Assembly: GCA_965205675.1 (NCBI GenBank)
Contig: OZ242186.1
Coordinates: 1,824,001-1,888,000 of the forward strand
Length of the DNA stretch: 64,000 bases
Direction: 5' to 3'
From: Nitrosopumilus sp.
GTDB lineage: Archaea; Thermoproteota; Nitrososphaeria; Nitrososphaerales; Nitrosopumilaceae
In this document: in pieces, positions 1-64,000 of the stretch
How positions within the stretch are numbered: position 1 is the first letter of the stretch
Layout: each line of letters opens with the position of its first letter
Translations under genes and position numbers: made by a program
The notes under the pieces: model-generated
Told to the model about the DNA's origin: nothing
Database searches by the model: none
Seen by the model: only the letters and a program-made list of their open reading frames with translations

Positions 1-212
1 TTGCGTTTACCAGTAATTTCTGCAGTGTGTTTTGCTCGTTGAATAGGACTAGAGTAAATAGCTGAAATATTCATATGTTCAAGTAATTCAGCAGTATGTT
101 CTGCTTGTTTAATACCAGTTTCAGTTAGAGGGACACCTTCTGTTCGTCCAGCAAGTATCCTATCAATATTATTTTTTGCTTGTCCATGTCTAAGAAAAAT
201 GATCTGCCCCAA
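1..212 (-). CDS. Histidine phosphatase (phosphoglycerate mutase-like) family protein, 5' part; runs off window start
   Basis: Manual translation from TTG at 212: (M)GQIIFLRHGQAKNNIDRILAGRTEGVPLTETGIKQAE, with the RHG catalytic motif. Confidence 0.85.
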   Translation of the reverse strand, partial: MGQIIFLRHGQAKNNIDRILAGRTEGVPLTETGIKQAEHTAELLEHMNISAIYSSPIQRAKHTAEITGKR

Positions 213-262
213 TTTGATCGATTTTCAAATAGAGATAATAATAACATTGTCAGACAAACATC

Positions 263-934
263 ATGAAAATTGGAATTATTGGTGGAACTGGTGGGATGGG
301 TAAAGGATTTGCGTTGAGATGGTCCCAAAATAATGATGTTATTGTTGGCTCTAGAGATGCTACAAGAGCATCAGAATCTGCTACAGAATATACAAATCTT
401 GTAAAAGAAGCATTTGGAGAAATAAAAGGAACTATTGCTGGAAACGACAATATTTCTGTTGCAAAAGAAAGTGACGTTTTGATTTTATCAATTCCATATG
501 AGAATATAGACTCTGTATGTTCAGGAATATTATCAGAAATTAAAGAGAGTTGTATAGTAGTATCTCCAATTGTTCCAATGACAAAAACAGATATTGGTTT
601 TGAGTGTGTTTCAATTAAAGAAAATAAACCATTTTCATACAAACTTGTTTCAAAACATATGAAAGATAAATCAAGATTAGTTTCAGCATTTCATGTAATT
701 TCTGAAAAGAAACTAATCAATCCAACATTAGAATTAGATTATGATATCTTTGTTTGTGGAGATGATAAAGAATCTGTACAAGTTGTAAATGGTTTAATTG
801 ATGAAATCAAAGGATTAAGATCAATATATCTAGGACCTATTGAATTATCATATCTAGCAGAAATGTCCACACCACTATTGCTAAATGCAATGATTAGAAA
901 CAAAATGAAAAACCCTGGCATCAAAATCATCTAA
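263..934 (+). CDS. npdG: NADPH-dependent F420 reductase
   Basis: MKIGIIGGTGGMG Rossmann motif, GSR, SAFH, ~220 aa. Confidence 0.85.
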   Translation: MKIGIIGGTGGMGKGFALRWSQNNDVIVGSRDATRASESATEYTNLVKEAFGEIKGTIAGNDNISVAKESDVLILSIPYENIDSVCSGILSEIKESCIVVSPIVPMTKTDIGFECVSIKENKPFSYKLVSKHMKDKSRLVSAFHVISEKKLINPTLELDYDIFVCGDDKESVQVVNGLIDEIKGLRSIYLGPIELSYLAEMSTPLLLNAMIRNKMKNPGIKII

Positions 935-951
935 ATCTATTTCCACTTATC

Positions 952-1185
952 ATGAGTCATGAGTATTATAGACGGGGTAAAAATTGGTATACCGCAATTG
1001 GAGTGATGTTTTGTGTTATGGGAGGAATTGTTCTTATCCAACAATTATTGATTTGGGGAATAGATTTTGTAGCAGAATTCTTGTTAAATGCTGAGTTTAC
1101 AAATGAGAAGGTTTCTGTAGCAATGTTAGGCTTTGGGATTTTTATGATAGCATTAGGATTTATGAAACATGAATCAAAGAGATGA
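952..1185 (+). CDS. Small two-helix membrane protein, hypothetical
   Basis: Two hydrophobic segments; co-oriented between neighbouring genes. Confidence 0.7.
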   Translation: MSHEYYRRGKNWYTAIGVMFCVMGGIVLIQQLLIWGIDFVAEFLLNAEFTNEKVSVAMLGFGIFMIALGFMKHESKR

Positions 1186-1570
1186 ATTCCTGAAAAAACA
1201 AAAAATATTACGATTAGCTACAGTAGGTGAAAATAAAACTCCACACATTACTCCTGTGTGGTATAGATATAATGGAAAAAAATTCCATATTGGAACAAAT
1301 ACTAGAACACAAAAGGCAAAGAATCTGCAAAAAAATAAACATGTTTCTTGTTGTATAGATGTAGGAACTAATGCCCCAAATATCTATGGTGTTTTAGTTC
1401 AAGGAAACGCAAATATTATTTTAGAAAAGTCAAAAGTTAAAATAATTGCAAAGAAAATTCTTTTGAGATATTTTAAAACATTAGAGAATAAATCAGCAAA
1501 AGAACTATTAGATAAAACAGACTGTATTATAGAAATAATACCTAAAAAATTTACAGTTTGGAACTACTAA
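1169..1570 (+). CDS. Pyridoxamine 5'-phosphate oxidase-like (F420/FMN split-barrel) protein
   Basis: RLATV...PHITPVWY...K..NL..N..V motif pattern. Confidence 0.85.
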   Translation: MNQRDEFLKKQKILRLATVGENKTPHITPVWYRYNGKKFHIGTNTRTQKAKNLQKNKHVSCCIDVGTNAPNIYGVLVQGNANIILEKSKVKIIAKKILLRYFKTLENKSAKELLDKTDCIIEIIPKKFTVWNY

Positions 1571-2735
1571 CAAATTTTTCGATTTTATTCATTGCAGAAT
1601 CTAAGACTTCAAGATTTGGTAAATATACTAATCTAAAATGCCCACTTCCATATTGTTTTCCAAATCCAGAACCATGAACAGTGAGTACACCTTTTTCTTC
1701 CAATAATTTTGTTATAAATTCCTTATCAGTTGCAAATTTATTGTTTTCAATTTTTGGAAATGCATAAAATGCACCTTTTGGATTAGAACATGATAATCCA
1801 GGCATTTCATTTAGTCGTTTGACAACAAAATCTCTGTGTTTTTTCATTTCTGAAACAAAATCATTGATGTAGTTTTGAGGTCCACGTAATGATTCCAAAG
1901 CAGCATATTGTACTGGAAGACTAGTTGCAATTCTAACTCTGGCTAATTTTGGAAGATGCTCTCGTAATTCTGTTAATTGAGGAGATTGATTAAATGCAAT
2001 ATATCCAATTCTCCAACCAGACATTAGATGAACTTTAGAAAAACCATTTAGAACAATAACTGGGGAATCACCAGCTACTTTGCCAATCCCAACAAATTTT
2101 TCATCAAATACTATCTGATCATAAATCTCATCACAAATAATGTAAAGATTATGTTGATTTGCAATATCTACTAATTCTTGTAATGCTTTTTCATTAAACA
2201 CGACTCCAGTTGGATTATTTGGACTGATGAGACATATAGCTACAGTCTTTGATGTAATTTTTGATTTAATATCATCAATATCAGGAGTAGAATTATTCAA
2301 ATCTACTGCAAATTCTACTGGAACTCCACCATGTAATCTGACATAGGAAGCATATGGAGGATAGTAGGGTCCTGGGAGTAGTACTTCATCACTTTCTTCA
2401 ACTATTGAAGAGATGACCATATCAAGTCCTTCAGACACCCCATTTGTAATTAAAATATCATCAGCAGTAATAGATAATCCTTTAGCATTTTCTTTTTTAG
2501 CAATTTCTTTTCTTAGCTCTAATAGACCTTCAGATGTAGAATAGAAATTATCACCATTGTTAATTGAACCAATCAAAGCTTGTTTTACATTATCAGGAGG
2601 TTGAAAACCAAATTGTACAGGATCACCAATGTTCAGATAATCAACCGGCATTCCTTTTTCTTCAATTTTTCTAGCAATTAGAACAATATCCCTGATAGCA
2701 TATTCTACTCCAACTACTTTTTTTGATACCTTCAA
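1551..2735 (-). CDS. Class I/II PLP-dependent aminotransferase (AlaA/AspB-like)
   Basis: LNIGDP, SPNNPTG, DEIYD, GFSK...GWRIG motifs. Confidence 0.92.
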   Translation of the reverse strand: MKVSKKVVGVEYAIRDIVLIARKIEEKGMPVDYLNIGDPVQFGFQPPDNVKQALIGSINNGDNFYSTSEGLLELRKEIAKKENAKGLSITADDILITNGVSEGLDMVISSIVEESDEVLLPGPYYPPYASYVRLHGGVPVEFAVDLNNSTPDIDDIKSKITSKTVAICLISPNNPTGVVFNEKALQELVDIANQHNLYIICDEIYDQIVFDEKFVGIGKVAGDSPVIVLNGFSKVHLMSGWRIGYIAFNQSPQLTELREHLPKLARVRIATSLPVQYAALESLRGPQNYINDFVSEMKKHRDFVVKRLNEMPGLSCSNPKGAFYAFPKIENNKFATDKEFITKLLEEKGVLTVHGSGFGKQYGSGHFRLVYLPNLEVLDSAMNKIEKFVSSSKL

Positions 2736-3039
2736 AGTATCTAGACAAATATTTAGACCATACTTTACTATAGCTATTTTTATTCATTTGATCAATTTTT
2801 CATGTAATCTCATGGTTTCGCTTTTTTCATTTGATAGAGTTGTGACTTTTACGCCTAATCCCCTACCTTTTCAGGACCAGAAATAATGAGACCTCAAAGT
2901 ATGGATCTTCGTGTAAAGTAGCAATAAGACTTTGTTGTTATTATTTCATGACTATGAATATTACCTGATATGGTTGAAGTAATACTTTGTTGTCATAATT
3001 TGTACATGTTACTATTGGAGGGAACTGGTAAGTTAGCGT

Positions 3040-3106
3040 TACACTGTTCAATCTCCGGAGCTTTTCAACTGCCTGTTAAATTAGAGACTTTTTGTGTTAA
3101 GTTAGG
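3040..3106 (+). repeat. Left terminal inverted repeat (67 bp)
   Basis: tacactgttcaatctccggagcttttcaactgcctgttaaattagagactttttgtgttaagttagg. Confidence 0.92.
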
Positions 3107-3109
3107 GTC

Positions 3110-5281
3110 TTAATTCAGATCAAGAGGTTTCCAGTCTGAAAAATCCTTTTCATCATACTCATATTCCTCATTGTCATTGTACAACCATTCACCATTCTCA
3201 AATACTGCAATACCACCAAAAACCTTCTTGGACTTGTTGTTTCTGATGTATCTAGATAATGCCTCTGCCTTTGGTTTGGCAATCTTGGCTGTAAATCCTG
3301 CTTTTGTGTCGTATAGACCTATTCTGCCATCATTCATGCGAATAACAAAGTCAACATAAAATGCGTGAGGTTCTCCAGTCTCAGGATCATCATACTTTAT
3401 GGCAAAGTATTTCTTGTCATTGACCTCATTTTTAAACCACCATTTCACGTTATTTTCTTCTTCAAGAAAATCCATGAATCGGATCTCATTTTGTATGTCT
3501 GTTTTGATATAAGCTGGTGACATTATGCATTTTTTGTAGTCTTTTTTGTCATAGACTTTGGTATATTCTGTATTTTTTGGTATATTCCATTTTTGAATAT
3601 CTTCTGTTTCACGATTGATTTTTTCAACAACATCTCTGGTAAACTGAGATTTTGATTCAGATATTGCCCTGATAAAATGATCCTTATTTTTTGTAGACAA
3701 TGTTATGTTTGCCATGTCCATAAGATCAGTTATTTTGGTGTTTTTCTCAAAAAATTGATGAATACATCTTTTTATGATTCCGTGAGAGTGTTCTTTTGCG
3801 AAAGGTTCTGACATTTCTCTTGCAAATGAATCGAATCTATTTTGTAAATTCATTGCATCAGATTGTCTAATCAGTAAAGTTCCTTGAAGACTTTGGTTTT
3901 TATCCAATTCTATAATCTCTGCATCAGATATTAGATTCTGTTCTAATTGTGGAACATTCAATGAAATTTTATCTATGATATGTTGTCTGTTTGCAACATT
4001 AGAAAAGATCTTGCGAAATTCTGCATTAAGACGAGTTTTTTCATGTTTTCGTTTTATGTATATGGATTTTAGATCAATATCCTCATGAAGATCTTCTCTT
4101 CGTATGGACTCATAAATTGTAATATAGTCTCTTGTGACATCTTCGGCAATCTGTACTTCTTCAATGTTTGTGTATACATAGGCATGATTTAATTCATCAT
4201 TATCATAATGTCTTATTTCTGGCATTCTAATTATTCTGCCTATTGTCTGTATAGAAAATTCAAATTTTTTCCATTCTCTAAATAACACAAGAATTGATGA
4301 ACGTGGACAATCCCATCCTACAGTAATTGCCTGTTTAAAGATTAAAACTTCAACCTCATTTTCATTTTTTTCAATATTTTCAAGATTTACCTTGTTGTCT
4401 TTGTCTGAAAGATAAATTGCAAGTTTACCATTGTTTGTATTTATTCCAAACCTTGAGTTCAAGAGTTCGATTACTTGATCTTTTCTATCCGACATTCCTT
4501 TGCGTGAATCAGGTAATTGTATTAATACCAGAGGATTCACACTAGAATTTTCATTCTCATAACTTTTCTTTAATTCCTGTCTTTTTTCAAGAGCTGTCTT
4601 TATGATTAATTCATCTGTTGTGCTACCTTGAGTATTTCCAAGATGATAATTTAATCTTACAGAATTTTTCACCATCTCTTCATCTTTGACTTCTTGAAGA
4701 TCAATACTTTGAACATAATCAGTATCAGAAATTTTAGGCGTAGCTGAAACCTCTATCGTTACCTTTGGGTTTATTTTTTGGATTATTTCTCTTGATTTTT
4801 CAGAGCTTGCAGTATGATGACTTTCATCAATGATTAGGATTATTTCTCTACCTTCATCTTTTGTATTTTCTATGACTTTTGATAGATTAAACTCATTTTC
4901 ATTTTCTCGTATGTAGATATTTTTTTCTTGGTTTATACTCTGCCAGTTGAAAAACAAGATTTCTTTATCCTGTATCTGTTTGTCTTGTAAATCATTGAAA
5001 TTTGCACATCCTACAGTTTGTAAATCCTCGTAATATTTTTCTAATTTTTCCTTACTTTGGTCATGTAGTTTATGAACAGTAATCCAAATAAATGCAATTT
5101 CTTTTCCATCCTTTCTATTATCTACAAGTCTCTTGATCAGTTCAGCCATCATGATTGTCTTACCTGATCCAGTCGGAGACTTGAAAATGCAAATTTTCTT
5201 TGATTCTAAATTAAGAAATTCATCTATTTTTTGTTTTAACTCACTTACGTGTTTTTCTTGATAATTTCTTAGTCTGAACAT
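3110..5281 (-). CDS. res: Type III-like restriction endonuclease Res subunit (SF2 helicase + PD-(D/E)xK nuclease)
   Basis: SPTGSGKT Walker A, IDESHH, GWDCPR, QTIGRIIR, C-terminal FYVDF...YDTK; likely start MFRLRNYQ at 5281. Confidence 0.88.
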   Translation of the reverse strand: MFRLRNYQEKHVSELKQKIDEFLNLESKKICIFKSPTGSGKTIMMAELIKRLVDNRKDGKEIAFIWITVHKLHDQSKEKLEKYYEDLQTVGCANFNDLQDKQIQDKEILFFNWQSINQEKNIYIRENENEFNLSKVIENTKDEGREIILIIDESHHTASSEKSREIIQKINPKVTIEVSATPKISDTDYVQSIDLQEVKDEEMVKNSVRLNYHLGNTQGSTTDELIIKTALEKRQELKKSYENENSSVNPLVLIQLPDSRKGMSDRKDQVIELLNSRFGINTNNGKLAIYLSDKDNKVNLENIEKNENEVEVLIFKQAITVGWDCPRSSILVLFREWKKFEFSIQTIGRIIRMPEIRHYDNDELNHAYVYTNIEEVQIAEDVTRDYITIYESIRREDLHEDIDLKSIYIKRKHEKTRLNAEFRKIFSNVANRQHIIDKISLNVPQLEQNLISDAEIIELDKNQSLQGTLLIRQSDAMNLQNRFDSFAREMSEPFAKEHSHGIIKRCIHQFFEKNTKITDLMDMANITLSTKNKDHFIRAISESKSQFTRDVVEKINRETEDIQKWNIPKNTEYTKVYDKKDYKKCIMSPAYIKTDIQNEIRFMDFLEEENNVKWWFKNEVNDKKYFAIKYDDPETGEPHAFYVDFVIRMNDGRIGLYDTKAGFTAKIAKPKAEALSRYIRNNKSKKVFGGIAVFENGEWLYNDNEEYEYDEKDFSDWKPLDLN

Positions 5282-6918
5282 ACGCAAATATCCTCTTGTA
5301 TACATTTAGTATTGCGGAAGGTATTGGTTTTAAAGTTACTAATGATCGGATATTTTCAAACTCATCTGTATTTACTTCATCAGTCAATGAAAATACATAC
5401 GTATTGATTTTTTTATCCAATTTTAGAACCTCTTTTTTGAATGATTCTATTCCATCATTAATAGATAATTCCAAGATATTTATTCTCATGATTCTTGAAT
5501 ATTTTGAATTGTTTTCCTTTTTTGACTAGTTCAAAACAATCTTCTTTTAAGCATAACATTTCTGTTGATTGTTCCACCATCACCCTCTTATTCTGATCTG
5601 TTGGTTCTGAATCTACAAACAAAGTTTTGAAATATTTGAGATTACCACCTAATCCGTCTATTTTTTTATCTTTGACACTCTTGTAACCCTTGATCACTTT
5701 TTTTAATCTTGGATAACAAACATCAGTACAAATATTATTTTCATTATTTGTACAGAGAATAAATTTTCTGTTTCCTTCATCCTCTTTATTCAATTCCATT
5801 ACTGCATGTCCTGTAGTTCCCGAACCCGCAAAGAAATCTAAAATCAAGGACTCTTTGTTTGAGGCAATTTGTAAAATCCTTTTAATTAGTCTAACTGGTT
5901 TTGGTGTAGAAAATACATCATCAGGCAAAATATTTTGTAGTTCTTGTTTTGCTTCTTGATTATCTCCAGCTTCATCTCTTAACCAAATTGTTTTTGGTAT
6001 TACTCCATCTCTAACATCTGATAAAAATCGCTTAAATCTAGGCACATTATTTCCAGATTTTCCAAAATATATCCTATTATCTTTTATCAATTCATCAAGT
6101 TTTCTTTTTGAAAATCTCCAACTTGTACCTTTAGGAGGCATAATTTTTCTACCACTTGGAGTTATTATTTCATATATGTCTTTTTGATTTGGAGTTTTCA
6201 CTTGTAATGGACCTGATGCCCAAACACCTCGAGAATCATTATCTTGATTTTTATAAATTGATAATTGAGATTCCATTCGGGTTAAAAGATTAATTTTTAA
6301 TTTTTTTGAATCTCGTGCATATACAAAAATAAAATCATGATTGTCTGAAAAATATTTTGCATCATTAGAAGACGTATGTTTTTTCTGCCATATTAAAGTG
6401 GCAATAAAATTATTTTCATCAAAAATTTCATTACATAATAATTTTAATTGAGCTTGTTCATTATCATCAATAGAAATAAAAATAATTCCTTTTGAAGAGA
6501 GTAATTTCTTTGCCAGTTCTAATCTCTTTTTCATAAATGATAGCCATTTACTGTGTTTGTATGTATCTTCTCTATCTACAATCTTATCATTATACGTAAA
6601 TTCATTTCCAAGATTATAAGGAGGATCAATATAGATAACATCTATTTTTTCTTTATGACTATAATTCAAAACTGAAAGTGCATGATAATTATCTCCTTCA
6701 ATCAAAATATTATTGGGTTTTGATTTATCTTCAATTCCATTTTTTGTAACATCTTTTAGAACTGGAAGTTTTTTCTTTACTTCTTCTTCAAAAACTTCTT
6801 TAACTCTTTCCTCATCCCAAATTAGACCATATTTTTTTCTCTTGTTCAGTTTTTGAATTTCTTTAACAAGTTCTGGTTTACTCCATTTTTTATAATCGAT
6901 TTTTCCGTTAACTGCCAT
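5241..6918 (-). pseudogene. mod: Type III-like adenine DNA methyltransferase Mod, frameshifted near the C-terminus (5458-6918 plus 5241-~5460)
   Basis: EGDN, YIDPPYN, FSTPKP, LDFFAGSGTTGHA (beta-class order); removing one A at ...ATC TAT TAA TGAT GGA fuses to the downstream frame DGIESFKKEV. Confidence 0.82.
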
Positions 6919-6924
6919 GAATCA

Positions 6925-7062
6925 TCACTTTGATTTTTTTGGGTTACGATCCCAGTAGACACTTTTGCACTTTGCACAACGTAATGGTTTTTCTCCATCT
7001 CTAGACAACCATTCATGATCACATCTACAACATTTCCAAACCTTGCGTGTAACCGTTGGCAT
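6925..7062 (-). CDS. 45-aa Zn-ribbon protein (not in the ORF track), immediately upstream of mod
   Basis: MPTVTRKVWKCCRCDHEWLSRDGEKPLRCAKCKSVYWDRNPKKSK; CxxC...CxxC with HEW/YW; ends 6 nt before the mod ATG. Confidence 0.75.
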   Translation of the reverse strand: MPTVTRKVWKCCRCDHEWLSRDGEKPLRCAKCKSVYWDRNPKKSK

Positions 7063-7112
7063 CACTAAAGGTGATCACCACTTCTATAAAAACATTCACT
7101 AAAAGTGATCAC
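7062..7112. promoter_or_regulatory. Twin 17-bp direct repeats, each with internal dyad symmetry (operator-like)
   Basis: tcactaaaggtgatcac (7062-7078) and tcactaaaagtgatcac (7096-7112) in the divergent intergenic region. Confidence 0.55.
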
Positions 7113-7155
7113 TTAAAATATTAAAATTTATATACACTATTAGAGTCCACTAATA

Positions 7156-8505
7156 GTGATGTCTACAAACAATAAAAGAAAACAAAAAGCAACACAAATT
7201 TTCTCAAAGACAAACTCAATTAGAAAAATTACAAATAATCACTATGTTGTAAATTCACAAAATTCAGATAAAAAATATAACATCAAAAAATTGTCCAAAG
7301 TTGATGTATGGACTTGTGAGTGTAAAGATTTTCATTATAGATTGAGAAAAATGGATGATAAGCATTGCAAACATATTCGAGCTTGTTTGTTACTTCAAGA
7401 TACAATAAACATAGAAAATAAAATAGAGAAAACAGAACAACCTCAAGTTTGTCCAAAATGTAGTTCTACTACAATAATTAAACGTGGATTTAGGAAATTA
7501 AAGAATGGTACAAAGAGACAAAAATATGGTTGTAAACAATGTAATCGTAAATTCATTTTGGGTGAGAACGGATTTTCCAAAGTTTCATCTGATCCAAAAA
7601 TAATCTCTGAATGCCTTAACTTGGTTATGTCGGGTGTTTCATACAGAAATATTGCAAGACATGTTTACTCTACACATGAAATTAAAATTAGTCATGTATC
7701 TGTAAATAACTGGATAAAGAAATACACTTACATGATTAAAGAATATGTGGAATCATTTTATCCTGAATTAGGTGATGTGTGGTCACTTGATGAAATGTAT
7801 CTTAATGTTAAAAATACAAAGAAAACAGGTAAAGGATTTCATGACTGGTTATGGAGTATCATTGACCCAAAAACTAGATTTCTAATTGCTACAGAAGTTT
7901 CCAAAAAGAGGGAAATTTCAGATGCAAGAAAGATTATTGCAAGGGGTAAAAAATCAATCTCAAAAAACCCAAATTATGTTCTAACTGATTCTCTAAACTC
8001 ATACCAAGAAGCAATCAGAAAAGAGTTTGAAAATAGAACTGCACATGTGAGAACCAAATCTCTCAAAGATGGATTTGTGAATAGACCTATCGAAAGATAC
8101 CACAATGAAATTAGGGAAAATACTAAAACTAGACGTGGACTAGGTAACGATGATTCTGCTCAAGACTTTGTAGAACTGTTAAAGATTAATCATAATTTTG
8201 TAAAACCACATCAAGGATTAAAAGGTAAAACGCCAGCTCAAGCTGCAAATATTGACTTGAATCTGGGCAATGACAAATATTTAGATTTAATCAAACAAGC
8301 TGGAAGCAAACCAAATTTTGTAAATAATCTAGGGAAACGAATCAAGAAAGTAACTATTGTAAATGAAGGTGATTGTATCAGGATAATTCCTAAATGTTGG
8401 ATCGATAAACACATCTGGCGAGAGATTAATGATATATTGAGACTATATGGATTTGCATGGTTATCTAATGGAAAAGACAGTTATTGGATCAAGCTAGTTT
8501 CCTAA
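7156..8505 (+). CDS. DDE transposase (IS6-like) with N-terminal SWIM Zn finger and Zn ribbon
   Basis: CECKDF...CKHI (SWIM), CPKC...CKQC, SYRNIA HTH, WSLDEMY / VLTDSL..Y / IERYHNEIR catalytic triad, TPAQAA. Confidence 0.88.
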   Translation: MMSTNNKRKQKATQIFSKTNSIRKITNNHYVVNSQNSDKKYNIKKLSKVDVWTCECKDFHYRLRKMDDKHCKHIRACLLLQDTINIENKIEKTEQPQVCPKCSSTTIIKRGFRKLKNGTKRQKYGCKQCNRKFILGENGFSKVSSDPKIISECLNLVMSGVSYRNIARHVYSTHEIKISHVSVNNWIKKYTYMIKEYVESFYPELGDVWSLDEMYLNVKNTKKTGKGFHDWLWSIIDPKTRFLIATEVSKKREISDARKIIARGKKSISKNPNYVLTDSLNSYQEAIRKEFENRTAHVRTKSLKDGFVNRPIERYHNEIRENTKTRRGLGNDDSAQDFVELLKINHNFVKPHQGLKGKTPAQAANIDLNLGNDKYLDLIKQAGSKPNFVNNLGKRIKKVTIVNEGDCIRIIPKCWIDKHIWREINDILRLYGFAWLSNGKDSYWIKLVS

Positions 8506-8536
8506 ACTTTTTGTATGTGTAAAATTCATCAAAATC

Positions 8537-8635
8537 ATGAAAACATTTTGTAAATGTGGATGTCAAACACCACTAACTGATTACGAGTATCGTAAATTTT
8601 CAGGATATAAAAGAGGGCATGAACCATTACCATAA
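8537..8635 (+). CDS. 32-aa Cys-rich micro-ORF (CKCGC...GH)
   Basis: MKTFCKCGCQTPLTDYEYRKFSGYKRGHEPLP. Confidence 0.4.
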   Translation: MKTFCKCGCQTPLTDYEYRKFSGYKRGHEPLP

Positions 8636-8654
8636 TTTTATTCAATGAATAGTC

Positions 8655-8822
8655 ATGTTAGGTATAGAAGTATCAGATCAAGAAATAGTCAAAAGACTAA
8701 AGGAAACAATAGAATTTCTCAAAGTTGAATCTGTTGGAGGTATGTGGAATACGCCTCAACTAATAGATATGCTAGAGGATTTACTTAAAGAAGATTCCAA
8801 GATTTACAAAAATAATAATTAA
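8655..8822 (+). CDS. 55-aa hypothetical protein
   Basis: MLGIEVSDQEIVKRLKETIEFLKVESVGGMWNTPQLIDMLEDLLKEDSKIYKNNN, inside the right TIR. Confidence 0.45.
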   Translation: MLGIEVSDQEIVKRLKETIEFLKVESVGGMWNTPQLIDMLEDLLKEDSKIYKNNN

Positions 8823-8854
8823 AAATTCCAGTTATTTTTTCAATATGAAAAGCA

Positions 8855-8921
8855 CCTAACTTCACACAAAAAGTCTCTAATTTAACACCCTGTTGAAAAG
8901 CTCCGGAGATTGAACAGTGTA
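8855..8921 (-). repeat. Right terminal inverted repeat (67 bp)
   Basis: Reverse complement of 3040-3106 with 4 mismatches. Confidence 0.92.
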
Positions 8922-9066
8922 CAAATCTTATTGCTGGTAAGTGTCGAGGCTTTTATTTATCTGACTTTCTTCTATGGATCTGTTAAGTAATTAGTAGATA
9001 GTCTACAAATTTTCTTCCTGTTAAGGGTCGCTATCTGGTATTTTTTTAGGAATTGTCCAGTAATTC

Positions 9067-10385
9067 CAGTAGATGGGAAAGTAACTCAATTTAGATCAAA
9101 AACTATCAATCACTCAATCAATCTATTCAGATAGAAAAAGCTTGATGGAAGTATGTCACTCCATCAAATATGCATTGTACTTCATTTGATACCATGACAC
9201 ACCAAGGCGTGATACTATCTAAAGCATTTGAGATTATCACTAAAATAATGTACAATATCTTGTTGTTTCCGTGCTCTAGTAAAAATAACTCACGGTTCCA
9301 CAATGCTGATGCACACAATTCTATCATGTCATTGTGTTTGGGAAATTCATATTCTGAATCTGGATTAAAGAGACTGGCAATGGAATCAGATAATGCTTCT
9401 CCAACTGGTTCATGGTTGAGAAAAATCATATCAAAAATATCACAAAAAACAATGCAAATTCAATTACATCAGTCACTAGATAGTACAGTATCAAAATTAC
9501 AAGAACTGGGAGTATTGGAGCAACCAGTTACTGTAGCAATTGACAAACATCTAATCCCAAGATATGACAAATTGCCAAACCATTCTTTAATAAAATCAAA
9601 ATCAAAAAACAGTACTACTCATTTTGAGAGTTACTGCACCATGCAGTGCGTTGAAAAAAGAATCAGGGCTCAACTAGGTTGTTATCCTTTGTATGACAAC
9701 AAATCAAATGCCGATTTTGTGCGTAAAGTACTCTCTGATGGCATCAATAATGGAATCAAGATTAAACTATTGCTAGTGGATAGGGAGTTTTTCACAGCTG
9801 GAACAATTTCAGAAATAAAACAAAAGAATCTGAAATTTCTAATGCCTGCAAAAAAGAATTCTCGAATCAAAGATGCAATTGTACAATACGTTAATGGAGA
9901 TAGAAAGTCAATCTCGCCATACACAATAAAATCATCATCAGGACATGTAGAATCATTTAATCTAGTTATTCTGCCAAACAAAAATGCAAGAAAAAAATCA
10001 GATATTATTGATCAGTATGTTGTGTTTGCAACAAATATTTCACCAAAAGAAATATCATATAACATACAAAACATTCCAACTGATTACAAGAAACGTTGGG
10101 GGATTGAAACAGGCTATGCATGTGTGGGAAGGTTCAGACCAAAAACCACCAGTTCAAACCAATCCATAAGATTGTTGTATTTTTACTATTCATTGATTTT
10201 GTACAATGCATGGATAATTGCTAATTTGATTATCTCAGAAGAAACTAATGTACAAAATCACAAACCAATAATATCAATTGAAATTCTCAAATATTTCTTT
10301 GTAAAGATAATTATTCATTATTTTAGAAATAACAAAAATAATTATTTTCTAGAATGTGTAACTTGAGTTACTTTCCCATCTACTG
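9067..10385 (+). mobile_element. ISH3/IS4-superfamily insertion sequence with perfect 23-bp TIRs
   Basis: cagtagatgggaaagtaactcaa (9067-9089) / ttgagttactttcccatctactg (10363-10385). Confidence 0.88.
9170..10366 (+). CDS. ISH3/IS4-superfamily transposase
   Basis: VAIDKH, LLVDREF, FATN, YKKRWGIETGY (Y-x2-R-x3-E signature). Confidence 0.88.
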   Translation: MHCTSFDTMTHQGVILSKAFEIITKIMYNILLFPCSSKNNSRFHNADAHNSIMSLCLGNSYSESGLKRLAMESDNASPTGSWLRKIISKISQKTMQIQLHQSLDSTVSKLQELGVLEQPVTVAIDKHLIPRYDKLPNHSLIKSKSKNSTTHFESYCTMQCVEKRIRAQLGCYPLYDNKSNADFVRKVLSDGINNGIKIKLLLVDREFFTAGTISEIKQKNLKFLMPAKKNSRIKDAIVQYVNGDRKSISPYTIKSSSGHVESFNLVILPNKNARKKSDIIDQYVVFATNISPKEISYNIQNIPTDYKKRWGIETGYACVGRFRPKTTSSNQSIRLLYFYYSLILYNAWIIANLIISEETNVQNHKPIISIEILKYFFVKIIIHYFRNNKNNYFLECVT

Positions 10386-10541
10386 ACATTAGAGTTCATG
10401 GCGCACTAGACTTGGATAACATGGAGACACCATCTGATGCGTATCACTCTAAGATGATAACAAACGAAATACTCATAGACCCAAGTATTCTATGGAGGAA
10501 TTACTCATGAAAGTGACACGAAATAATTTTTGGAAAGAACA
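10386..10541 (+). mobile_element. Probable IS481-like right-end remnant truncated by the ISH3 element
   Basis: Frame RVHGALDLDNMETPSDAY resembles an integrase-core C-terminus; ends ...ggaaagaaca (TGT terminus). Confidence 0.4.
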
Positions 10542-10926
10542 ATGAATGTCTTTGGATGATCACTTTTATAAGATTATAACTTTTTTCAAAAACAGGTATT
10601 TTTTCTGGATGAGATCAATCATTGGTAGAATACTTGACAACATAACGAGTTGAACTTGTCGGTCTATTAATCCCCAAATTAGTTCATTCATCATTTCCAG
10701 ACTAAAGTCAAGATACGTTTGGAAAAGAGGAAATAATTACAGAGTCATGCAAAAACTAGATCTAATCCAAGTATCATGAATAAACAAGTCAAAATGAACG
10801 AAAGTTATTGGTGAGCAAACAGGAAGAAAATACGATATGAAATAAGGGACGAACTGATTTTGGGATATAAGATAATATTAGTAAAAAGTATAAAAAACAT
10901 AATCAAGCAAATTTCAATGAACTAGA

Positions 10927-11808
10927 ATGATGTTAAATTACGATGCGCCACTATATAGACCACCTTCAGAATCTAAATCATTGATTTTTCAAGTAACACT
11001 AGGTTGTTCATTTAATGAATGTTCATTTTGTGACATGTATAGATCAAAAGAATATTCTGAAAGATCATGGGAAGATGTCAGAGCGGAAATTGACATGATG
11101 GCAGGGTATCTCCCAGATACTAGAAGGATATTTCTTGCAGATGGAGATGCATTAAATCTTGATTCAGAATATATAATCAAAATTGTAAAATATATTAGAG
11201 AAAAATTCCAAAACATTGAAAGAATTTCTTGTTATGCAATGCCTATGAATATTCTAAAGAAGACATCTGAAGAATTAAAGAAAATGAATGAAGCAGGACT
11301 TGATATGTTTTATTTAGGAATTGAAAGTGGTTCAGATATTGTGCTAAAAAAAGTAACAAAAGGTGCAATATCTAAAACAATTATCAAATCAGTAAACAAG
11401 GCAAAAGAAGCAGGATATGTCATGTCTTGTATGGTAATTTTAGGATTAGGTGGTAAAACATATTCAAAAGATCATATCAAAGGAACTGCAGAAGTACTTA
11501 GTGCATGTTCTCCAAATTATGTAGGTGCTTTGACATTATACTTGGAGAATGGAATAAAAAAAGAATTCATCGATAAATACGAAGGTGAATTTGTTAAAAT
11601 TAATGATGATGAATCACTAGAGGAACTATATGATTTGATTAATCAAATTGAAACTAGAGAAGAAATAATCTTTAGAGTAAATCATGGTTCTAATGCATAT
11701 ACCATAAAAGGTACATTTCCTCAAGATAAACAAGAAATGTTAGAGAAAGTAGAATGGATGAAACAGCATCCAGAGATTGTACGCCCACAAGGGTTACGAG
11801 GATTCTAA
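10927..11808 (+). CDS. Radical SAM protein
   Basis: YRPPSE, GCSFNECSFC (CxxxCxxC), FLADGDAL, GIESG. Confidence 0.9.
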   Translation: MMLNYDAPLYRPPSESKSLIFQVTLGCSFNECSFCDMYRSKEYSERSWEDVRAEIDMMAGYLPDTRRIFLADGDALNLDSEYIIKIVKYIREKFQNIERISCYAMPMNILKKTSEELKKMNEAGLDMFYLGIESGSDIVLKKVTKGAISKTIIKSVNKAKEAGYVMSCMVILGLGGKTYSKDHIKGTAEVLSACSPNYVGALTLYLENGIKKEFIDKYEGEFVKINDDESLEELYDLINQIETREEIIFRVNHGSNAYTIKGTFPQDKQEMLEKVEWMKQHPEIVRPQGLRGF

Positions 11809-12256
11809 ATTAGATTTTCTTGGTACATATACACCACTTTGAATATTCTAACTGAATAATCCCCATCAGATATTTTCATTGTGATATCATTTTCAGAATT
11901 TAATGCTCTAAGTTTATGCTCATAACTTCCATTTGAATTAATATTAGTTTGAGTAAAATGGACAGGATCATTTCCTTTGAAAATTTGAATTATCACAGGA
12001 TAGCCTGTAACCTGATTTGCAATTTTTCCTTCAACGTACATCAAGGTAATGTATTGTTTTTAGAAGAATAAAAATAAATTGTTGATTTTTCAAGACCTAT
12101 TACTCCAGATGATGGATGAATTTTAGTTTTATATTCATGAGTGTGATCATTAATTAGAACTTGACCTGAATGTGGATAAGCAAGAACATCATCTATTGAA
12201 AATGAGAAAACAAAAAGCATAGCAAAAACGCTTAAAAATAAAACTAGATTATTCAT
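11805..12256 (-). pseudogene. Exported hypothetical protein split by a 1-nt frameshift at ~12042
   Basis: Signal-peptide ORF ends ...TLP-TGA, overlapping ATG TAC GTT; restoring one G gives ...LPWMYVEGKIAN. Confidence 0.55.
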
Positions 12257-12296
12257 ATCAAAATCTCATATTATAATGGTTCAAAATTTTTTCAAA

Positions 12297-12548
12297 TCAT
12301 AAATTATCAATTACTGATTTGAGATGATCCGGAAGATCCGATAGTTCAGTATGGCTTTCGTTGTTTTGGAGAATTTCAGGACCGATTCGTCTAACACGTT
12401 GAGTTCCAAGAAGGGTATCAATATTTCTCTGAATATCTTTTTCAGACAATATAGCCTTTAGTTTTTCAATAATAATTGCTTCATTTTCATATTTTTTTAT
12501 TCCATATTGAACAAGAATTGTTTTCTCTTCGGAGGAAAATTCAGTCAT
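12297..12548 (-). CDS. Hypothetical protein
   Basis: 83-aa ORF with normal globular composition. Confidence 0.7.
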   Translation of the reverse strand: MTEFSSEEKTILVQYGIKKYENEAIIIEKLKAILSEKDIQRNIDTLLGTQRVRRIGPEILQNNESHTELSDLPDHLKSVIDNL

Positions 12549-12639
12549 AAATTTGATGAGTAATTTATGACTAATAATCTTTGGTTAATCAAAACTTTGT
12601 TTCCTAATTCCACTTTACATGTTTACTCTATAAACAAAT

Positions 12640-13270
12640 CATTATCTAGTTCTGATTCGGCTTGTGCTCCATTGCATCATCATCAAGTTGTATATCATTA
12701 CCTTGAATTTTATCTCTCTTGCCACATTACACCAAACTCTGACTGAAATGTTCTCTCCAAGAATTCTTTTCCATGTGGAGAATGTAACTTCTCCAGACCA
12801 ATGTCTACCATAACCTATACATCATTTTTCCATTTGTTTCTATTTCGTATCTTTTGCTCATCTGTTAAATCATTAAACATTTTGATGTTCTTTTTATTTA
12901 TCTCATAATTGCCAAGCTAAATCAATCCTTGCTTCTTTCTTGCAGTACTGTCCTTTGCCTTACCTGAAAAATTCTTTCTTGTTGGAACAATTGGAATTAC
13001 ATTTCTCTTTTTACACTTCAAAATTATCATTAGAACATATGCACCACCACATCCAACTAGTAATTCTTTAGATTTTTTCACATTAGGAGAATTCCCTGTG
13101 TTTTGTAACGCTTCAACAAGTAATTTTTTGAATTCTGGGGCAATCACCACAAGAGTCATCAGTTGCAGATACTGCGTAAATTTTCTTGGCTTTGGAATCT
13201 ATCATCACATGCAACTTTATGAACCTATGTTTAATGTTCCACTTGTTGCCCATCCGATCTCCTCTGCTTA
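12640..13270 (-). pseudogene. IS5-family (IS903-like) transposase remnant
   Basis: Fragments KLHVMIDSKAKKIYAV, IPIVPTRKN, WKNDVGYGRHWSGEVTFSTWKRILGE, with stops and frameshifts; boundaries approximate. Confidence 0.7.
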
Positions 13271-13278
13271 GTTAAAAT

Positions 13279-13794
13279 ATGATGAATTGTAAAACAACCT
13301 ACTTGGTAAGTAAATTACAATTAATCTCAAATATTCTTGGAACAAAAAGATACGCATCTATTGCGATATTCACAGGTACAGGACTAGGAATAATTTATTA
13401 TTTCTTGACAATGTCATTACTGCCAATTCATTTAGATACAACAATGAAATTAATACCTTTTTACATTACTGCATCAATTGGACTCACAATAATAATCTCA
13501 GCATTAGCTGGCATTAATTTCGCAATGATGGCATTTAAAATGAAGAGAATGAAAATGATGAATTCGGGAAAAGTAAATTCTTCAGCTGTGTTAGGAGGAG
13601 TGTTTGCTGCATTTACTCCAGGATGTCCAGCTTGTACTGCACCACTAGTAGTAGTTTTAGGTGCAGTTGGGGGATTATCATTATTTCCAATGGGAGGATT
13701 AGAGCTAAAATTCATTTCAGTAGGAGTCTTGATTTTTTCGATTTGGTGGATCGTACGAGGATTGCAAAATAAAAGTTGCTGTAAGATTGGATAA
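13279..13794 (+). CDS. Multi-pass membrane protein with GCPAC motif
   Basis: About four hydrophobic helices, intramembrane CxxC, C-terminal SCC. Confidence 0.75.
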   Translation: MMNCKTTYLVSKLQLISNILGTKRYASIAIFTGTGLGIIYYFLTMSLLPIHLDTTMKLIPFYITASIGLTIIISALAGINFAMMAFKMKRMKMMNSGKVNSSAVLGGVFAAFTPGCPACTAPLVVVLGAVGGLSLFPMGGLELKFISVGVLIFSIWWIVRGLQNKSCCKIG

Positions 13795-13899
13795 AAGACA
13801 ATCTCTCTGGCAATACACATAGAATCACCAGTGTTCATGACTGTGATTTTTCCCCTCCGTTTGAATCCTCATAGTAGAAATTTACTTCAACAATGAAAT

Positions 13900-14848
13900 A
13901 TGTAAATTAATACATGAAATGGCCACCACTCCATTGGACATTAGAATAATTTTTCAAATGATTTGTTTTCCAGTAAAAATAACTGCACATGTAGTTTTAT
14001 AGGAATCGTTGAATCAAAGAGAAAAAGAAGTTTGGGCGAAAGTTTGATTTGAGTCTTGAAGACCAGCTTGTAATGTTGTTTGTTTACTATCGGATGTACC
14101 TGACATGTGAATTGACAGGATATCTGTTTGGATTAGACCAGAGCAACGTCTACAGAAACATCAATATCTGCAATTTCTGATGCAATGACAAGCGAAGAAT
14201 AATGCCCAATTCCTGGAATCGAGTTTATCAAAATTGTATCAGGATTAACTTTTACAGCAGCATACACTTTGGAATTAATCTCTGCAATCTGTAAATTAAG
14301 GTGGACTGATTTGTTGCAAGAATCCGTCTATTCTGTAATCTCCTAGTGCCTTGAGTCTTCTGTTGTATGTTTCAGTGAATGTAACTCCTGGAATCTTGAT
14401 TCCTTCTTGTAACAATATTCCATGAACTGAATTCTTGACAGATGTTCTCCATTGGATTAGTTTTTTCCTATATCTTACGAGCTGTCTTTGTTGTACAATC
14501 TTTTTGTCTGGAACATAACATGTGGCAATATATCCTCCTCGCAAAAGATCTGCCAGTATCTTGGCATCAATCTTGTCTGTTTTCTTTTTTGATGCAGCAA
14601 TTGCTTTTGTCAGATATGGGTTTGAGAGTGTGACGTTTTTGTATCCCAAAGTATCTGTGAGAAATCGATACGTGTCATACCAGACTGATGAGGATTCCAT
14701 TATGATGTTTGCATGCATTGGTATTTTTGCAAAATGCTTTCTGATAGATTCGTGAGTGTTCTCAATTTTGTCATTTTGTGTTACTTTGTCTGTATCATCC
14801 ATTTATTACTTGAAGAAACTTCTTGTGCAGGTCAATGCCCACAAACAT
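13900..14848 (-). pseudogene. IS110-family recombinase/transposase, frameshifted and degraded
   Basis: MFVGIDLHKKF (start 14848), MESSS, SNP, KKKTDKIDAKILADLLR, SIPGIG; 3' boundary approximate. Confidence 0.8.
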
Positions 14849-14990
14849 GCCTTTGTTTGGATTTTTTCTAATCTGTTTGTAATCTTTTTTGGAGAAGAGT
14901 ATTTACGAACCTTGGAACTAGACTCATTTTTTATGCTATCTGATTTCCTTGCTTTCTTATTCACATATATACCCCAGATCATAAGTCTTT

Positions 14991-15989
14991 TCAATTTATT
15001 GTTCTTGCAAAATACTGATACATATTCAAATTAAATTTGTGGGTTCTAAAATATTCCATAACTGTATGCCTCATTTCATGAATAGATTCATAAAATTCTG
15101 ATTCAACATTAACATGTTTGCACTGTCTCCAAATCTCTTCAATCATACTCAAATGTGGAGAACCTCTTGGAAGATATGCCAGTTTGACATCTTTGTTTTT
15201 ATGTAGATATTCTTTCATATCATTAGCTTTGTGTTGTGGCGCTCTATCGACGATAACAAATATTTTTCCAAATTTTCTACGAGCTGCTTGCAAATAATCT
15301 ATAAATTCAACTGAGTTAAATTTTTCATACGATCTAAAAAAACTTTGATTATCATCAGTCATCATTCCATAAACCAAAAATCTTTGGTGCGATCCTCTCC
15401 AACGTACAATTAATCTTTGGTGTGTATCTGTCCAGTATTTTTTACCAAGACGTACATCGTCTACAAATACAGACTCGTCTTGGATGAATACTGTAAAACC
15501 TTTCTTTTTTGCCTTTTCTATGCGTGAAATGATGCGGTTTTTCCACTTGCGGCATGTATCCTTGGATGCGGCACGTACATGTAGTTTTTGTGGAACCTTT
15601 GGTTTTAGATTCCATTTGTGCATCAAACGACGCACATGAGTGATATGATATGTGATGCGTGTTCTGTAAAATATGAATTGTGTCAGTTTTTTTGGAGTCA
15701 TGCCGTCTGAAATTTTCTTAAATGTACGCTCTATTTTTTGTAATTTTTTATGTGAAATTAATGGCGGACGGCCAGAACGAGGGAGATCCTCCAGGCCCTC
15801 TAGTCCGTATTTTTCAAATGAATCTAGCCAGTTCCTTACAGAATTGCAGGTACAAAACATTTGGTTGGCAGTTTCAGCAATTGTGGATTTATTGATTTTA
15901 ATCTTACACATTGCATGTAATCTTGTTTTTTTGTGAATATTTTTTTCTTTTTTGTAGGCCTGGAGTAACTCGTCATTTGTGATGCCCAT
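14991..15989 (-). CDS. IS630-family transposase (single ORF)
   Basis: GLEDLPRSGRPP HTH region, FIQDES, IVDRAPQH, YLPRGSPHLSMIEEIW. Confidence 0.88.
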   Translation of the reverse strand: MGITNDELLQAYKKEKNIHKKTRLHAMCKIKINKSTIAETANQMFCTCNSVRNWLDSFEKYGLEGLEDLPRSGRPPLISHKKLQKIERTFKKISDGMTPKKLTQFIFYRTRITYHITHVRRLMHKWNLKPKVPQKLHVRAASKDTCRKWKNRIISRIEKAKKKGFTVFIQDESVFVDDVRLGKKYWTDTHQRLIVRWRGSHQRFLVYGMMTDDNQSFFRSYEKFNSVEFIDYLQAARRKFGKIFVIVDRAPQHKANDMKEYLHKNKDVKLAYLPRGSPHLSMIEEIWRQCKHVNVESEFYESIHEMRHTVMEYFRTHKFNLNMYQYFARTIN

Positions 15990-16049
15990 GAAATTATTTC
16001 TAACTACTGATCAAAAAGTATTGCTATTTGTTTTGAAAAATTGCAAAGA

Positions 16050-16269
16050 ATTATGCTCCGAGGTATATGCAGATAGAAAAGTTCCAATTGAACCTTTATT
16101 TGAGTATCTCAAAGATATTTTTGACATCAGAGTATTGCCTGTAAAGGGATTGTACAATGTCAAATCATTTGTGTTGGTTTGTGTTCTTGTGTATAAGTTA
16201 ACAGTTTACTACAACTGTGCAATGGGTGCAGAGAATCCAAGAATTTTAAAGAGAATGCTGTGCTGTTAG
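16050..16269 (+). pseudogene. C-terminal fragment of another DDE transposase
   Basis: YADRKVPIEPLFEYLKDIF...PVKG (Y-x2-R-x3/4-E-like); 5' part missing where IS630 lies. Confidence 0.55.
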
Positions 16270-16384
16270 GAAATCACTGCGAATTATTTTTGTAAATAAT
16301 TATGTCCAAGTCTCAAGTAATTATTGAAATGAGGTTTTTGTACCACACTAAACCCTTAAAATGGTAATTAATTGCAAAGTTTTT

Positions 16385-16459
16385 GGGCCTATAGCTCAGC
16401 ATGGATAGAGTGTTGGACTTCTAATCCAATGGTCAAGGGATCGAAGCCCTTTGGGCCCA
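16385..16459 (+). tRNA. tRNA-Arg(TCT)
   Basis: gggccta/tgggccc acceptor, ttgga-cttctaa-tccaa anticodon arm. Confidence 0.93.
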
Positions 16460-16498
16460 CTTAACAAAATTATTATTCTGATTTAAAGATAAAATTTT

Positions 16499-16849
16499 AT
16501 GAAAGACTTGGAATTTAAATTAAATTCAACAGAGATTCATCAAAATTCAGAGATTAAGGGGATCATATCAGTTTCATATCCAGGAAGGTATGATGGAATT
16601 GTGATAAATACAACAATTTCAGATTCAAATGAACATATAGTTTACAAATCATATAATGGAAAAAAAATATTACAAAATGTCTCGAGATTATTTATCAATA
16701 AAGACGTAATGCCTGATCATAAAGCAGAATTTACAGCATTAATTAATTTTGAACCAAAACAAGAATATGAAGTAAGATTTAGAGTATCAATTATAGAACA
16801 ACATAAAGAAATTGAAAGTCAGATAATTTTTGCCAGATATTCCAATTAG
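16499..16849 (+). CDS. Hypothetical beta-rich protein
   Basis: 116-aa ORF downstream of the tRNA. Confidence 0.75.
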   Translation: MKDLEFKLNSTEIHQNSEIKGIISVSYPGRYDGIVINTTISDSNEHIVYKSYNGKKILQNVSRLFINKDVMPDHKAEFTALINFEPKQEYEVRFRVSIIEQHKEIESQIIFARYSN

Positions 16850-16864
16850 AATAATTTTGAGATA

Positions 16865-17329
16865 TTAGATACCTCGGCTTAATTCCACAGTGATGGTTCC
16901 TTCCATCCACGGATGTGGTGTGCAATGATAATGAACCTCTTGGGCTTCAGTGAATAAGAATTCATAACTCTCACCAGGTTTTATTATTCCAATTGAACCA
17001 AATTCTCCACTATAGCTATCTTCATGACGATGATCTGGAGTTACAGTATGACCAGTTTCATCATTGTTTTTCCAAATTACTTTATTATCAGTACTCAGTG
17101 TTATTACAGGTTTATTTGGAACATAACTTTCGTTTCCATCAATTACAGCACCTTGAACAATTTCAATAATTAATTCAGATTCAGGATGTAAAATATGTTC
17201 AGATACAGAAGGTTTCGCTAAAGATTCAGGAAGATAAAATGATGTATAAAATATGACAGATGCAGACATTCCAATAATTAATGCAATCATGCCTATACCA
17301 TATGCATGACTGGATGTAGGCGCACTCAT
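16865..17329 (-). CDS. Membrane-anchored blue copper (plastocyanin-like) subunit of complex III
   Basis: N-terminal TM, HTVT, YHCTPHPWMEG type-1 Cu ligands. Confidence 0.9.
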   Translation of the reverse strand: MSAPTSSHAYGIGMIALIIGMSASVIFYTSFYLPESLAKPSVSEHILHPESELIIEIVQGAVIDGNESYVPNKPVITLSTDNKVIWKNNDETGHTVTPDHRHEDSYSGEFGSIGIIKPGESYEFLFTEAQEVHYHCTPHPWMEGTITVELSRGI

Positions 17330-17381
17330 AATTTTTTCAATCGGTCAAGTTCTTATAAAGCTTCTTTAGAATTTTGAAAAA

Positions 17382-18974
17382 TTATGATTTGTTAAGATCG
17401 CTTTGACCAACATTTGGATTGGTATCAGCATTAACTCCCAAATCTGCTTGAGTTTTTGGTACTGGAATTTCAGATGCTAATTCTTTTGTTTTAGATGCAA
17501 CATCAGATATAGTTTCATCTTTTGAGAGTTTGCTTTCTTCAACAGGGACTTTGGGTTCTGCTAATTTTGGTTTTTCATCTACTACAGGCATAGGTGCAGG
17601 TGGAGGAGCATTCTTTTGCTGGCTCATTGCATATCTGTACACATGGAAGAATCCTGCAAACACTAACAAAATAACACCAACAAAGAACAATGAAACGTTC
17701 TTCATTCCTGTTAAAGCTGCATTGTAAGCTGCAATGTTTAAGAATACTTGGAAGGCCAAAAGTACAACTAATAACCAATTAATCCATTTTTCAGAAAGAT
17801 TAATTGTAGATACTTTTTGAGGGCCGTTACTTTTTGCAAGTTTAGATTTTCTTTCTGCTTCGTTTGCTAGTTTAATCATCATGTAGGTAAATCCAAATCC
17901 TAACGGAACAAGTAATATCATTGTTGAGTAGAAGAATATTGGATCAATTACCAAACGTTCTACTAAAGGTATCTTTGTATCTGATGGGATGTAGAATCCC
18001 CAATACGTAGTGACCATTATTTGTGCAAGACTGGTAATACCAAATGCAGTAATGATAGGTCTATCTCTCCAAGAGAATTTTTTGTATCTGTCAATAAACG
18101 GAATTAACACGAAGGATATAATGAACAACAACGGCCACAGTAATCCAGTTACAAACTTGTCATATTGTGTCCTCATGAATGCATAGATTCCTGTAAGATA
18201 CCATTCAGGAACTGTAACACCAGGTGCCTGTGTAGGTTCAAACTTGAATCCCAAGTCAATAGGAAAAACACCACCTGTAATCAAAATAGCACCACCAATA
18301 GCCATCACCATTGGTACATCAAATACCAAAAATCGTGGAAAGTGTACTGCCATTAATCCAAGCATAACAATCGGCAACAAGAACACATGTTGTGCATAAA
18401 ATCTTAACACAAAGTCGGAGAAACCACTACCTAACGCCGCATCACGAATAGTAGGACCCACTACAGGAATAGATGTTGTCAAAGACGCGGCAATACTAAT
18501 TGCAAGTTCTGCTCTTTCACTAAAAATTACATCATAACCAGTAAAAGCTTCAAGTATTGTAACAGTTCCAAGAATAACACCAGTCATCCATAAGACTTCA
18601 TTTCTAATTTTGTATCGTCCACTGAAATATTGATAATACATGTGAAGTACAGCTAGTAACACCATAGCATTTGAGCCATGATAGTGAATATTTCTAATAT
18701 GGAAGCCAAATGGAACGTCATCATTAATGAATTGAACACTATCCCAAGCTCTATCAAGAATTGGCTGATAGTAAAACATCAACAAAGCTCCCGATACTCC
18801 AAGAATAATGAATACAATGAACGTGAGCATTCCTAAAAATCCAAACGGACTTACAAATCTTGCAGGAAATGAAAATTTAATTGCAGTAAAAATAGTTCTA
18901 TCTACTCCATCCCAAAGCCAATAAAGGAATGCTACAACTCCGGTTCTTCTTTCAAGCGAAACGGCCATACCCAA
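17382..18974 (-). CDS. petB: Cytochrome b subunit of the bc complex
   Basis: IRNIHYHGSN, LHMY, AFTGY, FYAQH, PEWY. Confidence 0.93.
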   Translation of the reverse strand: MGMAVSLERRTGVVAFLYWLWDGVDRTIFTAIKFSFPARFVSPFGFLGMLTFIVFIILGVSGALLMFYYQPILDRAWDSVQFINDDVPFGFHIRNIHYHGSNAMVLLAVLHMYYQYFSGRYKIRNEVLWMTGVILGTVTILEAFTGYDVIFSERAELAISIAASLTTSIPVVGPTIRDAALGSGFSDFVLRFYAQHVFLLPIVMLGLMAVHFPRFLVFDVPMVMAIGGAILITGGVFPIDLGFKFEPTQAPGVTVPEWYLTGIYAFMRTQYDKFVTGLLWPLLFIISFVLIPFIDRYKKFSWRDRPIITAFGITSLAQIMVTTYWGFYIPSDTKIPLVERLVIDPIFFYSTMILLVPLGFGFTYMMIKLANEAERKSKLAKSNGPQKVSTINLSEKWINWLLVVLLAFQVFLNIAAYNAALTGMKNVSLFFVGVILLVFAGFFHVYRYAMSQQKNAPPPAPMPVVDEKPKLAEPKVPVEESKLSKDETISDVASKTKELASEIPVPKTQADLGVNADTNPNVGQSDLNKS

Positions 18975-19554
18975 TTACTCCATTATCGTTTGTGTTAAAC
19001 TTTGGCGGCATAATAAACAAAGATCCATCAGAATCAAGATCTAAAGTTAATTGAGCTAATGTATTTGATGGTGGAGCTTGTACAGATGCTGGTCCTATAA
19101 ATGCCACACCAGTAGAAGGATCATACATACTACCATGACAAGGACATTCGCCTCTTTTTCGATTGTCTGCTGGATAATATTCCCATAAACACCAAAGATG
19201 CAAACATATCATGCTGTATGCTCTAACAGCAGTTAGATCATTTTTGGTACCACCTAATTCTTCAGGAAGTCTAATGAATTGCCATTTACGAAAAGCTTCT
19301 GCATCAAGTGCTGCATCACCAGTGGAAGGATAAGTGATGACTTCTGAATGGTTAATTGGAAAAGTGTTGATGTTGGCCTGAGACCCATCAGGTAAAATTA
19401 CAGGCACTCTTTCAAGGGAAGCCTGATTTGGATTTGGCATGAAATTACCAAATGGAACAAATGGTGCAAAAGCTAATCCTGTGCCTGCAGCGCCCATTAA
19501 TTTTAAAAAATCCCTTCTAGATAATCCAGATTTTTTTGCCCCCTGTTCATACAT
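18952..19554 (-). CDS. petC: Rieske Fe-S protein with Tat signal
   Basis: SRRDFLK, CLHLWC and CPCHGSMY. Confidence 0.93.
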   Translation of the reverse strand: MYEQGAKKSGLSRRDFLKLMGAAGTGLAFAPFVPFGNFMPNPNQASLERVPVILPDGSQANINTFPINHSEVITYPSTGDAALDAEAFRKWQFIRLPEELGGTKNDLTAVRAYSMICLHLWCLWEYYPADNRKRGECPCHGSMYDPSTGVAFIGPASVQAPPSNTLAQLTLDLDSDGSLFIMPPKFNTNDNGVIGYGRFA

Positions 19555-19596
19555 TTAGCTGTCGTATTCGCCAAATTGCTTATAAACCTTGTTCAA

Positions 19597-22500
19597 TTAT
19601 TTAGGTGGTTTTTGTCTAATGATAAAAATGAAAATCAATCCGATCGTAAATCCAATGGCTACACCAACTGCAATTCCAGCATTAAATGGTAGATCAGAAT
19701 CAGAGTTTATTTGATCTTGGGTGATGTTTGTTTTGTTTATAATTTCAGAAATTTCTTCAGATTCTATTTTAATTGGTTTAATCTCAATATCAACAGATTC
19801 AGGCGTATCAATTACTTTAGAAGAGGTGTTTGTGAATTTGGCTGCTAATGTAATTGGTTCAGTAGTTGAGGAGCCGCCAAATAAAGTTGAATGAGTCAAA
19901 AGGGTGTATGTACCTGTTTGATTAATTGGTACATAAAGAACCGTTGAAGTATCATCTTTATTTTTTACAGGGAAAAAACCTCCACCCTGACTAAAAAGTG
20001 AACTTCCTAACCAATCAAGGGATATCCATCCCAGAAAATGTCCAAATACGCCAGAAGGGACATTAGTTTGTATTATTTCTCCAGAGGGGTTCATGACAAA
20101 TACAGCAAGATTGGTATTATTATTAATCCAAGACAATTCTATTGCTGCAGAATTAATGGATTCATTTTGAATATCAAAATAATATTGCCTCCAATCACCG
20201 GCCATATAGCGATTAGCCATATCAAATGCTCCTTTAGTGTAACTGTTTCCATAAAGAACATCATCACTTTGTATTCCTTGAATTATAATTGTAGAATCAT
20301 TTGCTATTACGGGTTCTTTGATTACAAAAGAGATAGGTGCATTTACAATATGTTTATCACTTTCAAAAGTTAAAAATCCTTGATAAACTCCGGTTTGAAT
20401 GTCATTTGGGGTAACTAAAGTAACATCAACAGTAGATGATGAGTTGGGAGGAATAGAAATTATTTCATCTTCAGACCATAGTAAAGACCATTTTTCTTTC
20501 TCATAGTAGCTAGCAGAAATGGTATAATCCATAGAAGTTGAATTTTGTTTTGTATCCCCTAACCAATAGGAATATCTAGTTGGGACAGGATAAACGCCAG
20601 CTAATGGGATGCCTTCAAATTTTTCATTAGGTTCTGAAACTCTTAATTCTTGTACAGTGCCCCATGATCCAGCTCTGTTAACCATAGATAATTCATTACT
20701 AGTAATTTTTGTATCGTTATTATTATCAACCCAATCATAAAGATAAAGTGAAGAAATTTTTAGATCATCGGCATAAACATCTGCTGTATTATTCATAAAA
20801 TCTGTAAATGGGAAATTTATATTTAATACCATTAATGAGGACTCGTCAGGAATCGGATCGTCGTCGTTAAAAAAAGACAAGAGTCCAGTTTGGTTATTAA
20901 GTTCTGATAATTTTACATAGTTGGGAATGAATGTGTTAGTATCATTTAGTAGAGAGTCTTGTTGTTGTGGAATTGTTGTTCCATTAAATTGTGTCTTTGA
21001 CATTAAAGATAAAATTTGAGGTTTTACATTAACTGTTATAGTGGCATTGGTGGGATTCTCAATTGTAAATGTTGTAGTTGGGCGATCTCCTGGAAGTATT
21101 TGTCCTGCAAACCAGCCGGTCATAGGTAATGAACGCGAAGGGAAATTAAATTGTTCAAATCCAATTGATGTGAAATTAATGTTTTTGATTGCAGGTTCAA
21201 GAACATTTTTGATGTTGCCATATGAGCCATCATTATAAACTATGAAAACACCATTTTCACCATTGACATAGTCTAGAGCTGTTTCAACATTTACTAAACC
21301 AGCACCTTGAGTTAATGGATCATTATGTAAATCAGTTGCAGTAGACATGAGAATATTTTTGATTGCAAAAGAGTCATAGTCTTTGGATTGTTTTTTCATC
21401 TCTTCAATTAGAATTGCCGCACTTCCAGATACTAGAGGAGCAGACATGCTAGTGCCACCAAATAAGGAGAAAGATTCTTCTTTAGAATCTTTGTTGGCTT
21501 TTAGCATAGTTGATGGCACAAATCCATGTGCACCAATGCTCATGATATCAGGTTTAGGATCGCCAATTGAACCAGGACCTCTGCTAGAAAAATCAACTAC
21601 ATGATTGGAATGAACAGTTGTGTTTCCAAATCTAGGTTGATCTTTGAATGGTCCATATCCGACAAAAACATTATTAGTTGTTGCACCTACTGCAATTCCA
21701 AATGGTGATGCATTGGGCAATCCTATTGTTCCGTATCCATGACCTGAATTTCCTGCACTTGAAATTATTGTCACACCAGAATAATCATCATCAAGAGTGC
21801 CAGGAGTTGTTAATGCACCTAAAATTATTGATAGGATATCCATACCAGGAGATGCTTTAAACGATGGGAAATTTGAAATGCCCCAACTATTAGAAATAAT
21901 ATCCACTCTGGGTTGACCTGAAAATTTCCAAGTGTTGTCTTTGTTTTCAAATCCTGCAGCCCACAACCAACCAAATACAGTATCTCCAAACCACAATGCC
22001 TTAACTGGTACAATCTTTGCATCTGGTGCTATACCAGTTATGGAATATGTTTTTGAATTATTGTAAATATTATAAGTTTCTTGGCCGCGTGAAGTTATGG
22101 ATGCAGCACTAGATGTACCATGACCCATAAAATCAGTCATTATGCCAAAAAATTCTCCGTCTGGATCAAATGCTGGCAAGAGAGTTCCATTTAGCGCATT
22201 AAGATTTTCATCAATGTTAGTTGTGTTGTTTTTGATTGCACCATAGACATCAAGAACTTGTGCTCCAATGGTTCCAGCGCTGTAATCATTTTTACCATCA
22301 TTGTTTGAATCATAAACAAGGAATTCTTTACCACTTCCCAGTACTATTGGTTTCTCATCAGTAAAATCAAAATCATAATTTGGTTTTTTTCCTTTTTCTA
22401 AATCAAATCTGGTATAATCTTCCCAAGAAGTACTAAGATCAGGAATTATAGTATCATATACGCCGGGAGTAAAAGAATCTACAACTAGTACAGGTACAAC

Positions 22501-23391
22501 TTGTATTTTAGTAGAGGAGCCATTTGATATGCCTTGATATATAATGCCTACATGGTAAACCCCACTCTTGGATTTGATATAGTTTTTATTATCATCGCCT
22601 ATTTTCATGTCATTTAGCAAAGTCCCATTAAAAATGATTGATGAACCTAATTGCGGGAAAAATGAATTATAAATCTGAATATTGCTACCTTTGCTGCCTT
22701 GAGACACATCAAGAAATACACCATCATGCGTAACATATGCTGAAGATATCATATCTGATGGAACAGGTTTGCTGTAATTACGAATAATTTCATTGTCATC
22801 TATATATGCAAAAAAAGTTGCATTTGTAAGAATTATTCCTTGTCCATCAGGATCAAACATTATAGGATGATTGTTAGTTTCATCTCGTGCAAGTGAATGT
22901 TGTATGTCAGGATTTGAAAAATCGACTCCGGTATCAACAATTGCAATAACAGTTCCATTTCCTGATGAATTGTATTTTGTTTTAGCTAAATCAGAACCAG
23001 TGATACTACCAATTCTTGAAGCATCTTGGATTTCATCAGAGGCATGAAAATCTAGTTTAAAATCCTCAACAACATAATATCCTTGTGTAATTAAACTAGA
23101 GGCAAGAGTTTCAGACAAAACAGATACATAAAAAAATCCGTTGTTGGATTGAATTGCATGTATTGAGTTATTTTTTAGAGAATTATTATCATGTAAACTA
23201 TTACCAAAAATTAAATATCTTTTGAAATTATTTTCAGTGAAAAAATTAGAATCAATTTCTATGATATCTGAATCAAAAACCGGGGTATTTTGATCATGGT
23301 TTTTCAAATCAACAGGTATGAAAGCATGTGAATTAGTTATCATGGGAGAAACAAGTAATAACATGAAAAAGAAAATAGCCACTTTGGGCAT
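19597..23391 (-). CDS. Membrane-anchored S8 (subtilisin-like) serine peptidase
   Basis: IVDTGVD, GHGTSSA, GGTSMSAP triad; signal peptide at MPKVAIFF (23391); C-terminal TM. Confidence 0.92.
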   Translation of the reverse strand: MPKVAIFFFMLLLVSPMITNSHAFIPVDLKNHDQNTPVFDSDIIEIDSNFFTENNFKRYLIFGNSLHDNNSLKNNSIHAIQSNNGFFYVSVLSETLASSLITQGYYVVEDFKLDFHASDEIQDASRIGSITGSDLAKTKYNSSGNGTVIAIVDTGVDFSNPDIQHSLARDETNNHPIMFDPDGQGIILTNATFFAYIDDNEIIRNYSKPVPSDMISSAYVTHDGVFLDVSQGSKGSNIQIYNSFFPQLGSSIIFNGTLLNDMKIGDDNKNYIKSKSGVYHVGIIYQGISNGSSTKIQVVPVLVVDSFTPGVYDTIIPDLSTSWEDYTRFDLEKGKKPNYDFDFTDEKPIVLGSGKEFLVYDSNNDGKNDYSAGTIGAQVLDVYGAIKNNTTNIDENLNALNGTLLPAFDPDGEFFGIMTDFMGHGTSSAASITSRGQETYNIYNNSKTYSITGIAPDAKIVPVKALWFGDTVFGWLWAAGFENKDNTWKFSGQPRVDIISNSWGISNFPSFKASPGMDILSIILGALTTPGTLDDDYSGVTIISSAGNSGHGYGTIGLPNASPFGIAVGATTNNVFVGYGPFKDQPRFGNTTVHSNHVVDFSSRGPGSIGDPKPDIMSIGAHGFVPSTMLKANKDSKEESFSLFGGTSMSAPLVSGSAAILIEEMKKQSKDYDSFAIKNILMSTATDLHNDPLTQGAGLVNVETALDYVNGENGVFIVYNDGSYGNIKNVLEPAIKNINFTSIGFEQFNFPSRSLPMTGWFAGQILPGDRPTTTFTIENPTNATITVNVKPQILSLMSKTQFNGTTIPQQQDSLLNDTNTFIPNYVKLSELNNQTGLLSFFNDDDPIPDESSLMVLNINFPFTDFMNNTADVYADDLKISSLYLYDWVDNNNDTKITSNELSMVNRAGSWGTVQELRVSEPNEKFEGIPLAGVYPVPTRYSYWLGDTKQNSTSMDYTISASYYEKEKWSLLWSEDEIISIPPNSSSTVDVTLVTPNDIQTGVYQGFLTFESDKHIVNAPISFVIKEPVIANDSTIIIQGIQSDDVLYGNSYTKGAFDMANRYMAGDWRQYYFDIQNESINSAAIELSWINNNTNLAVFVMNPSGEIIQTNVPSGVFGHFLGWISLDWLGSSLFSQGGGFFPVKNKDDTSTVLYVPINQTGTYTLLTHSTLFGGSSTTEPITLAAKFTNTSSKVIDTPESVDIEIKPIKIESEEISEIINKTNITQDQINSDSDLPFNAGIAVGVAIGFTIGLIFIFIIRQKPPK

Positions 23392-23422
23392 TGATTGGTA
23401 TTCTATTCTTGTGTTATTATAA

Positions 23423-24412
23423 TTATCTTCTTCTGGCAAGGATTGCAACCTGTAAGGCAACAATAAGTCCAATAGCACCAATGATTGGCAATAATAAAGC
23501 ATTTAGCTGTGCAGAAGATTCACTAATGGATTGTGCAGAAAGTGCAAAGGTGCCAATATTTTCATCTATTTGGCTACTTGCATATTCCAAAGTAGTATCA
23601 AATCCTTTAATCTCAGATTTTAGAATATCAAGCTCTTTTGATGTTTCATCTAAAATTGTATTTAATTTAATTATTTGATCAGAGATTCCACCAAGATCTT
23701 GGCTTAGTACATTGGTAGCAGCAGACCCATGAGAAGTAGTTCCTTGACTAAAAGCGACCACATGAAATACGTGTGTTCCCTCCTCTATAGGGGTATAATC
23801 TACAAAATATAGTCCTTGATGTAATGTTTGAAATGAATTTGCCAAGGTTACAGATACTCCAGATGGAAGATGCACGTGTGTAGCATCCAATAACTCAGAA
23901 GGCTTATTTCCAACTAAAAGACCGTCACTAGTAGTCTGAACGAATACTCGTATAGGTTGTCCAATAGCTGCAGTTTCAGGAGCAAAGACCAAAGTGTTTA
24001 CAAATCTTTCTACAGTTACATCAAGTAGATCAGTTGTAGATGAGAATTTTACATCTATTTTTTCAGATATGCCATTTTGTTCTGTGCTGATTACCTCAAC
24101 GGTATATGTTCCGTAAGGAAAATTTGTCGACGGTTCTGGCCAAGTAAGTAAATCATAATTAAAAGAGCCATCATTCTCATTAGTAGTTATTTGATCAAAT
24201 TTTGCAATGGATTCATCTGGAGCAAATAATCGTATAATCAAATTTTCTTCAGGTAACCCATGACCATAAACTTGTAAATTGTGCGAAGTGGAATAGACTT
24301 TGCTGTTTGTAAATAATTCAAGTTTGATAGATGTTTCTGACTGACTAAATGAGCTTGGTATGTTGACTAGTAATAAAATTATAAAAATTGAAAATAAAAT
24401 TTGAAATTTCAT
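23423..24412 (-). CDS. Exported, C-terminally anchored hypothetical protein
   Basis: Signal peptide, Ig-like beta region, coiled coil, TM + RRR. Confidence 0.8.
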   Translation of the reverse strand: MKFQILFSIFIILLLVNIPSSFSQSETSIKLELFTNSKVYSTSHNLQVYGHGLPEENLIIRLFAPDESIAKFDQITTNENDGSFNYDLLTWPEPSTNFPYGTYTVEVISTEQNGISEKIDVKFSSTTDLLDVTVERFVNTLVFAPETAAIGQPIRVFVQTTSDGLLVGNKPSELLDATHVHLPSGVSVTLANSFQTLHQGLYFVDYTPIEEGTHVFHVVAFSQGTTSHGSAATNVLSQDLGGISDQIIKLNTILDETSKELDILKSEIKGFDTTLEYASSQIDENIGTFALSAQSISESSAQLNALLLPIIGAIGLIVALQVAILARRR

Positions 24413-24490
24413 TTTAATTAATTGGTAATCTTCTCCTAGATATTAATTACTTCTGGAAAAATTGTCTATAACTTACGTTAAGAAGGATTC

Positions 24491-24505
24491 AAAAAAAAGA
24501 AAAAA
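24491..24505 (-). terminator. Archaeal oligo-T terminator after the S-layer gene
   Basis: aaaaaaaagaaaaaa on + strand (T-tract on -) just past the stop at 24519. Confidence 0.5.
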
Positions 24506-24518
24506 GGGTTAGTTTGAA

Positions 24519-27500
24519 CTAGTTAACACTTACAGTTGTACTGATTGGTGGTGATAGAGCTGTTGGGTTATCTACTGATTCCCATACGAATGCGGTAACA
24601 GTGTATGTACCACTTTCAGTTGGATTCCAGGATACCGCTGAGCTAAATGACTGATCAGAAGATAGTGTACCGGTGAGCCAGTCTAGTTTGACTGTGACAC
24701 CATTGCCATCTTGAATCTGTACCAAGTATGCGAATGTTTGCTCTCTATCCTGACCATTTCTTAAATCAGCGCTGACTTGTACCTGTTGGTCAACGGAAAC
24801 AATATCTAAACTGTTGCCGAATGCATCAACGGCTCTCAAGTTAGTAGCTGGTACTCTCTCGAGAGGTGGTACTGTAGTGCCGATTATCGAAGTGGCAGTA
24901 ACATTAAGTTCATCTGCAGTTGTGTACGGATTTGGTAGTGTATTGTCCTCATATTCTGCGGTGACAGTGTCACCTTCTGCGACTCTGAGTCTATGACCGG
25001 ATGACTCTTCGGTGGTTGTGAAGAACACAACACCTTCGAAGATTCCAGTTGCCTCATTAGTCTCATTTACAGTAAGGTCAATACCTCCAACATCAGAATC
25101 AGACCACACATCGACACTAAAGTTGTCGACGGCTTCTGGATTCAAATTCATGTCTGGATCAATTATTCTTACAACGCCTGAGCCGCTAGCTGGATAGCTA
25201 GCTTCTAACCATTGAGTTTCACCAATATTCCATCTAATTAATGCTGAACCGACTACAGTTTCATTATCTGAGAATTCAAAAGATACTGCAAGTCCGTCAT
25301 CATCATCAGCAGGTAAGAATCCATTTGTTGGACCATCACCTCGTGGCTCTTCATCAATTACATCATTACCATTGTTATCACCAGTAGAACTGTCACCATC
25401 AGCATCATGTCTGAAACCAGTAAGGATAACCTCACCAGTGAAGATGCCTGTGTCAGTTCCAGTTTCGACTAACTTGTATTCGTCAAGTTCGGCACCTCTA
25501 GTGGAGACCTTTAATGGATCTTCATTAGTGTCGCCAATCTCATCGACCAAGTCACTGTCAAAGTTGTGATCTGGAGCTACAACAGTAATGTATACTTTGT
25601 CAGTCCAAGTGTATACTTTTTGATCAAGTTCTATAGTTGCACCAAAGTTAGAAGTAAAGACTGTCAAGTTGACATCTTCATCCTCATGACCTACATAATC
25701 TGCTCCTGATGGACCCCAATCAGTATATTCCAATTCGATTTCTTCGCCTCTTTCAAGACGATCACCGCCTAATTCTTCAGGGATTTCGATAACAATCTGG
25801 AAGATACCAGTACTGTCACCTGTCTCTCTAAAGTTACTTGGTTCAGGGTCAAATGCTGCTGCATTAGCCTCTCCACTCTGGTCTCCCATAGTGGTAGTGG
25901 CAGCGTCGCTATCCCATTCAATCAAGTCTAGGTCAAATGTTTCTGCTTGATCATTATCCAAATCAAAGTCTGGTTCAATGAGTGTCAGAATCATATCTGA
26001 GCCTATAATATAGACGGATTTGTCAGTTTGTAATACACCGTTTCTAAGGTCAAATGTTGCAGAGTCAGTAATGGTGTTTTCGTCACCGGATGCATCAGTT
26101 GGATCATTATATTCTACAGTAAGAATATCTCCTTGCAAAATACAATTTTGTGATGTTCCATTCATAATATGTGATACAGCATCATCATTACTGGCTGGAC
26201 ATTGTGTACTTGCAGGACCATCTGTAAATTCTATTGGTAGATCAAGTTCGAATATTCCTGAATCAGGTGCAGTCTCAAGGATTGGACCATACTCACGAGT
26301 ATTGTCTTGAACATTATCACCAATAGTTATGAAATCATTAGCACCTAAAGAAGCCTCTTCTGCACCTGCTGTTCCCAGCATTACAGTAGATGAACCTCTA
26401 GTGACCATGATTCTTACAGGACCATTAGTAGCATCTTCGGCAATTTGATCAGCACCACTTCCAGAGACATCATAGTCAGGATCATTAACTCTTACATGAA
26501 CAGTTAATATACCAGATTCCAAATGATGTCCTTCTTCAGTTACATCGTCATCACCAATTGCAGTTGCATGAACTGGGAATTGGGAAGGATTAGATTCACC
26601 ATTTGCACCATCATCTGGTTGTCCAAATGGAACAGGATAAACAGTTCTATCAAGTGAAACAGAACCAGTTGTGGCTCTAATTCCTGCACTGTCACCTACT
26701 TCAATTGTTTCACCAGAGGCATCTCTAAAGTCTTGATAATTAACCTCAAGATCCAAACCGGTTACAGAAACTGGTTCTTCACCAACGCCTGGACAGTATT
26801 GTTCTGGTATTTGGAAATCAGTAGTAAAGATACCGGTATCAGAACCAGTTTCTTTTAGACTACTAATCACACTACCTAAACCGCCAATGTCTGAATTTTC
26901 AGGACAATTAGATGCTGTCCATTTAGTATCATCAAATGTTACATCTAATAGAAGTGATCTGGCTTGGTCTGAAAGTGCAATAGTATCAGTTGTAGAAGTT
27001 CCATCAGTTACTACTGTATAGATATCTATAACATCACTATCGGTATTAAGATCTCTATCTTCAAGTGTGATTACAACAGTATCTGCTACTTTGTAATTAT
27101 CACCATCAAAGGAGACTATACCAGAATATGTTAGAGCATCAATTTTGTCAGAGACTTGGGTTGAAACACCTTGGCCATCTGTATCAAAGTAAATTACTTC
27201 AACTCCATCTTCATCAGTCAAATCTTCATGAACAATTATGTCCAACTCGTCACCAATGGTTTCAAGTCCACCATATGTATCTTGATCGAAGATATTGATT
27301 TGATTAAGCATTACATATTCTATTGTACCTGCATAAACACCTGTATTGACATCAGTTTCTTCTGCTTCAAATCTATAGATAGCATCGTTGTGTCTGGTTC
27401 CATCTGCTTCTTCTCCAAAAGTAAATACATCTAATGCGATATTATATGTAGTACCATTTTGGTTACCCTCAGGTAATGAAGTGGCCAATTCTATTCGTAA

Positions 27501-29681
27501 ATCTCCGGCAAATTCATTGGCAAATGTTGATGAGTTTAGATAAAAGAGGCCTTGAGGCATAACGGGGAGTGTTTCGTCACCGCCGTTAATACCATACAAA
27601 CGAATAGTTGTATCACCCAATGATCTAACATCATAGTTAACATATTGGTGAACACCTGGTTCATCCTCAAATTCGTTTAGGAAACTTGAATCAACTCCAG
27701 TGCTAATCGTGATAATTGGATTATCCGGTAATTCTGTGTCTCCTGTATTAATATTGAAGATTTTTCCAAATACTCTTTGACTCTCCTCAATGTTATCTAG
27801 AGAAGGATCAGCTATCCGCATGATTAGCGTCGTGATTTCGTTCTCTAAAGTGGTTTTTTCTGTTTCTAGATTATCTAGAGCAGCTCTCAAGTCCGCAATA
27901 CCAGCTCGTTGGGTAGAATTAAACAATCTATCAATATCTGTATCAACCTCAGCTAGCATTGCTTCTGAACTGTCAACAGCAGCTTGAGCGTTGGCAAGCG
28001 CAGTTGAGGAAGGTGAGTCGAGGTCGCCAAGAATGTCAAGTGCATTCTGATCCTCATCTAATTGATCTTGGTATGTGATTCTGTTGGCATTAAGTGAATC
28101 ATACTCAGTTCGATCAGTCTCATCAAGTTCATCAAAGATATCCTGTAAAGATGTGTTGTTACCAGCAATGAAACCAGTATTAACAGATAAATTCGCTCTT
28201 GCAGTATCTAGGCTCTCCCTTAGCATTTCATTAGTATCATCTTGAATTGTAACATCAGTTATTGCTTCAAGAGTAAATGGATTACCAATCAATACACTTG
28301 GGATTTGATCATATGTATCATCTGAAAGATTAAAGTCATCTTCTCTTAATGTGTTCTTGTTTTCATCTTGATCTCTAATAATAACTGTTAAAGGTTCGCC
28401 AGAACCCCAGTCAGATTCAATACTAGTAAGATCCAATTCAACATCACCTAAGAAGAATGAGACAAGTCTATTTACAGTCGTATCATTGTAATCTACAATA
28501 AAGTCGACATCACGAATGTCTTCGTTATCTGTTGTTCGGATAATTGAATCATGATTGTTATCTGTACTGGAAAACACACCACTATTTGGATTTGTTTCCT
28601 GGACAGTAACAAGTTGGGCATCGACATTTAGTGTACCATTGAATACAGCATCATTATATAATGGTGTAGCATTTTGATCATCGTTATCACCAAATAGTAA
28701 TACTAGATCAGAATTTGGACTAGGATTGATAATTAGAAAACCATTGTCGCCATAATCTGCTTCATTTAATGCGTCTTCATAGTTAATTAAATTATCTATA
28801 TTGTCACCTAGTGTAGACGTTCCACTTTCACTAAAGATTCTATAGTATGCATCATTTGATCCATTTGTGGCAAATGTCCAAATATCCTCATCAGTAGGAT
28901 CAATGTTTAATTGATTGTCACTGATGGTTAAATGAACATCTGCATTATGTGGATAGGTATCTCTATCAAAAGAGAAATCTGCAAAGTCATCCATAGAATC
29001 TTCATAGCTTATGTTAATCTGTTGTGAGTTACCGCCTGTATTGTAAATTACTTCGACGTTTGAATCATCGGCAAAGTCATCAAATGTTTGAATGAAAGGC
29101 CAGAATGCTGTATTATTTAGTCCAGCGTTACCAAGAGTAACAAAGGTACTAAATACATCAGTTGGTTCTTTTGCATTTCCAAGTACATTGATTACACCGG
29201 GATTAATTGTCCCTGCAGTTGTATTACACGTATTTGCATTTACATAAACAGTAGCGCTAGCGTCAAAGTCTGCGTCAATAATGTTATTAGCTTGTTCACT
29301 AGGACATATAGTACCAAAGTCTAAGCCAACACCAACATCAGCAGTACCAACATCATCAACAATTGCTACATTGCCTTGATGGGCAACATAAGCATACCAA
29401 TATCCATCAGTGGCTTGAATTAATCTTAATTCATTACCATTAATAGTTACGTCAGGTTCAGCCTCATTCTCATCAGTTTGTGAGTAATTAGGATCTCTAA
29501 CTATAACTTCAACGATCATTGGTCCACCAAATGTGGTGGTTGACACATACAGATTTGCAGTAGATTTTGAATCAGCACTAACATCAGGAATGACACCTGG
29601 AATTGCAAAGGTTAAACCCCCTGCGACCATGATGGTCATAAGTGTTAGACTAGTTATTTTTCGTAGTTTTTCGTTATACAT
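24519..29681 (-). CDS. Major S-layer protein (Nitrosopumilus type)
   Basis: 1720 aa, highly acidic; KITSLTLMTIMVAGGLTFAIPG signal; repeated ETGxxTGIF Ig-like motifs; C-terminal TAFVWESVDNPTALSPP. Confidence 0.9.
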   Translation of the reverse strand: MYNEKLRKITSLTLMTIMVAGGLTFAIPGVIPDVSADSKSTANLYVSTTTFGGPMIVEVIVRDPNYSQTDENEAEPDVTINGNELRLIQATDGYWYAYVAHQGNVAIVDDVGTADVGVGLDFGTICPSEQANNIIDADFDASATVYVNANTCNTTAGTINPGVINVLGNAKEPTDVFSTFVTLGNAGLNNTAFWPFIQTFDDFADDSNVEVIYNTGGNSQQINISYEDSMDDFADFSFDRDTYPHNADVHLTISDNQLNIDPTDEDIWTFATNGSNDAYYRIFSESGTSTLGDNIDNLINYEDALNEADYGDNGFLIINPSPNSDLVLLFGDNDDQNATPLYNDAVFNGTLNVDAQLVTVQETNPNSGVFSSTDNNHDSIIRTTDNEDIRDVDFIVDYNDTTVNRLVSFFLGDVELDLTSIESDWGSGEPLTVIIRDQDENKNTLREDDFNLSDDTYDQIPSVLIGNPFTLEAITDVTIQDDTNEMLRESLDTARANLSVNTGFIAGNNTSLQDIFDELDETDRTEYDSLNANRITYQDQLDEDQNALDILGDLDSPSSTALANAQAAVDSSEAMLAEVDTDIDRLFNSTQRAGIADLRAALDNLETEKTTLENEITTLIMRIADPSLDNIEESQRVFGKIFNINTGDTELPDNPIITISTGVDSSFLNEFEDEPGVHQYVNYDVRSLGDTTIRLYGINGGDETLPVMPQGLFYLNSSTFANEFAGDLRIELATSLPEGNQNGTTYNIALDVFTFGEEADGTRHNDAIYRFEAEETDVNTGVYAGTIEYVMLNQINIFDQDTYGGLETIGDELDIIVHEDLTDEDGVEVIYFDTDGQGVSTQVSDKIDALTYSGIVSFDGDNYKVADTVVITLEDRDLNTDSDVIDIYTVVTDGTSTTDTIALSDQARSLLLDVTFDDTKWTASNCPENSDIGGLGSVISSLKETGSDTGIFTTDFQIPEQYCPGVGEEPVSVTGLDLEVNYQDFRDASGETIEVGDSAGIRATTGSVSLDRTVYPVPFGQPDDGANGESNPSQFPVHATAIGDDDVTEEGHHLESGILTVHVRVNDPDYDVSGSGADQIAEDATNGPVRIMVTRGSSTVMLGTAGAEEASLGANDFITIGDNVQDNTREYGPILETAPDSGIFELDLPIEFTDGPASTQCPASNDDAVSHIMNGTSQNCILQGDILTVEYNDPTDASGDENTITDSATFDLRNGVLQTDKSVYIIGSDMILTLIEPDFDLDNDQAETFDLDLIEWDSDAATTTMGDQSGEANAAAFDPEPSNFRETGDSTGIFQIVIEIPEELGGDRLERGEEIELEYTDWGPSGADYVGHEDEDVNLTVFTSNFGATIELDQKVYTWTDKVYITVVAPDHNFDSDLVDEIGDTNEDPLKVSTRGAELDEYKLVETGTDTGIFTGEVILTGFRHDADGDSSTGDNNGNDVIDEEPRGDGPTNGFLPADDDDGLAVSFEFSDNETVVGSALIRWNIGETQWLEASYPASGSGVVRIIDPDMNLNPEAVDNFSVDVWSDSDVGGIDLTVNETNEATGIFEGVVFFTTTEESSGHRLRVAEGDTVTAEYEDNTLPNPYTTADELNVTATSIIGTTVPPLERVPATNLRAVDAFGNSLDIVSVDQQVQVSADLRNGQDREQTFAYLVQIQDGNGVTVKLDWLTGTLSSDQSFSSAVSWNPTESGTYTVTAFVWESVDNPTALSPPISTTVSVN

Positions 29682-30156
29682 GTTATTAACACCTTTTTTC
29701 CAAAAGCGTATTTAAATTAAATGGACGATTGATCCACAGGGCTGGGAGACGGCAGATCAACAGTAGGATACATGGACATCACCAAAAATAAGATATATTC
29801 CACCATTGGTACAATCACATCAAAGTTTCACGATATATTAGATTTGAATAGTATGTGGAAAACACCACCTACACACAGATAATAATAAGAAAATACGCAC
29901 ACATCATACTAAAAAGATAACAAGTGAAACACTCTGAATACTGAAATATTACAAGTACTCATAAAGTGGTGAAATAATTTATGAAAAGAACAAACAAATC
30001 ATCCACAATTACTCTATTTTTTATAATTATGATACTAAATTCTTAAATTTAATATAATTTTTATAAAAATTAATCATGATAATCATATTTTATCTCATAA
30101 GATCTGATCGTCATATTTTTTTAGATTTTATACATAATTTATGAAGTTTTTTTAGT

Positions 30157-31494
30157 CTATTTTAGGCCTTTGAACTCTTTACCTAGCAAACTTTTGTACA
30201 ATGCTATTGCATCTGATTCATCTTTTGGTCCAACTATTACAGCAGAGCCTTTCTTCATAAAGCTTACAGATAATTCACTAGTTCTCATCGACAATCCAAA
30301 GTTTCCCGAATTATCCACAATGAAACCTTTTTCTTTTGCAATGCCAGTTACAGCATTCACGTCAAGATCAAATGTTTCAGTCGGAGTAATAGAATATGTT
30401 CGCTTGCCTCTATTTCTACCACAAAGCTCTTCTAGAATCAATTCTTCTTTTTGTATCACCTCAAGTTTACCTGTTCCACAAATTGGACATTGATCAGCTC
30501 TAAATGTTCTAGTACTGTTAAAATCAAGATTTTCTAAATCAATATGTAAGATTCTTTCAGACAAACTTGGTTTTTTTCCAACAATAATTTTTACAGCTTC
30601 TGCAACTTCAATTCCACCAACAAGTGAAAGTATTGATGGATGTACTCCTTCAATGCTACATGTTGGCATTGTATCTTCATCAAGTTCTGGAAACATGCAA
30701 AAGTAACATGCACTTTGTTTTGGTAAAACGGTAAATGCTTGTCCAGAAACACCAACTGCAGCTCCTGTAACAAATGGAATTCCAAATTTTACACATGCTT
30801 TGTTTAATGCATATCTTGCATTAACACTATCAAGTGCATCAATTACAACATCACATCCTTCAACAACTTCTAGTGCAGTATAATCATTTACAGAAATTGC
30901 TAATGCTTCTATTTTACAATCAGGATTTAGTTTTTGTAATTTTTTCTCAGCTACTTCTACTTTAACATGACCCACGTCATCTTCATCAAACATTGTTTGT
31001 CGGTGTAAATTAGATAATTCAATCACATCCCTGTCAATAATACGTAGCGTACCAACACCCATTGCAGCTAATCTAGAAATAATTGGATTCCCTAAACCTC
31101 CAGTGCCAACAACACAAATTTTAGCATTTTTTAATTTCAATTGTCCATTATAGCCAATCTCTTCAAGCATTACTTGACGTGAAAATCTATCAAGTTCTTT
31201 AGAAGATAATTCTTCAGAGCCGCCAGCTACTGCAGGTAAAATGTAAACTTCATCACCATCTTTTAGAACGGTTTGCATGCCATTAGCAAATTTTGCGTTC
31301 TTTCCATTAATGTATATGTTAATCAATGAGCGAGGAGTTCCATCACCTTCTAGCACCCTGCGCTTAAAGTCATCACCCATAATTTCAGAAACTTTTAGAA
31401 GAGCATCAGTTAGAGAATTAGCTGAAACATCAAGTTTCTTTTCCCCACCACTTTGGTTCAGCACAGATGGAATTGTAAATACAATGTTTGCCAT
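30157..31494 (-). CDS. MoaD/ThiS ubiquitin-like domain fused to a ThiF/MoeB adenylyltransferase
   Basis: ILPAVAGG ends the Ubl domain; RFSRQ, GTGGLG, SNLHRQ, two CxxC. Confidence 0.9.
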   Translation of the reverse strand: MANIVFTIPSVLNQSGGEKKLDVSANSLTDALLKVSEIMGDDFKRRVLEGDGTPRSLINIYINGKNAKFANGMQTVLKDGDEVYILPAVAGGSEELSSKELDRFSRQVMLEEIGYNGQLKLKNAKICVVGTGGLGNPIISRLAAMGVGTLRIIDRDVIELSNLHRQTMFDEDDVGHVKVEVAEKKLQKLNPDCKIEALAISVNDYTALEVVEGCDVVIDALDSVNARYALNKACVKFGIPFVTGAAVGVSGQAFTVLPKQSACYFCMFPELDEDTMPTCSIEGVHPSILSLVGGIEVAEAVKIIVGKKPSLSERILHIDLENLDFNSTRTFRADQCPICGTGKLEVIQKEELILEELCGRNRGKRTYSITPTETFDLDVNAVTGIAKEKGFIVDNSGNFGLSMRTSELSVSFMKKGSAVIVGPKDESDAIALYKSLLGKEFKGLK

Positions 31495-32714
31495 TAGTTA
31501 ACTACCGCCGATATTTCACCAACATCTGCTTTCATTGTTGCAGGTTTTTTCAAGACTCTCATGATTGATTCAGTTGCTTTTAGACCATTGCCAGTAACAT
31601 AACATACGACTTTGTCACTAGTATCAATCTTTCCTTGTTCAACCATTTTTTGAAGAACAGATATTGAAACACCACCTGCAGGTTCTGTAAATATTCCTTC
31701 AGTTTGTGCAAGTAATAAAATTGCATCAAGAATTTCCTTGTTGTTTGATTCTTCTGCAAATCCACTATACTGTTCTAGACGTTTCAAGACATATCTGCCA
31801 TCGCCAGGATCACCGATGGCTAAACTTTTTGCAACAGTGTCAGGGTGTTCTACAGGGATTATATCTTTACTGTTTTTCTTAAATGCCTCTACAATTGGCG
31901 CACATCCATGTGGTTGTGCTGCAATCATGTGCATGTTTGAAACATCATCAAGTAATGAAACGGTTTGTAATTCTTCAAATCCTTTACAAATTGCATTAAG
32001 CATAGCACCACTTCCTACAGGCACTATAAGGTGATCAGGTACTTGCCAATCAAGTTGTTCTGCAACTTCAAATGAAAATGTTTTTGAACCTTCGACATAG
32101 TGAGAGCGCATATTGATGTTTACTATTCCAATTCCTTTACTGTCACCAATTTGTGCAGCAATAGTGTTTGCATCATCATATGTTCCATCTACTGCAATGT
32201 AATTTGCACCGTAAGATAATGCTTGAGTGATCTTTGCCATTTCAATATTACTTGGTGCAAATACATGACAGGGTAATCCAGCTTTAGCTGCATGAGCTGC
32301 AGTGGCAGATGCTAAATTTCCAGTAGATGCACATCCTACAGCAGACAGACCAAATTCTTTTGCTTTTGATATTGCAACACCAGCAGGTCTGTCTTTGAAT
32401 GAAAATGTAGGATTCACAGAATCATTTTTTATGTAGAGATTATCTAACCCTAATTTTTTTCCAAGATTCTCAGCTTTGATAAGAGGAGTCATGCCTGCGC
32501 CAATGCTGACAATATTGGATTTGTCCTCTATTGGTAATAATTCAAAATATCTCCAATAGTTATCTTCGCGATTTGCAAATGTATCCTTTGTAATTGTAGT
32601 AAAGTCATATTTTACATCAAGTGGGCCAAAACACTCATCGCAGATATATTTGAAATCTGTATCACACTCTTTTTTACATTCTCTGCATTGCAGTGAGGTT
32701 CTAGTCAAGATCAA
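31494..32714 (-). CDS. thrC: Threonine synthase (or ThrC-like PLP enzyme)
   Basis: N-terminal Zn knuckles, NPTFSFKDR, CASTGN, PVGSG, TGNGLK. Confidence 0.88.
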   Translation of the reverse strand: MILTRTSLQCRECKKECDTDFKYICDECFGPLDVKYDFTTITKDTFANREDNYWRYFELLPIEDKSNIVSIGAGMTPLIKAENLGKKLGLDNLYIKNDSVNPTFSFKDRPAGVAISKAKEFGLSAVGCASTGNLASATAAHAAKAGLPCHVFAPSNIEMAKITQALSYGANYIAVDGTYDDANTIAAQIGDSKGIGIVNINMRSHYVEGSKTFSFEVAEQLDWQVPDHLIVPVGSGAMLNAICKGFEELQTVSLLDDVSNMHMIAAQPHGCAPIVEAFKKNSKDIIPVEHPDTVAKSLAIGDPGDGRYVLKRLEQYSGFAEESNNKEILDAILLLAQTEGIFTEPAGGVSISVLQKMVEQGKIDTSDKVVCYVTGNGLKATESIMRVLKKPATMKADVGEISAVVN

Positions 32715-32899
32715 TATCTACTTTGAGAATATAGATAAAAAATCCTAATATCAAGTTAAGTATTACTTAACTCTAAAGAGGGTAAAATATAATAAAAAAA
32801 TTCATCATTAGAAGGTGAGATAATCTAAAAATTAATAAAAAATCAAGATTTCATAGATTTCTGAATTATAAGGTAAGGTTTTTGTATGTATCAAGCACT

Positions 32900-34203
32900 T
32901 TAGATGTATTTTGCCATCTCAGAAAACATATTCAACTCCCTTATCCTCCATGTTTCAAAGCATGTTAAAAATATAGAAAGCATCCTCATTCCCTGATTGC
33001 TTTTCATCTGTCCGCGAACATTTCTCTGCATGATACACTTTTGAATAGAATTTTCAGTGTCATTGTTAGTTGATGGAATACAGGGATATTTCACAAATGT
33101 AAACAGACTATTTCTTGCAGTTTTTAGTTTCTTACCAAACTGAATCATTTCTTTATCACCTGACATGTATTGACATATTATAGAATCTGTTTGTTTTAGT
33201 AAATTCAACGCATATCTTTTACGTTGTTTCTCTGAATGTTCTTGTATGCTATACCGTCTTGCACGATGCAATGGTTTTGAGAGTTTTCCATAAATGGTTT
33301 TAGCCTGTTTATCATTTGATTTTCTTGCAAGATATTTTGCATCACGCTGCAGATGTGCAGTGCATCTCTGTTTTACATTATCACAAAATACCGTTCTGTA
33401 TGGAGCATATCCATCAGATATTAAAATCCCTGAGAATTTCTTCCAACATTTTTTTAGGATTTTAGCACCTCTACTGTACTCTAAAGTGTGATGAGCTTCT
33501 GTTTTGCTTCTTGCAACCTAACACCCAATCCAGTCTTTCCGTCAATTGGAAATGCTGTCTCATCCATTCCAAGAATCTTTTCAGTCACGATTTCACTACT
33601 AATGTCATGGTACAATGGTTCTAACATAATACTGCCAGTGCGAAGAATAGATTGTACTGTAGTGCAGCTAATTTTCAATCCATATCTTTCTTGAAGAGTT
33701 ACTCTAATGGTATCGTATGGCATTCTCTTTGAGAATAATGAGACTGCCTCACGTATTGCAGAGGAATCAAAGCATCCACATGGTGGAAGATTTCCATCTG
33801 TCTTGAAACTATCAGAGCAGTTCTTGCAATTATACTGATACAAGACATGCTCAGTTGCAATGTATTGAGTTGGTGGAGGGATTTCAACCATTATTCTTTT
33901 GGCAGTCTTGGTTTGAAGGATATCTTCACTTCCACATTTGGGGCATTCTAAACATTTGTGATGTATGGTACTAGTTGGGGTGAATTTCTGTGTTGTGCCC
34001 TTGTGACCTGGTATGCCACCACGTTTTGATTTGCCAGAATCAGAATCTCTGTTTTTCTTTGCATCTTGTTTCTATTTTTTCCATTCAAGTGAATTTTTTG
34101 ATGGTGGCGAGTGTGGATTTTCATAGTATGATAATTTTTGCGTGAGTTGTTTTACTTTTTCTTGTAATTGTAAGATGATTTTCTCATGACCACACTCTGA
34201 CAT
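32900..34203 (-). pseudogene. IS66-family single-ORF transposase with an internal stop and frameshifts
   Basis: MSECGHEKII...NPHSPPS, GGIPGHKG, CPKC, MPY, GMDET, ISDGY, PSTNNDTE; TAG near 34072. Confidence 0.88.
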
Positions 34204-34414
34204 GTATTGTAGAATGATTTAGATGATCTTTGATTTTTTGTGTAATGGTATTGATTTATGTGTGAAGCTTGATACATACTTGAAAACGTGGTTTTAATTC
34301 TATTTTCATAATTATGGTTCCAGATCGCTAAATATCCCATAATCAACAAATTAACATAAAATGTCAATAATCCTAGCGTGGATATTTTATCTCGTAATTT
34401 GAATAGGAAAACTC

Positions 34415-34501
34415 GTTGGGTTCGCCAAGTTAGGTATGACGAGTGTCTGAAAAACACTATCTGTTACCACGGATACATGGGTTCAAATCCCATACCCAAC
34501 G
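34415..34501 (+). tRNA. Type II tRNA with Ser-like body and GAA (Phe) anticodon; variant or pseudo tRNA-Ser(GGA)
   Basis: GTTGGGT/ACCCAAC acceptor, G73, AGTGT-CTGAAAA-ACACT anticodon arm, long paired variable arm, ATGGG-TTCAAAT-CCCAT T arm; one D-stem mismatch. Confidence 0.85.
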
Positions 34502-34784
34502 GGTTATGATATCTATCTAATTATTAATCATAAAAACATTTGTGAGTTTTTAGGTTCAAGAATTATTCTAAAAATGATAAATAAACCAATAGTTTAGAGT
34601 TGGTTTCCTGCCAACAACTTAGTGCTAACTATTAGTTTCTACTCAAAAAAAGATCGCAATAGAAACCTATTGGTTTTTAATTAGGCATAAAAATAGTTAT
34701 CATTACAAAATATTCATAATTTTAATTACTTGTTGTTATTTTTACAAGTTTACAGTTATTACATATTAATTATGAGTATTATTT

Positions 34785-34982
34785 ATGAAGAAAGCGTTTG
34801 ATAAGACATTAGATAGTATTTCAGATTTACAAGATGCCTTAGATTATATTAACACAGAAAAGACAATTTCAGATAAACAAAAAACCAAAGATTTGGATGA
34901 GGTAAATGAACATCTAAAACAAGCACAAGATATTATTGTAAAGGCTCTTGTGATATTTCGGAAATATGAGAAAGACCTGTAA
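34785..34982 (+). CDS. 65-aa helical hypothetical protein (cargo)
   Basis: Amphipathic helical composition; inside the IS66-bounded unit. Confidence 0.55.
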   Translation: MKKAFDKTLDSISDLQDALDYINTEKTISDKQKTKDLDEVNEHLKQAQDIIVKALVIFRKYEKDL

Positions 34983-35829
34983 ACCCATCTAATGTTTTAA
35001 CATAATTACAATTTTTACACTTGTAAAATATCAAACCATTTGAATGAGTTGTTATTTTGATAGGCTCATTTTTTATACATTCAGGATAATTAATGTCATG
35101 TTGTGTTTTCAATACTTACTATTACAAAATAAGTATAAAAACACATTAGTGGGGTATGAATCAAGTCATCTATCCCATCAGGAACAAAAATGGAAACTGA
35201 AAACAAATTCTAGACGTGAGGCTTGATACATACAGGTTTTTAGTTATTTTAGCAAAAAGATGTTTTTGCCAATAAATTATAATTCCAATTATTATTAGAA
35301 CAGTTATTGCAATAGTTGGAATTGCTATGATAAGGCAATGAAGAATCAGATACAAAAGAAATTAAAAGTTTTGTGATGAAAAATTAAATGATAGCAAAAA
35401 TTGAAGATAAGATAGACCAAGGGTTTTAAACGCAAATTTAGAAGGTGGACATATGCCTAAACTAAGAGAACAGATTACATCTGGATCATTTAAAATTAAT
35501 CGAAATGAATACGTCTTAGGTGAAAAATTTCATGATAACTAGAGGCTTGGATTTTAATAAAAAAAGAAGAGACAAAGTTTCTAAGACTGTCATCTAATGG
35601 TGTATACATTATTTAGTGTATTTGATTAGTTCTTTTGATAGAGTAGATTTAGCAGGAATTGAACTATTATTTAGATTCAAAGCTTTCAAAAATTAACAGG
35701 TATTGTACTACAGAGAATTTTATTGGAGAGGGATAATGTTTAGGAGAACAGATTATTCAAACTTGAGTTTAAGATAACAGATGAAATTATACCAGATGAT
35801 GATAAAATTATGAACCAGTATGTTATAGA

Positions 35830-36159
35830 TTATTTTTCTAAACTGTTATGAAAACAAACATCTTTACCTAAATGACATGCAGGTCCAGAAGGTTCAACAA
35901 GGTAAATAATTGCATCTGAATCACAATCAACTAAAATCTCTTTAATTTTTTGAGTATTGCCAGATTCTTCTCCCTTCATCCAAAGTTTATTTCGCGAACG
36001 ACTCCAAAACCAAGAGTTTCCAGTTTTTTTTGCAAGTTCTAATGATTCTTTGTTAGCATAAGCCAAAGTCAAAACATTTTTTGTATTTGCATCTTGAACG
36101 ATTACAGGTACAAGACCTCCGCTTTTATCAAAATCTATTTCATTAATTGACTTTTCCAT
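35830..36159 (-). CDS. hisI: Phosphoribosyl-AMP cyclohydrolase
   Basis: WSRSRNKLWMKGEESG, DCDSD, ACHLG...CF. Confidence 0.95.
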   Translation of the reverse strand: MEKSINEIDFDKSGGLVPVIVQDANTKNVLTLAYANKESLELAKKTGNSWFWSRSRNKLWMKGEESGNTQKIKEILVDCDSDAIIYLVEPSGPACHLGKDVCFHNSLEK

Positions 36160-36185
36160 GTTATATAAAAAAAATAAAATAGCTA

Positions 36186-36989
36186 TTATAATCTTACAGG
36201 GATTTGATTGTTTTTCAAATGAGACTTTACTCCATTTACACCATGTGTGTTATAGTGAAATATTGAGGCAGCTAAAGCAGCATCCACATTTGATTCTTTA
36301 AAGATATCAATCATATCATCAGGTTTCCCACATCCTCCTGAAGCAATTACAGGTATAGATACAGATTCTACAACTTTTTGTGTTAATAAAATATCATAAC
36401 CGTCTTTTGTTCCATCTTTATCAATACTAGTAAGAAGAATTTCGCCAGCTCCTAGTTTTTCAGCATTTTGTACCCATTCTATAGCATCTATTCCAGTACT
36501 TTCTTTTCCACCATAAATGAAAACTTCAAACCAGAACTGTTTTTTATTTTCAACAAATATATTTTTTGCATGTGTAAGATCATAATTTCTTTTAGCATCA
36601 ACTGCTACTACAATACATTGACGACCAAACAATTCCATTAATTCAGTAATAACTTTAGGATTCTTTATTGCACCAGTATTAATTCCAACTTTATCAGCAC
36701 CATTAAGTAAAATATTTCTTGCATCCTCTAATGATTTAACTCCGCCACCTACAGTGAATGGAATATCGATCACAGATGCAACTTTTCGAACCAAGTCTTT
36801 GATTGTTTTTCGTTGTTCATCAGATGCAGTAATATCTAAAAATATTAGTTCATCAGCTCCCTCATTACTGTACTTTTCAGCTAGTTTTACAGGATCACCG
36901 GCATCTTTAATTGATTCAAAGTGTAATCCTTTGACTACTCGGCCATTTTTTACATCTAAACAAGGAATAATTCTTTTAGTTAAGGTCAT
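36186..36989 (-). CDS. hisF: Imidazole glycerol phosphate synthase cyclase subunit
   Basis: [24 protein letters not shown]. Confidence 0.96.
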
Positions 36990-37693
36990 GATAATTTTTT
37001 TACATCCTCAATTGAAATTTTATTCTCATAGAGCGCTTTTCCAAGAATTACACCAAATACATTTTTTCTTTTTACATCTGCAACATCATTAACATTAGAG
37101 ATTCCTCCACTGGCAATTACATTAGCATTTGAAAATATGCAAGTCTGCTCTAAAAATTCTAAATCAGGACCTTCCAAAGTTCCATCGCGACTGACACTTG
37201 TTAGTAAGAATTCTGTAAATCCCATCTCAAGAAACTCTTTGAGAGCAGGAATTAATTTAATTCCAGTATCTTGTTGCCAACCATTAATTACAATTTCACC
37301 ATCTTTATGATCAACTGATATTACAATTTTTTCTGGACCAAGTTCAGATAATAATGACTGTAATAGTTGTTTGTCTTTAAATGCCAAAGTTCCCAACACT
37401 ATTCGTTCTGATAGATTTGCCATTTCCAAAACCAGTGATTTTTCTCTCAATCCACCAGCAACTTCAACAGGAATTGATACAGTATCAAGAATTTTTTTAA
37501 TGACATCAAGATTAGACCCCCTGCCTAATGTAGCATCTAAATCTACCAAATGAAGTATATCTGCACCTGCAGATTCCCATTTTTTGGCAATTTCTACAGG
37601 GTCATCGCTGTATACAGTTTTTTGATTAGGATCTCCTTTGTACAATCTAACAACACAACCATCCATTAAATCAATAGCAGGAATAACTTTCAT
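36986..37693 (-). CDS. hisA: ProFAR isomerase
   Basis: IPAIDLMDGCVVRL, HLVDLD, RDGTLEGPD. Confidence 0.95.
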   Translation of the reverse strand: MKVIPAIDLMDGCVVRLYKGDPNQKTVYSDDPVEIAKKWESAGADILHLVDLDATLGRGSNLDVIKKILDTVSIPVEVAGGLREKSLVLEMANLSERIVLGTLAFKDKQLLQSLLSELGPEKIVISVDHKDGEIVINGWQQDTGIKLIPALKEFLEMGFTEFLLTSVSRDGTLEGPDLEFLEQTCIFSNANVIASGGISNVNDVADVKRKNVFGVILGKALYENKISIEDVKKLS

Positions 37694-38295
37694 TTTTTAC
37701 ACTCTTTAAGAAAATTCTCTAACATAATTTTTCCAACAATGCTAGATTTTTCAGGATGAAACTGTGTTCCAAAAAAATTATCAGATTCAACAACAGCGGG
37801 TACTTTAATTCCATAGTCAGATTCAGCAGTAATTACATCAGCAGATTCGGGTTTTACTCTATACGAATGAACAAAGTAAGCCCAAGAACCATTTTTTACA
37901 CCTTCAAGAATTTTTCCAGGTTTTTTGATTTCAAGATTATTCCATCCCATGTGTGGTATTTTCATAGATGACGGTAAAACAATTACTTGGCCATCTATTA
38001 CATTCAAGCCTTGCTCCTTACCCTCTTCGCTTTTCTCAAAAAACATTTCCATTCCAAGACAAATACCAAGAACAGGAATGTTTTCAACATAGTCTTGGAA
38101 TTGAATTTTAGAAAAATTTCGGATACTTTTCATGGCAGGATCAAAATTCCCCACACCAGGTAATAACAAACCAGAATAGATATTGATATCATCAAAATTC
38201 GTTATTATATCAACTGTAGCATTTATTTTTTCAAGTGAATTTTTCAAGCTGAAAATATTTCCAGCGCCATAATCAAAAATTGCAACATTGACCAT
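37690..38295 (-). CDS. hisH: Imidazole glycerol phosphate synthase glutaminase subunit
   Basis: DYGAGN, LPGVG, GICLGM, PHMGWN, QFHPEKS. Confidence 0.96.
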   Translation of the reverse strand: MVNVAIFDYGAGNIFSLKNSLEKINATVDIITNFDDINIYSGLLLPGVGNFDPAMKSIRNFSKIQFQDYVENIPVLGICLGMEMFFEKSEEGKEQGLNVIDGQVIVLPSSMKIPHMGWNNLEIKKPGKILEGVKNGSWAYFVHSYRVKPESADVITAESDYGIKVPAVVESDNFFGTQFHPEKSSIVGKIMLENFLKECKK

Positions 38296-38891
38296 TACAT
38301 TGAACCCTTTGTACTTGGTATTCCTTTTTGTTTTTTATCCAAAGCAGATGCATTTCTTAATGCAACAGCAAGTGATTTTATTGCGGCCTCAACTTTGTGG
38401 TGATCATTATCGCCATACTTTACAGTAAGGTGAATACAGCTATTGAGGTTTTGTAATAATGATTGGAAAAAGTGTTCTAGATCTTCTTTTGGTACACTCT
38501 CAATTTTGTTTCGTTTAATAGATAAAGTCAATTTTGAAGATGGACGCCTTACCAAATCAATTGAAGCCTCAGCTAGTGACTCATCCATTGGAACAGAAGC
38601 ATAACTGAATCTAGTAATTCCTTTTCTAGAGCTTAATGCTTTGTCTATTGTTTGTCCTATTGTAATTGCAGTATCTTCAATTAAGTGATGTTCAATCCCA
38701 TCATTTGATTTGGCATCAACTTTAAGATCCATCATACCATGTGTGCCAAGAGATACAATCAAGTGATCAATGAAATTGATGCCAGTTTTGATAGATGTTT
38801 TTCCAGATCCATCCAAGTTTACAGACACAGAAATGCTAGTTTCTTTTGTATTTCGTTTGATTGATGCTTTTCGTGGTATCATTTTTCTCAC
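38295..38891 (-). CDS. hisB: Imidazoleglycerol-phosphate dehydratase
   Basis: [24 protein letters not shown]. Confidence 0.95.
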
Positions 38892-38911
38892 AGATTATGT
38901 GATTTGCATCA

Positions 38912-39886
38912 TTATTCTAAATTTAATACCTTTGGTAACTGATGAATCGAGTCCAACACCAAAATAGCATCATTTTTCTCAAATAGTTCTAACTTATCAA
39001 AAGGATTCTTGCTTGTACCAATAATTCCACAGAAAATAGTCTTGTGACCCAACTCTGTTGATTTTTTAGCCATGATAAAATCCTCCATAGAGTCTCCAAC
39101 ATAAAGAGTTAGGGTACTATTCATTCCATTAATGGAGGTTAGCAAGGATTGAGGATTAGGTTTTGCAAGTTCGCGTGATTCATATTCAAGAAATATGGAA
39201 TTACATAAATCAAATTTAGTCAAAAGAGATTTCAAAGAATATCGTACAGATTCTTTTCCTCTGCCAGTAACCATGGCAATTTTTGAGTCAAATTTTTTCT
39301 GTAATTTTTGAATTAAAATATCATCTAGAATAACATCATCTTGTTCAATCAAACCAGATGCAAAAAAGTTTGAAGGTTTGTTAAATAATTTTTGATATAA
39401 TTCAGGCCCATAGAAAATTTGATCAAATATTTGATACAAGAGATTATCATGGTGAGTTCCAGGATAAGATAGTTGTTTTTTAATATCAGAAATATCAACT
39501 TGTGTTTGAATATATTTTTCTGTAAAAGCAATACCACTGGAATTAGAATTTTTTATTACATCAAAGATAAAATCAGTTGGGTCTTTGTTTAATTTTTTAG
39601 CAGCAACAAGGGAAATTATTGCAGCATATGTTAAATCAACTTCATCATTAAATCCACCAGTAGATTTGAATCCATCAATGATTTTAAAATCAACATCAAT
39701 AGAAGAATTAATTTTTGCCAGATTTTCTAAAACATACTGAGTTGTTTTTATGATTGTGGAATCATATGATTTTGTAATATCAATTAGTACCCCATCACAA
39801 TCAAAAATTATTGCATCTACTTGATTTAGAGTTTCAATTTTAGAATCATCGCTGTAGATTCCTTCAGATTTTTTTGTTAGAGTCAT
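38912..39886 (-). CDS. HAD-family hydrolase in the his cluster (candidate histidinol-phosphatase)
   Basis: FDCDGVL, VTGR, KP, YVGDS..D. Confidence 0.85.
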   Translation of the reverse strand: MTLTKKSEGIYSDDSKIETLNQVDAIIFDCDGVLIDITKSYDSTIIKTTQYVLENLAKINSSIDVDFKIIDGFKSTGGFNDEVDLTYAAIISLVAAKKLNKDPTDFIFDVIKNSNSSGIAFTEKYIQTQVDISDIKKQLSYPGTHHDNLLYQIFDQIFYGPELYQKLFNKPSNFFASGLIEQDDVILDDILIQKLQKKFDSKIAMVTGRGKESVRYSLKSLLTKFDLCNSIFLEYESRELAKPNPQSLLTSINGMNSTLTLYVGDSMEDFIMAKKSTELGHKTIFCGIIGTSKNPFDKLELFEKNDAILVLDSIHQLPKVLNLE

Positions 39887-40953
39887 CCCAATAAATCACG
39901 AATAGCTAGTAAAAATTTTGAATTCATTTCTTTTGTACCAATAGTTACTCGAAGGCATCCATCATGATCTCCAATTTTACCAAGTTTGCGAATTGAGATG
40001 CCTTGTTCGGCAAGTGCAGAATAAACACGTTTGTAGGCTTTATGTGCGTCAAAAAGGACAAAATTAGCCTTGGAATCAAAGACGTTAAAGGCATCATATT
40101 TTTCCAAAGTCGCAATAATTCTTTTTCTCTCAATTTTGATATTATCAAGAGTGTCTTTTATGATCTTTGGTTTTTCTAAAGCATGGATTCCAGATTCAAT
40201 TGCAATGGTACTAACAGGATACGGATATTGTAAAACAGTCATAAAAGTATCAGTGAATTTTTTGCTTGCAATAAAATAACCTAATCTTAATCCTGCTAAA
40301 CCAAATGATTTTGAAAATGTTTGAACAACGATCAAATTACTTTGAGTTTTAACCATATTTGCAAGAGAGTAGTCACTGAATTGCCCATACGCTTCATCAA
40401 TTATTACAAGACCGCTAAAAGATTTTACAAGTTTTTGTAATTCGCTTTTAGAAAATTGAAATCCAGTAGGATTATTGGGAGAATCTAGATAAAGAATATC
40501 AGCATTTTTGGATTGTTTTAGAAAGTCTTTGATATTTAATTTCATATCATCACAAAAAGGTATTGCAATTAATGGTATATCATATAATTTACAACGTTCT
40601 TCAAAAAATCCAAAAGTAGGATTTGAGGTAAGAACTTTGGTCTGTTTTGATGCAAAATTTGAAAGAATCAAGTCCAAAATTTGATCAGAGCCATTACCCA
40701 CACCGATCATCGAGGAAGGAATTTTGATGAACTTGGATATTGAATTGATTAGTTTTTCAACTCCACCAAGTGGATATTCTCGTATATCAGAATTTTTTCT
40801 TGCTGAAGAGATTAGATCATTTTGAAATTGTTTTGGTATCATATAGTTTTCATTTGAATCAAGTTTTACAGAATCTTGAATAAGTTCGGGTTTTTGATAA
40901 CCTCTAATAGAACTAAATTTTTTAATTTTTTCTTCAAACCAATTTTTTTTCAA
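39883..40953 (-). CDS. hisC: Histidinol-phosphate aminotransferase
   Basis: LDSNEN, GNGSDQ, SPNNPTG, DEAY, TFSKSFGLAGLRLG. Confidence 0.95.
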   Translation of the reverse strand: MKKNWFEEKIKKFSSIRGYQKPELIQDSVKLDSNENYMIPKQFQNDLISSARKNSDIREYPLGGVEKLINSISKFIKIPSSMIGVGNGSDQILDLILSNFASKQTKVLTSNPTFGFFEERCKLYDIPLIAIPFCDDMKLNIKDFLKQSKNADILYLDSPNNPTGFQFSKSELQKLVKSFSGLVIIDEAYGQFSDYSLANMVKTQSNLIVVQTFSKSFGLAGLRLGYFIASKKFTDTFMTVLQYPYPVSTIAIESGIHALEKPKIIKDTLDNIKIERKRIIATLEKYDAFNVFDSKANFVLFDAHKAYKRVYSALAEQGISIRKLGKIGDHDGCLRVTIGTKEMNSKFLLAIRDLLG

Positions 40954-42224
40954 TTTAATCTACCTCTTACTGCTTCATAGTGATTTGAAAGTCCTTCAGC
41001 ATTAGCTAAAATTTCTAAATGTTTTGAGATTTTAGATAAGGATTGTTTTGATGAACTTATCTGGGTGTTTACCTTGATAAAATCTAAAACAGAAAGAGAG
41101 CCTCTAATTTTTCCAAATCCATTAGTGGGTAAAATATGATTTGAGCCTAGAATATAGTCGCTAGCTGATGAAGGCGTATTATTTCCAATCAAAACAAGTC
41201 CCGAAGAAGTAATTTTTGAAGATGCAGATTCAGGATTTTTAGTCATTATTTGCAAGTGTTCAGGAGCTAAAATATTTGCTAGTTTTAGCATATCAGAATT
41301 GGTTTTACATATACCAATAAATCCATTATTCTCAAGACTAAATTTGGTAATTTTTCCTCTCTTGATTCTAGGAATTAATTCTGAAATAATTCTCTTAACT
41401 GACATTGCAAGTTTTTCAGAAGTAGTAATCAAATAACAAAAGGTGTCATTACTATGTTCTGCTTGTGAAATTAAATCTAACGCAATAAATTTTGGGTTTG
41501 ATGAATTATCTGCAATTATTCCTAATTCAGTTGGACCTGCAAGCATATCAATTCCAGTATTATCACTAATTAGGGATTTTGCAGCTGTAACAAATATACC
41601 ACCAGGACCAACAATTTTATCTACTTTTAAAATTGACTTTGTTCCATAAGATAATGCTGCAATAGATTGTACACCCCCGGTTTTGTAAATTTCAGTTGCA
41701 CCACAAATATCAGCAGCAACAATAGTTAGCGGATTAATATTTCCTTTAGAATTTGGTGGAGTTACAATCACAATTCGTTTTACACCTGCAATTTTTGCAG
41801 GAACAACTGACATTATAACAGAGCTCGGGTATTGTGCTAAACCTCCAGGGATATAGCACCCCACACTTTGAATTGGAATGAATTTTTTTAAGATTTTTAT
41901 TCCATCTTGATTGATTGTTTTGTTTTTTAATAGTGATTTTACAATAGATTCAGTTTTGCCAAGTTTATTTTTTGCTAATTGTAATGCAGCAAGTTCTGAT
42001 TTTGAAGTCTTTGAATATGCATTTTTTATTTCATGTTGAGATAAACGTAATGTGGAGATGTTTGCTTTGCTAAATTTTTTCTCATATTTTCTAATTGCAG
42101 TATCGCCATTTTTTTTAACATCTTTTAGAATAGATTCCACTATAGTCTTGTTATTTTGAGGCTGTTTTGGAATAATTTTAGCTGCAAATTTTTCAACATT
42201 GTTTACTTTGATTACTCTCATCAA
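40950..42224 (-). CDS. hisD: Histidinol dehydrogenase
   Basis: GCYIPGG, IDMLAGPTE, SQAEH, APEHL, GSNHILPT. Confidence 0.96.
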   Translation of the reverse strand: MMRVIKVNNVEKFAAKIIPKQPQNNKTIVESILKDVKKNGDTAIRKYEKKFSKANISTLRLSQHEIKNAYSKTSKSELAALQLAKNKLGKTESIVKSLLKNKTINQDGIKILKKFIPIQSVGCYIPGGLAQYPSSVIMSVVPAKIAGVKRIVIVTPPNSKGNINPLTIVAADICGATEIYKTGGVQSIAALSYGTKSILKVDKIVGPGGIFVTAAKSLISDNTGIDMLAGPTELGIIADNSSNPKFIALDLISQAEHSNDTFCYLITTSEKLAMSVKRIISELIPRIKRGKITKFSLENNGFIGICKTNSDMLKLANILAPEHLQIMTKNPESASSKITSSGLVLIGNNTPSSASDYILGSNHILPTNGFGKIRGSLSVLDFIKVNTQISSSKQSLSKISKHLEILANAEGLSNHYEAVRGRLN

Positions 42225-43213
42225 TTTTCTTCCTGACGCTTTATCTCCTCGAGTTCAAGTATTTGTCGTGGTTCATGAACTACAAGGCCTTGAGCTATTT
42301 TCCTCAATTTAGGAATGAGTTTGTGGAATTCTTCTTTTTTAATGACGGTGTTTACTCCAAACCACCCTTGTTCGCTTAATGGGCTTATTGTAGGCTTTTT
42401 CAGTGAAGGCATCTGAGTCAAAAGTTTGTTTAAATTTTTTTCTTCGACATTTAGATAAATGTGTAAGAATTTTCTGCCATGAACTGCACCTCTCATCAAA
42501 GTAACAATATCAAAGATTTTTTCATGTTTTTTAGGATCCTTTAATGATTTTTTATTTACAATCAAGTGTGCAGTTGAAGTAAGGACTTGATCTACAATTT
42601 TGAGTTTGTTTTGTTTTAGAGTTGTTCCGGTTTCTGTAACATCCATTATAGCATCAACGTCCTCAGGAGGTTTTGCTTCAGTTGCACCAAAGGATAAATG
42701 AATTTGAACACTTTTGTTAGTTCCCAATCTCATCCACGGAGTAACAATCAATGGATCTTTAGAACCATAATATTTTTTGTATGACTTTAGTTGCTTTAGA
42801 AATTTTGAAGCCGTGGTAAGATATTCTGATGATATTCTAAGTGTTTTTTTCTTTTTGCCATAATCTGCAATCATTGCATCGAGATTTTTGTATCTATATT
42901 TGTCAGGAAAGGCAATTACTAGTCGAATTTTACCATATTCTAGATCTAAAATTGGCTCAACATCAGAATTTGTTTCACCAACCCAGTCCTTCCCAGTAAT
43001 TCCAACATCATAGAGTCCTTCTGCAACTAACGTTGGAATTTCTTGCGGGCGAAGCATTTTGACAACAATACTAGGATCATCCAGATATACACGATAAGTT
43101 CTATTTTTACGATTTACTCTAGTCCAAGACTTTTCTAATAATTTGAAAGTTGCATCTTCTAAACTTCCTTTTGGAATAGCAAATTTTATTTCAGACATTT
43201 TTAATTTTTTCAC
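42221..43213 (-). CDS. hisG: ATP phosphoribosyltransferase (long form)
   Basis: AIPKGSL, RPQEIP, GITGKD, GATE, DVTETGTTL, PTISPL. Confidence 0.95.
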   Translation of the reverse strand: MKKLKMSEIKFAIPKGSLEDATFKLLEKSWTRVNRKNRTYRVYLDDPSIVVKMLRPQEIPTLVAEGLYDVGITGKDWVGETNSDVEPILDLEYGKIRLVIAFPDKYRYKNLDAMIADYGKKKKTLRISSEYLTTASKFLKQLKSYKKYYGSKDPLIVTPWMRLGTNKSVQIHLSFGATEAKPPEDVDAIMDVTETGTTLKQNKLKIVDQVLTSTAHLIVNKKSLKDPKKHEKIFDIVTLMRGAVHGRKFLHIYLNVEEKNLNKLLTQMPSLKKPTISPLSEQGWFGVNTVIKKEEFHKLIPKLRKIAQGLVVHEPRQILELEEIKRQEEN

Positions 43214-43236
43214 TTTTTAGGTATATAATCGCATGT

Positions 43237-44493
43237 TTAAATTTGCTCGAGTAGTTCTTTAGCTCTGCCAAGTGAAATTTTCTTTTCTTTAATCATTTTT
43301 TGTACAATATCATCTATTTGATCAAGTGTAGCACCTGCTGCTACAGCCAAGTTTCTTGCATGAAGACGCATGTGTCCTTTTTGAATTCCTTCTGTAGATA
43401 GTGCTCTAATTGCACTATAATTTTGCGCCAAACCAGTAGCAATCATAACACATCCAAGTTCTTGTGCCGATGAAGCTCCTAGAATTTTTGTACAAACTTT
43501 GGCTACTGGATGAATATTGGAAATCCCGCCAACAATCCCTACAGAAAGAGGCATTTCCAAGGTTCCAACTAGATTGCCTTCTTTATCTTTGCTCCATTTA
43601 CTTAAAGAACGATATTGTCCTGTTTGTGCAGCATATGCATTTGCTGCAGCTTCAATTGCCCTACTATCCTGACCTACAGCATTTGCAACAGCTATAATTC
43701 CATTCATGATACCTTTGTTATGAGTAACTGCTCGATACACATCATTATCAGCAAATTCAAATGCAGAAATAATATTATCAACTACTTGTTTGCCTCCTAC
43801 TGCTTCTTTTTCAAATACTGCTTTTGCTTTGGCTATTCTTCTTGTTGAATAATTGGACAAAATTCGTAGTAATGCTCTACCGCCAGTAATTTTTTCAATT
43901 AATGGAGAAATTGCTTCACACATTGTATTTGTAAGATTAGCACCCATTGCATCACCAACATCAATTAATAATTCAACGATGAGCATATTTCCAGAAGATG
44001 TTTTGATTTCTTTGCATGAAATCTCCTTTGCACCTTTATCCATTTTAGATAGAGTATTACTTTTAGAATTTGCTAGTTGAAGAATTTCATTTGTAGAATT
44101 TTTTATTTGTGTAATAGCATGAGGAATATCAATGTCTAACATCTGTATTTGACCAATGCTAAAAGATTCATTTGCAGATACTTCAAATCCACCTTTAATT
44201 CGTGCAATTTTAGCTCCTTTTGATGCAGCAGCTATTACAGATGGCTCTTCAATAACCATAGGTACAACGTAATCCTTATCATTAATTTTGAAATTAGTAG
44301 CAATTCCCAATGGTAATGAAAATGTTCCAATTACATTTTCTATCATTTTATCTGCTTTCTCAAAAGAAATTCCTCCATTATCATTTTGTAAAATGGCTAG
44401 TTCTTCATCAGAAAGATTTGCAAAATTAGCAACAGTGTCTAATCTTTCTTTTCTAGATTTTTCAAAAAATTTAGAAATTGATGAATCAGGCAT
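43237..44493 (-). CDS. hmgA: Class II HMG-CoA reductase
   Basis: IENVIG, EEPSVIAAAS, DAMGAN, THNKGIMNG, GIQKGHM. Confidence 0.93.
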   Translation of the reverse strand: MPDSSISKFFEKSRKERLDTVANFANLSDEELAILQNDNGGISFEKADKMIENVIGTFSLPLGIATNFKINDKDYVVPMVIEEPSVIAAASKGAKIARIKGGFEVSANESFSIGQIQMLDIDIPHAITQIKNSTNEILQLANSKSNTLSKMDKGAKEISCKEIKTSSGNMLIVELLIDVGDAMGANLTNTMCEAISPLIEKITGGRALLRILSNYSTRRIAKAKAVFEKEAVGGKQVVDNIISAFEFADNDVYRAVTHNKGIMNGIIAVANAVGQDSRAIEAAANAYAAQTGQYRSLSKWSKDKEGNLVGTLEMPLSVGIVGGISNIHPVAKVCTKILGASSAQELGCVMIATGLAQNYSAIRALSTEGIQKGHMRLHARNLAVAAGATLDQIDDIVQKMIKEKKISLGRAKELLEQI

Positions 44494-44494
44494 T

Positions 44495-45586
44495 TTATTT
44501 CAATATCCTCAATAATTTATCATCCATACTATCTGGAAAACCTTTTCCATCAGTATTTGAAGTAATTACATAAAGACTGCCATCAGGGCCTTCTACCACA
44601 TCACGAACGCGACCTATTCCACTAAGAATGGATTTTTGAGAATTAAGGCCTTCTTCAAAATTTAATTGGTAAAGATTTGCAGCCCTCATTGAAGCCATGA
44701 TAAATGAAGATTCAAAATCCAGGGAATCTCCAAAATAAAACAAGATACCACCAGGTTCTATACTTGGATCATAGCAAAGAATAGCATCTTCAAAATTCTC
44801 ATTACCAGAACATTGCTGTTCAGGCCATCCATAGTTTTTTCCTGCTTGGATCAGATTAATTTCATCATTTTTCTCAGGTCCAAATTCAGCCACAAACATG
44901 TTTCCATTATCATCCCAAGTAATTCCTTGGGGATTTCTATGTCCTAACGAATAGATTGGAGAATCAGAAAAAGGGTTATCATTTGGGATACTACCATCAT
45001 CATTTAATCTTAAAATTTTTCCAGACAAAGAGTCAAGATCTTGTGGAAGATGTGAAACATCAGAGATAGTACCTGTACCTACATACAATTTATCATCAGG
45101 TCCAAATTTAATAAATCCGCCATTTGTAAATGAAGAACCGGGAATTTTATCTAAAATAGTTTCTGCATTTTGTAATTTATTATTAGATTCAGTAATTTTT
45201 AAAATCTTATTCCATAAAATATCATCCTCAACATATGTCAAAAATACATACATGTGATGGTTGGTAGAAAAATTTGGATGTAGAGCAATTCCTAATAATC
45301 CACCATCAAATACATCGGCACTACGTAGTGTAGCCAAAGGAGATTCCAACAGCGTATTGTTTTGAATTACTTTGATTAACCCATCTTTTTCAGTAACAAA
45401 AATTCTATCGCCAGAAATAGCAATTGCACGAGGTTTATCTAAATTTTCAGCTAAAACTGTAACAAAATCATTTTTAGATTTTGGATTTGGATCAGGTAAT
45501 GGAATTGGATCAGTAGGGGATGTTAAGACTAAAACAGAAAATATAACGGCAACAGCAATTACAATAATTTGGAATTTTTTATCCAC
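44495..45586 (-). CDS. PQQ-dependent (glucose/sorbosone) dehydrogenase family beta-propeller
   Basis: GGLLGIALHP, GKILRL, GHRNPQG, GKNYGWP. Confidence 0.9.
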   Translation of the reverse strand: MDKKFQIIVIAVAVIFSVLVLTSPTDPIPLPDPNPKSKNDFVTVLAENLDKPRAIAISGDRIFVTEKDGLIKVIQNNTLLESPLATLRSADVFDGGLLGIALHPNFSTNHHMYVFLTYVEDDILWNKILKITESNNKLQNAETILDKIPGSSFTNGGFIKFGPDDKLYVGTGTISDVSHLPQDLDSLSGKILRLNDDGSIPNDNPFSDSPIYSLGHRNPQGITWDDNGNMFVAEFGPEKNDEINLIQAGKNYGWPEQQCSGNENFEDAILCYDPSIEPGGILFYFGDSLDFESSFIMASMRAANLYQLNFEEGLNSQKSILSGIGRVRDVVEGPDGSLYVITSNTDGKGFPDSMDDKLLRILK

Positions 45587-45669
45587 GAAAAGATGAGTCC
45601 TTCAAATCCTATTAATTACTTTCAAGAATTTGATAAAGCGTATATTACGGCTCAATTTCATTTATCTTC

Positions 45670-45744
45670 AGCGGGGTGGGGAAGCCAGGTCATCCCGGCG
45701 GGCTCATAACCCGCAGTTCAGTAGTTCAAATCTACTCCCCGCTA
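45670..45744 (+). tRNA. Initiator tRNA-Met(CAT)
   Basis: A1:U72, GCGGG-CTCATAA-CCCGC anticodon arm with three G-C pairs. Confidence 0.93.
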
Positions 45745-45745
45745 C

Positions 45746-47098
45746 TTAGTTTTCATAAACACAAAACCATGAAAGAGATGGATTGAATTTCGTAGGTTTA
45801 TTTGTAATTCCAATTCTTTGTAATGGTCTAGTAAGATGCCTATGGGCAGATATTTTTGGAAGGTATAATTGTTTTTTGATATTTCTTGGAACTTTAAGTA
45901 TAACTTTGGCAGATGCCTTTTTTCCACAGCGAATGCATTGAAATCCTTGATCTGTACCCTTAGATTTCATTTTCTTGTTGCATTTTTTACATTTAGGATT
46001 TGATAATTTAGTATTTCTTGCAAGAGAAATAATATGAAAAAATTCAAGGTTAATTATTCGTGGGAAATTTTTAGAAGCCTTTCTAACACCGCCACCTACA
46101 TTGATTTTATCACCTTTTAGTAAATTTGATGCAGCTACAGTCATACCAGTTGGTTTGTAAACAGCACACCAAAATTCATGGTTATCAGAATTAATTTTAA
46201 AAAATACATGACCTCCCTTTACAACTTTTGGATTATTTGAAATAACTCCAGAAATTTTTCCAGATGCATATGGTTTCATATTTTTATGATTTAGTTTATT
46301 TTTCAAATGATCACCAGTTCCTTGGTTTGATTTAAAGATCATATATCCATCTAATTTTTCAGATGTTTTTAGAATTTTAGTGGCATGAACTAAAGAATTT
46401 ACATTCTCTCCTCGTACACCATAGAAGACAGGATCAGGTCCATGAGGAGTGATTAGAACACGGCCTTTTTTGGTATCAAAACTATTAAACGTATTAGGAG
46501 AGGTTCTCTCTTGCATGTTTTGCACACTTTGAGTAGAAATTTTTCGTTTTTTTCCAAATTTTGATTTTTTTCTATAACTTAAAAGCTCTAATGTATGATC
46601 ATCAAAATCGTATCCTACTGCACCAATTGCACCAATTAATCCCTGACCATTACCTTGATAGTGAATTTCAAGATTATTTTGTTTTGCAAATTTTTTGGCA
46701 TTATTCCGATTAATTAGTTGCCATAAAGCTAGTTTGCTAAATTTAGTAAACTCAGAAGGAATATTATCACTTTCAAGAAATACTAATCCGGGATTTGCGC
46801 CATTTTCAGTATCAGAATATTTTAAAACAAGATTTTTTATTTGATTTTTTGTTTTAGAAGGATTTTTTGTTTTTATTTTAAAAGAAACTGCCCCATTTCC
46901 CCTTGTTTTCCAAGGAATGTTAGGATTAAATCGAATCAATCTTGGAAAATCAAGAAATTCAATTTTCTGTTTATGAAGTAAATCAATGATTTTGTAAGCT
47001 AAAAATGTAGTACACATTCCTTTAGGAGAGTCAGTATCATCAAATCCTACATTGAGAATAGTTTTATTTTCCATGACTTGTTTTATCTGATCAGACAT
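45746..47098 (-). CDS. tiaS: tRNA(Ile2) agmatinylcytidine synthetase
   Basis: GFDDTDSPKGMCTT, LIRFNPNIPWKTRGNGA, NQGT, RHLTRP. Confidence 0.95.
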   Translation of the reverse strand: MSDQIKQVMENKTILNVGFDDTDSPKGMCTTFLAYKIIDLLHKQKIEFLDFPRLIRFNPNIPWKTRGNGAVSFKIKTKNPSKTKNQIKNLVLKYSDTENGANPGLVFLESDNIPSEFTKFSKLALWQLINRNNAKKFAKQNNLEIHYQGNGQGLIGAIGAVGYDFDDHTLELLSYRKKSKFGKKRKISTQSVQNMQERTSPNTFNSFDTKKGRVLITPHGPDPVFYGVRGENVNSLVHATKILKTSEKLDGYMIFKSNQGTGDHLKNKLNHKNMKPYASGKISGVISNNPKVVKGGHVFFKINSDNHEFWCAVYKPTGMTVAASNLLKGDKINVGGGVRKASKNFPRIINLEFFHIISLARNTKLSNPKCKKCNKKMKSKGTDQGFQCIRCGKKASAKVILKVPRNIKKQLYLPKISAHRHLTRPLQRIGITNKPTKFNPSLSWFCVYEN

Positions 47099-47156
47099 TT
47101 TTAGTTGTTGGATATTACAGTTGATTTAAATTAATAATGTTATATTCCAAGCTGAA

Positions 47157-48152
47157 TTGATTATAGTTGATGAAGAAAGAATCTTCAAAGAAATAAAAGA
47201 AAAAAATCCTGCATCAGTTTCACTAAATGGTCCTGATGGAATTTTACCTCAAGTTCAGGATACTGCTATGAAAATAACCAAGAAATTTAGAATTCCAGCA
47301 TATGTTTTAGCAGATACGACATGGGGAACATGTGATCTTAATACCAATGGTGCAAAGGTTCTTGGATCTGAAATTCAATTCAATATTGGACATACAATCA
47401 ATACTGAATCATTAGAAAAGAATCTAGTTTTAATTGATGCATTTGATGACGTAGAATTTGATAGTGTTGCAAAAAAATGTACAAGTATGCTACAGGGAAA
47501 AACTATTTCGTTAGTTACTGACAGTCAACATTTACACCAAGTTGATAAAGTTGGAAAAATTTTGACAGATAGTGGAATTAATGTCAAAATTGGAGAGGGT
47601 AAGGGACAATTAAATGATGGTCAAGTTTTTGGTTGTGAGTTTTATCCTGCATCAGAATTAAAAAAAGAAGTGGATGCCTATGTTTTTTTGGGACAAAGTA
47701 ATTTTCATGCAGCGGGAATTGCATTATCAACTAATTTACCAACTTTTATTTTAGATCCATATTTCAACGAAGTAAGAGAAATTACAGAATTTGCTCAGAA
47801 ATTAAAAAAGAAAGCTACTATGGCAATCTACAAAGCTGCAGAGGCAAAATCTTTTGGAGTCATTGTAGGATTAAAGGAAGGACAATTATCCAAAGTCTTT
47901 GCATTAAAAATAAAAAAAGAATTAGAAGCAGAAGGAAAGGAAGTGCAATTATTTGCATTAACTGATATTACAAATGAAAGATTGAAAAATTTGAAAGGAG
48001 TTGATGCATTTATTCAAGTTGCATGTCCAAGAATTTCTACAGATAATCAATTTGACAAACCAGTTTTATCAACCCCACAAGCAAATGCACTTCTCAAAGT
48101 TTTACGAAAAGAAAGTATTGATGAGTATTTAGAAATTCCACATTGGTTGTAA
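47157..48152 (+). CDS. dph2: Diphthamide biosynthesis enzyme Dph2
   Basis: WGTCD, GQVFGC, ACPRI Cys ligands. Confidence 0.93.
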   Translation: MIIVDEERIFKEIKEKNPASVSLNGPDGILPQVQDTAMKITKKFRIPAYVLADTTWGTCDLNTNGAKVLGSEIQFNIGHTINTESLEKNLVLIDAFDDVEFDSVAKKCTSMLQGKTISLVTDSQHLHQVDKVGKILTDSGINVKIGEGKGQLNDGQVFGCEFYPASELKKEVDAYVFLGQSNFHAAGIALSTNLPTFILDPYFNEVREITEFAQKLKKKATMAIYKAAEAKSFGVIVGLKEGQLSKVFALKIKKELEAEGKEVQLFALTDITNERLKNLKGVDAFIQVACPRISTDNQFDKPVLSTPQANALLKVLRKESIDEYLEIPHWL

Positions 48153-48788
48153 TTATAAAACTAATTTTTTAAATTTAGGATTACCTGCCAATTTTTCAAA
48201 GACTTTTGATTTTCTAGCCTTAATTTTATATTGGATTCCTTGAGCGATAGCATGCTCAAGTGTATTTAATGCTTCGTCATTTTTAGACAACATTACAAAA
48301 TTAGAAGATTTATCAAATAAGACATCCCCATTATCAGGATAATCATCTAAAATTTGATTGCAACATAAAATAGATTCAGGATAGTTTTCCATATAGAATA
48401 AAATTCGTTCTTTGTGATAAAGTACTATATTGTATTTTGGATTAGTATTCAATATTTTGTTGCAAATAGATAATGCATTAGAAAAATTTCCTTGCTTACG
48501 AAATGACGAGATTTTGTTAACTAGTATAGATAGATCATCAGGAGAACTCTGTAAAGCAGCATCATAGCATTTCATAGCATTATCAAAATCTTTTAGTTTG
48601 CTTAAAGCATATCCTTTATTGTTAAGGGAACTTACATGGAGAGAATTTTCATTTAGAATTTTATCATAATATGTAATTGCTTCATGTAATTTACCTTGTA
48701 AAAATAATCTATTACCTTCATCTAAAATAGAATTTGTTTTTGGATCTTCCATATTATCAAGACCTTGGCTTGAGCAGAATTTTTCCAA
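48153..48788 (-). CDS. Tetratricopeptide repeat protein
   Basis: NNKGYAL...A..CYD TPR repeats; true start probably MEDPK. Confidence 0.85.
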   Translation of the reverse strand: MEKFCSSQGLDNMEDPKTNSILDEGNRLFLQGKLHEAITYYDKILNENSLHVSSLNNKGYALSKLKDFDNAMKCYDAALQSSPDDLSILVNKISSFRKQGNFSNALSICNKILNTNPKYNIVLYHKERILFYMENYPESILCCNQILDDYPDNGDVLFDKSSNFVMLSKNDEALNTLEHAIAQGIQYKIKARKSKVFEKLAGNPKFKKLVL

Positions 48789-49842
48789 ATAGACCTTTAC
48801 CGTTGAGCATTTTTGTGTGAGCTATAGAAGCTTCTTCTAAGAAATAGACTGAATCAACTATTGATTTTATTTTACCTTGTGACATCCAATACAGACCTTG
48901 TTCTAATTCAGCGCGAGTTCCCTGTGTAGAACCTAAAATATTGATGCCTTTAAAGAAAATATGGCGTAAATCAGTTTTAGCGTCATAGCCTGTAGTAGCA
49001 CCAGTTGTAACTATTGTTCCACCGTAATTTAGCAAAGTTAGTTCTTTGTTCCAATGAGAACCTCCAATGTGTTCAAAAATTACATCTACGCCAGGGACAT
49101 CACCTAATTGTTTAGGAATTTTTTTTGCAATTGATCTTACTTCTTTATGCCAGTCTTCTTTTCTATGATCTACTGCATAATCAGCTCCAAGTTCTAATAA
49201 TTTGTCTAGTTTATCTGGACTAGCAGTGGCAATAACAGTGCAATCAAATAATTTAGCAATTTGAATTCCATAATTTCCAACTCCAGAACTTCCACCCATT
49301 ATCAAAACTATTTGTCCCGGTTGAATTTTTGCTCTACTGATTAACATGTGCCATGATGTCAGCAAAGTCATGGATGCAGCAGCTGCTTGATCATATGAAA
49401 CATCATCAGGAATTTTTACAACATTAACTTCTGGAAGATGTGTAAATTCACAATAGCCTCCCCAGAGAGGACCAGTTTCAAAACCCCAGATAGTTCTTTT
49501 TCTACAATCAAATTCTCTACCACCTGTACATGCCTTACAAACTCTACATGAAATGTTTCCATGAGAGACAACTCTATCTCCCACTTTGATATTTTTTACA
49601 TCACTGCCAATTGCTGTAACTTTACCGGCAGCATCAGTACCAGAAATATGTGGCAATGGAATCGCTAGAGGTTTACCTCTCATACCCCAAATGTCATCAT
49701 AGTTCAGAGCAGCCGCCTCTACCTTGATGATTACTTCATTAGATTTTGGTTCAGGAGTTGGAATTTCTTTAATTTGTAGTATTTTAGAAAAATCGTCATC
49801 ATCAGTATATTGATCATATACTAGAGCTTTCATGATTTTCAT
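48757..49842 (-). CDS. Zinc-binding medium-chain dehydrogenase
   Basis: PHISGTDAAG, C-x2-C-x2-C-x7-C, GGSSGVG. Confidence 0.9.
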   Translation of the reverse strand: MKIMKALVYDQYTDDDDFSKILQIKEIPTPEPKSNEVIIKVEAAALNYDDIWGMRGKPLAIPLPHISGTDAAGKVTAIGSDVKNIKVGDRVVSHGNISCRVCKACTGGREFDCRKRTIWGFETGPLWGGYCEFTHLPEVNVVKIPDDVSYDQAAAASMTLLTSWHMLISRAKIQPGQIVLIMGGSSGVGNYGIQIAKLFDCTVIATASPDKLDKLLELGADYAVDHRKEDWHKEVRSIAKKIPKQLGDVPGVDVIFEHIGGSHWNKELTLLNYGGTIVTTGATTGYDAKTDLRHIFFKGINILGSTQGTRAELEQGLYWMSQGKIKSIVDSVYFLEEASIAHTKMLNGKGLFGKILLKPRS

Positions 49843-49965
49843 CTATTTTTTGAAGATATATGATTATGCTATCTAATTTCCTAGCTGATTTTGGCACATA
49901 TGGTTATAGTTATCAAGATCCTTCAAGCCACAAACAATTATAATCATAAATACAAAATTCTCATT

Positions 49966-50517
49966 ATGTCTGAAAATGCGATATTCCCAGGTGACAAAAT
50001 AGCAGCTATTGAAGAATATGAGGCAGGTCATAATGCTTTTGATGACGGAGATATGGTCAGAGCAGCAACTGTTGGAGAGAAAGATATCGATAAAACATTA
50101 CGAGTTGCTAATGTAAATCATCCAAAACTCCTATCAATACCAAAAGTAGGCGACATCATTATTGGGACTGTCGCTGCAGTAATGTCATCTATGATTGCAG
50201 TTTCAATTGATTACATTAATGGAAAACCAACAACATCCAAAGTAGAGTGTATATGTGGAACACGAAATCTAAGAATAAGAAATATTGCATTGGTAAATGA
50301 TATAGTCACATTAAAAATTCTTAATCATCTTAATGGTACTATTCATGCAGCGATTAATGAACCGAATTTAGGAATTTTGTTTACTAAATGTAGAAAATGT
50401 GGTGGTAAAGTTGTTCCAATGCGTGATGCAATAAAATGTACTGATTGTGCTTGGATTGATGAGAGAAAACTTTCTGCAAACTTTGGAAATAGTGATTTCG
50501 TAAACTTGAGAGGTTAA
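49966..50517 (+). CDS. csl4: Exosome complex RNA-binding protein Csl4
   Basis: FPGD..EEY, PKVGD S1 domain, C-terminal Zn ribbon; likely start MSEN at 49966. Confidence 0.9.
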   Translation: MSENAIFPGDKIAAIEEYEAGHNAFDDGDMVRAATVGEKDIDKTLRVANVNHPKLLSIPKVGDIIIGTVAAVMSSMIAVSIDYINGKPTTSKVECICGTRNLRIRNIALVNDIVTLKILNHLNGTIHAAINEPNLGILFTKCRKCGGKVVPMRDAIKCTDCAWIDERKLSANFGNSDFVNLRG

Positions 50518-50520
50518 GAA

Positions 50521-51336
50521 ATGATACATGTTTCGTTCCAAGGTGAACGAGGTGCTTATAGTGAAGCAGCAGCTAGATCATTTTTTAATGAAGAAATTGA
50601 AACTGTACCTCAAACTACATTTGCAGAAGTATTAGATGCCACTTCTAAAGATAAAACACAATTTGCAGTCTTACCAGTAGAGAATTCTTTGGAAGGAAGT
50701 GTTGGTGAAAGCTATGATTTGTTATATTTGACATCCCTAAATGCTACAGGTGAAATTTATCATAGAATTGAGCATTGTTTGATTGGAATTGGAGGTATAG
50801 ATAAAATAGATACAGTATATTCACATCCACAAGCTTTAGGTCAATGTAGAAAATTTATTGAGAGCCACGATATGAAAACAATTCCAACATATGATACAGC
50901 AGGAAGTGTTCAAATGGTCAAAGAACTAAACAAAGAAAAATATGCATGTATCGCAAGTAAAGATGCTGCAAGAATACATGAGATGCCAGTCATATTAGAT
51001 GATATTGCAAATAATTTGAATAATCATACCAGATTTTTAATTCTATCAAAAGAAAATAGTTCTGATACTGGCAATGATAAAACATCAATAATATTTTCTA
51101 TAAAACATGAACCAGGGTCATTATTTAGAATAATTGAGAATTTTAACAAAAATAATGTAAACCTAACAAAGATTGAATCAAGACCTACTAAAGCAAACAC
51201 ATGGGAATACAATTTCTATGTGGATTTTGAAGGACACCAAAAGGACTCTAAAGTTTCAGAAATACTAGAAAAAATAAAACGAGAAACTCTATTTATGAAA
51301 ATTCTAGGATCTTATCCCTCTGCAAAATTAAGCTAA
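50521..51336 (+). CDS. pheA: Prephenate dehydratase
   Basis: FQGERGAYSE, PVENSLEG, SHPQALGQC, TRF, NLTKIESRP. Confidence 0.95.
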   Translation: MIHVSFQGERGAYSEAAARSFFNEEIETVPQTTFAEVLDATSKDKTQFAVLPVENSLEGSVGESYDLLYLTSLNATGEIYHRIEHCLIGIGGIDKIDTVYSHPQALGQCRKFIESHDMKTIPTYDTAGSVQMVKELNKEKYACIASKDAARIHEMPVILDDIANNLNNHTRFLILSKENSSDTGNDKTSIIFSIKHEPGSLFRIIENFNKNNVNLTKIESRPTKANTWEYNFYVDFEGHQKDSKVSEILEKIKRETLFMKILGSYPSAKLS

Positions 51337-51806
51337 AATCCTTTAGGCTTTCTTAACGTAAAACCCATACTGAATCCAATTATTATAACTCCAGAAGTTA
51401 TCACCATAAGATCAAAGGTAAATCCAATTGGATCAGGGGTTTGTAAAGTATCTGCTTTTATATTTAATTCCTCATCACCCGTATTCTGAATAACGATATT
51501 TGTTTCACCATCTTGCAGATGAGTCCAATCTAAGGTTAACTCATTTACATAAGAAGTCATATTTGGAATCTGTAATCCGTCACCTGGACTCTTTAGCTTG
51601 AGATCAAATGTATCTCCAGTAATCTCTAGATGTTGTGATGCATGATTTGGTGCAGGGATTTTTAGAGTGACTCTATCGCCTTGCCCTATAACAAAATTTT
51701 CAGTTATAGAAACAGTGGGTCCTATATGGGAAATTATCGAATAACCACCCAGTCCAATAATTATACTTCCAACAATCATTCCAATAATTGTTCTTTTAGA
51801 AAGCAT
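51333..51806 (-). CDS. Hypothetical membrane protein
   Basis: N- and C-terminal TM helices. Confidence 0.75.
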   Translation of the reverse strand: MLSKRTIIGMIVGSIIIGLGGYSIISHIGPTVSITENFVIGQGDRVTLKIPAPNHASQHLEITGDTFDLKLKSPGDGLQIPNMTSYVNELTLDWTHLQDGETNIVIQNTGDEELNIKADTLQTPDPIGFTFDLMVITSGVIIIGFSMGFTLRKPKGF

Positions 51807-51972
51807 GATGGAATTATTTTTAATACTGTTTAAAAAATTATCTACATCAAAACAAGGCTGAATTATGAATTAAAAAGAGTATTGGTAATTACTAAGAATT
51901 GAGCAAATACCAATAACATTGTTTTCTGTCTACCATATAGATTTTTCAGTCAACCAGAATAGCAATTGTTTA

Positions 51973-53403
51973 CTACATCAAAGAAACATCATGAGGTTGA
52001 CTTTCTGCAAATCCAGCTCTTGACATTTTGATAAATTCTGCATTTTCTTGCATTTGTGGAATTGTATGTGCACCACAATAGCTTAATCCAGAACGTATTC
52101 CACCTGTTAATTGTTTTAGAATATCAGTTACAGTTCCTTTGTATGGAACCATTGCCTCTACACCTTCTGCAACATAGTCATTAAGATCATCATCAAGGGA
52201 CATTGAGCCTGTTTCTTTAGATTTTCTTCCTAGGGAGGCAGCTAAAGAGGCCATGCCACGATAAACTTTGAATCGTTTCCCATTTTTAGTTAACACAGTA
52301 CCAGGAGATTCATCAGTACCGCCAAGCATACTGCCTACCATCACAGTTGATGCACCAGAAGCTAATGCTTTAGTTGCATCACCTGAAGTCCTAGTTCCAC
52401 CATCAGAAATTATTGGAACACCATGGTCCTTGCCTACTTTTGCACAATCTATTACGGCAGTTAATTGTGGAACTCCAGAACCTGTAATTACTCTAGTGAT
52501 ACAAATTGAACCAGAACCTACACCTACTTTTACTGCATCTACACCAGCTTTAATCAAGTCTTCAGCACCTTGAGCAGTTGCAATATTTCCTGCAATCAAT
52601 TCACAGTTTGGAAATGCTTTTTTGATATTTCGTACAGTGCTAATTGCATTTGCACTATGTCCATGAGCAATATCAACAACAAGAACATCGACTCCCGCTT
52701 CTAAAAGAGATTCACTTCTTTCTAAAAAGTCACCTTTTACTCCAACTGCTGCACCAACTAGAGGTCTACCTTTCTTATCTTTAGAGGCATTTGGAAAATT
52801 TTCATTGTTAGTGATATCTTTACTTGTAATCAAACCCTTGATTATTCCTGAATCATCAACTATTGGTAATTTTTCAATTCTATGTTTGTGTAAGATGTCT
52901 TTAGATTCGTCTAATGTAACACCAAGTTTTGCAGTTACAACATCTTTTGTCATTACATCTTGAATTTTACTAGTTTTGCTTGCAAATAACAAATCTCGTT
53001 CAGTGACAATACCGATTAATTTTGAATCAGGATCAACAACTAAAAGTCCCGAAATCTCTTTATCTTCTGCATAATCTAAAGCATCTTCAATAGATTTCTC
53101 AGGGGAAATGGAGTAAGGATTTTCAATCATAATACTACCTGATCGTTTTACTTTGAGAATCTCATTTGCCTGCTCTTTGATTGTCAAAAATCTATGAATG
53201 ATGCCTATGCCCCCAGCACGAGCCATGGCTCCTGCCATAGAAGATTCAGTCACAGTGTCCATATTTGCACTCACAAAAGGGATGTTAATTGTAATATTTC
53301 GAGATAATTGTGTACTTAGATCTGTTTGGCTTCTACTAGTGATATCTGAATATTTGGGTACGAGAAGAACGTCGTCAAAAGTTAATCCTTCTTTGAATTC
53401 CAA
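51973..53403 (-). CDS. guaB: IMP dehydrogenase
   Basis: LTFDDVLLVP, MDTVTE, CBS pair, GSGSICITR, YRGMAS. Confidence 0.97.
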   Translation of the reverse strand: MEFKEGLTFDDVLLVPKYSDITSRSQTDLSTQLSRNITINIPFVSANMDTVTESSMAGAMARAGGIGIIHRFLTIKEQANEILKVKRSGSIMIENPYSISPEKSIEDALDYAEDKEISGLLVVDPDSKLIGIVTERDLLFASKTSKIQDVMTKDVVTAKLGVTLDESKDILHKHRIEKLPIVDDSGIIKGLITSKDITNNENFPNASKDKKGRPLVGAAVGVKGDFLERSESLLEAGVDVLVVDIAHGHSANAISTVRNIKKAFPNCELIAGNIATAQGAEDLIKAGVDAVKVGVGSGSICITRVITGSGVPQLTAVIDCAKVGKDHGVPIISDGGTRTSGDATKALASGASTVMVGSMLGGTDESPGTVLTKNGKRFKVYRGMASLAASLGRKSKETGSMSLDDDLNDYVAEGVEAMVPYKGTVTDILKQLTGGIRSGLSYCGAHTIPQMQENAEFIKMSRAGFAESQPHDVSLM

Positions 53404-53433
53404 TGAAACCTTGTTAAGAAAGTAAAATATCGA

Positions 53434-54315
53434 TTATAAGCCTTTGTGTTGTTTTAAGAGTTCAGAGGCGATCATAATTGCATCTTTTGTTGCTCCTACA
53501 TTATGGGTACGAATAACATCAGCTCCATTTATCACAGAAACTGTTTCGGCGGCAATTGAGCCAAATAATCGATCATTTGGATTTTCTTTTTTCAGAATTT
53601 TTCCAAGAAATGATTTATTTGAAACAGAGATCAAAACAGGAAATTTCCGTTTTATGGAATTTAGGTTTGTTAATATAGATAGATCTCTTTTTAACCAATC
53701 AGTTTTAATTTTTGTAAAAAATGGACCTTTACCTGTTTTTCTGAAAAATCCAATAGCAGGATCTAAAACAATCTTTTTAGAAGAAATATGTGATTTTTTT
53801 GCTATCTTTAAGCTATCTTGAAGTAATTTTTTAGTTACAAGTACGTTATTAGCACTACTGACAGTTTTTGGACTATATGCACATAAAATTAAAGAGGGGT
53901 TAAATTTTGAGATCACTTTTTGCATTTGTTTATCATATTTTAATCCGGAAATATCATTAATGATTTCAACATCATGTTCTAAAGCATCTTGTGCAACTTT
54001 TGCCCTACAAGTATCAACAGAAATTGGAAGATTGGAAAAATTTTGAACTATTTTAATCGCATCAAGAATTCTTTTTGATTCTATTTTTTCTGAAACTGTG
54101 GTAGACAGATATGGTGCAGTAGACATTCCTCCAATATCAATAAAATCTGCACCCTGAGATTCCATCAGTTTAACATTATTTTTTATGAGAATTTTACTAG
54201 TACTAACAGATTTTTTATGAAACGATTCAGGACTGGTGTTTAAAATACCCATAATACGAACCGGATTTTTTCCACCTACACACACATTGCCAAGTTTAGC
54301 CACATAGTTTATCAA
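53434..54315 (-). CDS. folP: Dihydropteroate synthase
   Basis: MGILNTSPESF, DIGGMST, INDISG, SNKSF, IRTHNV. Confidence 0.92.
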   Translation of the reverse strand: MINYVAKLGNVCVGGKNPVRIMGILNTSPESFHKKSVSTSKILIKNNVKLMESQGADFIDIGGMSTAPYLSTTVSEKIESKRILDAIKIVQNFSNLPISVDTCRAKVAQDALEHDVEIINDISGLKYDKQMQKVISKFNPSLILCAYSPKTVSSANNVLVTKKLLQDSLKIAKKSHISSKKIVLDPAIGFFRKTGKGPFFTKIKTDWLKRDLSILTNLNSIKRKFPVLISVSNKSFLGKILKKENPNDRLFGSIAAETVSVINGADVIRTHNVGATKDAIMIASELLKQHKGL

Positions 54316-54327
54316 ATCTAATATAAT

Positions 54328-55074
54328 TTGAGTGATATGATGATTTCAGGTTGGAAAAAGAGATATCAAGAGATTTTAAAAGAATTCAACTATAGTGAAA
54401 AAAAGGATAAAGAGTCAGCTATTATTTTAAATTCAATCCTAAAGAAAATGGATACTAGCAAAAAAATTAGAGATTTGGTGAAAGGAAAAACAGTTTTAGT
54501 TATCGGTTCAGGTCCATCATTATCATCAGCTATTTTAAAATTAAAAAATTATAAAAAAATTGTAAAGATTGCTGCAGATAGTTCAATAAAACCACTGATA
54601 GAAAATGGAATCATACCAGATATCATCATAACAGATTTGGATGGAGATAAAAAAACGTTAAAAAAAATTGGAAGAACCAGTTCTATTTTTATTGTACATG
54701 CACATGGAGATAATATAGAAAAATTAGAATTTGTTAAAAAATTTAAAAATTGTATGGGAACAACACAATCTATTCCTTTTGATAAAATACAAAACTTTGG
54801 TGGTTTTACAGATGGGGACAGAGGAGTTTTTCTCGCAAATTATTTTCAAGCAAAGAAAATTATTCTCTTTGGCATGGATTTTGGGGAACAGATAGGAAAA
54901 TTTTCAGAAACTAAAAGAGCAGATAGAAAAATAAAATTAATGAAATTAAAACGAGGAGAATTTCTTTTAAATTGGCTATCTACATTTACAAAATCAGAAT
55001 TATTTACAACCTCAAAGCCAATTAAAGGATTTAAAAAAATATCATACAAAGAACTTGATATTATAATTACCTAG
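54328..55074 (+). CDS. mptE: 6-hydroxymethyl-7,8-dihydropterin pyrophosphokinase (MptE-like)
   Basis: GSGPSL, AAD, TDLDG, HAHGDN, GGFTDGDR. Confidence 0.88.
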   Translation: MSDMMISGWKKRYQEILKEFNYSEKKDKESAIILNSILKKMDTSKKIRDLVKGKTVLVIGSGPSLSSAILKLKNYKKIVKIAADSSIKPLIENGIIPDIIITDLDGDKKTLKKIGRTSSIFIVHAHGDNIEKLEFVKKFKNCMGTTQSIPFDKIQNFGGFTDGDRGVFLANYFQAKKIILFGMDFGEQIGKFSETKRADRKIKLMKLKRGEFLLNWLSTFTKSELFTTSKPIKGFKKISYKELDIIIT

Positions 55075-55109
55075 AATGCATTTAATACCCATTCTTCATT
55101 AAACAAATT

Positions 55110-55676
55110 ATGAAATTCTCAGAGGACCAAGTAAAAGAGATTGTTGCTTTGAAGGAAACTTTGATCGAGCAAATTGGTAAACATCAAGAAGGGATAGAGA
55201 TGCTAGAAAAAAACATTACAGTATTAGATCTGTTCCTAAAAGACTCTAGTTTTACAAAAGCTTCTCAATTAAAAACAAGAAAAGAAGAAGTTAAACCAGA
55301 GATCATAGAAAAACCTGTAGAAAATTCAATTCCAATTAAAAGAGTAAATGATGGTAAAATTATTGCCAATGCATTTGTAACACCAGATCAAGTTTCCATA
55401 ATTTTAGATAATGAAATTGCAATTAATGCAGACACACCACCTTTCAAATCATTTTTTTTAGATAGAATAATTGGAGAAATGAAAAAGAAAGACTCCAGAG
55501 AAGCAGAAAATGGGAAAATCCAGAAAGAATCGATAATTGAATATATTATTAACAAAAATGGTGCAGACATCAGAGAGATAATAATCAAAAATTACAGGCA
55601 GAAAGAAAGAGTAAATGAATTGATTAACACAGCAGGGTGGTCACTAACAAGAATGCTTGAGAACGTAAACAAGTGA
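55110..55676 (+). CDS. Hypothetical protein
   Basis: 188-aa ORF with N-terminal coiled coil, co-oriented with guaA. Confidence 0.8.
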   Translation: MKFSEDQVKEIVALKETLIEQIGKHQEGIEMLEKNITVLDLFLKDSSFTKASQLKTRKEEVKPEIIEKPVENSIPIKRVNDGKIIANAFVTPDQVSIILDNEIAINADTPPFKSFFLDRIIGEMKKKDSREAENGKIQKESIIEYIINKNGADIREIIIKNYRQKERVNELINTAGWSLTRMLENVNK

Positions 55677-55680
55677 TGAT

Positions 55681-57204
55681 ATGGATAAGATTGTAGTTTT
55701 AGATTTTGGATCACAGTATAGTCATTTAATTTGTAGAAGAATCAGAGAATTTTCTGTTTATGCAGAACTTGTTCCATATGATATTAGTTATGAAGAATTG
55801 CAAAAACTAAAACCGATAGGAATAATTTTTTCCGGAGGTCCATCAAGTGTTTATAGTTCAAATGCTCCAATTCCAGAAAATAAAATTTTTGATATGAATT
55901 TACCATTACTTGGAATTTGTTATGGTCATCAATTGATTGTTAACAAATACGGAGGCAAAGTCAAAAGAACAAATAAAGAATATGGTTCATCACTACTAAC
56001 AATTGATAATGATGAAGATCTTCTAAATGGGGTTGGTGAATCAGTTAGAGCATGGATGAGTCATGGTGATGAAGCAGAACAAATCCCGAAAGGCTTCAAA
56101 GTGATTGGCCATACAAAAAGTGCAAAAGCAGCTGCAATTGCCTCAGAAGAAAAATCAATCTACGGTATCCAATTCCATCCCGAAGTAGTACATACAGAAC
56201 AAGGTACAGAAATTCTCAAGAATTTTGTTTTGAAGGTCTGTGGTGCTAAACCAGATTGGACCATGGAAAATTTTATTGATACAGCTGTCAAAAAGATTTC
56301 AAGAGTTGACGGTAGTGTTCTTTGTGGAGTTAGTGGAGGAATAGACTCTACAGTTGTAGCATTATTAATTCATAAAGCAATTGGAGATAGGCTAAAGTGT
56401 GTTTTTGTAAATAATGGTTTGCTACGGTTAAATGAAGAAAAAGAAATTGAAGAGATGTTTAAAGATAATTTCAAAGTAGATTTTACATCAGTAGATGCAT
56501 CCAAAGCATTTCTTGGGAAACTCAAAGGAATAGAAGATCCCGAAAGAAAAAGAAAAATTGTAGGAGAAGAATTCATTCGGGTTTTTACTGAATTTGCAAA
56601 AGAAAATGGCCCTTTCAAATGGTTAGCTCAAGGTACATTATATCCAGATGTGATTGAAAGTGGAGTGTCAAAAGGCCCTGCTGCAGTAATCAAATCGCAT
56701 CACAATGTAGGGGGATTGCCAGATTGGCTCAATCTAGAGATTTTAGAACCAGTAAGGGACCTGTACAAAGATGAAGTAAGACAAATTGCAAAAATTCTTC
56801 AGGTTCCAGAAAAACTTTTCATGAGACATCCATTTCCAGGTCCAGGTTTGTCAGTTAGGATAATTGGCGAAGTTACTCCAACAAAACTAGAGACTTGTAA
56901 AGTAGCTAGTAAGATTGTAGAAGAAGAATTGATGGATGCTGGCTTGTATGAAAAAGTATGGCAAGCATATGCAGCAGTAGGAGACGATAGAGCAGTAGGG
57001 GTTGTAGGAGATGAGCGTCGATATGGAAACATAGTAATGATTAGAGTAGTAGATTCAATTGATGCAATGACTGCAGATTGGACAAGATTACCACACGGAT
57101 TATTAGAAAAAATGAGTAACAGAATAACAAATGAAATTGAAGATGTTACTTGGGTTACCTATACCATTTCAAGTAAACCACCGGCAACAATTGAGCCACA
57201 GTAG
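55681..57204 (+). CDS. guaA: GMP synthase (glutamine-hydrolysing)
   Basis: LDFGSQY, GICYG, QFHPEV, SGGIDS, KSHHNVGGLP, KPPATIE. Confidence 0.97.
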   Translation: MDKIVVLDFGSQYSHLICRRIREFSVYAELVPYDISYEELQKLKPIGIIFSGGPSSVYSSNAPIPENKIFDMNLPLLGICYGHQLIVNKYGGKVKRTNKEYGSSLLTIDNDEDLLNGVGESVRAWMSHGDEAEQIPKGFKVIGHTKSAKAAAIASEEKSIYGIQFHPEVVHTEQGTEILKNFVLKVCGAKPDWTMENFIDTAVKKISRVDGSVLCGVSGGIDSTVVALLIHKAIGDRLKCVFVNNGLLRLNEEKEIEEMFKDNFKVDFTSVDASKAFLGKLKGIEDPERKRKIVGEEFIRVFTEFAKENGPFKWLAQGTLYPDVIESGVSKGPAAVIKSHHNVGGLPDWLNLEILEPVRDLYKDEVRQIAKILQVPEKLFMRHPFPGPGLSVRIIGEVTPTKLETCKVASKIVEEELMDAGLYEKVWQAYAAVGDDRAVGVVGDERRYGNIVMIRVVDSIDAMTADWTRLPHGLLEKMSNRITNEIEDVTWVTYTISSKPPATIEPQ

Positions 57205-57212
57205 GGATAAGA

Positions 57213-57569
57213 ATGGAATATGAAAAAATTTGTGAACAGATTTTAGAATGTGATGATGATATTCGATATGTAGGGATTTATGATTTTGGAGAACTATATG
57301 ATAAAATGCGACCTGGATTAAAAAATCATTTATCAAGAGAAGAAACAGAAATGTCTTTGTCCCAAGCAGTTTATCGATGGTCTACACGTAAAAAAACTGC
57401 AGATAAAATTGGAAAGCCAATTTATGCATTATCAAAATATGAAAAAATCTACAGAATAACTATTCCAATTGGAGGTGCAGGACTAGTTCTAATCAGCACC
57501 GAGTTAAATGCCAATGTAAATTTAATTATAGAAAAAATTATAACAATTAAAGATCAATATTCATCATAA
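57213..57569 (+). CDS. Roadblock/profilin-like small protein typical of Thaumarchaeota
   Basis: CEQIL..DDIRYVG...IGKPIY...YEK pattern. Confidence 0.7.
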   Translation: MEYEKICEQILECDDDIRYVGIYDFGELYDKMRPGLKNHLSREETEMSLSQAVYRWSTRKKTADKIGKPIYALSKYEKIYRITIPIGGAGLVLISTELNANVNLIIEKIITIKDQYSS

Positions 57570-57572
57570 TTT

Positions 57573-57842
57573 GTGGTTGATGTGGATTTTCATGTTTTTG
57601 ACACATATGTAAAAGCAAAAGATGGGCATACAATGCATTTTGATGTAGTTACAGAAACAAGTGATATAGAAAAAGCAATCTCATTTGCTAAAATATGGCT
57701 AAAATCTATTGGAGAAGAATCATCCACAGTAACTACAAATGAATGTAAGTTTTGTCACACACAATCTGTTCTCGAGGATATGGAGATCGAAATCATGATA
57801 GACGGATATTCTATTTCGAAGATGGAAGGGTGTCCAAATTAA
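57573..57842 (+). CDS. DUF2024-like protein
   Basis: HVFDTYVKAKDGHTMHFDV, CKFCH, MEGC. Confidence 0.75.
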   Translation: MVDVDFHVFDTYVKAKDGHTMHFDVVTETSDIEKAISFAKIWLKSIGEESSTVTTNECKFCHTQSVLEDMEIEIMIDGYSISKMEGCPN

Positions 57843-58702
57843 AGCACACATGCACCAAAAACACCTGCAGAATCACCTAGTTTATTTTTCAAAATAGGAG
57901 TATCCACTAGGTCTGAAAATACTTTGTTGTGCACTGATTCTTTTCCCTCAGTGTACAAAAAATCAATATTTGATAAGCCACCGCCTAAAACAATTGCATC
58001 AGGATCCAAGATATCAATAACATTTGCAAGACCGTATCCAAAATTTTCTATAAACTCATGTTTCCATCTTTTTCCATGTTCATTATCAATACTAGTAATA
58101 ATATCTGGAAGGGATTGGGATTTTCCTGTGAGATTAGTCCAATGATTTTCAAGAGAAGGGCCGCTAATGTAAGTCTCTACACATCCAGATTTTCCGCAAT
58201 AACATTGACGTCCATTACGATGTAATGTATGATGACCCCACTCACCACAGATATTTGTTCGTCCAGGATACAGTTTCTTATCAATTATGATTCCACCACC
58301 TACGCCAGTACCAAGTATGGCGCCAAAAACTAAATCAAAATTAATAGCTGCACCCAGTGTTGCCTCAGCTAATGCAAAACAATTAGCATCATTTTCTATA
58401 GAAATTTTTCTTTCTGTCTTATTTTCCAGATCTTCTTTTAGAGATTTTCCAATAAGACATTGTGTATTACTGTTTTTAATTAATCCAGTTTGTTTAGAAA
58501 TTGCGCCAGGTGTACAAATTCCTAATGAAAAATCAGAGATATTTTTGGATATTTCTGATACAAGATAAGAGATAGAATCTAGAATTCTTTGATAATCATT
58601 TTGAGGTGTTGGAATTCTTTTTCTTTCAATAACATTCAATTTTTCATCCAATAAAATAGACTCAATTTTAGTACCACCTAAATCAACACCTAATTTGTAC
58701 AT
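57839..58702 (-). CDS. ROK family sugar kinase
   Basis: GVDLGGTK, ENDAN, LGTGVGGG, GEWGH, CYCGKSGCVE. Confidence 0.93.
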   Translation of the reverse strand: MYKLGVDLGGTKIESILLDEKLNVIERKRIPTPQNDYQRILDSISYLVSEISKNISDFSLGICTPGAISKQTGLIKNSNTQCLIGKSLKEDLENKTERKISIENDANCFALAEATLGAAINFDLVFGAILGTGVGGGIIIDKKLYPGRTNICGEWGHHTLHRNGRQCYCGKSGCVETYISGPSLENHWTNLTGKSQSLPDIITSIDNEHGKRWKHEFIENFGYGLANVIDILDPDAIVLGGGLSNIDFLYTEGKESVHNKVFSDLVDTPILKNKLGDSAGVFGACVL

Positions 58703-58746
58703 TAATTATATACAAAAACTAAAACGCTTAAGCTTTAACTAAGATT

Positions 58747-60369
58747 TTAGCCCATAGGAGGCATGCCGCCACCGCCCGGAGCTCCAGATATGGCGATAAC
58801 ATCATCAATTCTAAGAACCATACATGCTGCTTCAGTGGCAGATTTGATAATTTGTTCTTTAACTACAATTGGTTCTACAACATTAATTGCCATCATATCT
58901 GCAATCTTCATATTTTTAGCATCAATACCAGTCCATTTTTGACCTTGATTTTGTTTTGCTCTAAGGTTAGCCATAGTATCAATTGGATCCATTCCTGCAT
59001 TTTCTGCTATAGTTAATGGAATAGTTTCAAGGGCTTCTGCATATTTCTTAATTGCAAGTTGTTCTCTACCATCAAAATTATCAGCCCAATCTTTGAGTAA
59101 TGAGGCTGCAAATGCTTCAGGGGCACCGCCACCAGCTACAATTGCTGGTTTTTCAATAACATCTTTTACTACCATTAAAGAATCATGAATTGAGCGATCT
59201 ACTTCATCAATTACTCTTTGAGTTCCACCACGAATTAACATTGTAACTGATTGTGGGTGTTTACATCCTTCAATGAAGACCCATTTGTCAGATTCAACTT
59301 TCTTTTGGTGAGCCAAATTTGCAGCGCCAAGATCATCTTCTGAGAGATCATCAAGATTACTAATTACGCGTCCACCTGTAGCTTTAGAGAGTTTAATCAT
59401 GTCACTTTCTTTTACACGACGTACTGCCATGATACCATATTTTGCAAGATAGTGTTGTGAAATATCATCAATTCCTTTTTGACAAATTAACACGTTAGCT
59501 CCAACATCATGTAGTTTGTCAACCATAGACTTTAACATTCTATTTTCTTCTTCTAAGAACATCTGCATTTGTGTCGGGTCAGTAATTCTAATTTCTGAAC
59601 TTAATTCAGTTTTTTCAATTTCTAATGCAGAATTCACTAGTGCAATTTTTGCATTTTCAATTTTTGTAGGCATTCCACTGTGAACAATTTCTTTATCTAA
59701 AACAATTCCTTTAACAATTTGAGTATTATCTATAGAGCCACCAGCCTTCTTTTCTACTTTGATATTTTCAATATCTACAGAGTAAGTATCACCTTTTTTT
59801 GTTGCAATGCTAAGTATTGCATCAACTATGATTTTAGAAAGTAATGAACTGTCTTCAGAAATTAATTTTGATTGCATGCTTGTTGTTGCAATTTTTAAAA
59901 GAGATGCCTTATCATCAGGCTGTATTTGTTTTGCTAAATCGGAGTAAATTTCAAGAACTTTATCAGATGCTGCCTGATATCCATCAATAATAGTTGAGGC
60001 ATGAACATCTTTGTTGAGAAGATCTTCTGCTCGTGCTAATAATGCACCTCCAAAAATTACAGAAGATGTAGTACCATCACCTACTTCATTATCTACAGTT
60101 TTAGAGATTTCAACCATCATTTTAGCCGCTGGATGCTGAACATCAATTTCTTTTAGAATTGTCGCTCCATCATTTGTAATAGTAACATCACCTAAGGAAT
60201 CAACTAACATTTTATCAAGACCTCTAGGTCCAAGACTACTTCGGACTAGTTGTGCTACCAATTTGGCTGCAGCAATATTATTTTGTTGGGCATCCTTACC
60301 TTTTTGCTGTAATGCACTCTCTTTGAGAACTAAAACAGGTCCATTTGGTCCTTGCTGAATTGATGCCAT
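58747..60369 (-). CDS. ths: Thermosome (group II chaperonin) subunit
   Basis: [23 protein letters not shown]. Confidence 0.96.
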
Positions 60370-60412
60370 TTAGATTAGCTTCAATCCACCAAATCCCCCT
60401 TTTTAACATTAC

Positions 60413-62176
60413 TTAGTAGATCGCTGGTATGTAACTTCGTTTTTTTATATCAACAATTCCACTAGAAAGAATTCTAACTGATGGCAGAGCCAAGAAAGGT
60501 AAGAATAGTGGAATCAGATGTGGTTTAGAAAAGTTAGAACCCGAATCTACAATAGTGTTATTGATTTTTTTAAAATTAGATGAAACTTTTTCAAAAGAAT
60601 CTGTAGATACAATACCTCCAAATTGTAAAGGTAGAGAAGCAAGGATTTTTCCAAATTTAACTACAACAAGGCCACCTTGATTCTTGATAAGATGATTGCA
60701 TGCAACTGCCATATCAGAATCATCAGATCCAATTACAATCATGTCATTTTCATGAAAACTCCAAGTTGAAGCAAAAGCACCAATATCTGCGCCAAAATTT
60801 TCCAGAAATCCCATAGAATGTTTACGAGTTCCATGAACTCTATCAAATGCAGCAACTTTCCAAACATCAAGATCAGAAGAGGCAGATACATGACCGTTTA
60901 TAGAACAAAGTTCAGCAGATCCTAACTTTGTAATAATCTCAGTTTGCATATAGATAGTATTTGCAATAACATCTTTCTTTTTGGATTTTAAAATAAAATC
61001 ATTTTTTGAAAAATTTTTTAATTTTACAGTTTTTTTAATCCAAGATGGAATTGTTTGTTTTTTAATCGATGTGATTATTTGTCCATTAGATACTATTAGC
61101 TTACCTCCAAGAAAGACTTTGTTTGGTTTAAATGATTTCAAATCATCAAAAACTAGAATATCAGCCAATTTTCCAGGAGCTAAACCTCCAAGATCTTTTC
61201 CCATATTGTAATAATCAAAATTATTCTTAGATGCCATTGTGATTGCATCTATTGGTTTTAGACCAAGTTTGATTGATTCTCTTATGCAATGATCTATGTG
61301 ACCGAACTTGGATATGTCAAGTGGATCAAGACCATCAGAACAAAACATTAATTGATTAAGATATGTCCCATGAGACAATACACGAGGAATTATTTCTTTC
61401 AAATCACGTCTAATAGAACCCTCTCTAATCATTATCCACATTCCAAGACGTAATCTTTCTAAAACCTGATCAAAGTTGATTGGTTCGTGACACGATAACA
61501 CTCCAGATGAAACATATGCGTTAAGTTTTTTCTCACTTGCACCAGCAGTATGCCCATTTATTATACAATCACATTCCAACATTGATGAAAGTGATTTCAT
61601 GGTTTTTGGTTCACGTAATGTAACTTTAGTCCAAGAAAAAACTTCACCTAATCCAAGAACGTGGGGATGTTTTATTGCAGATTTTTCTTGTGATAATGAT
61701 AGAGATTTACTACTACTAAATTTTGCATCTACTGGAAGACCTCCTGGCACTACTTGAAAAATTCTAATTGGCAGATTCTCACCAAGTTTAAGAAATTCTT
61801 GAAAACCTCGATATCCAGCAACACTTACGATATCAATAGGATCAGAGAATAGAGATGTCACTCCACAGAGTAAAGCCTTTTTTGCAAATTCAGATGGTAA
61901 CACAAATTGATCAATATGTAAATGAGGATCTGCAAATCCAGGACTAACATATTTTCCCTTTAGATCGATTACAGTAGTTTTAGGGCCTGTTGTATGTGTA
62001 GCATTAGGACCAACATACGCAATTCTATCATTAGTAATAGCAATCTGAATTTTTGGAATTATTTCTCTTGTATACACAGAAAGTAAATTACAATTTTTTA
62101 AAATCAGATCGGCTTTCTTATCACCCATTGCTACGGAGTTAAGAGATAAGATCGAATTTGCTAGGCTCGAAGTCAC
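60413..62176 (-). CDS. ade: Adenine deaminase
   Basis: PGFADPHLH, GLGEV, NGH, HE, IREGS, G.LAPGKLAD. Confidence 0.9.
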   Translation of the reverse strand: MTSSLANSILSLNSVAMGDKKADLILKNCNLLSVYTREIIPKIQIAITNDRIAYVGPNATHTTGPKTTVIDLKGKYVSPGFADPHLHIDQFVLPSEFAKKALLCGVTSLFSDPIDIVSVAGYRGFQEFLKLGENLPIRIFQVVPGGLPVDAKFSSSKSLSLSQEKSAIKHPHVLGLGEVFSWTKVTLREPKTMKSLSSMLECDCIINGHTAGASEKKLNAYVSSGVLSCHEPINFDQVLERLRLGMWIMIREGSIRRDLKEIIPRVLSHGTYLNQLMFCSDGLDPLDISKFGHIDHCIRESIKLGLKPIDAITMASKNNFDYYNMGKDLGGLAPGKLADILVFDDLKSFKPNKVFLGGKLIVSNGQIITSIKKQTIPSWIKKTVKLKNFSKNDFILKSKKKDVIANTIYMQTEIITKLGSAELCSINGHVSASSDLDVWKVAAFDRVHGTRKHSMGFLENFGADIGAFASTWSFHENDMIVIGSDDSDMAVACNHLIKNQGGLVVVKFGKILASLPLQFGGIVSTDSFEKVSSNFKKINNTIVDSGSNFSKPHLIPLFLPFLALPSVRILSSGIVDIKKRSYIPAIY

Positions 62177-62246
62177 TTCTTTTAATTGGGTTTTGCGCCT
62201 ATTATAGATTCAATGCTTAAATTACGGTTGAAGAGGTTTTGTTGAT

Positions 62247-62528
62247 ATGAACATCCCTAAGGTGATCAGAAAGTATTGTGCAAAATGTAAAACACATACT
62301 GAACAAAAGGTCTCCATTTACAAAGCTGGAAAAAGACGTGGTTCTGCCAGAGGTGAGCGTAGACATGCAGAACGTAAACAGGGATATGGTGGACAAAAGT
62401 TTCCAAAATTAGCAAAACCAGCCAAAGTTACAAAAAAAGTTACTCCTCTTATGACATGTACTGTTTGTAAAAAGAAATACAATAAAAAAGGCGTTAGAAT
62501 TAAGAAATTTGAGCTGGTGGCTGCATGA
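62247..62528 (+). CDS. rpl44e: 50S ribosomal protein L44e
   Basis: YCAKCKTHT, GYGGQKFP, KVTKK, CTVC. Confidence 0.96.
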   Translation: MNIPKVIRKYCAKCKTHTEQKVSIYKAGKRRGSARGERRHAERKQGYGGQKFPKLAKPAKVTKKVTPLMTCTVCKKKYNKKGVRIKKFELVAA

Positions 62529-62722
62529 AAAAAGATCATGTGGGAATTCCAAAACCATCAAGCAAATTTCAAAAAGTTAATTGTAACGAATGTGGTGAAA
62601 TACAAGTTATTTATTCACATGCATCAACACAAATTGCATGCAATTCCTGTGGAAACACCATTTCAGAACCAACAGGATCAAAAGCACAAATTAACGGTAG
62701 AATCTCAGGCAGTGCTGAGTAA
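62525..62722 (+). CDS. rps27e: 30S ribosomal protein S27e
   Basis: PSSKF.KVNCNEC...CNSCG...PTGSKA. Confidence 0.95.
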   Translation: MKKDHVGIPKPSSKFQKVNCNECGEIQVIYSHASTQIACNSCGNTISEPTGSKAQINGRISGSAE

Positions 62723-63289
62723 ATCATAATCTTGTTTAGAATTTAGATTAAAAGCCACTCTTTTATCATCAATTATAATATAATTTTCAATTAAGGTTTC
62801 TAGAGATAAGATTTTTTCTGAATTTATCAAAGAAAGTCCGGTGTAATGACAGATTTGTCCATCAAAAGTGACAGAGTAATCAGATTCTAAACCAAGGGTT
62901 GTTAAAAATTTGTTAGTAACCAAAATACTAGTCCAAATCTTTTTAGGATCAAATTGATTGATTATTATTTGTATTATTTCTTTATCCAAAAACGGTAAAT
63001 CACCAGATACGACTAGAATAGAATCATGAATAGTTTTTAATGTTGAATTTAGATCTTCAACATAACCAATTCCGGATGTATCAAGAGTTTCAATATTATT
63101 TTCTTCTAATAGTTTTTTTGTTTTAGGAGAATTGCAACTAGTTGCAGCTAATATTTTTGAAAAAGATTTTGAATTTTTTAATGAATCAACTACATGCAAT
63201 ATTATAGGTTTTTTATATTTGAGTAATAATTTTTCATCAGTTAAATTCATTCGAGTGCCTTTACCACCAGCCATAATCAATCCAATCAT
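62705..63289 (-). CDS. cobY: Adenosylcobinamide-phosphate guanylyltransferase (NTP transferase)
   Basis: MAGGKGTRM...EK, GYVEDL, GDLP; adjacent to cobS. Confidence 0.85.
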   Translation of the reverse strand: MIGLIMAGGKGTRMNLTDEKLLLKYKKPIILHVVDSLKNSKSFSKILAATSCNSPKTKKLLEENNIETLDTSGIGYVEDLNSTLKTIHDSILVVSGDLPFLDKEIIQIIINQFDPKKIWTSILVTNKFLTTLGLESDYSVTFDGQICHYTGLSLINSEKILSLETLIENYIIIDDKRVAFNLNSKQDYDLLSTA

Positions 63290-64000
63290 AATGAAACAAA
63301 CACCATCAAAGAAGCCAATCGTGTAAATTCGTTAGTAGCTCCCATTACATCACCGGTTATACCACCAAAACTACGAGTAGACAAAGCTAAGAGAAACATA
63401 GTCAAAGCAATAGTTACACCCAACATTATCAATCCGGTAGTCTCGCCTATTACAATAACAGGGATAAACATAATGATGAACGCTGCTAATAGTTTTTTCT
63501 TATCTTTCATAAATTCAACAAAAGGGGAATTTGAGCCTAATGAAGCTGATTTACCTAAACTAGCCATTAAAACCATTGAGAATTTTGCCAGAATTTCACT
63601 AATCAAAAGTACTTTAAACAAATCAAAACCACTAGTAAGAGAAATAGTGATTATTAATCCAATAAAATACAAAACAATTGCAACAATACCAGCTGAACCA
63701 GTGGAAAGATCCTTCATGGCTTTGAGTTTTTTATCTTTTAAACCTTTTACCATAAGTCCATCAGCAAAATCAGCCAAGCCATCTGCATGATGTACTCCAG
63801 TGATTATTGTAATTGATGCAACAACTAGCAAGCTAACTAACAAAGGTTCTAAAAAGAGAGATAAGCCAAAACCTAAAGTTCCAGTTAAAAATCCAATAAT
63901 AATTCCAATAACAGGAAACATGAACATATATTTCGCAACATTATCTAATGTGGAATTTGAGGATGGAAAAATTGTTAGAAATGAAAAAACAGATCCAATT
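63286..64000 (-). CDS. cobS: Cobalamin synthase (adenosylcobinamide-GDP ribazoletransferase); start lies beyond the window
   Basis: TGVHHADGLADFADG, AMKD, GGITGDVMGA; frame open to the window edge (IGSVFSFLTIFP). Confidence 0.93.
   Translation of the reverse strand, partial: IGSVFSFLTIFPSSNSTLDNVAKYMFMFPVIGIIIGFLTGTLGFGLSLFLEPLLVSLLVVASITIITGVHHADGLADFADGLMVKGLKDKKLKAMKDLSTGSAGIVAIVLYFIGLIITISLTSGFDLFKVLLISEILAKFSMVLMASLGKSASLGSNSPFVEFMKDKKKLLAAFIIMFIPVIVIGETTGLIMLGVTIALTMFLLALSTRSFGGITGDVMGATNEFTRLASLMVFVSL

Follow-up and report, generated by a model that had tools for sequence, protein, structure and literature searches.

Genes and terminal repeats of the element

The window analysed here is a 64,000-nt stretch of DNA from Nitrosopumilus sp., an ammonia-oxidising archaeon, and it contains an element of 5,882 bp at positions 3040-8921 (Table 1). 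A search for inverted repeats delimited the element by two 72-nt arms that are 92% complementary and lie 5,738 nt apart; the next-longest inverted repeats within positions 2000-10500 are the 33-nt ends of a neighbouring insertion sequence (IS) and a 28-nt pair at 79%. BLAST gave a 67-nt core at 94.03% identity (63/67, with 4 of the 67 core positions differing), and the outermost 30 nt are the same in the left and right tips. A preliminary description of this DNA had reported near-perfect 67-bp terminal inverted repeats, with the stop codon of res 3 nt inside the left one, and both statements hold: the stop codon (3110-3112) straddles the inner boundary of the 72-nt arm, which puts it 3 nt inside the limit of the 67-nt core. 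The res and mod genes, small ORFs and single transposase that it placed between these repeats were all recovered by Pfam and PADLOC searches and by ORF comparison.

Alignment of ends indicates a three-part architecture that is conserved across relatives, in which the terminal repeats are 47-86 nt long, contain three sites and begin with a (T/G)ACAC tip; the tip of the window element is TACAC. The motif of these putative transposase sites, defined only after inspection of the ends, occurs 1.79 times per 90-nt end versus 0.02 times per 90 nt in element interiors. Searches for repeats and ends found neither a third family end adjoining the transposase of the window element nor any IS copy of this kind bordering the element.

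The transposase was described as a SWIM-Zn-DDE protein, and its sequence bears this out. The N-terminal part consists of a SWIM finger (C54, C56, C71, H73), a Zn ribbon (C99, C102, C126, C129) and an HTH; it is followed by a DDE core (D212, D278, E313) with a basic residue, R320, seven positions after the E, and by a C-terminal domain (residues ~388-449) that is confined to the subgroup of the window element. The SWIM, Zn-ribbon and DDE residues and R320 are invariant across 38 transposase sequences, and the full-length ORF of the window copy retains every one of them. Pfam searches of 12 members matched the IS240 DDE domain in all 12, the InsA Zn ribbon in seven and SWIM in four. The predicted fold resembles those of DDE transposases and integrases (ISCth4, E 5e-9), and the best annotated plasmid matches are bacterial proteins labelled 'IS6 family transposase', at 22-28% identity. 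The 46-aa Zn-ribbon ORF, divergent from the transposase gene, is also present next to that gene in four further elements whose cargo differs, and thus belongs with it to a core module; the 90-bp region between the two, which separates the Zn-ribbon/cargo operon from the transposase gene, probably holds promoters. Downstream of the transposase gene, the slot next to the right end is occupied here by a 55-aa ORF and in elements L054 and L072 by a GIY-YIG gene.

The space from the left end to the core module is a cargo slot, filled here by a Type III restriction-modification (R-M) operon. The restriction subunit gene, res, is apparently intact and its product is 83% identical over 725 aa to that of element L083; its helicase part is clear, the PADLOC REase_III match spans residues 156-385, and a PD-(D/E)xK-like motif near the C-terminus was seen by eye only. 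The methyltransferase gene, mod, is truncated by a 2-nt deletion (frameshift) near position 5458, such that it encodes 486 aa where homologues have 582-583 aa, and the displaced C-terminal ~70 codons now form an 82-aa ORF in another frame. The catalytic motifs DPPY and FxGxG are still present when read from the translation. A ~97% variant of the element in public run X9 does not have the deletion. The lesion went unremarked in the preliminary description, as did a 9-nt sequence, CTGGTAAGT, found on both sides of the element.

Table 1. Positions of the element's features and of its insertion target, counted from the first nucleotide of the window.
Feature	Position	Strand	Evidence or remark
Target, left: tip GGAACTGGTAAGTT of another IS6-like element end ('X')	3021..3039	+	
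Left terminal inverted repeat	3040..3111	+	Tip TACACTGTTCAATCT; repeat search, BLAST
Three related sites in left terminal inverted repeat			CTGTTCAATCTCCGGAG, CTGTTAAATTAGAGAC, GTGTTAAGTTAGGGTC; end alignment
Type III restriction subunit res, 731 aa	3110..5305	-	PF04851 1.3e-26; PADLOC REase_III 1.8e-20
82-aa ORF, displaced C-terminal codons of mod	5241..5489	-	Homologue comparison
Type III methyltransferase mod	5458..6918	-	PF01555 1.8e-43; PADLOC MTase_III 1.4e-113
Zn-ribbon ORF, 46 aa	6925..7065	-	CxRC...CxxCKSxYW
Divergent intergenic region	7066..7155	.	Coordinates only
Transposase, 449 aa	7156..8505	+	PF13610 DDE_Tnp_IS240 4.2e-14, 53.3 bits (cut-off 27)
55-aa ORF	8655..8822	+	Conserved in L076 (98%) and L075 (80%)
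Right terminal inverted repeat	8850..8921	-	Repeat search, BLAST, end alignment
Target, right: X end continued, begins CAAATCTT	8922..9060	+	99.3% identical to G000 1415212-1415350

Related elements, a second copy and the insertion site

The same ends were expected to recur around different cargo, and they do. A second element of the same genome (E2, G000 981548-985961) has a transposase 80% identical to that of the window element and perfect inverted repeats of 78 nt, which share their tip and inner motifs with the ends of the window element; it is flanked by an 8-bp duplication, AAAAAGTG, and carries a Type II MvaI/BcnI R-M system rather than a Type III system. Seventeen further distinct elements with other cargo were found in other genomes. 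Methyltransferase and/or restriction genes of differing types (Types I, II, IIG, III and IV-like) are present in 12 of 19 distinct elements, while one further element, a deletion derivative, retains part of res and another has a TIR-domain defence candidate. Between elements with different cargo, the transposase gene is the sole gene conserved at the DNA level. Flush 8-bp direct repeats flank 11 of 21 delimited copies (10 detected by script, plus L063 after its ends were refined), with 5 chance matches in about 98,000 displaced control comparisons; the other 10 have no duplication. A wider subgroup with shorter transposases ('group B') has 8-bp duplications in 11 of 13 delimited elements and the canonical IS6 tip, GGTTCTGT; its cargo consists mostly of small unknown genes rather than R-M genes, so the link to R-M systems holds for the subgroup of the window element and not for the whole clade.

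Another Nitrosopumilus genome, G218, holds a 5,882-bp copy that is 99.93% identical to the window element (99.932% over an alignment of 5,916 nt) and has a perfect 8-bp duplication, CAAATCTT, right outside both ends. The match runs from edge to edge of the element and no further, and core DNA of G218 is only 87%, 84% and 80% identical to the window genome; this comparison between species involves one metagenome-assembled genome, in which one copy lies on a contig with core genes of 80% identity. Contigs identical to the element (0 differences among the pieces listed) occur in runs of three studies (X4, X7 and X8). Taken together, these comparisons support movement of the window element as a unit.

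The window copy itself lacks a target duplication: the left flank ends with GTTAGCGT, and the right flank begins with CAAATCTT, the 8 bp duplicated around the copy in G218. The preliminary description was therefore right that no long duplication is visible, but its suggestion that the terminal TA could be one falls, since these are the first letters of the repeat (TACACTG...) and the duplication length in the family is 8 bp. Nor is the 9-nt CTGGTAAGT a duplication; it is target sequence, from the end of another element. The left piece of this target is shortened relative to a paralogue at G000 1415183 and to public-run contigs. Of 20 other genomes sampled from the genus, 18 differ from the window genome by rearrangement of the genes that flank the element, and the flanks consist of repeats. 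Contigs from two public runs (X4 and X8) join position 3038 to 8920 with 9 other letters between and no element, although these contigs are short and could represent paralogous target copies; with such repetitive flanks, an empty allele of the exact window locus was not demonstrated among the genomes and run contigs compared.

Relation to known mobile elements

Tn7-like transposons have a heteromeric TnsABC and generate 5-bp duplications, and the Tn3 family has a large TnpA with a resolvase and likewise 5-bp duplications. Neither identity fits, as no such domains occur in any ORF of the element and the duplications of its relatives are 8 bp long. Several features instead point to IS6: the element shares with IS26, IS257 and IS240 an IS240-type DDE domain, the basic residue seven positions past the catalytic E and, in its relatives, the 8-bp duplication. 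It also shares with IS6 elements a cTGTt...caa motif near the tip and the frequent occurrence of copies without a duplication (PMC7986276). The lengths given for IS6 elements are 0.7-0.9 kb (up to ~1.7 kb); each has a single ORF between repeats of 15-20 bp, and cargo is carried only in two-copy pseudo-compound transposons (Varani et al., 2021, PMC7986276). The window element, by contrast, is 5.9 kb long and holds a res/mod operon and three small ORFs within a single pair of ends; it has 3-4 kb of cargo and one 449-aa transposase with SWIM and C-terminal extensions. Its 72-nt three-site ends are unlike short 15-20-bp repeats with GG tips, and only their CTGTTCAA core recalls the IS6 motif (cTGTt / caaa).

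A close counterpart by its described features is clade i of IS6, typified by ISDsp3, with a ~450-aa transposase, a zinc finger and a further N-terminal domain in 1.7 kb (PMC7986276). Among IS6 members, that review credits ISDsp3 alone with a passenger gene (Varani et al., 2021, PMC7986276), and the passages describing clade i and ISDsp3 make no mention of extended terminal repeats, of R-M genes as cargo or of movement as a unit transposon. Krupovic et al. (2019, PMC6563490, supplementary file 4) list 22 thaumarchaeal ORFs as ISDsp3-like, at 48-56% among the entries seen, and the portions of that study dealing with thaumarchaeal IS treat them as elements of one or two genes. The preliminary assignment to a poorly described archaeal family is thus only partly right: the transposase type is catalogued (IS6, ISDsp3-like), whereas the literature searched contained no description of a cargo-carrying unit-transposon lineage.

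Furuta, Abe and Kobayashi (2010, PMC2853133) described units in which imperfect terminal inverted repeats enclose R-M genes and 8 bp of the target are duplicated: a Type II R-M unit of X. oryzae has 65-bp repeats, and in a Type IIG + S unit of N. gonorrhoeae the repeats measure 26 bp and a COG3677 transposase motif is present in decayed form. The Type IIG + S cargo of the latter resembles that of L057 and L080. According to the sections describing these units, they are isolated bacterial cases in which the transposase is absent or decayed, the authors left the mover undetermined, and no archaeal case passed their screen (PMC2853133). Unlike these units, the elements described here have an intact transposase family that recurs with many different R-M systems. 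Variable cargo dominated by defence genes is also a feature of Tn7-like transposons (Benler et al., 2021, PMC8649781) and, as described by Krupovic et al. (PMC6563490), of thaumarchaeal casposons, but both are much larger and use unrelated machinery, a Cas1 integrase in the case of casposons.

Movement of the element and alternative explanations

We consider it highly likely that positions 3040-8921 are, as the preliminary description proposed, a unit (non-composite) transposon with defence cargo, belonging to an archaeal ISDsp3-like branch of IS6. Its anatomy and homology, the 8-bp duplications of its relatives, its near-identity as a unit in two species and its modular cargo, enclosed with the transposase gene by one pair of ends, all accord with this. 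Counting against it are the missing duplication of the window copy, the 4 mismatches in the 67-nt core and the 10 of 21 relatives without duplications. We propose that the SWIM, Zn-ribbon and HTH domains bind three ~16-bp direct-repeat sites in each ~70-85-bp end, and that the DDE core would then join the ends to target DNA whose two strands are cut 8 bp apart. R-M cargo could give the element an addiction effect and benefit its host, which may be why close relatives each carry a different R-M system. The window copy probably inserted inside the end of another IS6-like element; later shortening or rearrangement of the left junction would account for the absence of a duplication, and mod would have lost 2 nt thereafter.

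It is very improbable that the locus is instead a chance or pseudo-composite arrangement, in which an ordinary IS6-like IS, made up of the transposase and one end, happens to neighbour an R-M operon already resident there, with a stray solo end on the far side, and the parts do not move together. Such an arrangement might be expected in a genome rich in solo ends and remnants of the family, and L067 is indeed a chimera that joins a different left end and cargo to the transposase half of the window element. Nonetheless, all 5,882 bp recur in another species with a duplication just outside the ends, and in 11 of 21 relatives the duplications directly abut the outer limits of the cargo-enclosing ends. 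The window element has no third end by the transposase. Even less credible is mobilisation by the R-M genes rather than the transposase, which would be in keeping with the units of Furuta et al. (2010, PMC2853133), given their 65-bp or 26-bp repeats, their 8-bp duplications and the open question of their mover: the transposase gene and the ends are the only DNA common to elements with unrelated cargo, and three elements without any R-M genes (L060, L064 and L059) keep the ends and 8-bp duplications.

That the window copy is a real element but a dead relic, immobile, with a non-functional R-M system and not yet deleted, is unlikely, even though it has no target duplication, its ends are only 92-94% alike, it is embedded in a rearranged nest of repeats, and its mod deletion is missing from the X9 variant. 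The transposase is full length with all invariant residues, and the terminal 30 nt are identical between the ends. Moreover, contigs of three studies match the sequence, mod lesion included, at 100% identity, and it is also present in a different species, which points to very recent movement subsequent to the lesion. Truncation has left the catalytic motifs of Mod in place, and res is intact; because an active Res on its own would kill the cell, the two proteins are either both functional or both silent. Given the truncated mod, the window copy may nevertheless be decaying.

Classical IS6 replicative cointegrates alone do not yield simple duplicated insertions within one chromosome, yet such 8-bp-duplicated insertions are common in single-chromosome genomes (11/21 here, 11/13 in group B). 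An alternative mode, cut-and-paste or copy-out/paste-in without IS6 replicative cointegrates, possibly with help from the accessory Zn-ribbon protein or a GIY-YIG nuclease, is a contender that we find doubtful. The transposase has extra domains that IS26-type enzymes lack, and a GIY-YIG gene lies by the right end in L054 and L072; however, the catalytic domain is of the IS240/IS6 type, most members, the window element included, have no GIY-YIG gene, and a rearranged locus, with about half of the copies lacking duplications, is the outcome to expect of replicative transposition within one molecule (Varani et al., 2021, PMC7986276).

It is known that R-M systems spread by horizontal transfer, yet what carries them is seldom observed. 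In the closely related elements compared here, at least five kinds of R-M system are physically linked to a single transposase family, and the window element and its G218 copy, at 99.93% identity, lie in two species with core genes that are 13-20% divergent. This offers a concrete mechanism for the exchange of defence genes among ammonia-oxidising archaea. To our knowledge, no plasmids and few viruses of these archaea have been found. Some thaumarchaeal genomes show joint enrichment of transposases and R-M genes (Haber et al., 2021, PMC7848895), for which the element family may account. The element further indicates that the IS6 catalytic core, familiar from tiny elements that move cargo only in two-copy arrays, also gave rise to genuine unit transposons, whose ends are long and contain three sites and whose transposase has additional predicted DNA-binding domains. 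Because it is compact, has a single transposase and defined ends, and leaves a footprint of 8 bp, the element is a candidate genetic tool for archaea that lack one. A broader reading, which we find plausible without favouring it, is that an undescribed IS6-derived lineage of unit transposons exists across archaea, with multi-site ends, a SWIM-fused transposase, a small dedicated Zn-ribbon partner and a preference for insertion into sibling ends, and that it could be a main vehicle of R-M and other defence gene exchange between species of ammonia-oxidising archaea. The range of such a lineage would extend over Nitrososphaeria for the subgroup of the window element, and over Bathyarchaeia and Methanoperedens for a sister subgroup.

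Ends and gene content of E1 and of a second element in the same genome

The element at window positions 3040-8921, E1, is bracketed by inverted-repeat arms of 72 nt that are 92% complementary (3040-3111 and 8850-8921); in the region searched (window 2000-10500), the next-best inverted repeats are the 33-nt ends of a neighbouring insertion sequence (IS) and a 28-nt pair at 79%. The preliminary description had read the ends as near-perfect 67-bp terminal inverted repeats (63/67) around res, mod, small ORFs and one transposase. BLAST returned a 67-nt core at 94.03%, equal to this 63/67, the two tips are identical over their first 30 nt, and the gene content was confirmed, with Pfam and PADLOC matches for res and mod and a Pfam match for the transposase (see table of coordinates). 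Res is full length. Mod is truncated to 486 aa, with its catalytic motifs kept; alignment of homologous Mods (582-583 aa) with the window is split between two frames, with residues 1-510 ending at 5461 and residues 513-583 falling in an 82-aa ORF. A variant of E1 in the public sequencing run X9 has two extra letters after 5458 that place both parts of Mod in one frame, and contigs of runs X4 and X7 have mod in the same form as the window.

The genome that contains the window, G000, is a single 2.01-Mb contig (the window is G000:C1:1824001-1888000). Elsewhere in G000, the end sequence of E1 recurs twice over 51 nt with 86-92% identity (208918-208968 and 1037651-1037701) and once at 72% identity (1301260-1301328), and E1-type tips are also found at 981548, 985946 and 1058073. 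The E1 transposase has five matches in G000, including itself. The full-length, 80% identical paralogue sits in a second element, E2 (G000 981548-985961; 4,413 bp), which has 78-nt inverted repeats with a 100% match and a flush 8-bp duplication, AAAAAGTG. The preliminary description had proposed looking for the same ends around different cargo, and E2 provides such a case: it has the tip TACACTGTTCAATCT and the inner motif GTGTTAAGTTAGGGTG in common with E1, and carries a Type II instead of a Type III restriction-modification (R-M) system, with an MvaI/BcnI-type endonuclease (PF15515, 9.3e-48) and an N4/N6 methyltransferase.

Coordinates of the genes of E1 and of the related transposase sequences in G000
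Feature	Coordinates	Strand	Best matches
res	window 3110-5305	-	PF04851 1.3e-26; PADLOC REase_III 1.8e-20
mod	window 5458-6918	-	PF01555 1.8e-43; PADLOC MTase_III 1.4e-113
46-aa ORF (Zn-ribbon)	window 6925-7065	-	
Transposase, 449 aa	window 7156-8505	+	PF13610 DDE_Tnp_IS240 4.2e-14
55-aa ORF	window 8655-8822		
Transposase paralogue, full length, 80% identical	G000 984329-985663		
Transposase fragment	G000 1297963-1298328		
Transposase, short C-terminal fragment	G000 530959-531045		
Transposase relative, 33% identical	G000 923451-924440		

An alignment of 18 ends, taken from 11 elements (A2; a 19th row, with wrong coordinates, was left out), gave a three-part consensus consisting of TACACTGTTCAATCTTAGG, a spacer containing TTTTCAA, GACTGTTCAATTAGGGTGAT and GGTGTTAAGTTAGGGTGAT. 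A loose site motif, devised once the ends had been viewed and hence with frequencies that are descriptive only, occurs 1.79 times per 90-nt end versus 0.02 times per 90 nt in element interiors, and takes fixed positions in the ends (about 6, 35-45 and 56-65). According to the available review text, the repeats at IS6 family ends are 15-20 bp long, have GG at the tip and contain cTGTt/caaa motifs; as described there, the only feature that they have in common with E1-type ends is the CTGTTCAA core (Varani et al., 2021; PMC7986276).

Related elements, their cargo and their target duplications

Seventy-five of 201 genomes of the family have a transposase match at E <= 1e-20, a tally that takes in G000 and three genomes flagged unpublished that are used for no other result. 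Matches in group A span the full 449 residues with at least 45% identity; those in group B, which is more widespread, are proteins of ~375 aa at 30-38% identity, without the C-terminal ~60 residues. Among species-representative genomes, a scan returned 78 loci. Group A was found in records labelled Nitrosopumilus, Nitrosotalea, Cenarchaeum, Nitrososphaera and Nitrososphaerales, and group B additionally in Bathyarchaeia and Methanoperedens. We note that a 3.3-kb contig recorded as a Dehalococcoidia bacterium (L071) and a 1.95-Mb chromosome recorded as a Lentisphaeria bacterium (L101) carry 79%-identical copies or fragments of this Nitrosopumilus-type transposase; these could reflect mis-binning, mislabelling or transfer into bacteria.

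Bracketing inverted repeats were sought at 37 group-A loci of the species-representative scan, with a candidate at 21 and none at 16. After exclusion of repeats of already-collected elements and of three loci whose large repeats were unrelated, the final set holds 21 delimited group-A copies, corresponding to 19 distinct elements once the copy of E1 in another Nitrosopumilus genome, G218, and the L052/L053 pair had been collapsed. A script found identical 8-mers flush with both outer edges in 10 of the 21 delimited copies, against 5 matches in about 98,000 displaced control comparisons; extending the ends of L063 revealed one more, for a total of 11/21. The target duplication of the IS6 family is given as 8 bp in the available text of Varani et al. 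(2021; PMC7986276), where intramolecular events are also said to strip flanking repeats from replicative elements. Inspection by eye of the inverted copies L052 and L053 in genome G038 found none of the reciprocal 8-bp flanks expected after replicative inversion.

Cargo and flush 8-bp duplications of the delimited group-A copies
Copy	Cargo	Duplication
E1 (window)	Type III res + mod	none
L066 (E1 in G218)		CAAATCTT
L083	Type III res + mod	none
E2	Type II MvaI/BcnI endonuclease + methyltransferase	AAAAAGTG
L072	HaeIII endonuclease + D12 methylase; GIY-YIG gene	TTTGATAG
L055	HaeIII endonuclease + D12 methylase, decayed	CTAGATTT
L057	N6_Mtase/Eco57I-type enzyme + S subunit	none
L080	N6_Mtase/Eco57I-type enzyme + S subunit	TACATTGA
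L052	as L057 (N6_Mtase/Eco57I-type + S), fragmented	none
L053		none
L054	N6_N4 methylase + unknown 232-aa protein + GIY-YIG	none
L091	GmrSD/HNH + EcoRI methylase	AAAAATCA
L075	SNF2 helicase + Mrr-type nuclease + MT-A70	none
L063 (13.4 kb)	Type I hsdRMS + dCTP deaminase (PADLOC 5.1e-150)	CGATTTAT
L064	MazE-like protein + TIR-domain protein (PDC-S35)	ACATGAAG
L058	HTH protein + three unknowns	CAAAATAC
L059	proteases	TGATATCA
L067	HYR/fn3 surface protein	none
L060 (2.4 kb)	none	GGCACGCG
L094	none	none
L076	internal-deletion derivative of E1-like element; 3' end of res kept	none

Methyltransferase and/or restriction genes were identified by Pfam and PADLOC in 12/19 distinct elements. Ten more group-A loci are undelimited, seven of which (L056, L061, L070, L079, L085, L089 and L108) have PADLOC hits at <= 1e-8 within 5 kb; at 4/7 these include R-M-type genes, which lie in this 5-kb neighbourhood and possibly inside elements. 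Given that the transposase gene is the only DNA common to E1 and elements with different cargo (67-78% identity), cargo is swapped between elements as a module. One route of exchange is illustrated by L067, a chimera: the right half matches E1 at 99.95% identity, starting at window position 6802, and the left end and cargo belong to another element, with a solo end at G000 208918-208968. Among the ORFs of group-B element cargo, 29/33 have no Pfam match at 1e-4, and the link to R-M systems therefore cannot be extended to group B. We note two Nitrosopumilus group-B elements with R-M cargo: L021 2891-6063 (G000:C1 about 923.4-926.6 kb), with a Type II endonuclease (PADLOC 2.3e-43) and a methylase, and L051 12533-16558, with a methylase and an unknown 386-aa protein, which directly adjoins a transposase of group A with its Type III-like mod.

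The transposase, the Zn-ribbon ORF and published relatives

Residues invariant in 38 aligned transposases are C54, C56, C71 and H73 (a SWIM pattern), C99, C102, C126 and C129 (a ribbon), and D212, D278, E313 and R320. Pfam searches on 12 members matched the IS240 DDE domain in all 12, an InsA-type ribbon in seven and SWIM in four (best E 1.1e-4); separate searches of the N-terminal 100 aa and C-terminal 71 aa of the E1 transposase gave no significant Pfam match. Structural matches to its AlphaFold model (pLDDT 77.5) include the transposase of ISCth4 (E 5.2e-9) as well as retroviral integrases, and Foldseek with the whole model gave generic DDE/integrase matches only, with low query-normalised TM-scores of 0.23-0.30. 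The best annotated plasmid match is an 'IS6 family transposase' of Clostridium perfringens (28% identity, residues 92-372, E 8e-26). Since the plasmid matches listed start at residue 92 or later and end at or before residue 382, they leave the SWIM part and the C-terminal domain uncovered. A 541-aa transposase with two tandem SWIM fingers at its N-terminus is encoded at L059 9024-10649.

The 46-aa Zn-ribbon ORF is kept in four other elements (L080, L055, L072 and L060) and is divergent from the transposase every time, and we therefore place it in the core module. In L080 it is 75% identical to that of E1, yet the transposase is just 63% identical and the cargo lies on the opposite strand. In other members, this slot is taken by an AbrB/MazE-like protein or by a ribbon protein of 92 aa. 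A structure prediction for a complex of the transposase and the 46-aa protein (score 0.00, mark 0.32) speaks neither for nor against an interaction.

The available text of Varani et al. (2021; PMC7986276) assigns zinc-finger forms to IS6 clade h, and to clade i those of 450 aa in which the N-terminus bears an additional domain; ISDsp3 apparently falls in the latter clade. Twenty-two thaumarchaeal ORFs are tabulated as ISDsp3-like IS6 in the supplement of Krupovic et al. (2019; PMC6563490). In its available text, that study regards IS as elements of 1-2 genes, and no IS6 transposon with cargo is described there. In the literature searched, we encountered no account of archaeal IS6-type unit transposons that carry R-M cargo; the closest precedent, from the available text of Furuta et al. 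(2010; PMC2853133), is that of bacterial R-M units that have inverted repeats together with 8-bp duplications. The suggestion that E1 represents a poorly described archaeal family thus holds in part. The IS6 catalytic family and R-M systems riding on mobile DNA are already known, whereas the unit-transposon architecture, the three-site ends and the transposase domain additions are not described in the literature searched, and neither is systematic R-M cargo in ammonia-oxidising archaea.

Insertion site and movement between species

E1 lies in the end of another repeated IS6-like element, X. Window 8922-9060 is 99.3% identical to G000 1415212-1415350, with homology beginning exactly at the E1 edge, and the 19 nt left of E1 (GGAACTGGTAAGTTAGCGT) together with the right flank make up the end of X (consensus GGAACTGGTAAGTTAACGAGGCAT..ACTACAAATCTT..GGTAAGTGTCGAGG). 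DNA beyond the tip is unrelated between copies of X, one of which truncates a remnant transposase at G000 1297991, and the tip is similar to those of group B, e.g. GGTTCTGGTAAGTT. In G218, E1 occupies the same position in another X end, with CAAATCTT duplicated on either side; the window copy has the right-hand CAAATCTT only, and about 11-17 nt are missing on its left compared with the paralogue at 1415183 and with run contigs. In contigs of runs X4 and X8, 9 other letters separate 3038 from 8920, forming an uninterrupted X end; these contigs are short, such that they are compatible with this locus or a paralogue. Loose ends of run contigs at 8921 place the E1 tip next to three or more other flanks, of which two, in X4 and X7, are X-like. 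Most economically, E1 would have inserted into an X end, with a deletion or rearrangement at the junction afterwards. Repeated use of the same position in X ends, at CAAATCTT, hints at a target preference of E1, although the cases are few: two assembled ones and these two X-like flanks. As a separate candidate for a target duplication, the 9-nt CTGGTAAGT found on both sides was ruled out, being part of another element's repeated end.

The flanking aminotransferase and radical-SAM genes are each matched in 18/20 other genomes of the genus. They are divergent here (window 1551-2735 and 10927-11808), with 8.2 kb of mobile DNA between them, and convergent, 14-34 kb apart, in G177, G216, G189, G210 and G203; this break in synteny points to an inversion, or else two rearrangements, with one breakpoint at the E1 site. 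Empty-site alleles, also proposed as a check in the preliminary description, did not emerge: flanking-gene synteny in these five relatives gave no orthologous empty site for E1, and for E2 the left flank is in 0/60 genus genomes and the right flank occurs only beyond an extra solo end.

The whole of E1 is present in G218 (5,916 nt at 99.932%). G218 has two full copies, which we counted as one locus because their flanks are 99.97% identical over 11.6 kb. By contrast, housekeeping DNA of G218 is 87% (aminotransferase), 84% (radical-SAM gene) and 80% (a 7.6-kb stretch) identical to that of the window, and the contig that bears the 80%-identical core DNA also has an E1 copy at its end. Contigs of X4, X7 and X8, from three studies, cover E1 with zero differences in the listed pieces, and X9 has a variant at ~97%. 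The contrast between this near-identity and the diverged genomic background indicates that E1 has spread horizontally and recently. A viral contig collection yielded only two weak partial matches, and thus no sign there of a viral carrier.

Other mobile DNA was observed alongside E1. A stretch of ~7 kb at G000:C1:204413-211969 (L067 1380-9481) is 99.5-100% identical to G218, where core genes are only 80-87% identical; it begins at a solo end of E1's transposon family, encodes an 883-aa HYR/fn3 surface protein, and looks like a second recently exchanged element. Window about 14968-16067 (~1.1 kb) has at least 12 copies at 92-95% in G218 and is presumably a further IS common to both. Window 2802-3018, repeated in three other places at 95-99.5%, and 10392-10926 consist of short, MITE-like multi-copy repeats (80-230 nt, 4-20 copies each); copies of the former elsewhere terminate in GGTACACCGCTGTTACCTAG, a sequence that resembles a further IS6-type tip. 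The IS adjoining E1 (window 9061-10391) has 33-nt inverted repeats and a 398-aa PF01609 (IS4/IS5-type) transposase. It is present in G000 as 12 near-full-length copies, including its own, at 97-99% identity, together with many fragments, and another copy interrupts the sister element in L067.

Follow-up and report, generated by a model that had tools for sequence, protein, structure and literature searches.

A tRNA gene in the thrC–hisI interval of a Nitrosopumilus genome lies within a probable compound transposon pairing an IS66-family end with a MITE end

How did a tRNA gene come to lie next to an insertion sequence between thrC and hisI in a Nitrosopumilus genome, and what was the unit that moved? 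Here, we analysed a 64-kb stretch of Nitrosopumilus sp. DNA (assembly GCA_965205675.1, contig OZ242186.1, positions 1,824,001-1,888,000 of the forward strand), called the window below; coordinates refer to it unless genome positions are stated. The initial annotation had reported three copies of a 13-bp end, and the sequence GTATGTATCAAGC indeed has exactly three matches in the window, at 32884-32896 on the plus strand and at 34267-34279 and 35221-35233 on the minus strand. Shuffled versions of the window contain 0.08 matches on average, and three or more were reached in 0 of 100 shuffles. The first copy is the outer end of an insertion sequence, distal to its transposase start, the second is the inner end of the same element, adjoining the transposase start, and the third is the outer end of a MITE. 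The 8-bp duplication AGGTTTTT was found where it had been described, outside the first and the third end only (32876-32883 and 35234-35241). Since the inner flanks, TTGAAAAC just after the inner end of the IS and TTAGTGGG just before the MITE, are unmatched, the duplication surrounds only the outermost pair of ends. The enclosed unit (32884-35233) has 2350 bp and consists of the IS, an 874-bp passenger and the MITE; the duplication thus frames the whole and not the parts.

We collected 30 loci around hisI, 19 of which hold both thrC and hisI, and aligned 14 loci of the same genus. The thrC-hisI interval does not exceed 799 bp in any of the 19 two-gene loci (710-799 bp in the 14 aligned ones) versus 3115 bp in the window, where subtraction of the unit and one copy of the repeat leaves 757 bp. 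At the junction, 12 of the aligned relatives carry a single AGGTTTTT and two carry AAGTTTTT; the sequence is continuous across one target copy in all of them, and the right flank past the MITE is colinear with theirs. A tRNA gene in the interval was found in 0 of 14, so the comparison gave what the initial annotation had predicted for it, and no similarity to the compound unit was present in loci L002-L030. Since the relatives have empty sites and only the outermost pair of ends bears a duplication, it can be concluded that the 2350-bp unit entered in one piece, which supports the original proposal of a single insertion between the two genes. The relatives are other species, the closest having thrC and hisI genes about 87% identical at the DNA level, and intermediate states within the lineage are unobserved. 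Contigs from four public sequencing runs were also compared with positions 32600-35500. Exact contigs of low depth cover 34516-35500, and contigs of higher depth with related IS and tRNA copies come from other organisms; no contig in these runs bridges the IS or joins the two sides of an empty site.

The left part of the unit is IS-A, a 1396-bp single-ORF insertion sequence on the minus strand (32884-34279). Its assignment to the IS66 family was confirmed by Pfam: zf-IS66 (PF13005), upstream of the DDE domain, scored 34 bits against a cut-off of 27.3, and DDE_Tnp_IS66 (PF03050) was matched in two separate frames, with 82.6 bits over profile positions 108-283 and 29.8 bits over 13-79. Both ends start with GTATG, and terminal repeats that start with GTA are the expected IS66 consensus. 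Perfect 8-bp duplications surround two IS-A derivatives, namely a nested copy at genome positions 742024-745748 (TCCTTAGT) and a 1018-bp deleted copy at 548289-549306 (AAAATTAT), as well as three MITEs and the compound unit. Only TnpC-like frames are present, and not the tnpA and tnpB genes that precede tnpC in the canonical three-gene elements; IS-A fits the single-ORF subgroup of the family, which we take to be the ISBst12 group.

The transposase of IS-A is broken by a stop, a frameshift and a TAG. On the minus strand it falls into a 43-aa N-terminal piece (34075-34203) stopped at 34072-34074, a 196-aa open frame with the zinc finger and the start of the DDE domain (33484-34071), and a 205-aa C-terminal open frame, which lies in a different frame and has the TAG before it (32903-33517). 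A sister full copy at genome positions 1617143-1618540 is 99.2% identical and lacks the stop behind the N-terminal piece; the frameshift and the TAG are common to both copies, and each copy has one further private lesion. Related IS copies in other organisms have one base fewer at 33519 (or 33521) and another at 33527. Programmed frameshifting was set aside in view of the private lesion in each copy and the two single bases lacking in the related copies. An intact IS-A-type transposase frame was found nowhere in the genome, and movement of the unit would therefore have needed transposase in trans; since both full copies share disabling lesions, a supply in trans is the most likely one. The idea of IS-mediated movement thus holds for the IS66-family ends and the duplication, but the present IS copy could not have moved itself. 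We considered as a source IS-B, a second IS66-family element with about 23 full copies in the genome, and set it aside, as its ends (GTAACTGTCTAGAG...) share only GTA with those of IS-A and its transposase is 24% identical. The window IS has no duplication of its own. Neither has the sister copy (flanks GCAATTCT and TATTTTTT), which shows that the flanks of an element do not always stay intact in this genome; no partner end for that copy was found among 132 end-like sites.

The distal end of the unit, described before as alternative, was indeed the one used, but far from being a chance sequence it belongs to the end family proper, as the outer terminus of an 80-bp MITE at 35154-35233. The MITE family comprises seven copies of 80-81 bp in the genome, the window copy included (six full, one truncated), which are short and non-coding, bear terminal inverted repeats of the IS-A type and make duplications of the parental length. 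Among the five other full copies, three have perfect 8-bp duplications (AAAAGAAC, GATTAAGA and CCTCTTTT), one has a 7/8 match and one a duplication of 7 bp. The MITE of the window is full-length, and no duplication brackets it alone. Its outer end shares 17 of 18 bases with the inner IS end, among them all 13 terminal ones. With the skipped inner end replaced by one of its own type, the unit has, like a normal IS, an end of either type.

Taken together, the 2350-bp stretch is very probably an asymmetric compound transposon in which the outer end of the IS was paired with the outer end of the MITE and which moved as one piece. In the mechanism that we propose, an IS66-family transposase would have paired the outer end of the 1396-bp IS with the outer end of the MITE 874 bp beyond, skipped the inner IS end and moved everything between the paired ends together. 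Insertion into the AGGTTTTT target would then have duplicated those 8 bp. This target is a TATA-like motif in the presumed promoter of a small conserved gene, now a pseudogene, which lies between thrC and hisI. The transposase would most likely have acted in trans, supplied by an active IS-A copy now lost or decayed; both this supply and the order of events are what we infer from the elements left in the genome.

Further traces of the unit were sought. No second compound unit and neither of its inner junctions was found in its own genome, in 120 other genomes of the genus or in a metagenome collection, whose contigs lack both the IS/cargo and the cargo/MITE junction; the mobility of the unit as such thus rests on one insertion. 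A donor footprint of the form TTGAAAAC...TTAGTGGG was not found in the genome. Of the further copies that the initial annotation suggested looking for, a second full IS is present in the genome, and the cargo, like both inner junctions, is unique in it.

An improbable alternative is that the locus was built in two steps, the IS, or an older non-autonomous element with a MITE-type end, entering at AGGTTTTT first and the rest being added later by end-directed or recombinational events which left the duplication outside. Such a history would suit a genome rich in insertion sequences and in nesting, as seen at the nested IS-A copy and in the many full IS-B copies, where the sister IS-A copy has lost its duplication through later rearrangement, and the relatives are too distant for showing intermediates. 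However, the second event must land exactly on an element boundary, and homologous exchange with another IS would import a foreign right flank, whereas the flank past the MITE keeps the order seen in relatives; moreover, the MITE is complete and devoid of its own duplication. Considerably less probable still is that a site-specific recombinase integrated a circular cassette at a conserved promoter motif, with the IS and the MITE as mere passengers. The target motif is conserved in the aligned relatives of the genus, copies of the family tRNA elsewhere adjoin genes of integrated elements, and the passenger modules contain constant direct repeats; yet no integrase lies in or beside the unit, and the repeat, exactly 8 bp long, directly adjoins terminal repeats of the IS family at either side, a transposase signature that five other elements of this family also show. 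That the IS and the MITE inserted independently into resident DNA, with outer 8-mers alike by chance, can practically be dismissed: an A/T-rich target and 60 occurrences of AGGTTTTT in the 2.01-Mb genome speak for it, but two random 8-mers match with a probability of 4.9e-5 in this genome composition, neither element has its own duplication, and the 874-bp segment is missing from the site in all 14 aligned relatives, whose sequence runs on across one target copy.

The compound transposon remains the preferred reading. The location between thrC and hisI of its insertion was annotated correctly, but the site is not simply intergenic, as a TATA-like promoter motif of a gene was struck. The promoter role of the motif is one that we infer. 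Downstream of it, at 35242-35829 on the plus strand, lies the decayed remnant of a conserved gene of about 190 aa, whose frame is intact in relatives: it spans 192-215 codons from stop to stop in 14 of 14 relatives, versus at most 43 codons in the window, where the remnant bears ten private indels, eight of them not multiples of three. The gene evolves fast even among the relatives (mean DNA identity of 64% among relatives and of 60% for the window) and has no Pfam family; another copy was not found in the genome.

Two modules make up the 874-bp passenger (34280-35153), a mosaic drawn from variable DNA rich in mobile elements. This segment is unique in the genome, and its two parts, A and B, have relatives in other genomes at separate places, where they are never adjacent. 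The tRNA module (34322-34657, plus strand) lies between direct repeats AGATCGC (34322-34328 and 34651-34657), and the same repeat flanks copies of the family tRNA at four other loci. The part B module (34690-35146) is bordered, close to its ends, by imperfect direct repeats of 28 nt (34692-34719 and 35111-35138) and has copies in two other genomes, 87% and 85% identical, whose flanks are unrelated and IS-rich. Both the tRNA and the 65-aa ORF that had been annotated in the cargo are present. The ORF (34785-34982, plus strand) is open in both other part B copies and has no significant Pfam or PHROG match; a convergent 59-aa ORF with cysteine pairs overlaps it (34933-35112, minus strand), is likewise open in both copies, and gave no significant Pfam or PHROG family, with zinc-ribbon hints below threshold only.

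The tRNA had been taken for cargo, and as such it stands, although it proved to be a non-canonical accessory gene and not a housekeeping one. The tRNA-like gene at 34414-34502 on the plus strand, detected with ARAGORN and Rfam, has a long variable arm, G73 and the anticodon loop CUGAAAA (anticodon GAA). It scored 48.3 bits against the Rfam tRNA model (gathering score 29) and 96.6 bits against a model of its own family, which we call the X family; this copy has a C:A mismatch in the D stem. The family is covarying and accessory, occurs in at least 21 of 150 genomes of the genus and often lies beside mobile-element genes. In two other genomes IS66-family frames were found near family tRNAs, and at one locus the tRNA alone was matched at the DNA level. 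Among 22 aligned members the anticodon is GAA in 21 and GAU in one; in the loop YUGAAAA, UGA and the final two A do not vary, and the A between them is conserved in at least 90% of the members.

The body of these tRNAs is that of a type II tRNA-Ser, with the long variable arm, G73 and a D arm as long as in the tRNA-Ser of the genome, and in each genome the canonical tRNA that the family model matches best is tRNA-Ser(GCU), with 63-71 bits; the anticodons are not those of serine. Nor is the window gene a canonical tRNA-Phe: it has a long paired variable arm, A37 and G73, as opposed to the short variable loop, G37 and A73 of the ordinary tRNA-Phe of the genome (genome positions 1563605-1563679), A73 being the usual Phe discriminator. 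The genome has one SerRS gene. Two pattern scans of viral contigs, made with exact and hence narrow patterns, gave nothing that would point to a viral origin of the family.

These features allow a tentative interpretation, which we consider doubtful. The passenger may be functional and represent an archaeal class of tRNAs, borne by mobile elements and so far undescribed, in which a serine-type body is combined with other anticodons (mostly GAA for Phe, besides GAU for Ile; UAA for Leu, CAU and UGU in a sister group). Their charging enzyme would then be one indifferent to the anticodon, and they might recode or deliberately mistranslate Phe, Ile or Leu codons. Or else such genes might be portable attachment sites for mobile elements, or decoys against anticodon-directed attack. 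The IS-MITE unit would then be one vehicle by which a code-altering gene spreads between sites and genomes.

The compound transposon is of a known kind with a variation, and the tRNA family is the newer part. The locus offers a clean natural case, with an empty-site control, in which an IS66-family enzyme apparently used the end of an IS together with that of a MITE; a transposon would arise from two defective elements plus the intervening DNA, a route by which miniature elements could capture and move archaeal genes. In ammonia-oxidising archaea, a conserved and covarying family of tRNAs unites a serine shape with Phe, Ile or Leu anticodons; it is patchily distributed and associated with mobile elements. 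If X-family tRNAs are charged and used by the ribosome, bacterial hybrid-identity tRNAs would have a first archaeal counterpart, and tampering of mobile elements with decoding would become testable in an ecologically dominant group.

How does the unit compare with known systems? In the composite transposons Tn5, Tn9 and Tn10, inverted ends of one IS family surround unrelated DNA, with a duplication of the IS-specific length outside. The window unit is like them in that its duplication lies outside the whole and none lies at the inner ends; unlike them, it has one full IS arm only, the other arm being the 80-bp MITE, and it belongs to the IS66 family and resides in an archaeon. Since the IS itself is defective, the unit is wholly non-autonomous. 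In the transposable modules of the ISEcp1 and IS1247 type, the proximal IS end is skipped and a more distant one is used, so that adjacent DNA is carried along. The window unit similarly skips the proximal end for a farther one. The distal end in those modules is a chance sequence of weak similarity, whereas here it is a bona fide family end, supplied by a MITE with copies and duplications of its own. IS-A resembles the single-ORF IS66 elements in its domains, 8-bp duplications, GTA ends and length of about 1.4 kb; it departs from canonical IS66 in having no tnpA/tnpB and a transposase broken in every copy of the genome.

An archaeal compound transposon pairing an IS end with a MITE end was not described in the literature that we searched. 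As far as the available text of PMC6563490 goes, IS-like transposons and tRNA-associated integrated elements are common in Thaumarchaeota, and neither 'IS66' nor 'MITE' occurs in that text (0 occurrences each); its tRNA genes are targets of integration, unlike the tRNA of the window unit, which is transposon cargo. We found no paper on Nitrosopumilus tRNAs with a long variable arm, although the supplementary tables of PMC6563490 and PMC13343696 may list such genes or IS families, and a search for Thaumarchaeota together with a long variable arm returned only the tRNAscan-SE 2.0 paper, on introns. The closest parallels are bacterial. The allo-tRNAs, as described in the available part of PMC5389517, have a serine-type body with a long variable arm, non-serine anticodons and 8/4 or 9/3 acceptor/T stems, and bacterial mistranslating tRNAs of the hybrid-identity kind are reviewed in the corresponding part of PMC11415595. 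The X family departs from the allo-tRNAs, to the extent that these are described there, in being archaeal, dominated by GAA and built on a 7/5 cloverleaf (a 7-bp acceptor and a 5-bp T stem), or 8/5 if a possible eighth acceptor pair C-1:G73 is counted, which is present in 18 of 22 members without covariation. It shares with both bacterial groups, as the available portions of PMC5389517 and PMC11415595 present them, a patchy distribution and an association with transposable elements or selfish modules.

The genome is a single contig of 2,011,361 bases (33.7% G+C), with the window at its positions 1824001-1888000, and its rRNA genes match archaeal models (SSU with 1467 bits, then LSU). Between a putative threonine-synthase-like gene (thrC, 31494-32714, minus strand) and a putative hisI (35830-36159, minus strand), both named as in the initial annotation, lies the compound unit (32884-35233, 2350 bp), composed of the insertion sequence IS-A, a passenger and a MITE. 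The 13-base end GTATGTATCAAGC occurs three times in the window, at 32884 (plus strand) and at 34279 and 35233 (both minus strand), against a mean of 0.08 matches in shuffles. Directly outside of the first and third copies stands AGGTTTTT, and the flanks of the ends read, in order, AGGTTTTT, TTGAAAAC, TTAGTGGG and AGGTTTTT; in this genome two random 8-mers agree by chance with a probability of 4.9e-5. Thus, the ends, their flanks and the shuffles confirm as written the earlier claim of three 13-bp ends with an 8-bp duplication at the outermost pair only.

The thrC-hisI interval of relatives was collected by a HisI search, which found the gene in 33 of 41 genomes (this one included) and returned 30 loci, 19 of them with both genes. 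The interval is at most 799 bp in all 19, in comparison to 3115 bp here. Fourteen loci of the same genus, with intervals of 710-799 bp, were aligned; not included were two loci truncated at the end of a contig, those of other genera, and two more distant same-genus loci (HisI 71% identical; intervals of about 140 and 690 bp). Without the unit and one of the repeat copies, the window interval is 757 bp long and aligns straight across the junction, where 12 of the 14 relatives carry a single AGGTTTTT and two carry AAGTTTTT. ARAGORN found no tRNA in any of the 14 intervals, and BLAST detected no similarity to the unit in the fetched loci L002-L030. This is the outcome that the initial annotation had predicted for such a comparison. 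The relatives are distant (about 87% DNA identity in thrC and hisI), which leaves some room for a two-step history of the unit at the site; we regard such a history as improbable, and the earlier core inference that the whole unit was inserted as one piece stands.

The distal end of the unit is provided by the MITE (35154-35233, its last 80 bases), which occurs six more times in the genome, as five full copies (80-81 bp) and a truncated one. Every copy has terminal inverted repeats, one reading GTATGAATCAAG and the opposite one being the exact 13-mer. Perfect 8-bp duplications (AAAAGAAC, GATTAAGA and CCTCTTTT) flank three of the five other full copies; of the remaining two, one has a duplication matching at 7 of 8 positions and the other a 7-bp repeat. 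Two IS-A derivatives, one interrupted by other insertions (genome 742024-745748) and one of 1018 bp and internally deleted (genome 548289-549306), also lie within perfect 8-bp duplications, TCCTTAGT and AAAATTAT, respectively. Flank comparison revealed no duplication belonging to the window MITE or to the window IS-A on its own. The outer end of the MITE matches the inner, transposase-proximal end of IS-A at 17 of 18 bases, while the two ends of IS-A agree with each other over the 13-mer only; thus, the unit is bounded by one end of each type. An 83-bp MITE-like element in another genome (L142, 9702-9784) has the same terminal 13-mer and an 8-bp duplication, AACAGAGA, and this end family has therefore been active in more than one genome.

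IS-A itself (32884-34279, transposase on the minus strand) is 1396 bp long. It agrees with the IS66 family in the features tested, except for the accessory genes, and fits the single-ORF subgroup. Its minus-strand frames fall into three pieces, matching zf-IS66 (34 bits) and DDE_Tnp_IS66 (29.8 and 82.6 bits). Between it and the sister full copy (genome 1617143-1618540) there are 9 substitutions and 2 indels of one base each. Common to both copies are a TAG and a frameshift at about 33517-33520, and each has a private lesion as well, a stop at 34072-34074 in the window copy and a one-base insertion in the sister. Related IS contigs from other organisms (public runs) have one base absent at 33519 (or 33521) and one at 33527, which would rejoin the two transposase frames. 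Since these contigs are without the two bases, the shared lesion looks, on the sequence comparison, like damage, and programmed recoding of the transposase is disfavoured. No open IS-A-type frame was found anywhere in the genome by tblastn with the two larger transposase pieces as query. Relatives of IS-A (67-80% identity) are present in 14 of 120 other genomes of the genus, and among four loci inspected none has a complete frame. At the sister copy (locus L080), where the flanks do not match and no partner end lies in reach, rearrangement probably followed the insertion.

One transposition event is the best reading of the unit, and it rests on the ends with their outer-only duplication, the empty sites, the 8-bp duplications of the family elsewhere and the defective IS-A. 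An IS-A-type transposase would have synapsed the outer end of IS-A with the outer end of the MITE. The enzyme was presumably supplied in trans, because the lesions are common to IS-A copies that are 99.2% identical, and because the MITEs have spread. The passenger may have been picked up from variable, mobile-element-rich DNA in which IS-A and the MITE chanced to lie 874 bp apart.

A second IS66-family element, 1411 bp long, is also present in the genome as about 23 full copies (e.g., genome 591839-593249); it has ends starting with GTAACTGTCTAGAG and 26-bp perfect terminal repeats, makes 8-bp duplications and retains 21 open transposase frames of 425-513 codons. With the middle piece of IS-A its transposase shares only 24% identity, and nothing beyond GTA is common to the ends of the two elements. 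Several copies are without matching flanks, which suggests recombination between copies. A further genome-wide repeat of about 600 bp (e.g., genome 593250-593838) makes up most of the remaining matches among 79 BLAST matches.

To the right of the target, an open frame of 192-215 codons from stop to stop runs on the plus strand in all 14 relatives; its ~190-aa protein has an N-terminal hydrophobic stretch, a conserved C-terminal part and no Pfam family. The start codon (GTG or ATG) follows slightly more than 20 bases after the conserved motif AAGGTTTTTAGnnATTT, which by position and composition looks like an archaeal TATA/BRE promoter of a leaderless message. In the window, a pseudogene of this conserved, fast-evolving, membrane-anchored protein (intact in 14 of 14 relatives) occupies 35242-35829; its longest open frame is 43 codons, it has ten private indels, eight of which are not multiples of three, and the genome holds no other copy. 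Insertion into the putative promoter may have killed the gene, or may have landed in front of one already dying. The gene evolves fast even among relatives (mean DNA identity of 64%, and 60% for the window), which blurs the order of insertion and decay.

As regards other copies of the mobile parts, which the initial annotation had proposed to look for, the search yielded a second full IS-A, but the 874-bp cargo between IS-A and the MITE is unique in the genome, and the compound unit was not seen at a second site. Search of 120 other genomes of the genus splits the passenger in two. Part A (about 34313-34572) comprises the tRNA together with some 100 bp before and 70 bp after it; many genomes contain relatives of it at 70-84% identity, frequently several of them. 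Part B (about 34690-35146) comprises the 65-aa ORF and, convergent with and overlapping it, a 59-aa ORF that has cysteine pairs; it recurs in two other genomes (87% and 85% identical) within unrelated flanks that contain other transposase fragments. In each of the three copies the two ORFs remain open, and no family matches either of them significantly. In the genomes searched, the two parts never occur side by side elsewhere. Near its ends, part B carries direct repeats of 28 bases that are imperfect, and AGATCGC direct repeats (34322-34328 and 34651-34657) bracket the tRNA module, an arrangement found also at four other family loci (L076, L084, L085 and L088); the AGATCGC repeats may be a cassette boundary or a recombination core.

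The passenger tRNA (34414-34502, 89 bases) is called tRNA-Phe(GAA) by ARAGORN and scores 48.3 bits with the Rfam tRNA model. Its variable arm is long and paired, its discriminator is G and its anticodon loop reads CUGAAAA; the D stem contains a single C:A mismatch. An ordinary tRNA-Phe (genome 1563605-1563679; 75 bases, short variable loop, G37, A73) and an ordinary, intron-bearing tRNA-Ser(GGA) (genome 1663223-1663323) are present, so the passenger tRNA is an extra gene. Two further genes are of the same build (genome 1794331-1794418 and 1261574-1261656), and a weaker one lies at about 533584-533670. We aligned 22 members of this family from 16 genomes. In the loop YUGAAAA the UGA and the last two A are invariant, at least 90% of the members agree at the remaining A, and one member has GAU instead of GAA. 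Changes on both sides were observed at 16 of 22 proposed pairs, with 94% of cells paired; none of 500 shuffles reached these values, and in slid controls 35-46% of cells were paired.

A covariance model of the family was used to search 150 genomes of the genus with a threshold of 72 bits, above a plateau at 63-71 bits in which some weaker members also lie; it found at least 35 hits in at least 21 genomes, mostly larger ones of 1.9-2.6 Mb. Among nine plateau loci inspected, eight are tRNA-Ser(GCU) (L102-L105, L107-L110) and one is serine-type with CAU (L106). At the best loci of the 21 genomes the anticodon is GAA in 16, GAU in three and ACG in one, with one not called. In one genome, five GAA genes and one GAU gene, clustered in about 28 kb, form an additional subfamily whose acceptor stem differs. 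Tandem arrays of family genes occur at L113, in a genome other than the present one (about 9060-9436 and neighbours), where the model scored four times in about 840 bp; the anticodon loop of one of these hits is irregular. The D arm of 17 bases and the discriminator G are those of this genome's tRNA-Ser genes (19 bases and A in tRNA-Leu); SerRS is encoded by a single gene in this genome. Two flank subfamilies that are otherwise dissimilar both retain a TATA-like TTTTAT some 30 bases upstream of the gene and a T tract directly behind its 3' end, and recurrent neighbours include a ParB-like/MT-A70 methylase (4 loci), a DUF4326 gene and IS66-family frames (3 loci). A 32-base degenerate family pattern was tried on the genomes of 185,579 species and matched at 12 places, nine in records titled Nitrosopumilus, two in Nitrososphaerota archaeon and one in Nitrosotalea; it matched nothing in viral contigs.

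A second odd tRNA (genome 1307299-1307386; L079 1000-1087, minus strand) has a body and acceptor stem almost those of tRNA-Ser(UGA), G73 and the anticodon UAA. It has no close counterpart in 30 relatives, where the best matches (75% identity) score the same as the tRNA-Ser(UGA) gene; two other genomes contain bodies of a similar kind with the anticodons CAU and UGU. The ordinary tRNA-Leu(UAA) (A73, genome about 305310-305430) appears to be split by two insertions (introns); it was missed by ARAGORN and the Rfam tRNA model and found with a D-loop pattern only.

In the excerpts of PMC13343696, the highest IS content of its phylum is that of a Nitrosopumilus genome. Literature searches gave us no description of IS66-family compound units in Nitrosopumilus, nor of such tRNAs in ammonia-oxidising archaea, the excerpts of PMC11415595 included. 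The cargo tRNA family is the part of the finding that merits follow-up. It resembles, at least in form, the bacterial hybrid-identity tRNAs, and it falls outside the geometric definition of allo-tRNAs in the excerpts of PMC5389517. The unit works like a compound transposon, and its use of an alternative end resembles mobilisation by ISEcp1-type elements; it differs from both, however, in pairing a defective IS with a MITE.

Follow-up and report, generated by a model that had tools for sequence, protein, structure and literature searches.

Which amino acid does a tRNA carry when its body resembles that of a serine tRNA and its anticodon is that of phenylalanine? The question is raised by a forward-strand gene at positions 34415..34501 of a 64,000-nucleotide stretch of contig OZ242186.1 (the window), which belongs to the 2.0-Mb genome of a Nitrosopumilaceae archaeon. 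To our knowledge, natural tRNAs in which body and anticodon disagree are rare and occur mainly in bacteria (allo-tRNAs), in CTG-clade yeasts, and as single human alleles. A first-pass annotation of the window had proposed a serine-body tRNA with anticodon GAA, lying on a mobile element and potentially inserting serine at UUC and UUU codons, with a decaying tRNA-Ser(GGA) as the alternative.

The structural elements named in that annotation (paired stems, long variable arm, G73, loop CT-GAA-AA, and a helix extended by the flanks) are all present in the sequence. The acceptor stem is paired at 7/7 positions (GTTGGGT, 34415-34421, with ACCCAAC, 34494-34500), and the discriminator is G34501 (G73). 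The D arm (GCCA-AGTTAGGTA-TGAC, 34424..34440, forward strand, as are all parts of the gene) has a 4-bp stem and a 9-nt loop containing G18G19, with U rather than G at position 20. Its stem contains a mismatch, C34425.A34439, the sole non-standard pair flagged in the Rfam alignment. The anticodon GAA (34449..34451) sits within loop CTGAAAA (34447-34453) on an AGTGT/ACACT stem. In the 18-nt variable region (34459..34476), both the sequence and the centroid fold give a 6-bp stem, ATCTGT/ACGGAT (34459-34474), closed by a TACC loop and followed by AC. The T arm, ATGGG-TTCAAAT-CCCAT, has a 5-bp stem. Beyond the canonical cloverleaf, the leader AACTC (34410..34414) pairs with GGGTT (34501..34505), which consists of G73 and trailer GGTT, and thereby lengthens the acceptor helix by 5 bp, again in both sequence and fold. 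Positions 73-75 are GGG, and the T-rich stretch that follows is of a kind that probably ends transcription of the gene.

Independent tools return the same fold. ARAGORN calls a tRNA-Phe(gaa) at 34414-34502, and Rfam model RF00005 matches across model positions 1-71 of 71 with 48.3 bits (gathering score 29; E = 3e-07 for the window). A covariance model of the family described below (R1) gives 104.3 bits, a score obtained with the window sequence itself among the R1 training sequences. The centroid of the single-strand fold of 34409-34507 is the cloverleaf with variable arm and extended acceptor helix (z-score -3.88), and 0/200 shuffles folded equally well. We also considered the long arm as a misread archaeal intron and rejected this reading; the arm forms a simple hairpin and shows no bulge-helix-bulge structure, and both ARAGORN with introns allowed and Rfam return the same class II fold. 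A TATA-like ATTTTAT (34384..34390), seen by eye 25-31 nt upstream of position 1, is kept in paralogues, and A/T-rich boxes stand at the same spacing upstream of the canonical tRNA genes of the host (a by-eye comparison rather than a promoter test). Promoter region, tRNA, and ~65 nt of downstream sequence form a conserved unit of ~225 nt (34345..34567), with identities of 75% to C1:1794262-1794485, 70% to C1:533543-533732, and 77% to a genome of the same genus. At 34415-34501 the window encodes an accessory class II tRNA, and the gene is real, well folded, and intact.

Public contigs from 4 runs of 2 studies have no other letter at 34449-34451, which confirms the GAA anticodon. At 34439 they have G, at whole depth in X1-X3 and at 11.4 of 14.5 in X4; because related contigs carry G there, we regard the D-stem mismatch (A34439) as strain-specific. 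The canonical counterparts that the annotation had proposed to look for both exist as separate host genes, tRNA-Phe(GAA) at C1:1563605-1563679 and tRNA-Ser(GGA) at C1:1663223-1663323, the latter with a 14-nt intron. The class II GAA tRNA is present in four paralogues, and Rfam scores the window copy highest among them (the others reach 44.8, 43.3, and 34.0 bits). Two paralogues have T-stem mismatches, and the copy at C1:533584 is degenerate. In two of these copies leader and trailer form uninterrupted helices of 5 and 7 pairs; the third needs a one-base bulge to pair, and the fourth is unpaired. In 41 other tRNAs of this genome such a run never exceeds 3 consecutive pairs. There is one SerRS, encoded at C1:284.3-287.6 kb, with an N-terminal arm-binding domain (one N-domain match), and a domain search of the host genome found neither a second SerRS nor a second PheRS alpha subunit (the alpha-subunit search gave one clear match and one marginal match of 19.6 bits). 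The same genome contains a tRNA derived from Ser(UGA) that bears the UAA (Leu) anticodon, with A35.

The locus is a member of a family, aligned here as 55 distinct sequences (A3), in which 93.7% of cells are paired and double (compensatory) changes occur in 22/26 stem pairs, spread over all four arms. Slid controls of A3 pair in only 36-45% of cells. A smaller alignment (A2, n=9) is paired in 90.6% of cells with double changes in 15/26 pairs; 5/5 of its anticodon-stem pairs covary, and 0/500 shuffles reached such values. Covariation is evident, for example, at T-stem pair 49:65, which is AU in 22 sequences, GC in 22, and GU in 10. The bases of the tertiary contacts (U8, A14, G18G19, G53:C61, and the TTCRAAT loop) are intact. 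Against this changing background the anticodon is GAA in 54/55 sequences. It is likewise kept in 24 of the 25 relatives, from several genera, that came from searches without a fixed anticodon, and in 17/17 tRNAs recovered by a body-only pattern search, so that homologues do retain GAA. The loop is YTGAAAA in 53/55 sequences, a canonical 7-nt form with U33, and A37 occurs in 54/55, as in host Ser(GGA), whereas host Phe has G37; in one member (L053) the loop is of the Phe type, CUGAAGA. G occupies positions 73, 74, and 75 in 50, 53, and 48 of the 55 sequences, respectively, which extends the annotated G73 to the family, and A73 is found in four. Position -1 is C or U in 52/55 and is U in 3 of the 4 A73 members, G30:C40 is present in 44/55, and the leader-trailer helix is 92.5% paired over all 55 sequences. 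Variable regions span 13-22 nt and share a ...CCUC-GGAU motif; they depart from the Ser tRNAs seen in the host and its relatives, where the arm is always 15 nt long and usually closed by a GCAA-type tetraloop. Compensatory changes maintain the cloverleaf while the YUGAAAA loop hardly varies, and we therefore conclude that selection acts on the RNA and on a role of its anticodon loop.

In an effort to place the body among the canonical tRNAs, we searched with R1. In the host genome the canonical matches are led by Ser-GCT (64.0 bits) and Ser-GGA (58.5 bits), Ser-TGA (50.9) and Ser-CGA (49.9) rank among the Leu tRNAs, and canonical tRNA-Phe is unmatched at E <= 0.01. The next-best match in other genomes was tRNA-Ser(GCT) in 11/11 examined. 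Plain pairwise identity does not separate Ser from Leu tRNAs (62-70% to both, 66% to host Ser(GGA)) and is lower for tRNA-Phe (50-55%). Judged from sequence, the body is far closer to Ser tRNAs than to tRNA-Phe, in agreement with the annotation. The window tRNA shares with host tRNA-Ser(GGA) the class II form, G73, and a single base between G19 and A21 in the D loop, and it differs from the host loop CUGGAAA at position 35 only. Unlike host Ser(GGA), the window gene is without an intron, has AT-richer stems and the extended leader-trailer helix, carries an 18-nt arm rather than one of 15 nt with a GCAA loop, and does not encode CCA. With host tRNA-Phe(GAA) it shares the anticodon, C32, and U33; that tRNA, in contrast, belongs to class I: its variable loop has 5 nt, it carries A73 and G37, and its stems are GC-rich.

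Other class II types fit less well. Archaeal tRNA-Leu has A73 rather than G73, and the variable loop here ends in CCUC and not in the AGG of host Leu tRNAs. tRNA-Sec has a UCA anticodon, a 13-bp acceptor/T domain, and a 6-bp D stem with a 4-nt loop; the window tRNA has GAA and a 4-bp D stem with a 9-nt loop. By its sequence the identity set is a hybrid, with long arm, G73, and G30:C40 for Ser alongside G34, A35, and A36 for Phe; a Ser anticodon (NGA/GCU) is missing from the former set, and A73, the class I variable loop, and G37 from the latter. Serine identity is described as residing in the variable arm and G73, in archaea also in G30:C40, with the anticodon ignored, and G34, A35, and A36 as conserved major PheRS determinants, A73 likewise being a conserved Phe determinant (PMC9976931).

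Two known systems invite comparison. Allo-tRNAs, described from Clostridia, Proteobacteria, and Acidobacteria (Mukai et al. 2017, PMC5389517; review PMC7609411), have in common with the GAA family Ser identity features (long variable arm, G73) together with non-serine anticodons. As reported there, some inserted serine at Leu codons in E. coli tests, and some are linked to transposon genes and lie in polycistrons. Allo-tRNAs are nonetheless bacterial, have a 12-bp acceptor/T domain in an 8/4 or 9/3 arrangement, and carry anticodons for 35 codons (PMC5389517, PMC7609411). The GAA family comes from archaea and keeps a single fixed anticodon, and its acceptor stem has 7 bp and its T stem 5 bp; an 8/5 arrangement would be possible only if C-1, with its -1:73 pair, were retained in the mature tRNA. 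The human variant tRNA-Ser-AGA-2-3 G35A, a tRNA-Ser(AAA), reads Phe codons and inserts serine (PMC12993449, PMC9956149), and the same step turns Ser(GGA) into GAA. It is, however, a recent allele of a single gene, present in ~2% of people (PMC12993449, PMC9956149), as opposed to a diverged family that spans archaeal genera with promoter and trailer features of its own. At the level of abstracts, literature searches on Nitrosopumilus tRNAs and viruses, allo-tRNAs, mistranslation, and anticodon shift turned up no such tRNA.

The annotation's placement of the gene on a mobile element holds in part. A gap of ~135 nt separates the window tRNA from an IS66-family insertion sequence (32914..34279), whose right end is at ~34279 and whose left end is unmapped, 32914 being the query start. 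Its transposase frame is in pieces (32900-33271 and 33481-33891, Pfam DDE_Tnp_IS66), and blastn found a 99.2% identical copy of the element at C1:1617173-1618541. Neither an integrase nor an att repeat was found bounding the window copy; within 60 kb, repeats of at least 12 nt were only AT-rich chance words. A 101-aa frame overlapping the tRNA on the reverse strand (34152-34457) was considered as the N-terminal part of an SSV-type integrase split in two and rejected, with nothing above cut-off in a Pfam search (best E = 0.033).

At the level of the family, the link to mobile elements is clearer. The family is patchy, present in 7/151 sampled Nitrosopumilaceae genomes, and was found in none of 70 genomes from 11 other families; among the genomes sampled it is confined to Nitrosopumilaceae. 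Its members often occur in several copies or in tandem, and two of them are on virus-classed contigs. Genes of the integrase, ParB/MT-A70, DUF4326, or IS kind recur in the 3' flank. The 3' end of the family is a recurrent insertion point for elements bearing integrases and ParB-methylases, and the paralogue at C1:1261574 has a 22-bp repeat of its 3' end and trailer 6 kb downstream. On some soil contigs, in contrast, members stand among stable housekeeping genes, so mobile neighbors do not accompany every member. No known phage record matched the family tRNA, and its commonest acceptor/T-arm pattern had 0 matches in viral contigs. In Thaumarchaeota, tRNA genes are carried by viruses and integrative elements and also serve as integration targets (Krupovic et al. 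2019, PMC6563490), and the cases described there resemble the present family in patchy spread, 3' islands with integrases, short att-like repeats, and copies on virus-classed contigs. The att cores of the two tRNA-Phe(GAA) targets in supplementary table 3 of that paper differ from the family 3' end, and its searched text does not mention a class II GAA tRNA.

Our tentative preference, at somewhat less than even confidence, is for an intact accessory class II tRNA that is charged by SerRS, causes low-level Phe-to-Ser mistranslation, and is spread by mobile elements and viruses. In such a scheme the gene would be transcribed from its own TATA-like promoter, transcription would end at the T-run after GGG, and the transcript would be trimmed and given CCA. 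Charging would most likely fall to the single SerRS, which ignores the anticodon and would find the long variable arm, G73, and G30:C40. The charged tRNA would then read UUC and UUU on the ribosome and insert serine in competition with canonical tRNA-Phe. In human and yeast cells, Ser tRNAs that bear Phe or Pro anticodons are still charged with serine and cause mistranslation (PMC12993449, PMC6827378). Further points in favor are the Ser-leaning R1 ranking, A37, the spacing of the TATA-like box, and the second Ser-derived tRNA of this genome, with UAA. Against mistranslation, there is no evident reason for selection to retain a proteome-wide mistranslator in up to four copies, and the leader-trailer helix, including the -1:73 pair, could hinder processing or yield an 8-bp acceptor stem. 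The Phe determinants G34, A35, and A36, the four A73 members, variable regions unlike the 15-nt Ser arms, identities that are alike to Ser and Leu tRNAs, the D-stem mismatch of the window copy, and members away from mobile genes also weigh against the scheme.

An unlikely but credible alternative is a supplementary class II tRNA-Phe, charged by PheRS through G34/A35/A36 and decoding UUY correctly, harmless or useful, for instance to a virus or element whose host is AT-rich. G34, A35, and A36 are PheRS determinants and A73 occurs in four members, so PheRS may charge the family. In those four members A73 completes the four conserved Phe determinants, L053 has even the Phe-type loop, and a yeast tRNA-Tyr given the GAA anticodon is charged by PheRS (PMC9976931). 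A PheRS substrate that decodes Phe codons would have to retain the invariant GAA and its loop, and correct decoding would account for the tolerance of several copies. The prevalence of G73 over A73 and of A37 over G37 nevertheless argues against a tRNA-Phe, as do the body unlike tRNA-Phe and a long arm that with G73 makes up the Ser identity set. Nor do the two virus-classed contigs show an excess of Phe codons (35.8 vs 40.1 per 1000 in host genes).

It is rather improbable that the product is a tRNA-shaped RNA outside ordinary translation, in which case mobile elements would use the RNA or its DNA for attachment, for priming, or to decoy an enzyme that binds anticodon loops. The 12-bp stem, or an 8-bp acceptor if C-1 is kept, could block maturation or elongation-factor binding; in bacteria, tRNA-Sec binds EF-Tu less well owing to its 8-bp acceptor stem (PMC7609411). 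Consistent with such a role are the family-specific leader-trailer helix, longer in two of the host copies than in any of the 41 other tRNAs and well paired family-wide, the bases at -1 and 73-75, the genes that recur in the 3' flank, and the repeat downstream of C1:1261574. A pure DNA attachment site would, however, keep sequence and not pairing, and compensatory changes in all four arms, intact tertiary contacts, and a canonical anticodon loop point to an L-shaped RNA accessible to tRNA enzymes. The decaying tRNA-Ser(GGA) of the first-pass annotation, with chance G-to-A changes, is very improbable and is contradicted for the family because homologues keep GAA while all stems covary: the single transition (G35A) in an otherwise identical loop, the D-stem mismatch, and the damaged paralogues would suit a pseudogene, but promoter and trailer are conserved, the window copy is the best-scoring of the four, and its identity to host Ser(GGA) is low.

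If the preferred serine charging is carried further, ammonia-oxidizing archaea (AOA) with their mobile elements or viruses would maintain dedicated serine-accepting tRNAs that read UUN, a naturally selected device for sense-codon mistranslation or recoding. We consider this speculative and unlikely. The set may comprise the GAA family, for Phe codons, and the host Ser(UGA)-derived UAA tRNA, for Leu codons, and the device might be switched on from element promoters or kept from bulk translation by the extended acceptor helix.

Automatic annotation labels these genes plain "tRNA-Phe", which hides the family and can mislead work on integration sites. What it hides is an entire family in which a Ser-type body bears an unchanging Phe anticodon, kept by selection in a globally important group of nitrifying archaea. 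If its members are charged by PheRS, they would be the first class II tRNA-Phe and a measure of how far anticodon reading can override body identity; if they are serylated, these archaea would tolerate, or use, sense-codon ambiguity.

The locus at window 34415–34501 (+) reads as a complete cloverleaf of class II (long-armed, serine-type) with anticodon GAA. The acceptor stem (GTTGGGT/ACCCAAC) leads through U8 and C9 into a D arm with one C·A mismatch (GCCA-AGTTAGGTA-TGAC), followed by G26, the anticodon arm (AGTGT-CTGAAAA-ACACT), an 18-nt variable region (stem ATCTGT/ACGGAT, loop TACC), the T arm (ATGGG-TTCAAAT-CCCAT) and a discriminator G; CCA is not encoded, and the flanks AACTC and GGGTT add five pairs to the acceptor helix. 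ARAGORN calls the locus tRNA-Phe(gaa), the Rfam tRNA model scores it at 48.3 bits (threshold 29), and the tRNA strand folds far better than shuffles (z = −3.88), its centroid fold showing cloverleaf, variable arm and extended helix together. The first-pass annotation, which had described a serine-type body under a phenylalanine anticodon, was accurate in every structural detail. Support for the anticodon, which it had proposed checking, comes from public contigs that show no variant at 34449–34451. These contigs carry G at window 34439, where this strain's D-stem mismatch falls, so the mismatch is private to this strain.

The host genome is one contig (C1) of 2.01 Mb and ~32% G+C, with dispersed tRNA genes, several of which have introns; multi-cupredoxin proteins are also encoded. 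As the annotation had suggested looking for, separate canonical genes are present for both tRNA-Phe(GAA) (C1:1563605–1563679; class I, GC-rich, A73, G37) and tRNA-Ser(GGA) (C1:1663223–1663323, with a 14-nt intron), as are Ser GCT, CGA and TGA genes. The window locus is therefore an extra gene and not the sole Phe or Ser(GGA) decoder. Three paralogues lie at C1:1794332–1794417 (+), C1:1261574–1261656 (−) and C1:533584–533670 (−), and all four host copies combine a long variable arm with a YTGAAAA loop that holds GAA. The 3′ end is G-GGTT in the window copy, 1794332 and 1261574, and T73 then GATTT in 533584; mismatches occur in the T stem of two paralogues, and degeneration has gone further in 533584. 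Among the window copy, 1794332, 533584 and one same-genus genome, conservation extends into the flanks, over ~70 nt on the upstream side and ~65 nt on the downstream side, and the upstream stretch contains an ATTTTAT box with the spacing of the A/T-rich boxes of the host's canonical tRNA genes. The contig also holds a related pair of 72-nt tRNA-like genes with odd anticodon arms, C1:419548–419619 (−) and 541136–541207 (−), called Leu-aag and Phe-gaa by ARAGORN (Rfam 47.6 and 34.2 bits); a partial tandem duplication adjoins the latter.

A covariance model (R1) was built from nine sequences with 6-nt flanks and run on 151 genomes of GTDB family f1, host included, with membership set at ≥76.8 bits; three of these genomes (G077, G092, G093) are unpublished and count in the denominator only. 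Members occur in seven genomes: four in the host (G000), three in G030, two in G020 and one each in G038, G073, G091 and G109. Runner-up matches (≤73.9 bits) were canonical tRNA-Ser(GCT) in all 11 loci examined. Across a class-wide sample, R1 matched at E ≤ 1e-15 in 8 of 151 genomes, host included, all of the same family (7/80), and in none of 70 genomes from 11 other families. Tandem arrays of 3–5 copies with a period of ~290 nt appear in two records (three copies in L204, four to five in L207/L208), with DUF4326 and MT-A70 genes after them. Despite its Leptonemataceae label the L207/L208 contig has thaumarchaeal-type sequence, so it may be mis-binned.

Selection acts on both the fold and the anticodon. 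Of the cells in a nine-sequence alignment, 90.6% pair; both partners have changed in 15 of 26 pairs, and covariation extends to all five pairs of the anticodon stem. A larger set of 62 matches (55 distinct) combined the window copy with sequences from relatives, from public genomes and metagenomes, and from two contigs classed as viral; it was fitted to the model, which somewhat favours the structure, and 93.7% of its cells pair, with double changes in 22 of 26 pairs. No shuffle comes near this value, and slid partners pair at 36–45%. The anticodon loop reads CTGAAAA 40 times, TTGAAAA 13 times, and CTGAAGA and CTGATAA once each, the last in a degenerate tandem copy. Because 30 of the 55 are known only through a loop-fixing pattern, the remaining 25, found by BLAST, R1 or body-only patterns, were counted apart: 24 have GAA, which answers the annotation's question of whether homologues retain it. 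One body-only pattern was restricted to the acceptor stem and the opening bases of the D stem; among the 80 listed of its 92 matches, 16 loci hold a tRNA, all labelled Thaumarchaeota, Nitrosopumilus or Nitrosotalea, and GAA is present in 17 of 17 tRNAs.

Signals of amino acid identity are mixed on sequence grounds. Serine ranks first, as a tentative assignment: the family is class II, with G73 in 50/55, G30:C40 in 44/55 and, as in host Ser(GGA), A37 in 54/55, and its D loop has serine geometry, not the longer leucine one. On host tRNAs R1 scores Ser-GCT highest (64.0 bits), then Ser-GGA (58.5), Leu-TAG (53.2), Ser-TGA (50.9), Ser-CGA (49.9), Leu-GAG (45.2) and Leu-CAA (41.9), and gives no match to host tRNA-Phe at E ≤ 0.01. 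The single host SerRS has an N-terminal arm-binding domain. According to PMC9976931, serine identity depends on the variable arm and G73, helped in archaea by G30:C40, with the anticodon ignored, and serine tRNAs with changed anticodons mistranslate. Against a clean serine assignment, plain identity is 62–70% to Ser and to Leu tRNAs alike, and the variable region also tells against it, spanning 13–22 nt with a conserved CCUC-GGAU motif versus 15 nt and mostly a GCAA-type loop in the canonical Ser tRNAs seen. Charging with phenylalanine, ranked second, seems rather unlikely; for it speak G34, A35 and A36, which the same review gives as three of four conserved Phe determinants, A73 in 4/55 members, and one member (L053:8001–8100, in G030) whose CUGAAGA loop with G37 is that of canonical tRNA-Phe. 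A role outside ordinary translation ranks third, as slightly less likely still. A pseudogene drifting from Ser(GGA), the annotation's own alternative, is rejected for the family, since its stems covary with compensating changes and GAA is near-fixed.

The helix including the leader–trailer pairs is 92.5% paired over the 55 sequences. At position −1, 37 sequences have C and 15 have U, and G stands at 73, 74 and 75 in 50, 53 and 48; U at −1 occurs in three of four A73 members, two of which are near-identical, so this covariation is weak. Counting from −1:73, two of the four host copies have five and seven consecutive pairs, a third pairs only with a one-base bulge and the fourth lacks pairing; 41 other host tRNAs reach at most three. 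The extension may reflect a special maturation route, may form an 8-bp acceptor stem by analogy with bacterial tRNA-Sec, or may serve at the DNA level as the core of an attachment site. PMC7609411 reports that the long stem of bacterial tRNA-Sec weakens EF-Tu binding. tRNA-Sec itself is excluded by the D arm and anticodon.

A loop-plus-long-arm pattern recovered class II G73 GAA tRNAs in records labelled Bathyarchaeia, Woesearchaeota and Micrarchaeota, and also Solibacteraceae (Acidobacteria), Peregrinibacteria and one deltaproteobacterium. They make up 10 of 27 genome loci outside Thaumarchaeota-labelled records, and several metagenome contigs add to them (beyond the family: genomes L062, L070, L071, L074, L076, L080, L082, L086; metagenomes L264, L269–L271, L274, L276). 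Some of these non-family tRNAs encode CCA and resemble ordinary Ser(GGA) with G35A on typical serine bodies. The closest systems described are bacterial allo-tRNAs, which join serine identity to non-serine anticodons, fold in an 8/4 or 9/3 arrangement and are linked to transposons (PMC7609411; PMC5389517), and a human tRNA-Ser G35A allele that reads Phe codons as Ser (PMC12993449, PMC9956149). On paper the GAA family would work like both, but it is archaeal, has one fixed anticodon and lacks the fold that defines allo-tRNAs. A supplementary table of a thaumarchaeal mobile-element survey (PMC6563490) names tRNA-Phe(GAA) as a target in only two cases, both with different att cores, and the literature searched yielded no description of the family.

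A second mismatched tRNA lies outside the window at C1:1307300–1307385 (−) (L258:8001–8086). ARAGORN calls it Leu(taa), and it derives from a serine tRNA: T arm and G73 are those of host Ser(TGA), acceptor stem and D arm are near-identical, and its loop (CTTAAGA versus CTTGAGA) differs at position 35 alone (G35A). In 40 family genomes every best match is a Ser(TGA) or Ser(GCT) gene, at 72–78% identity, with no orthologue among them; its anticodon arm was not found in 10 other genus genomes, and a different Nitrosopumilus record (L291) holds one damaged relative. The gene adjoins an IS3-type transposase and a secretion-type (T2SSE-type) ATPase cluster. By sequence, the canonical tRNA-Leu(UAA) is probably the gene at ~C1:305289–305410 (+) (L259; GGAGGAG/CTCCTCC, A73, Leu-type variable arm), interrupted by two insertions that are likely introns; ARAGORN and Rfam missed it, and a T-arm/acceptor scan located it. 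The presence of two independent Ser-derived A35 tRNAs in a single genome lowers the likelihood of chance and lends weight to a bolder but rather unlikely reading, in which the GAA family and the Ser(UGA)-derived UAA tRNA would be selected serine acceptors for UUN codons.

The annotation had placed the tRNA on a mobile element. The right end of an IS66-family element (window 32914–34279; transposase frame in at least two pieces, 32900–33271 and 33481–33891) lies ~135 nt from it and the his operon 1.3 kb away; the element has a 99.2% identical copy at C1:1617173–1618541 and partial copies elsewhere. Also in the window, an 81-nt repeat at 35154–35234 matches nothing in Rfam and has six further host copies at 93–96% identity (C1:1894734, 894029, 175377, 734577, 734666, 1290362), and a 1720-aa open frame at 24519–29681 (−) has no Pfam match at E ≤ 0.001. 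The placement holds in part: mobile-type genes recur 3′ of the family, but neither an integrase nor a bounding repeat was found for the window copy. A domain scan of neighbouring genes at the database loci covered 73 of 86 frames, leaving out two bacterial-labelled loci and one contig's duplicates. Rhodanese then integrase genes follow the host 1794332 and G038 copies in synteny; ParB_N/MT-A70 methylase genes lie 3′ of host 1261574 and 533584, L204, L205 and L208, DUF4326 in L188, L203 and L204, an integrase in L196, and IS elements in L190, L197 and L200. One G030 member sits 2.4 kb inside an island that opens with an integrase directly after canonical tRNA-Phe. Each of two IMG/VR contigs holds a family member, in one case immediately behind a Mu-F-like head-morphogenesis gene; being 15–17% complete, these contigs may be the edges of proviruses. 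Other loci weigh against an exclusively mobile gene: the G073, G109, G020 and G091 members have no integrase within 6.5 kb, and soil-type metagenome contigs show repeated housekeeping synteny (MetH–tRNA–MFS twice, BioB/BioF–tRNA–DsbD twice and, also twice, DUF359 and Mrp next to a tandem pair of copies). Put most safely, the GAA tRNA gene is accessory and has spread horizontally, and its 3′ end is a preferred site of integration.
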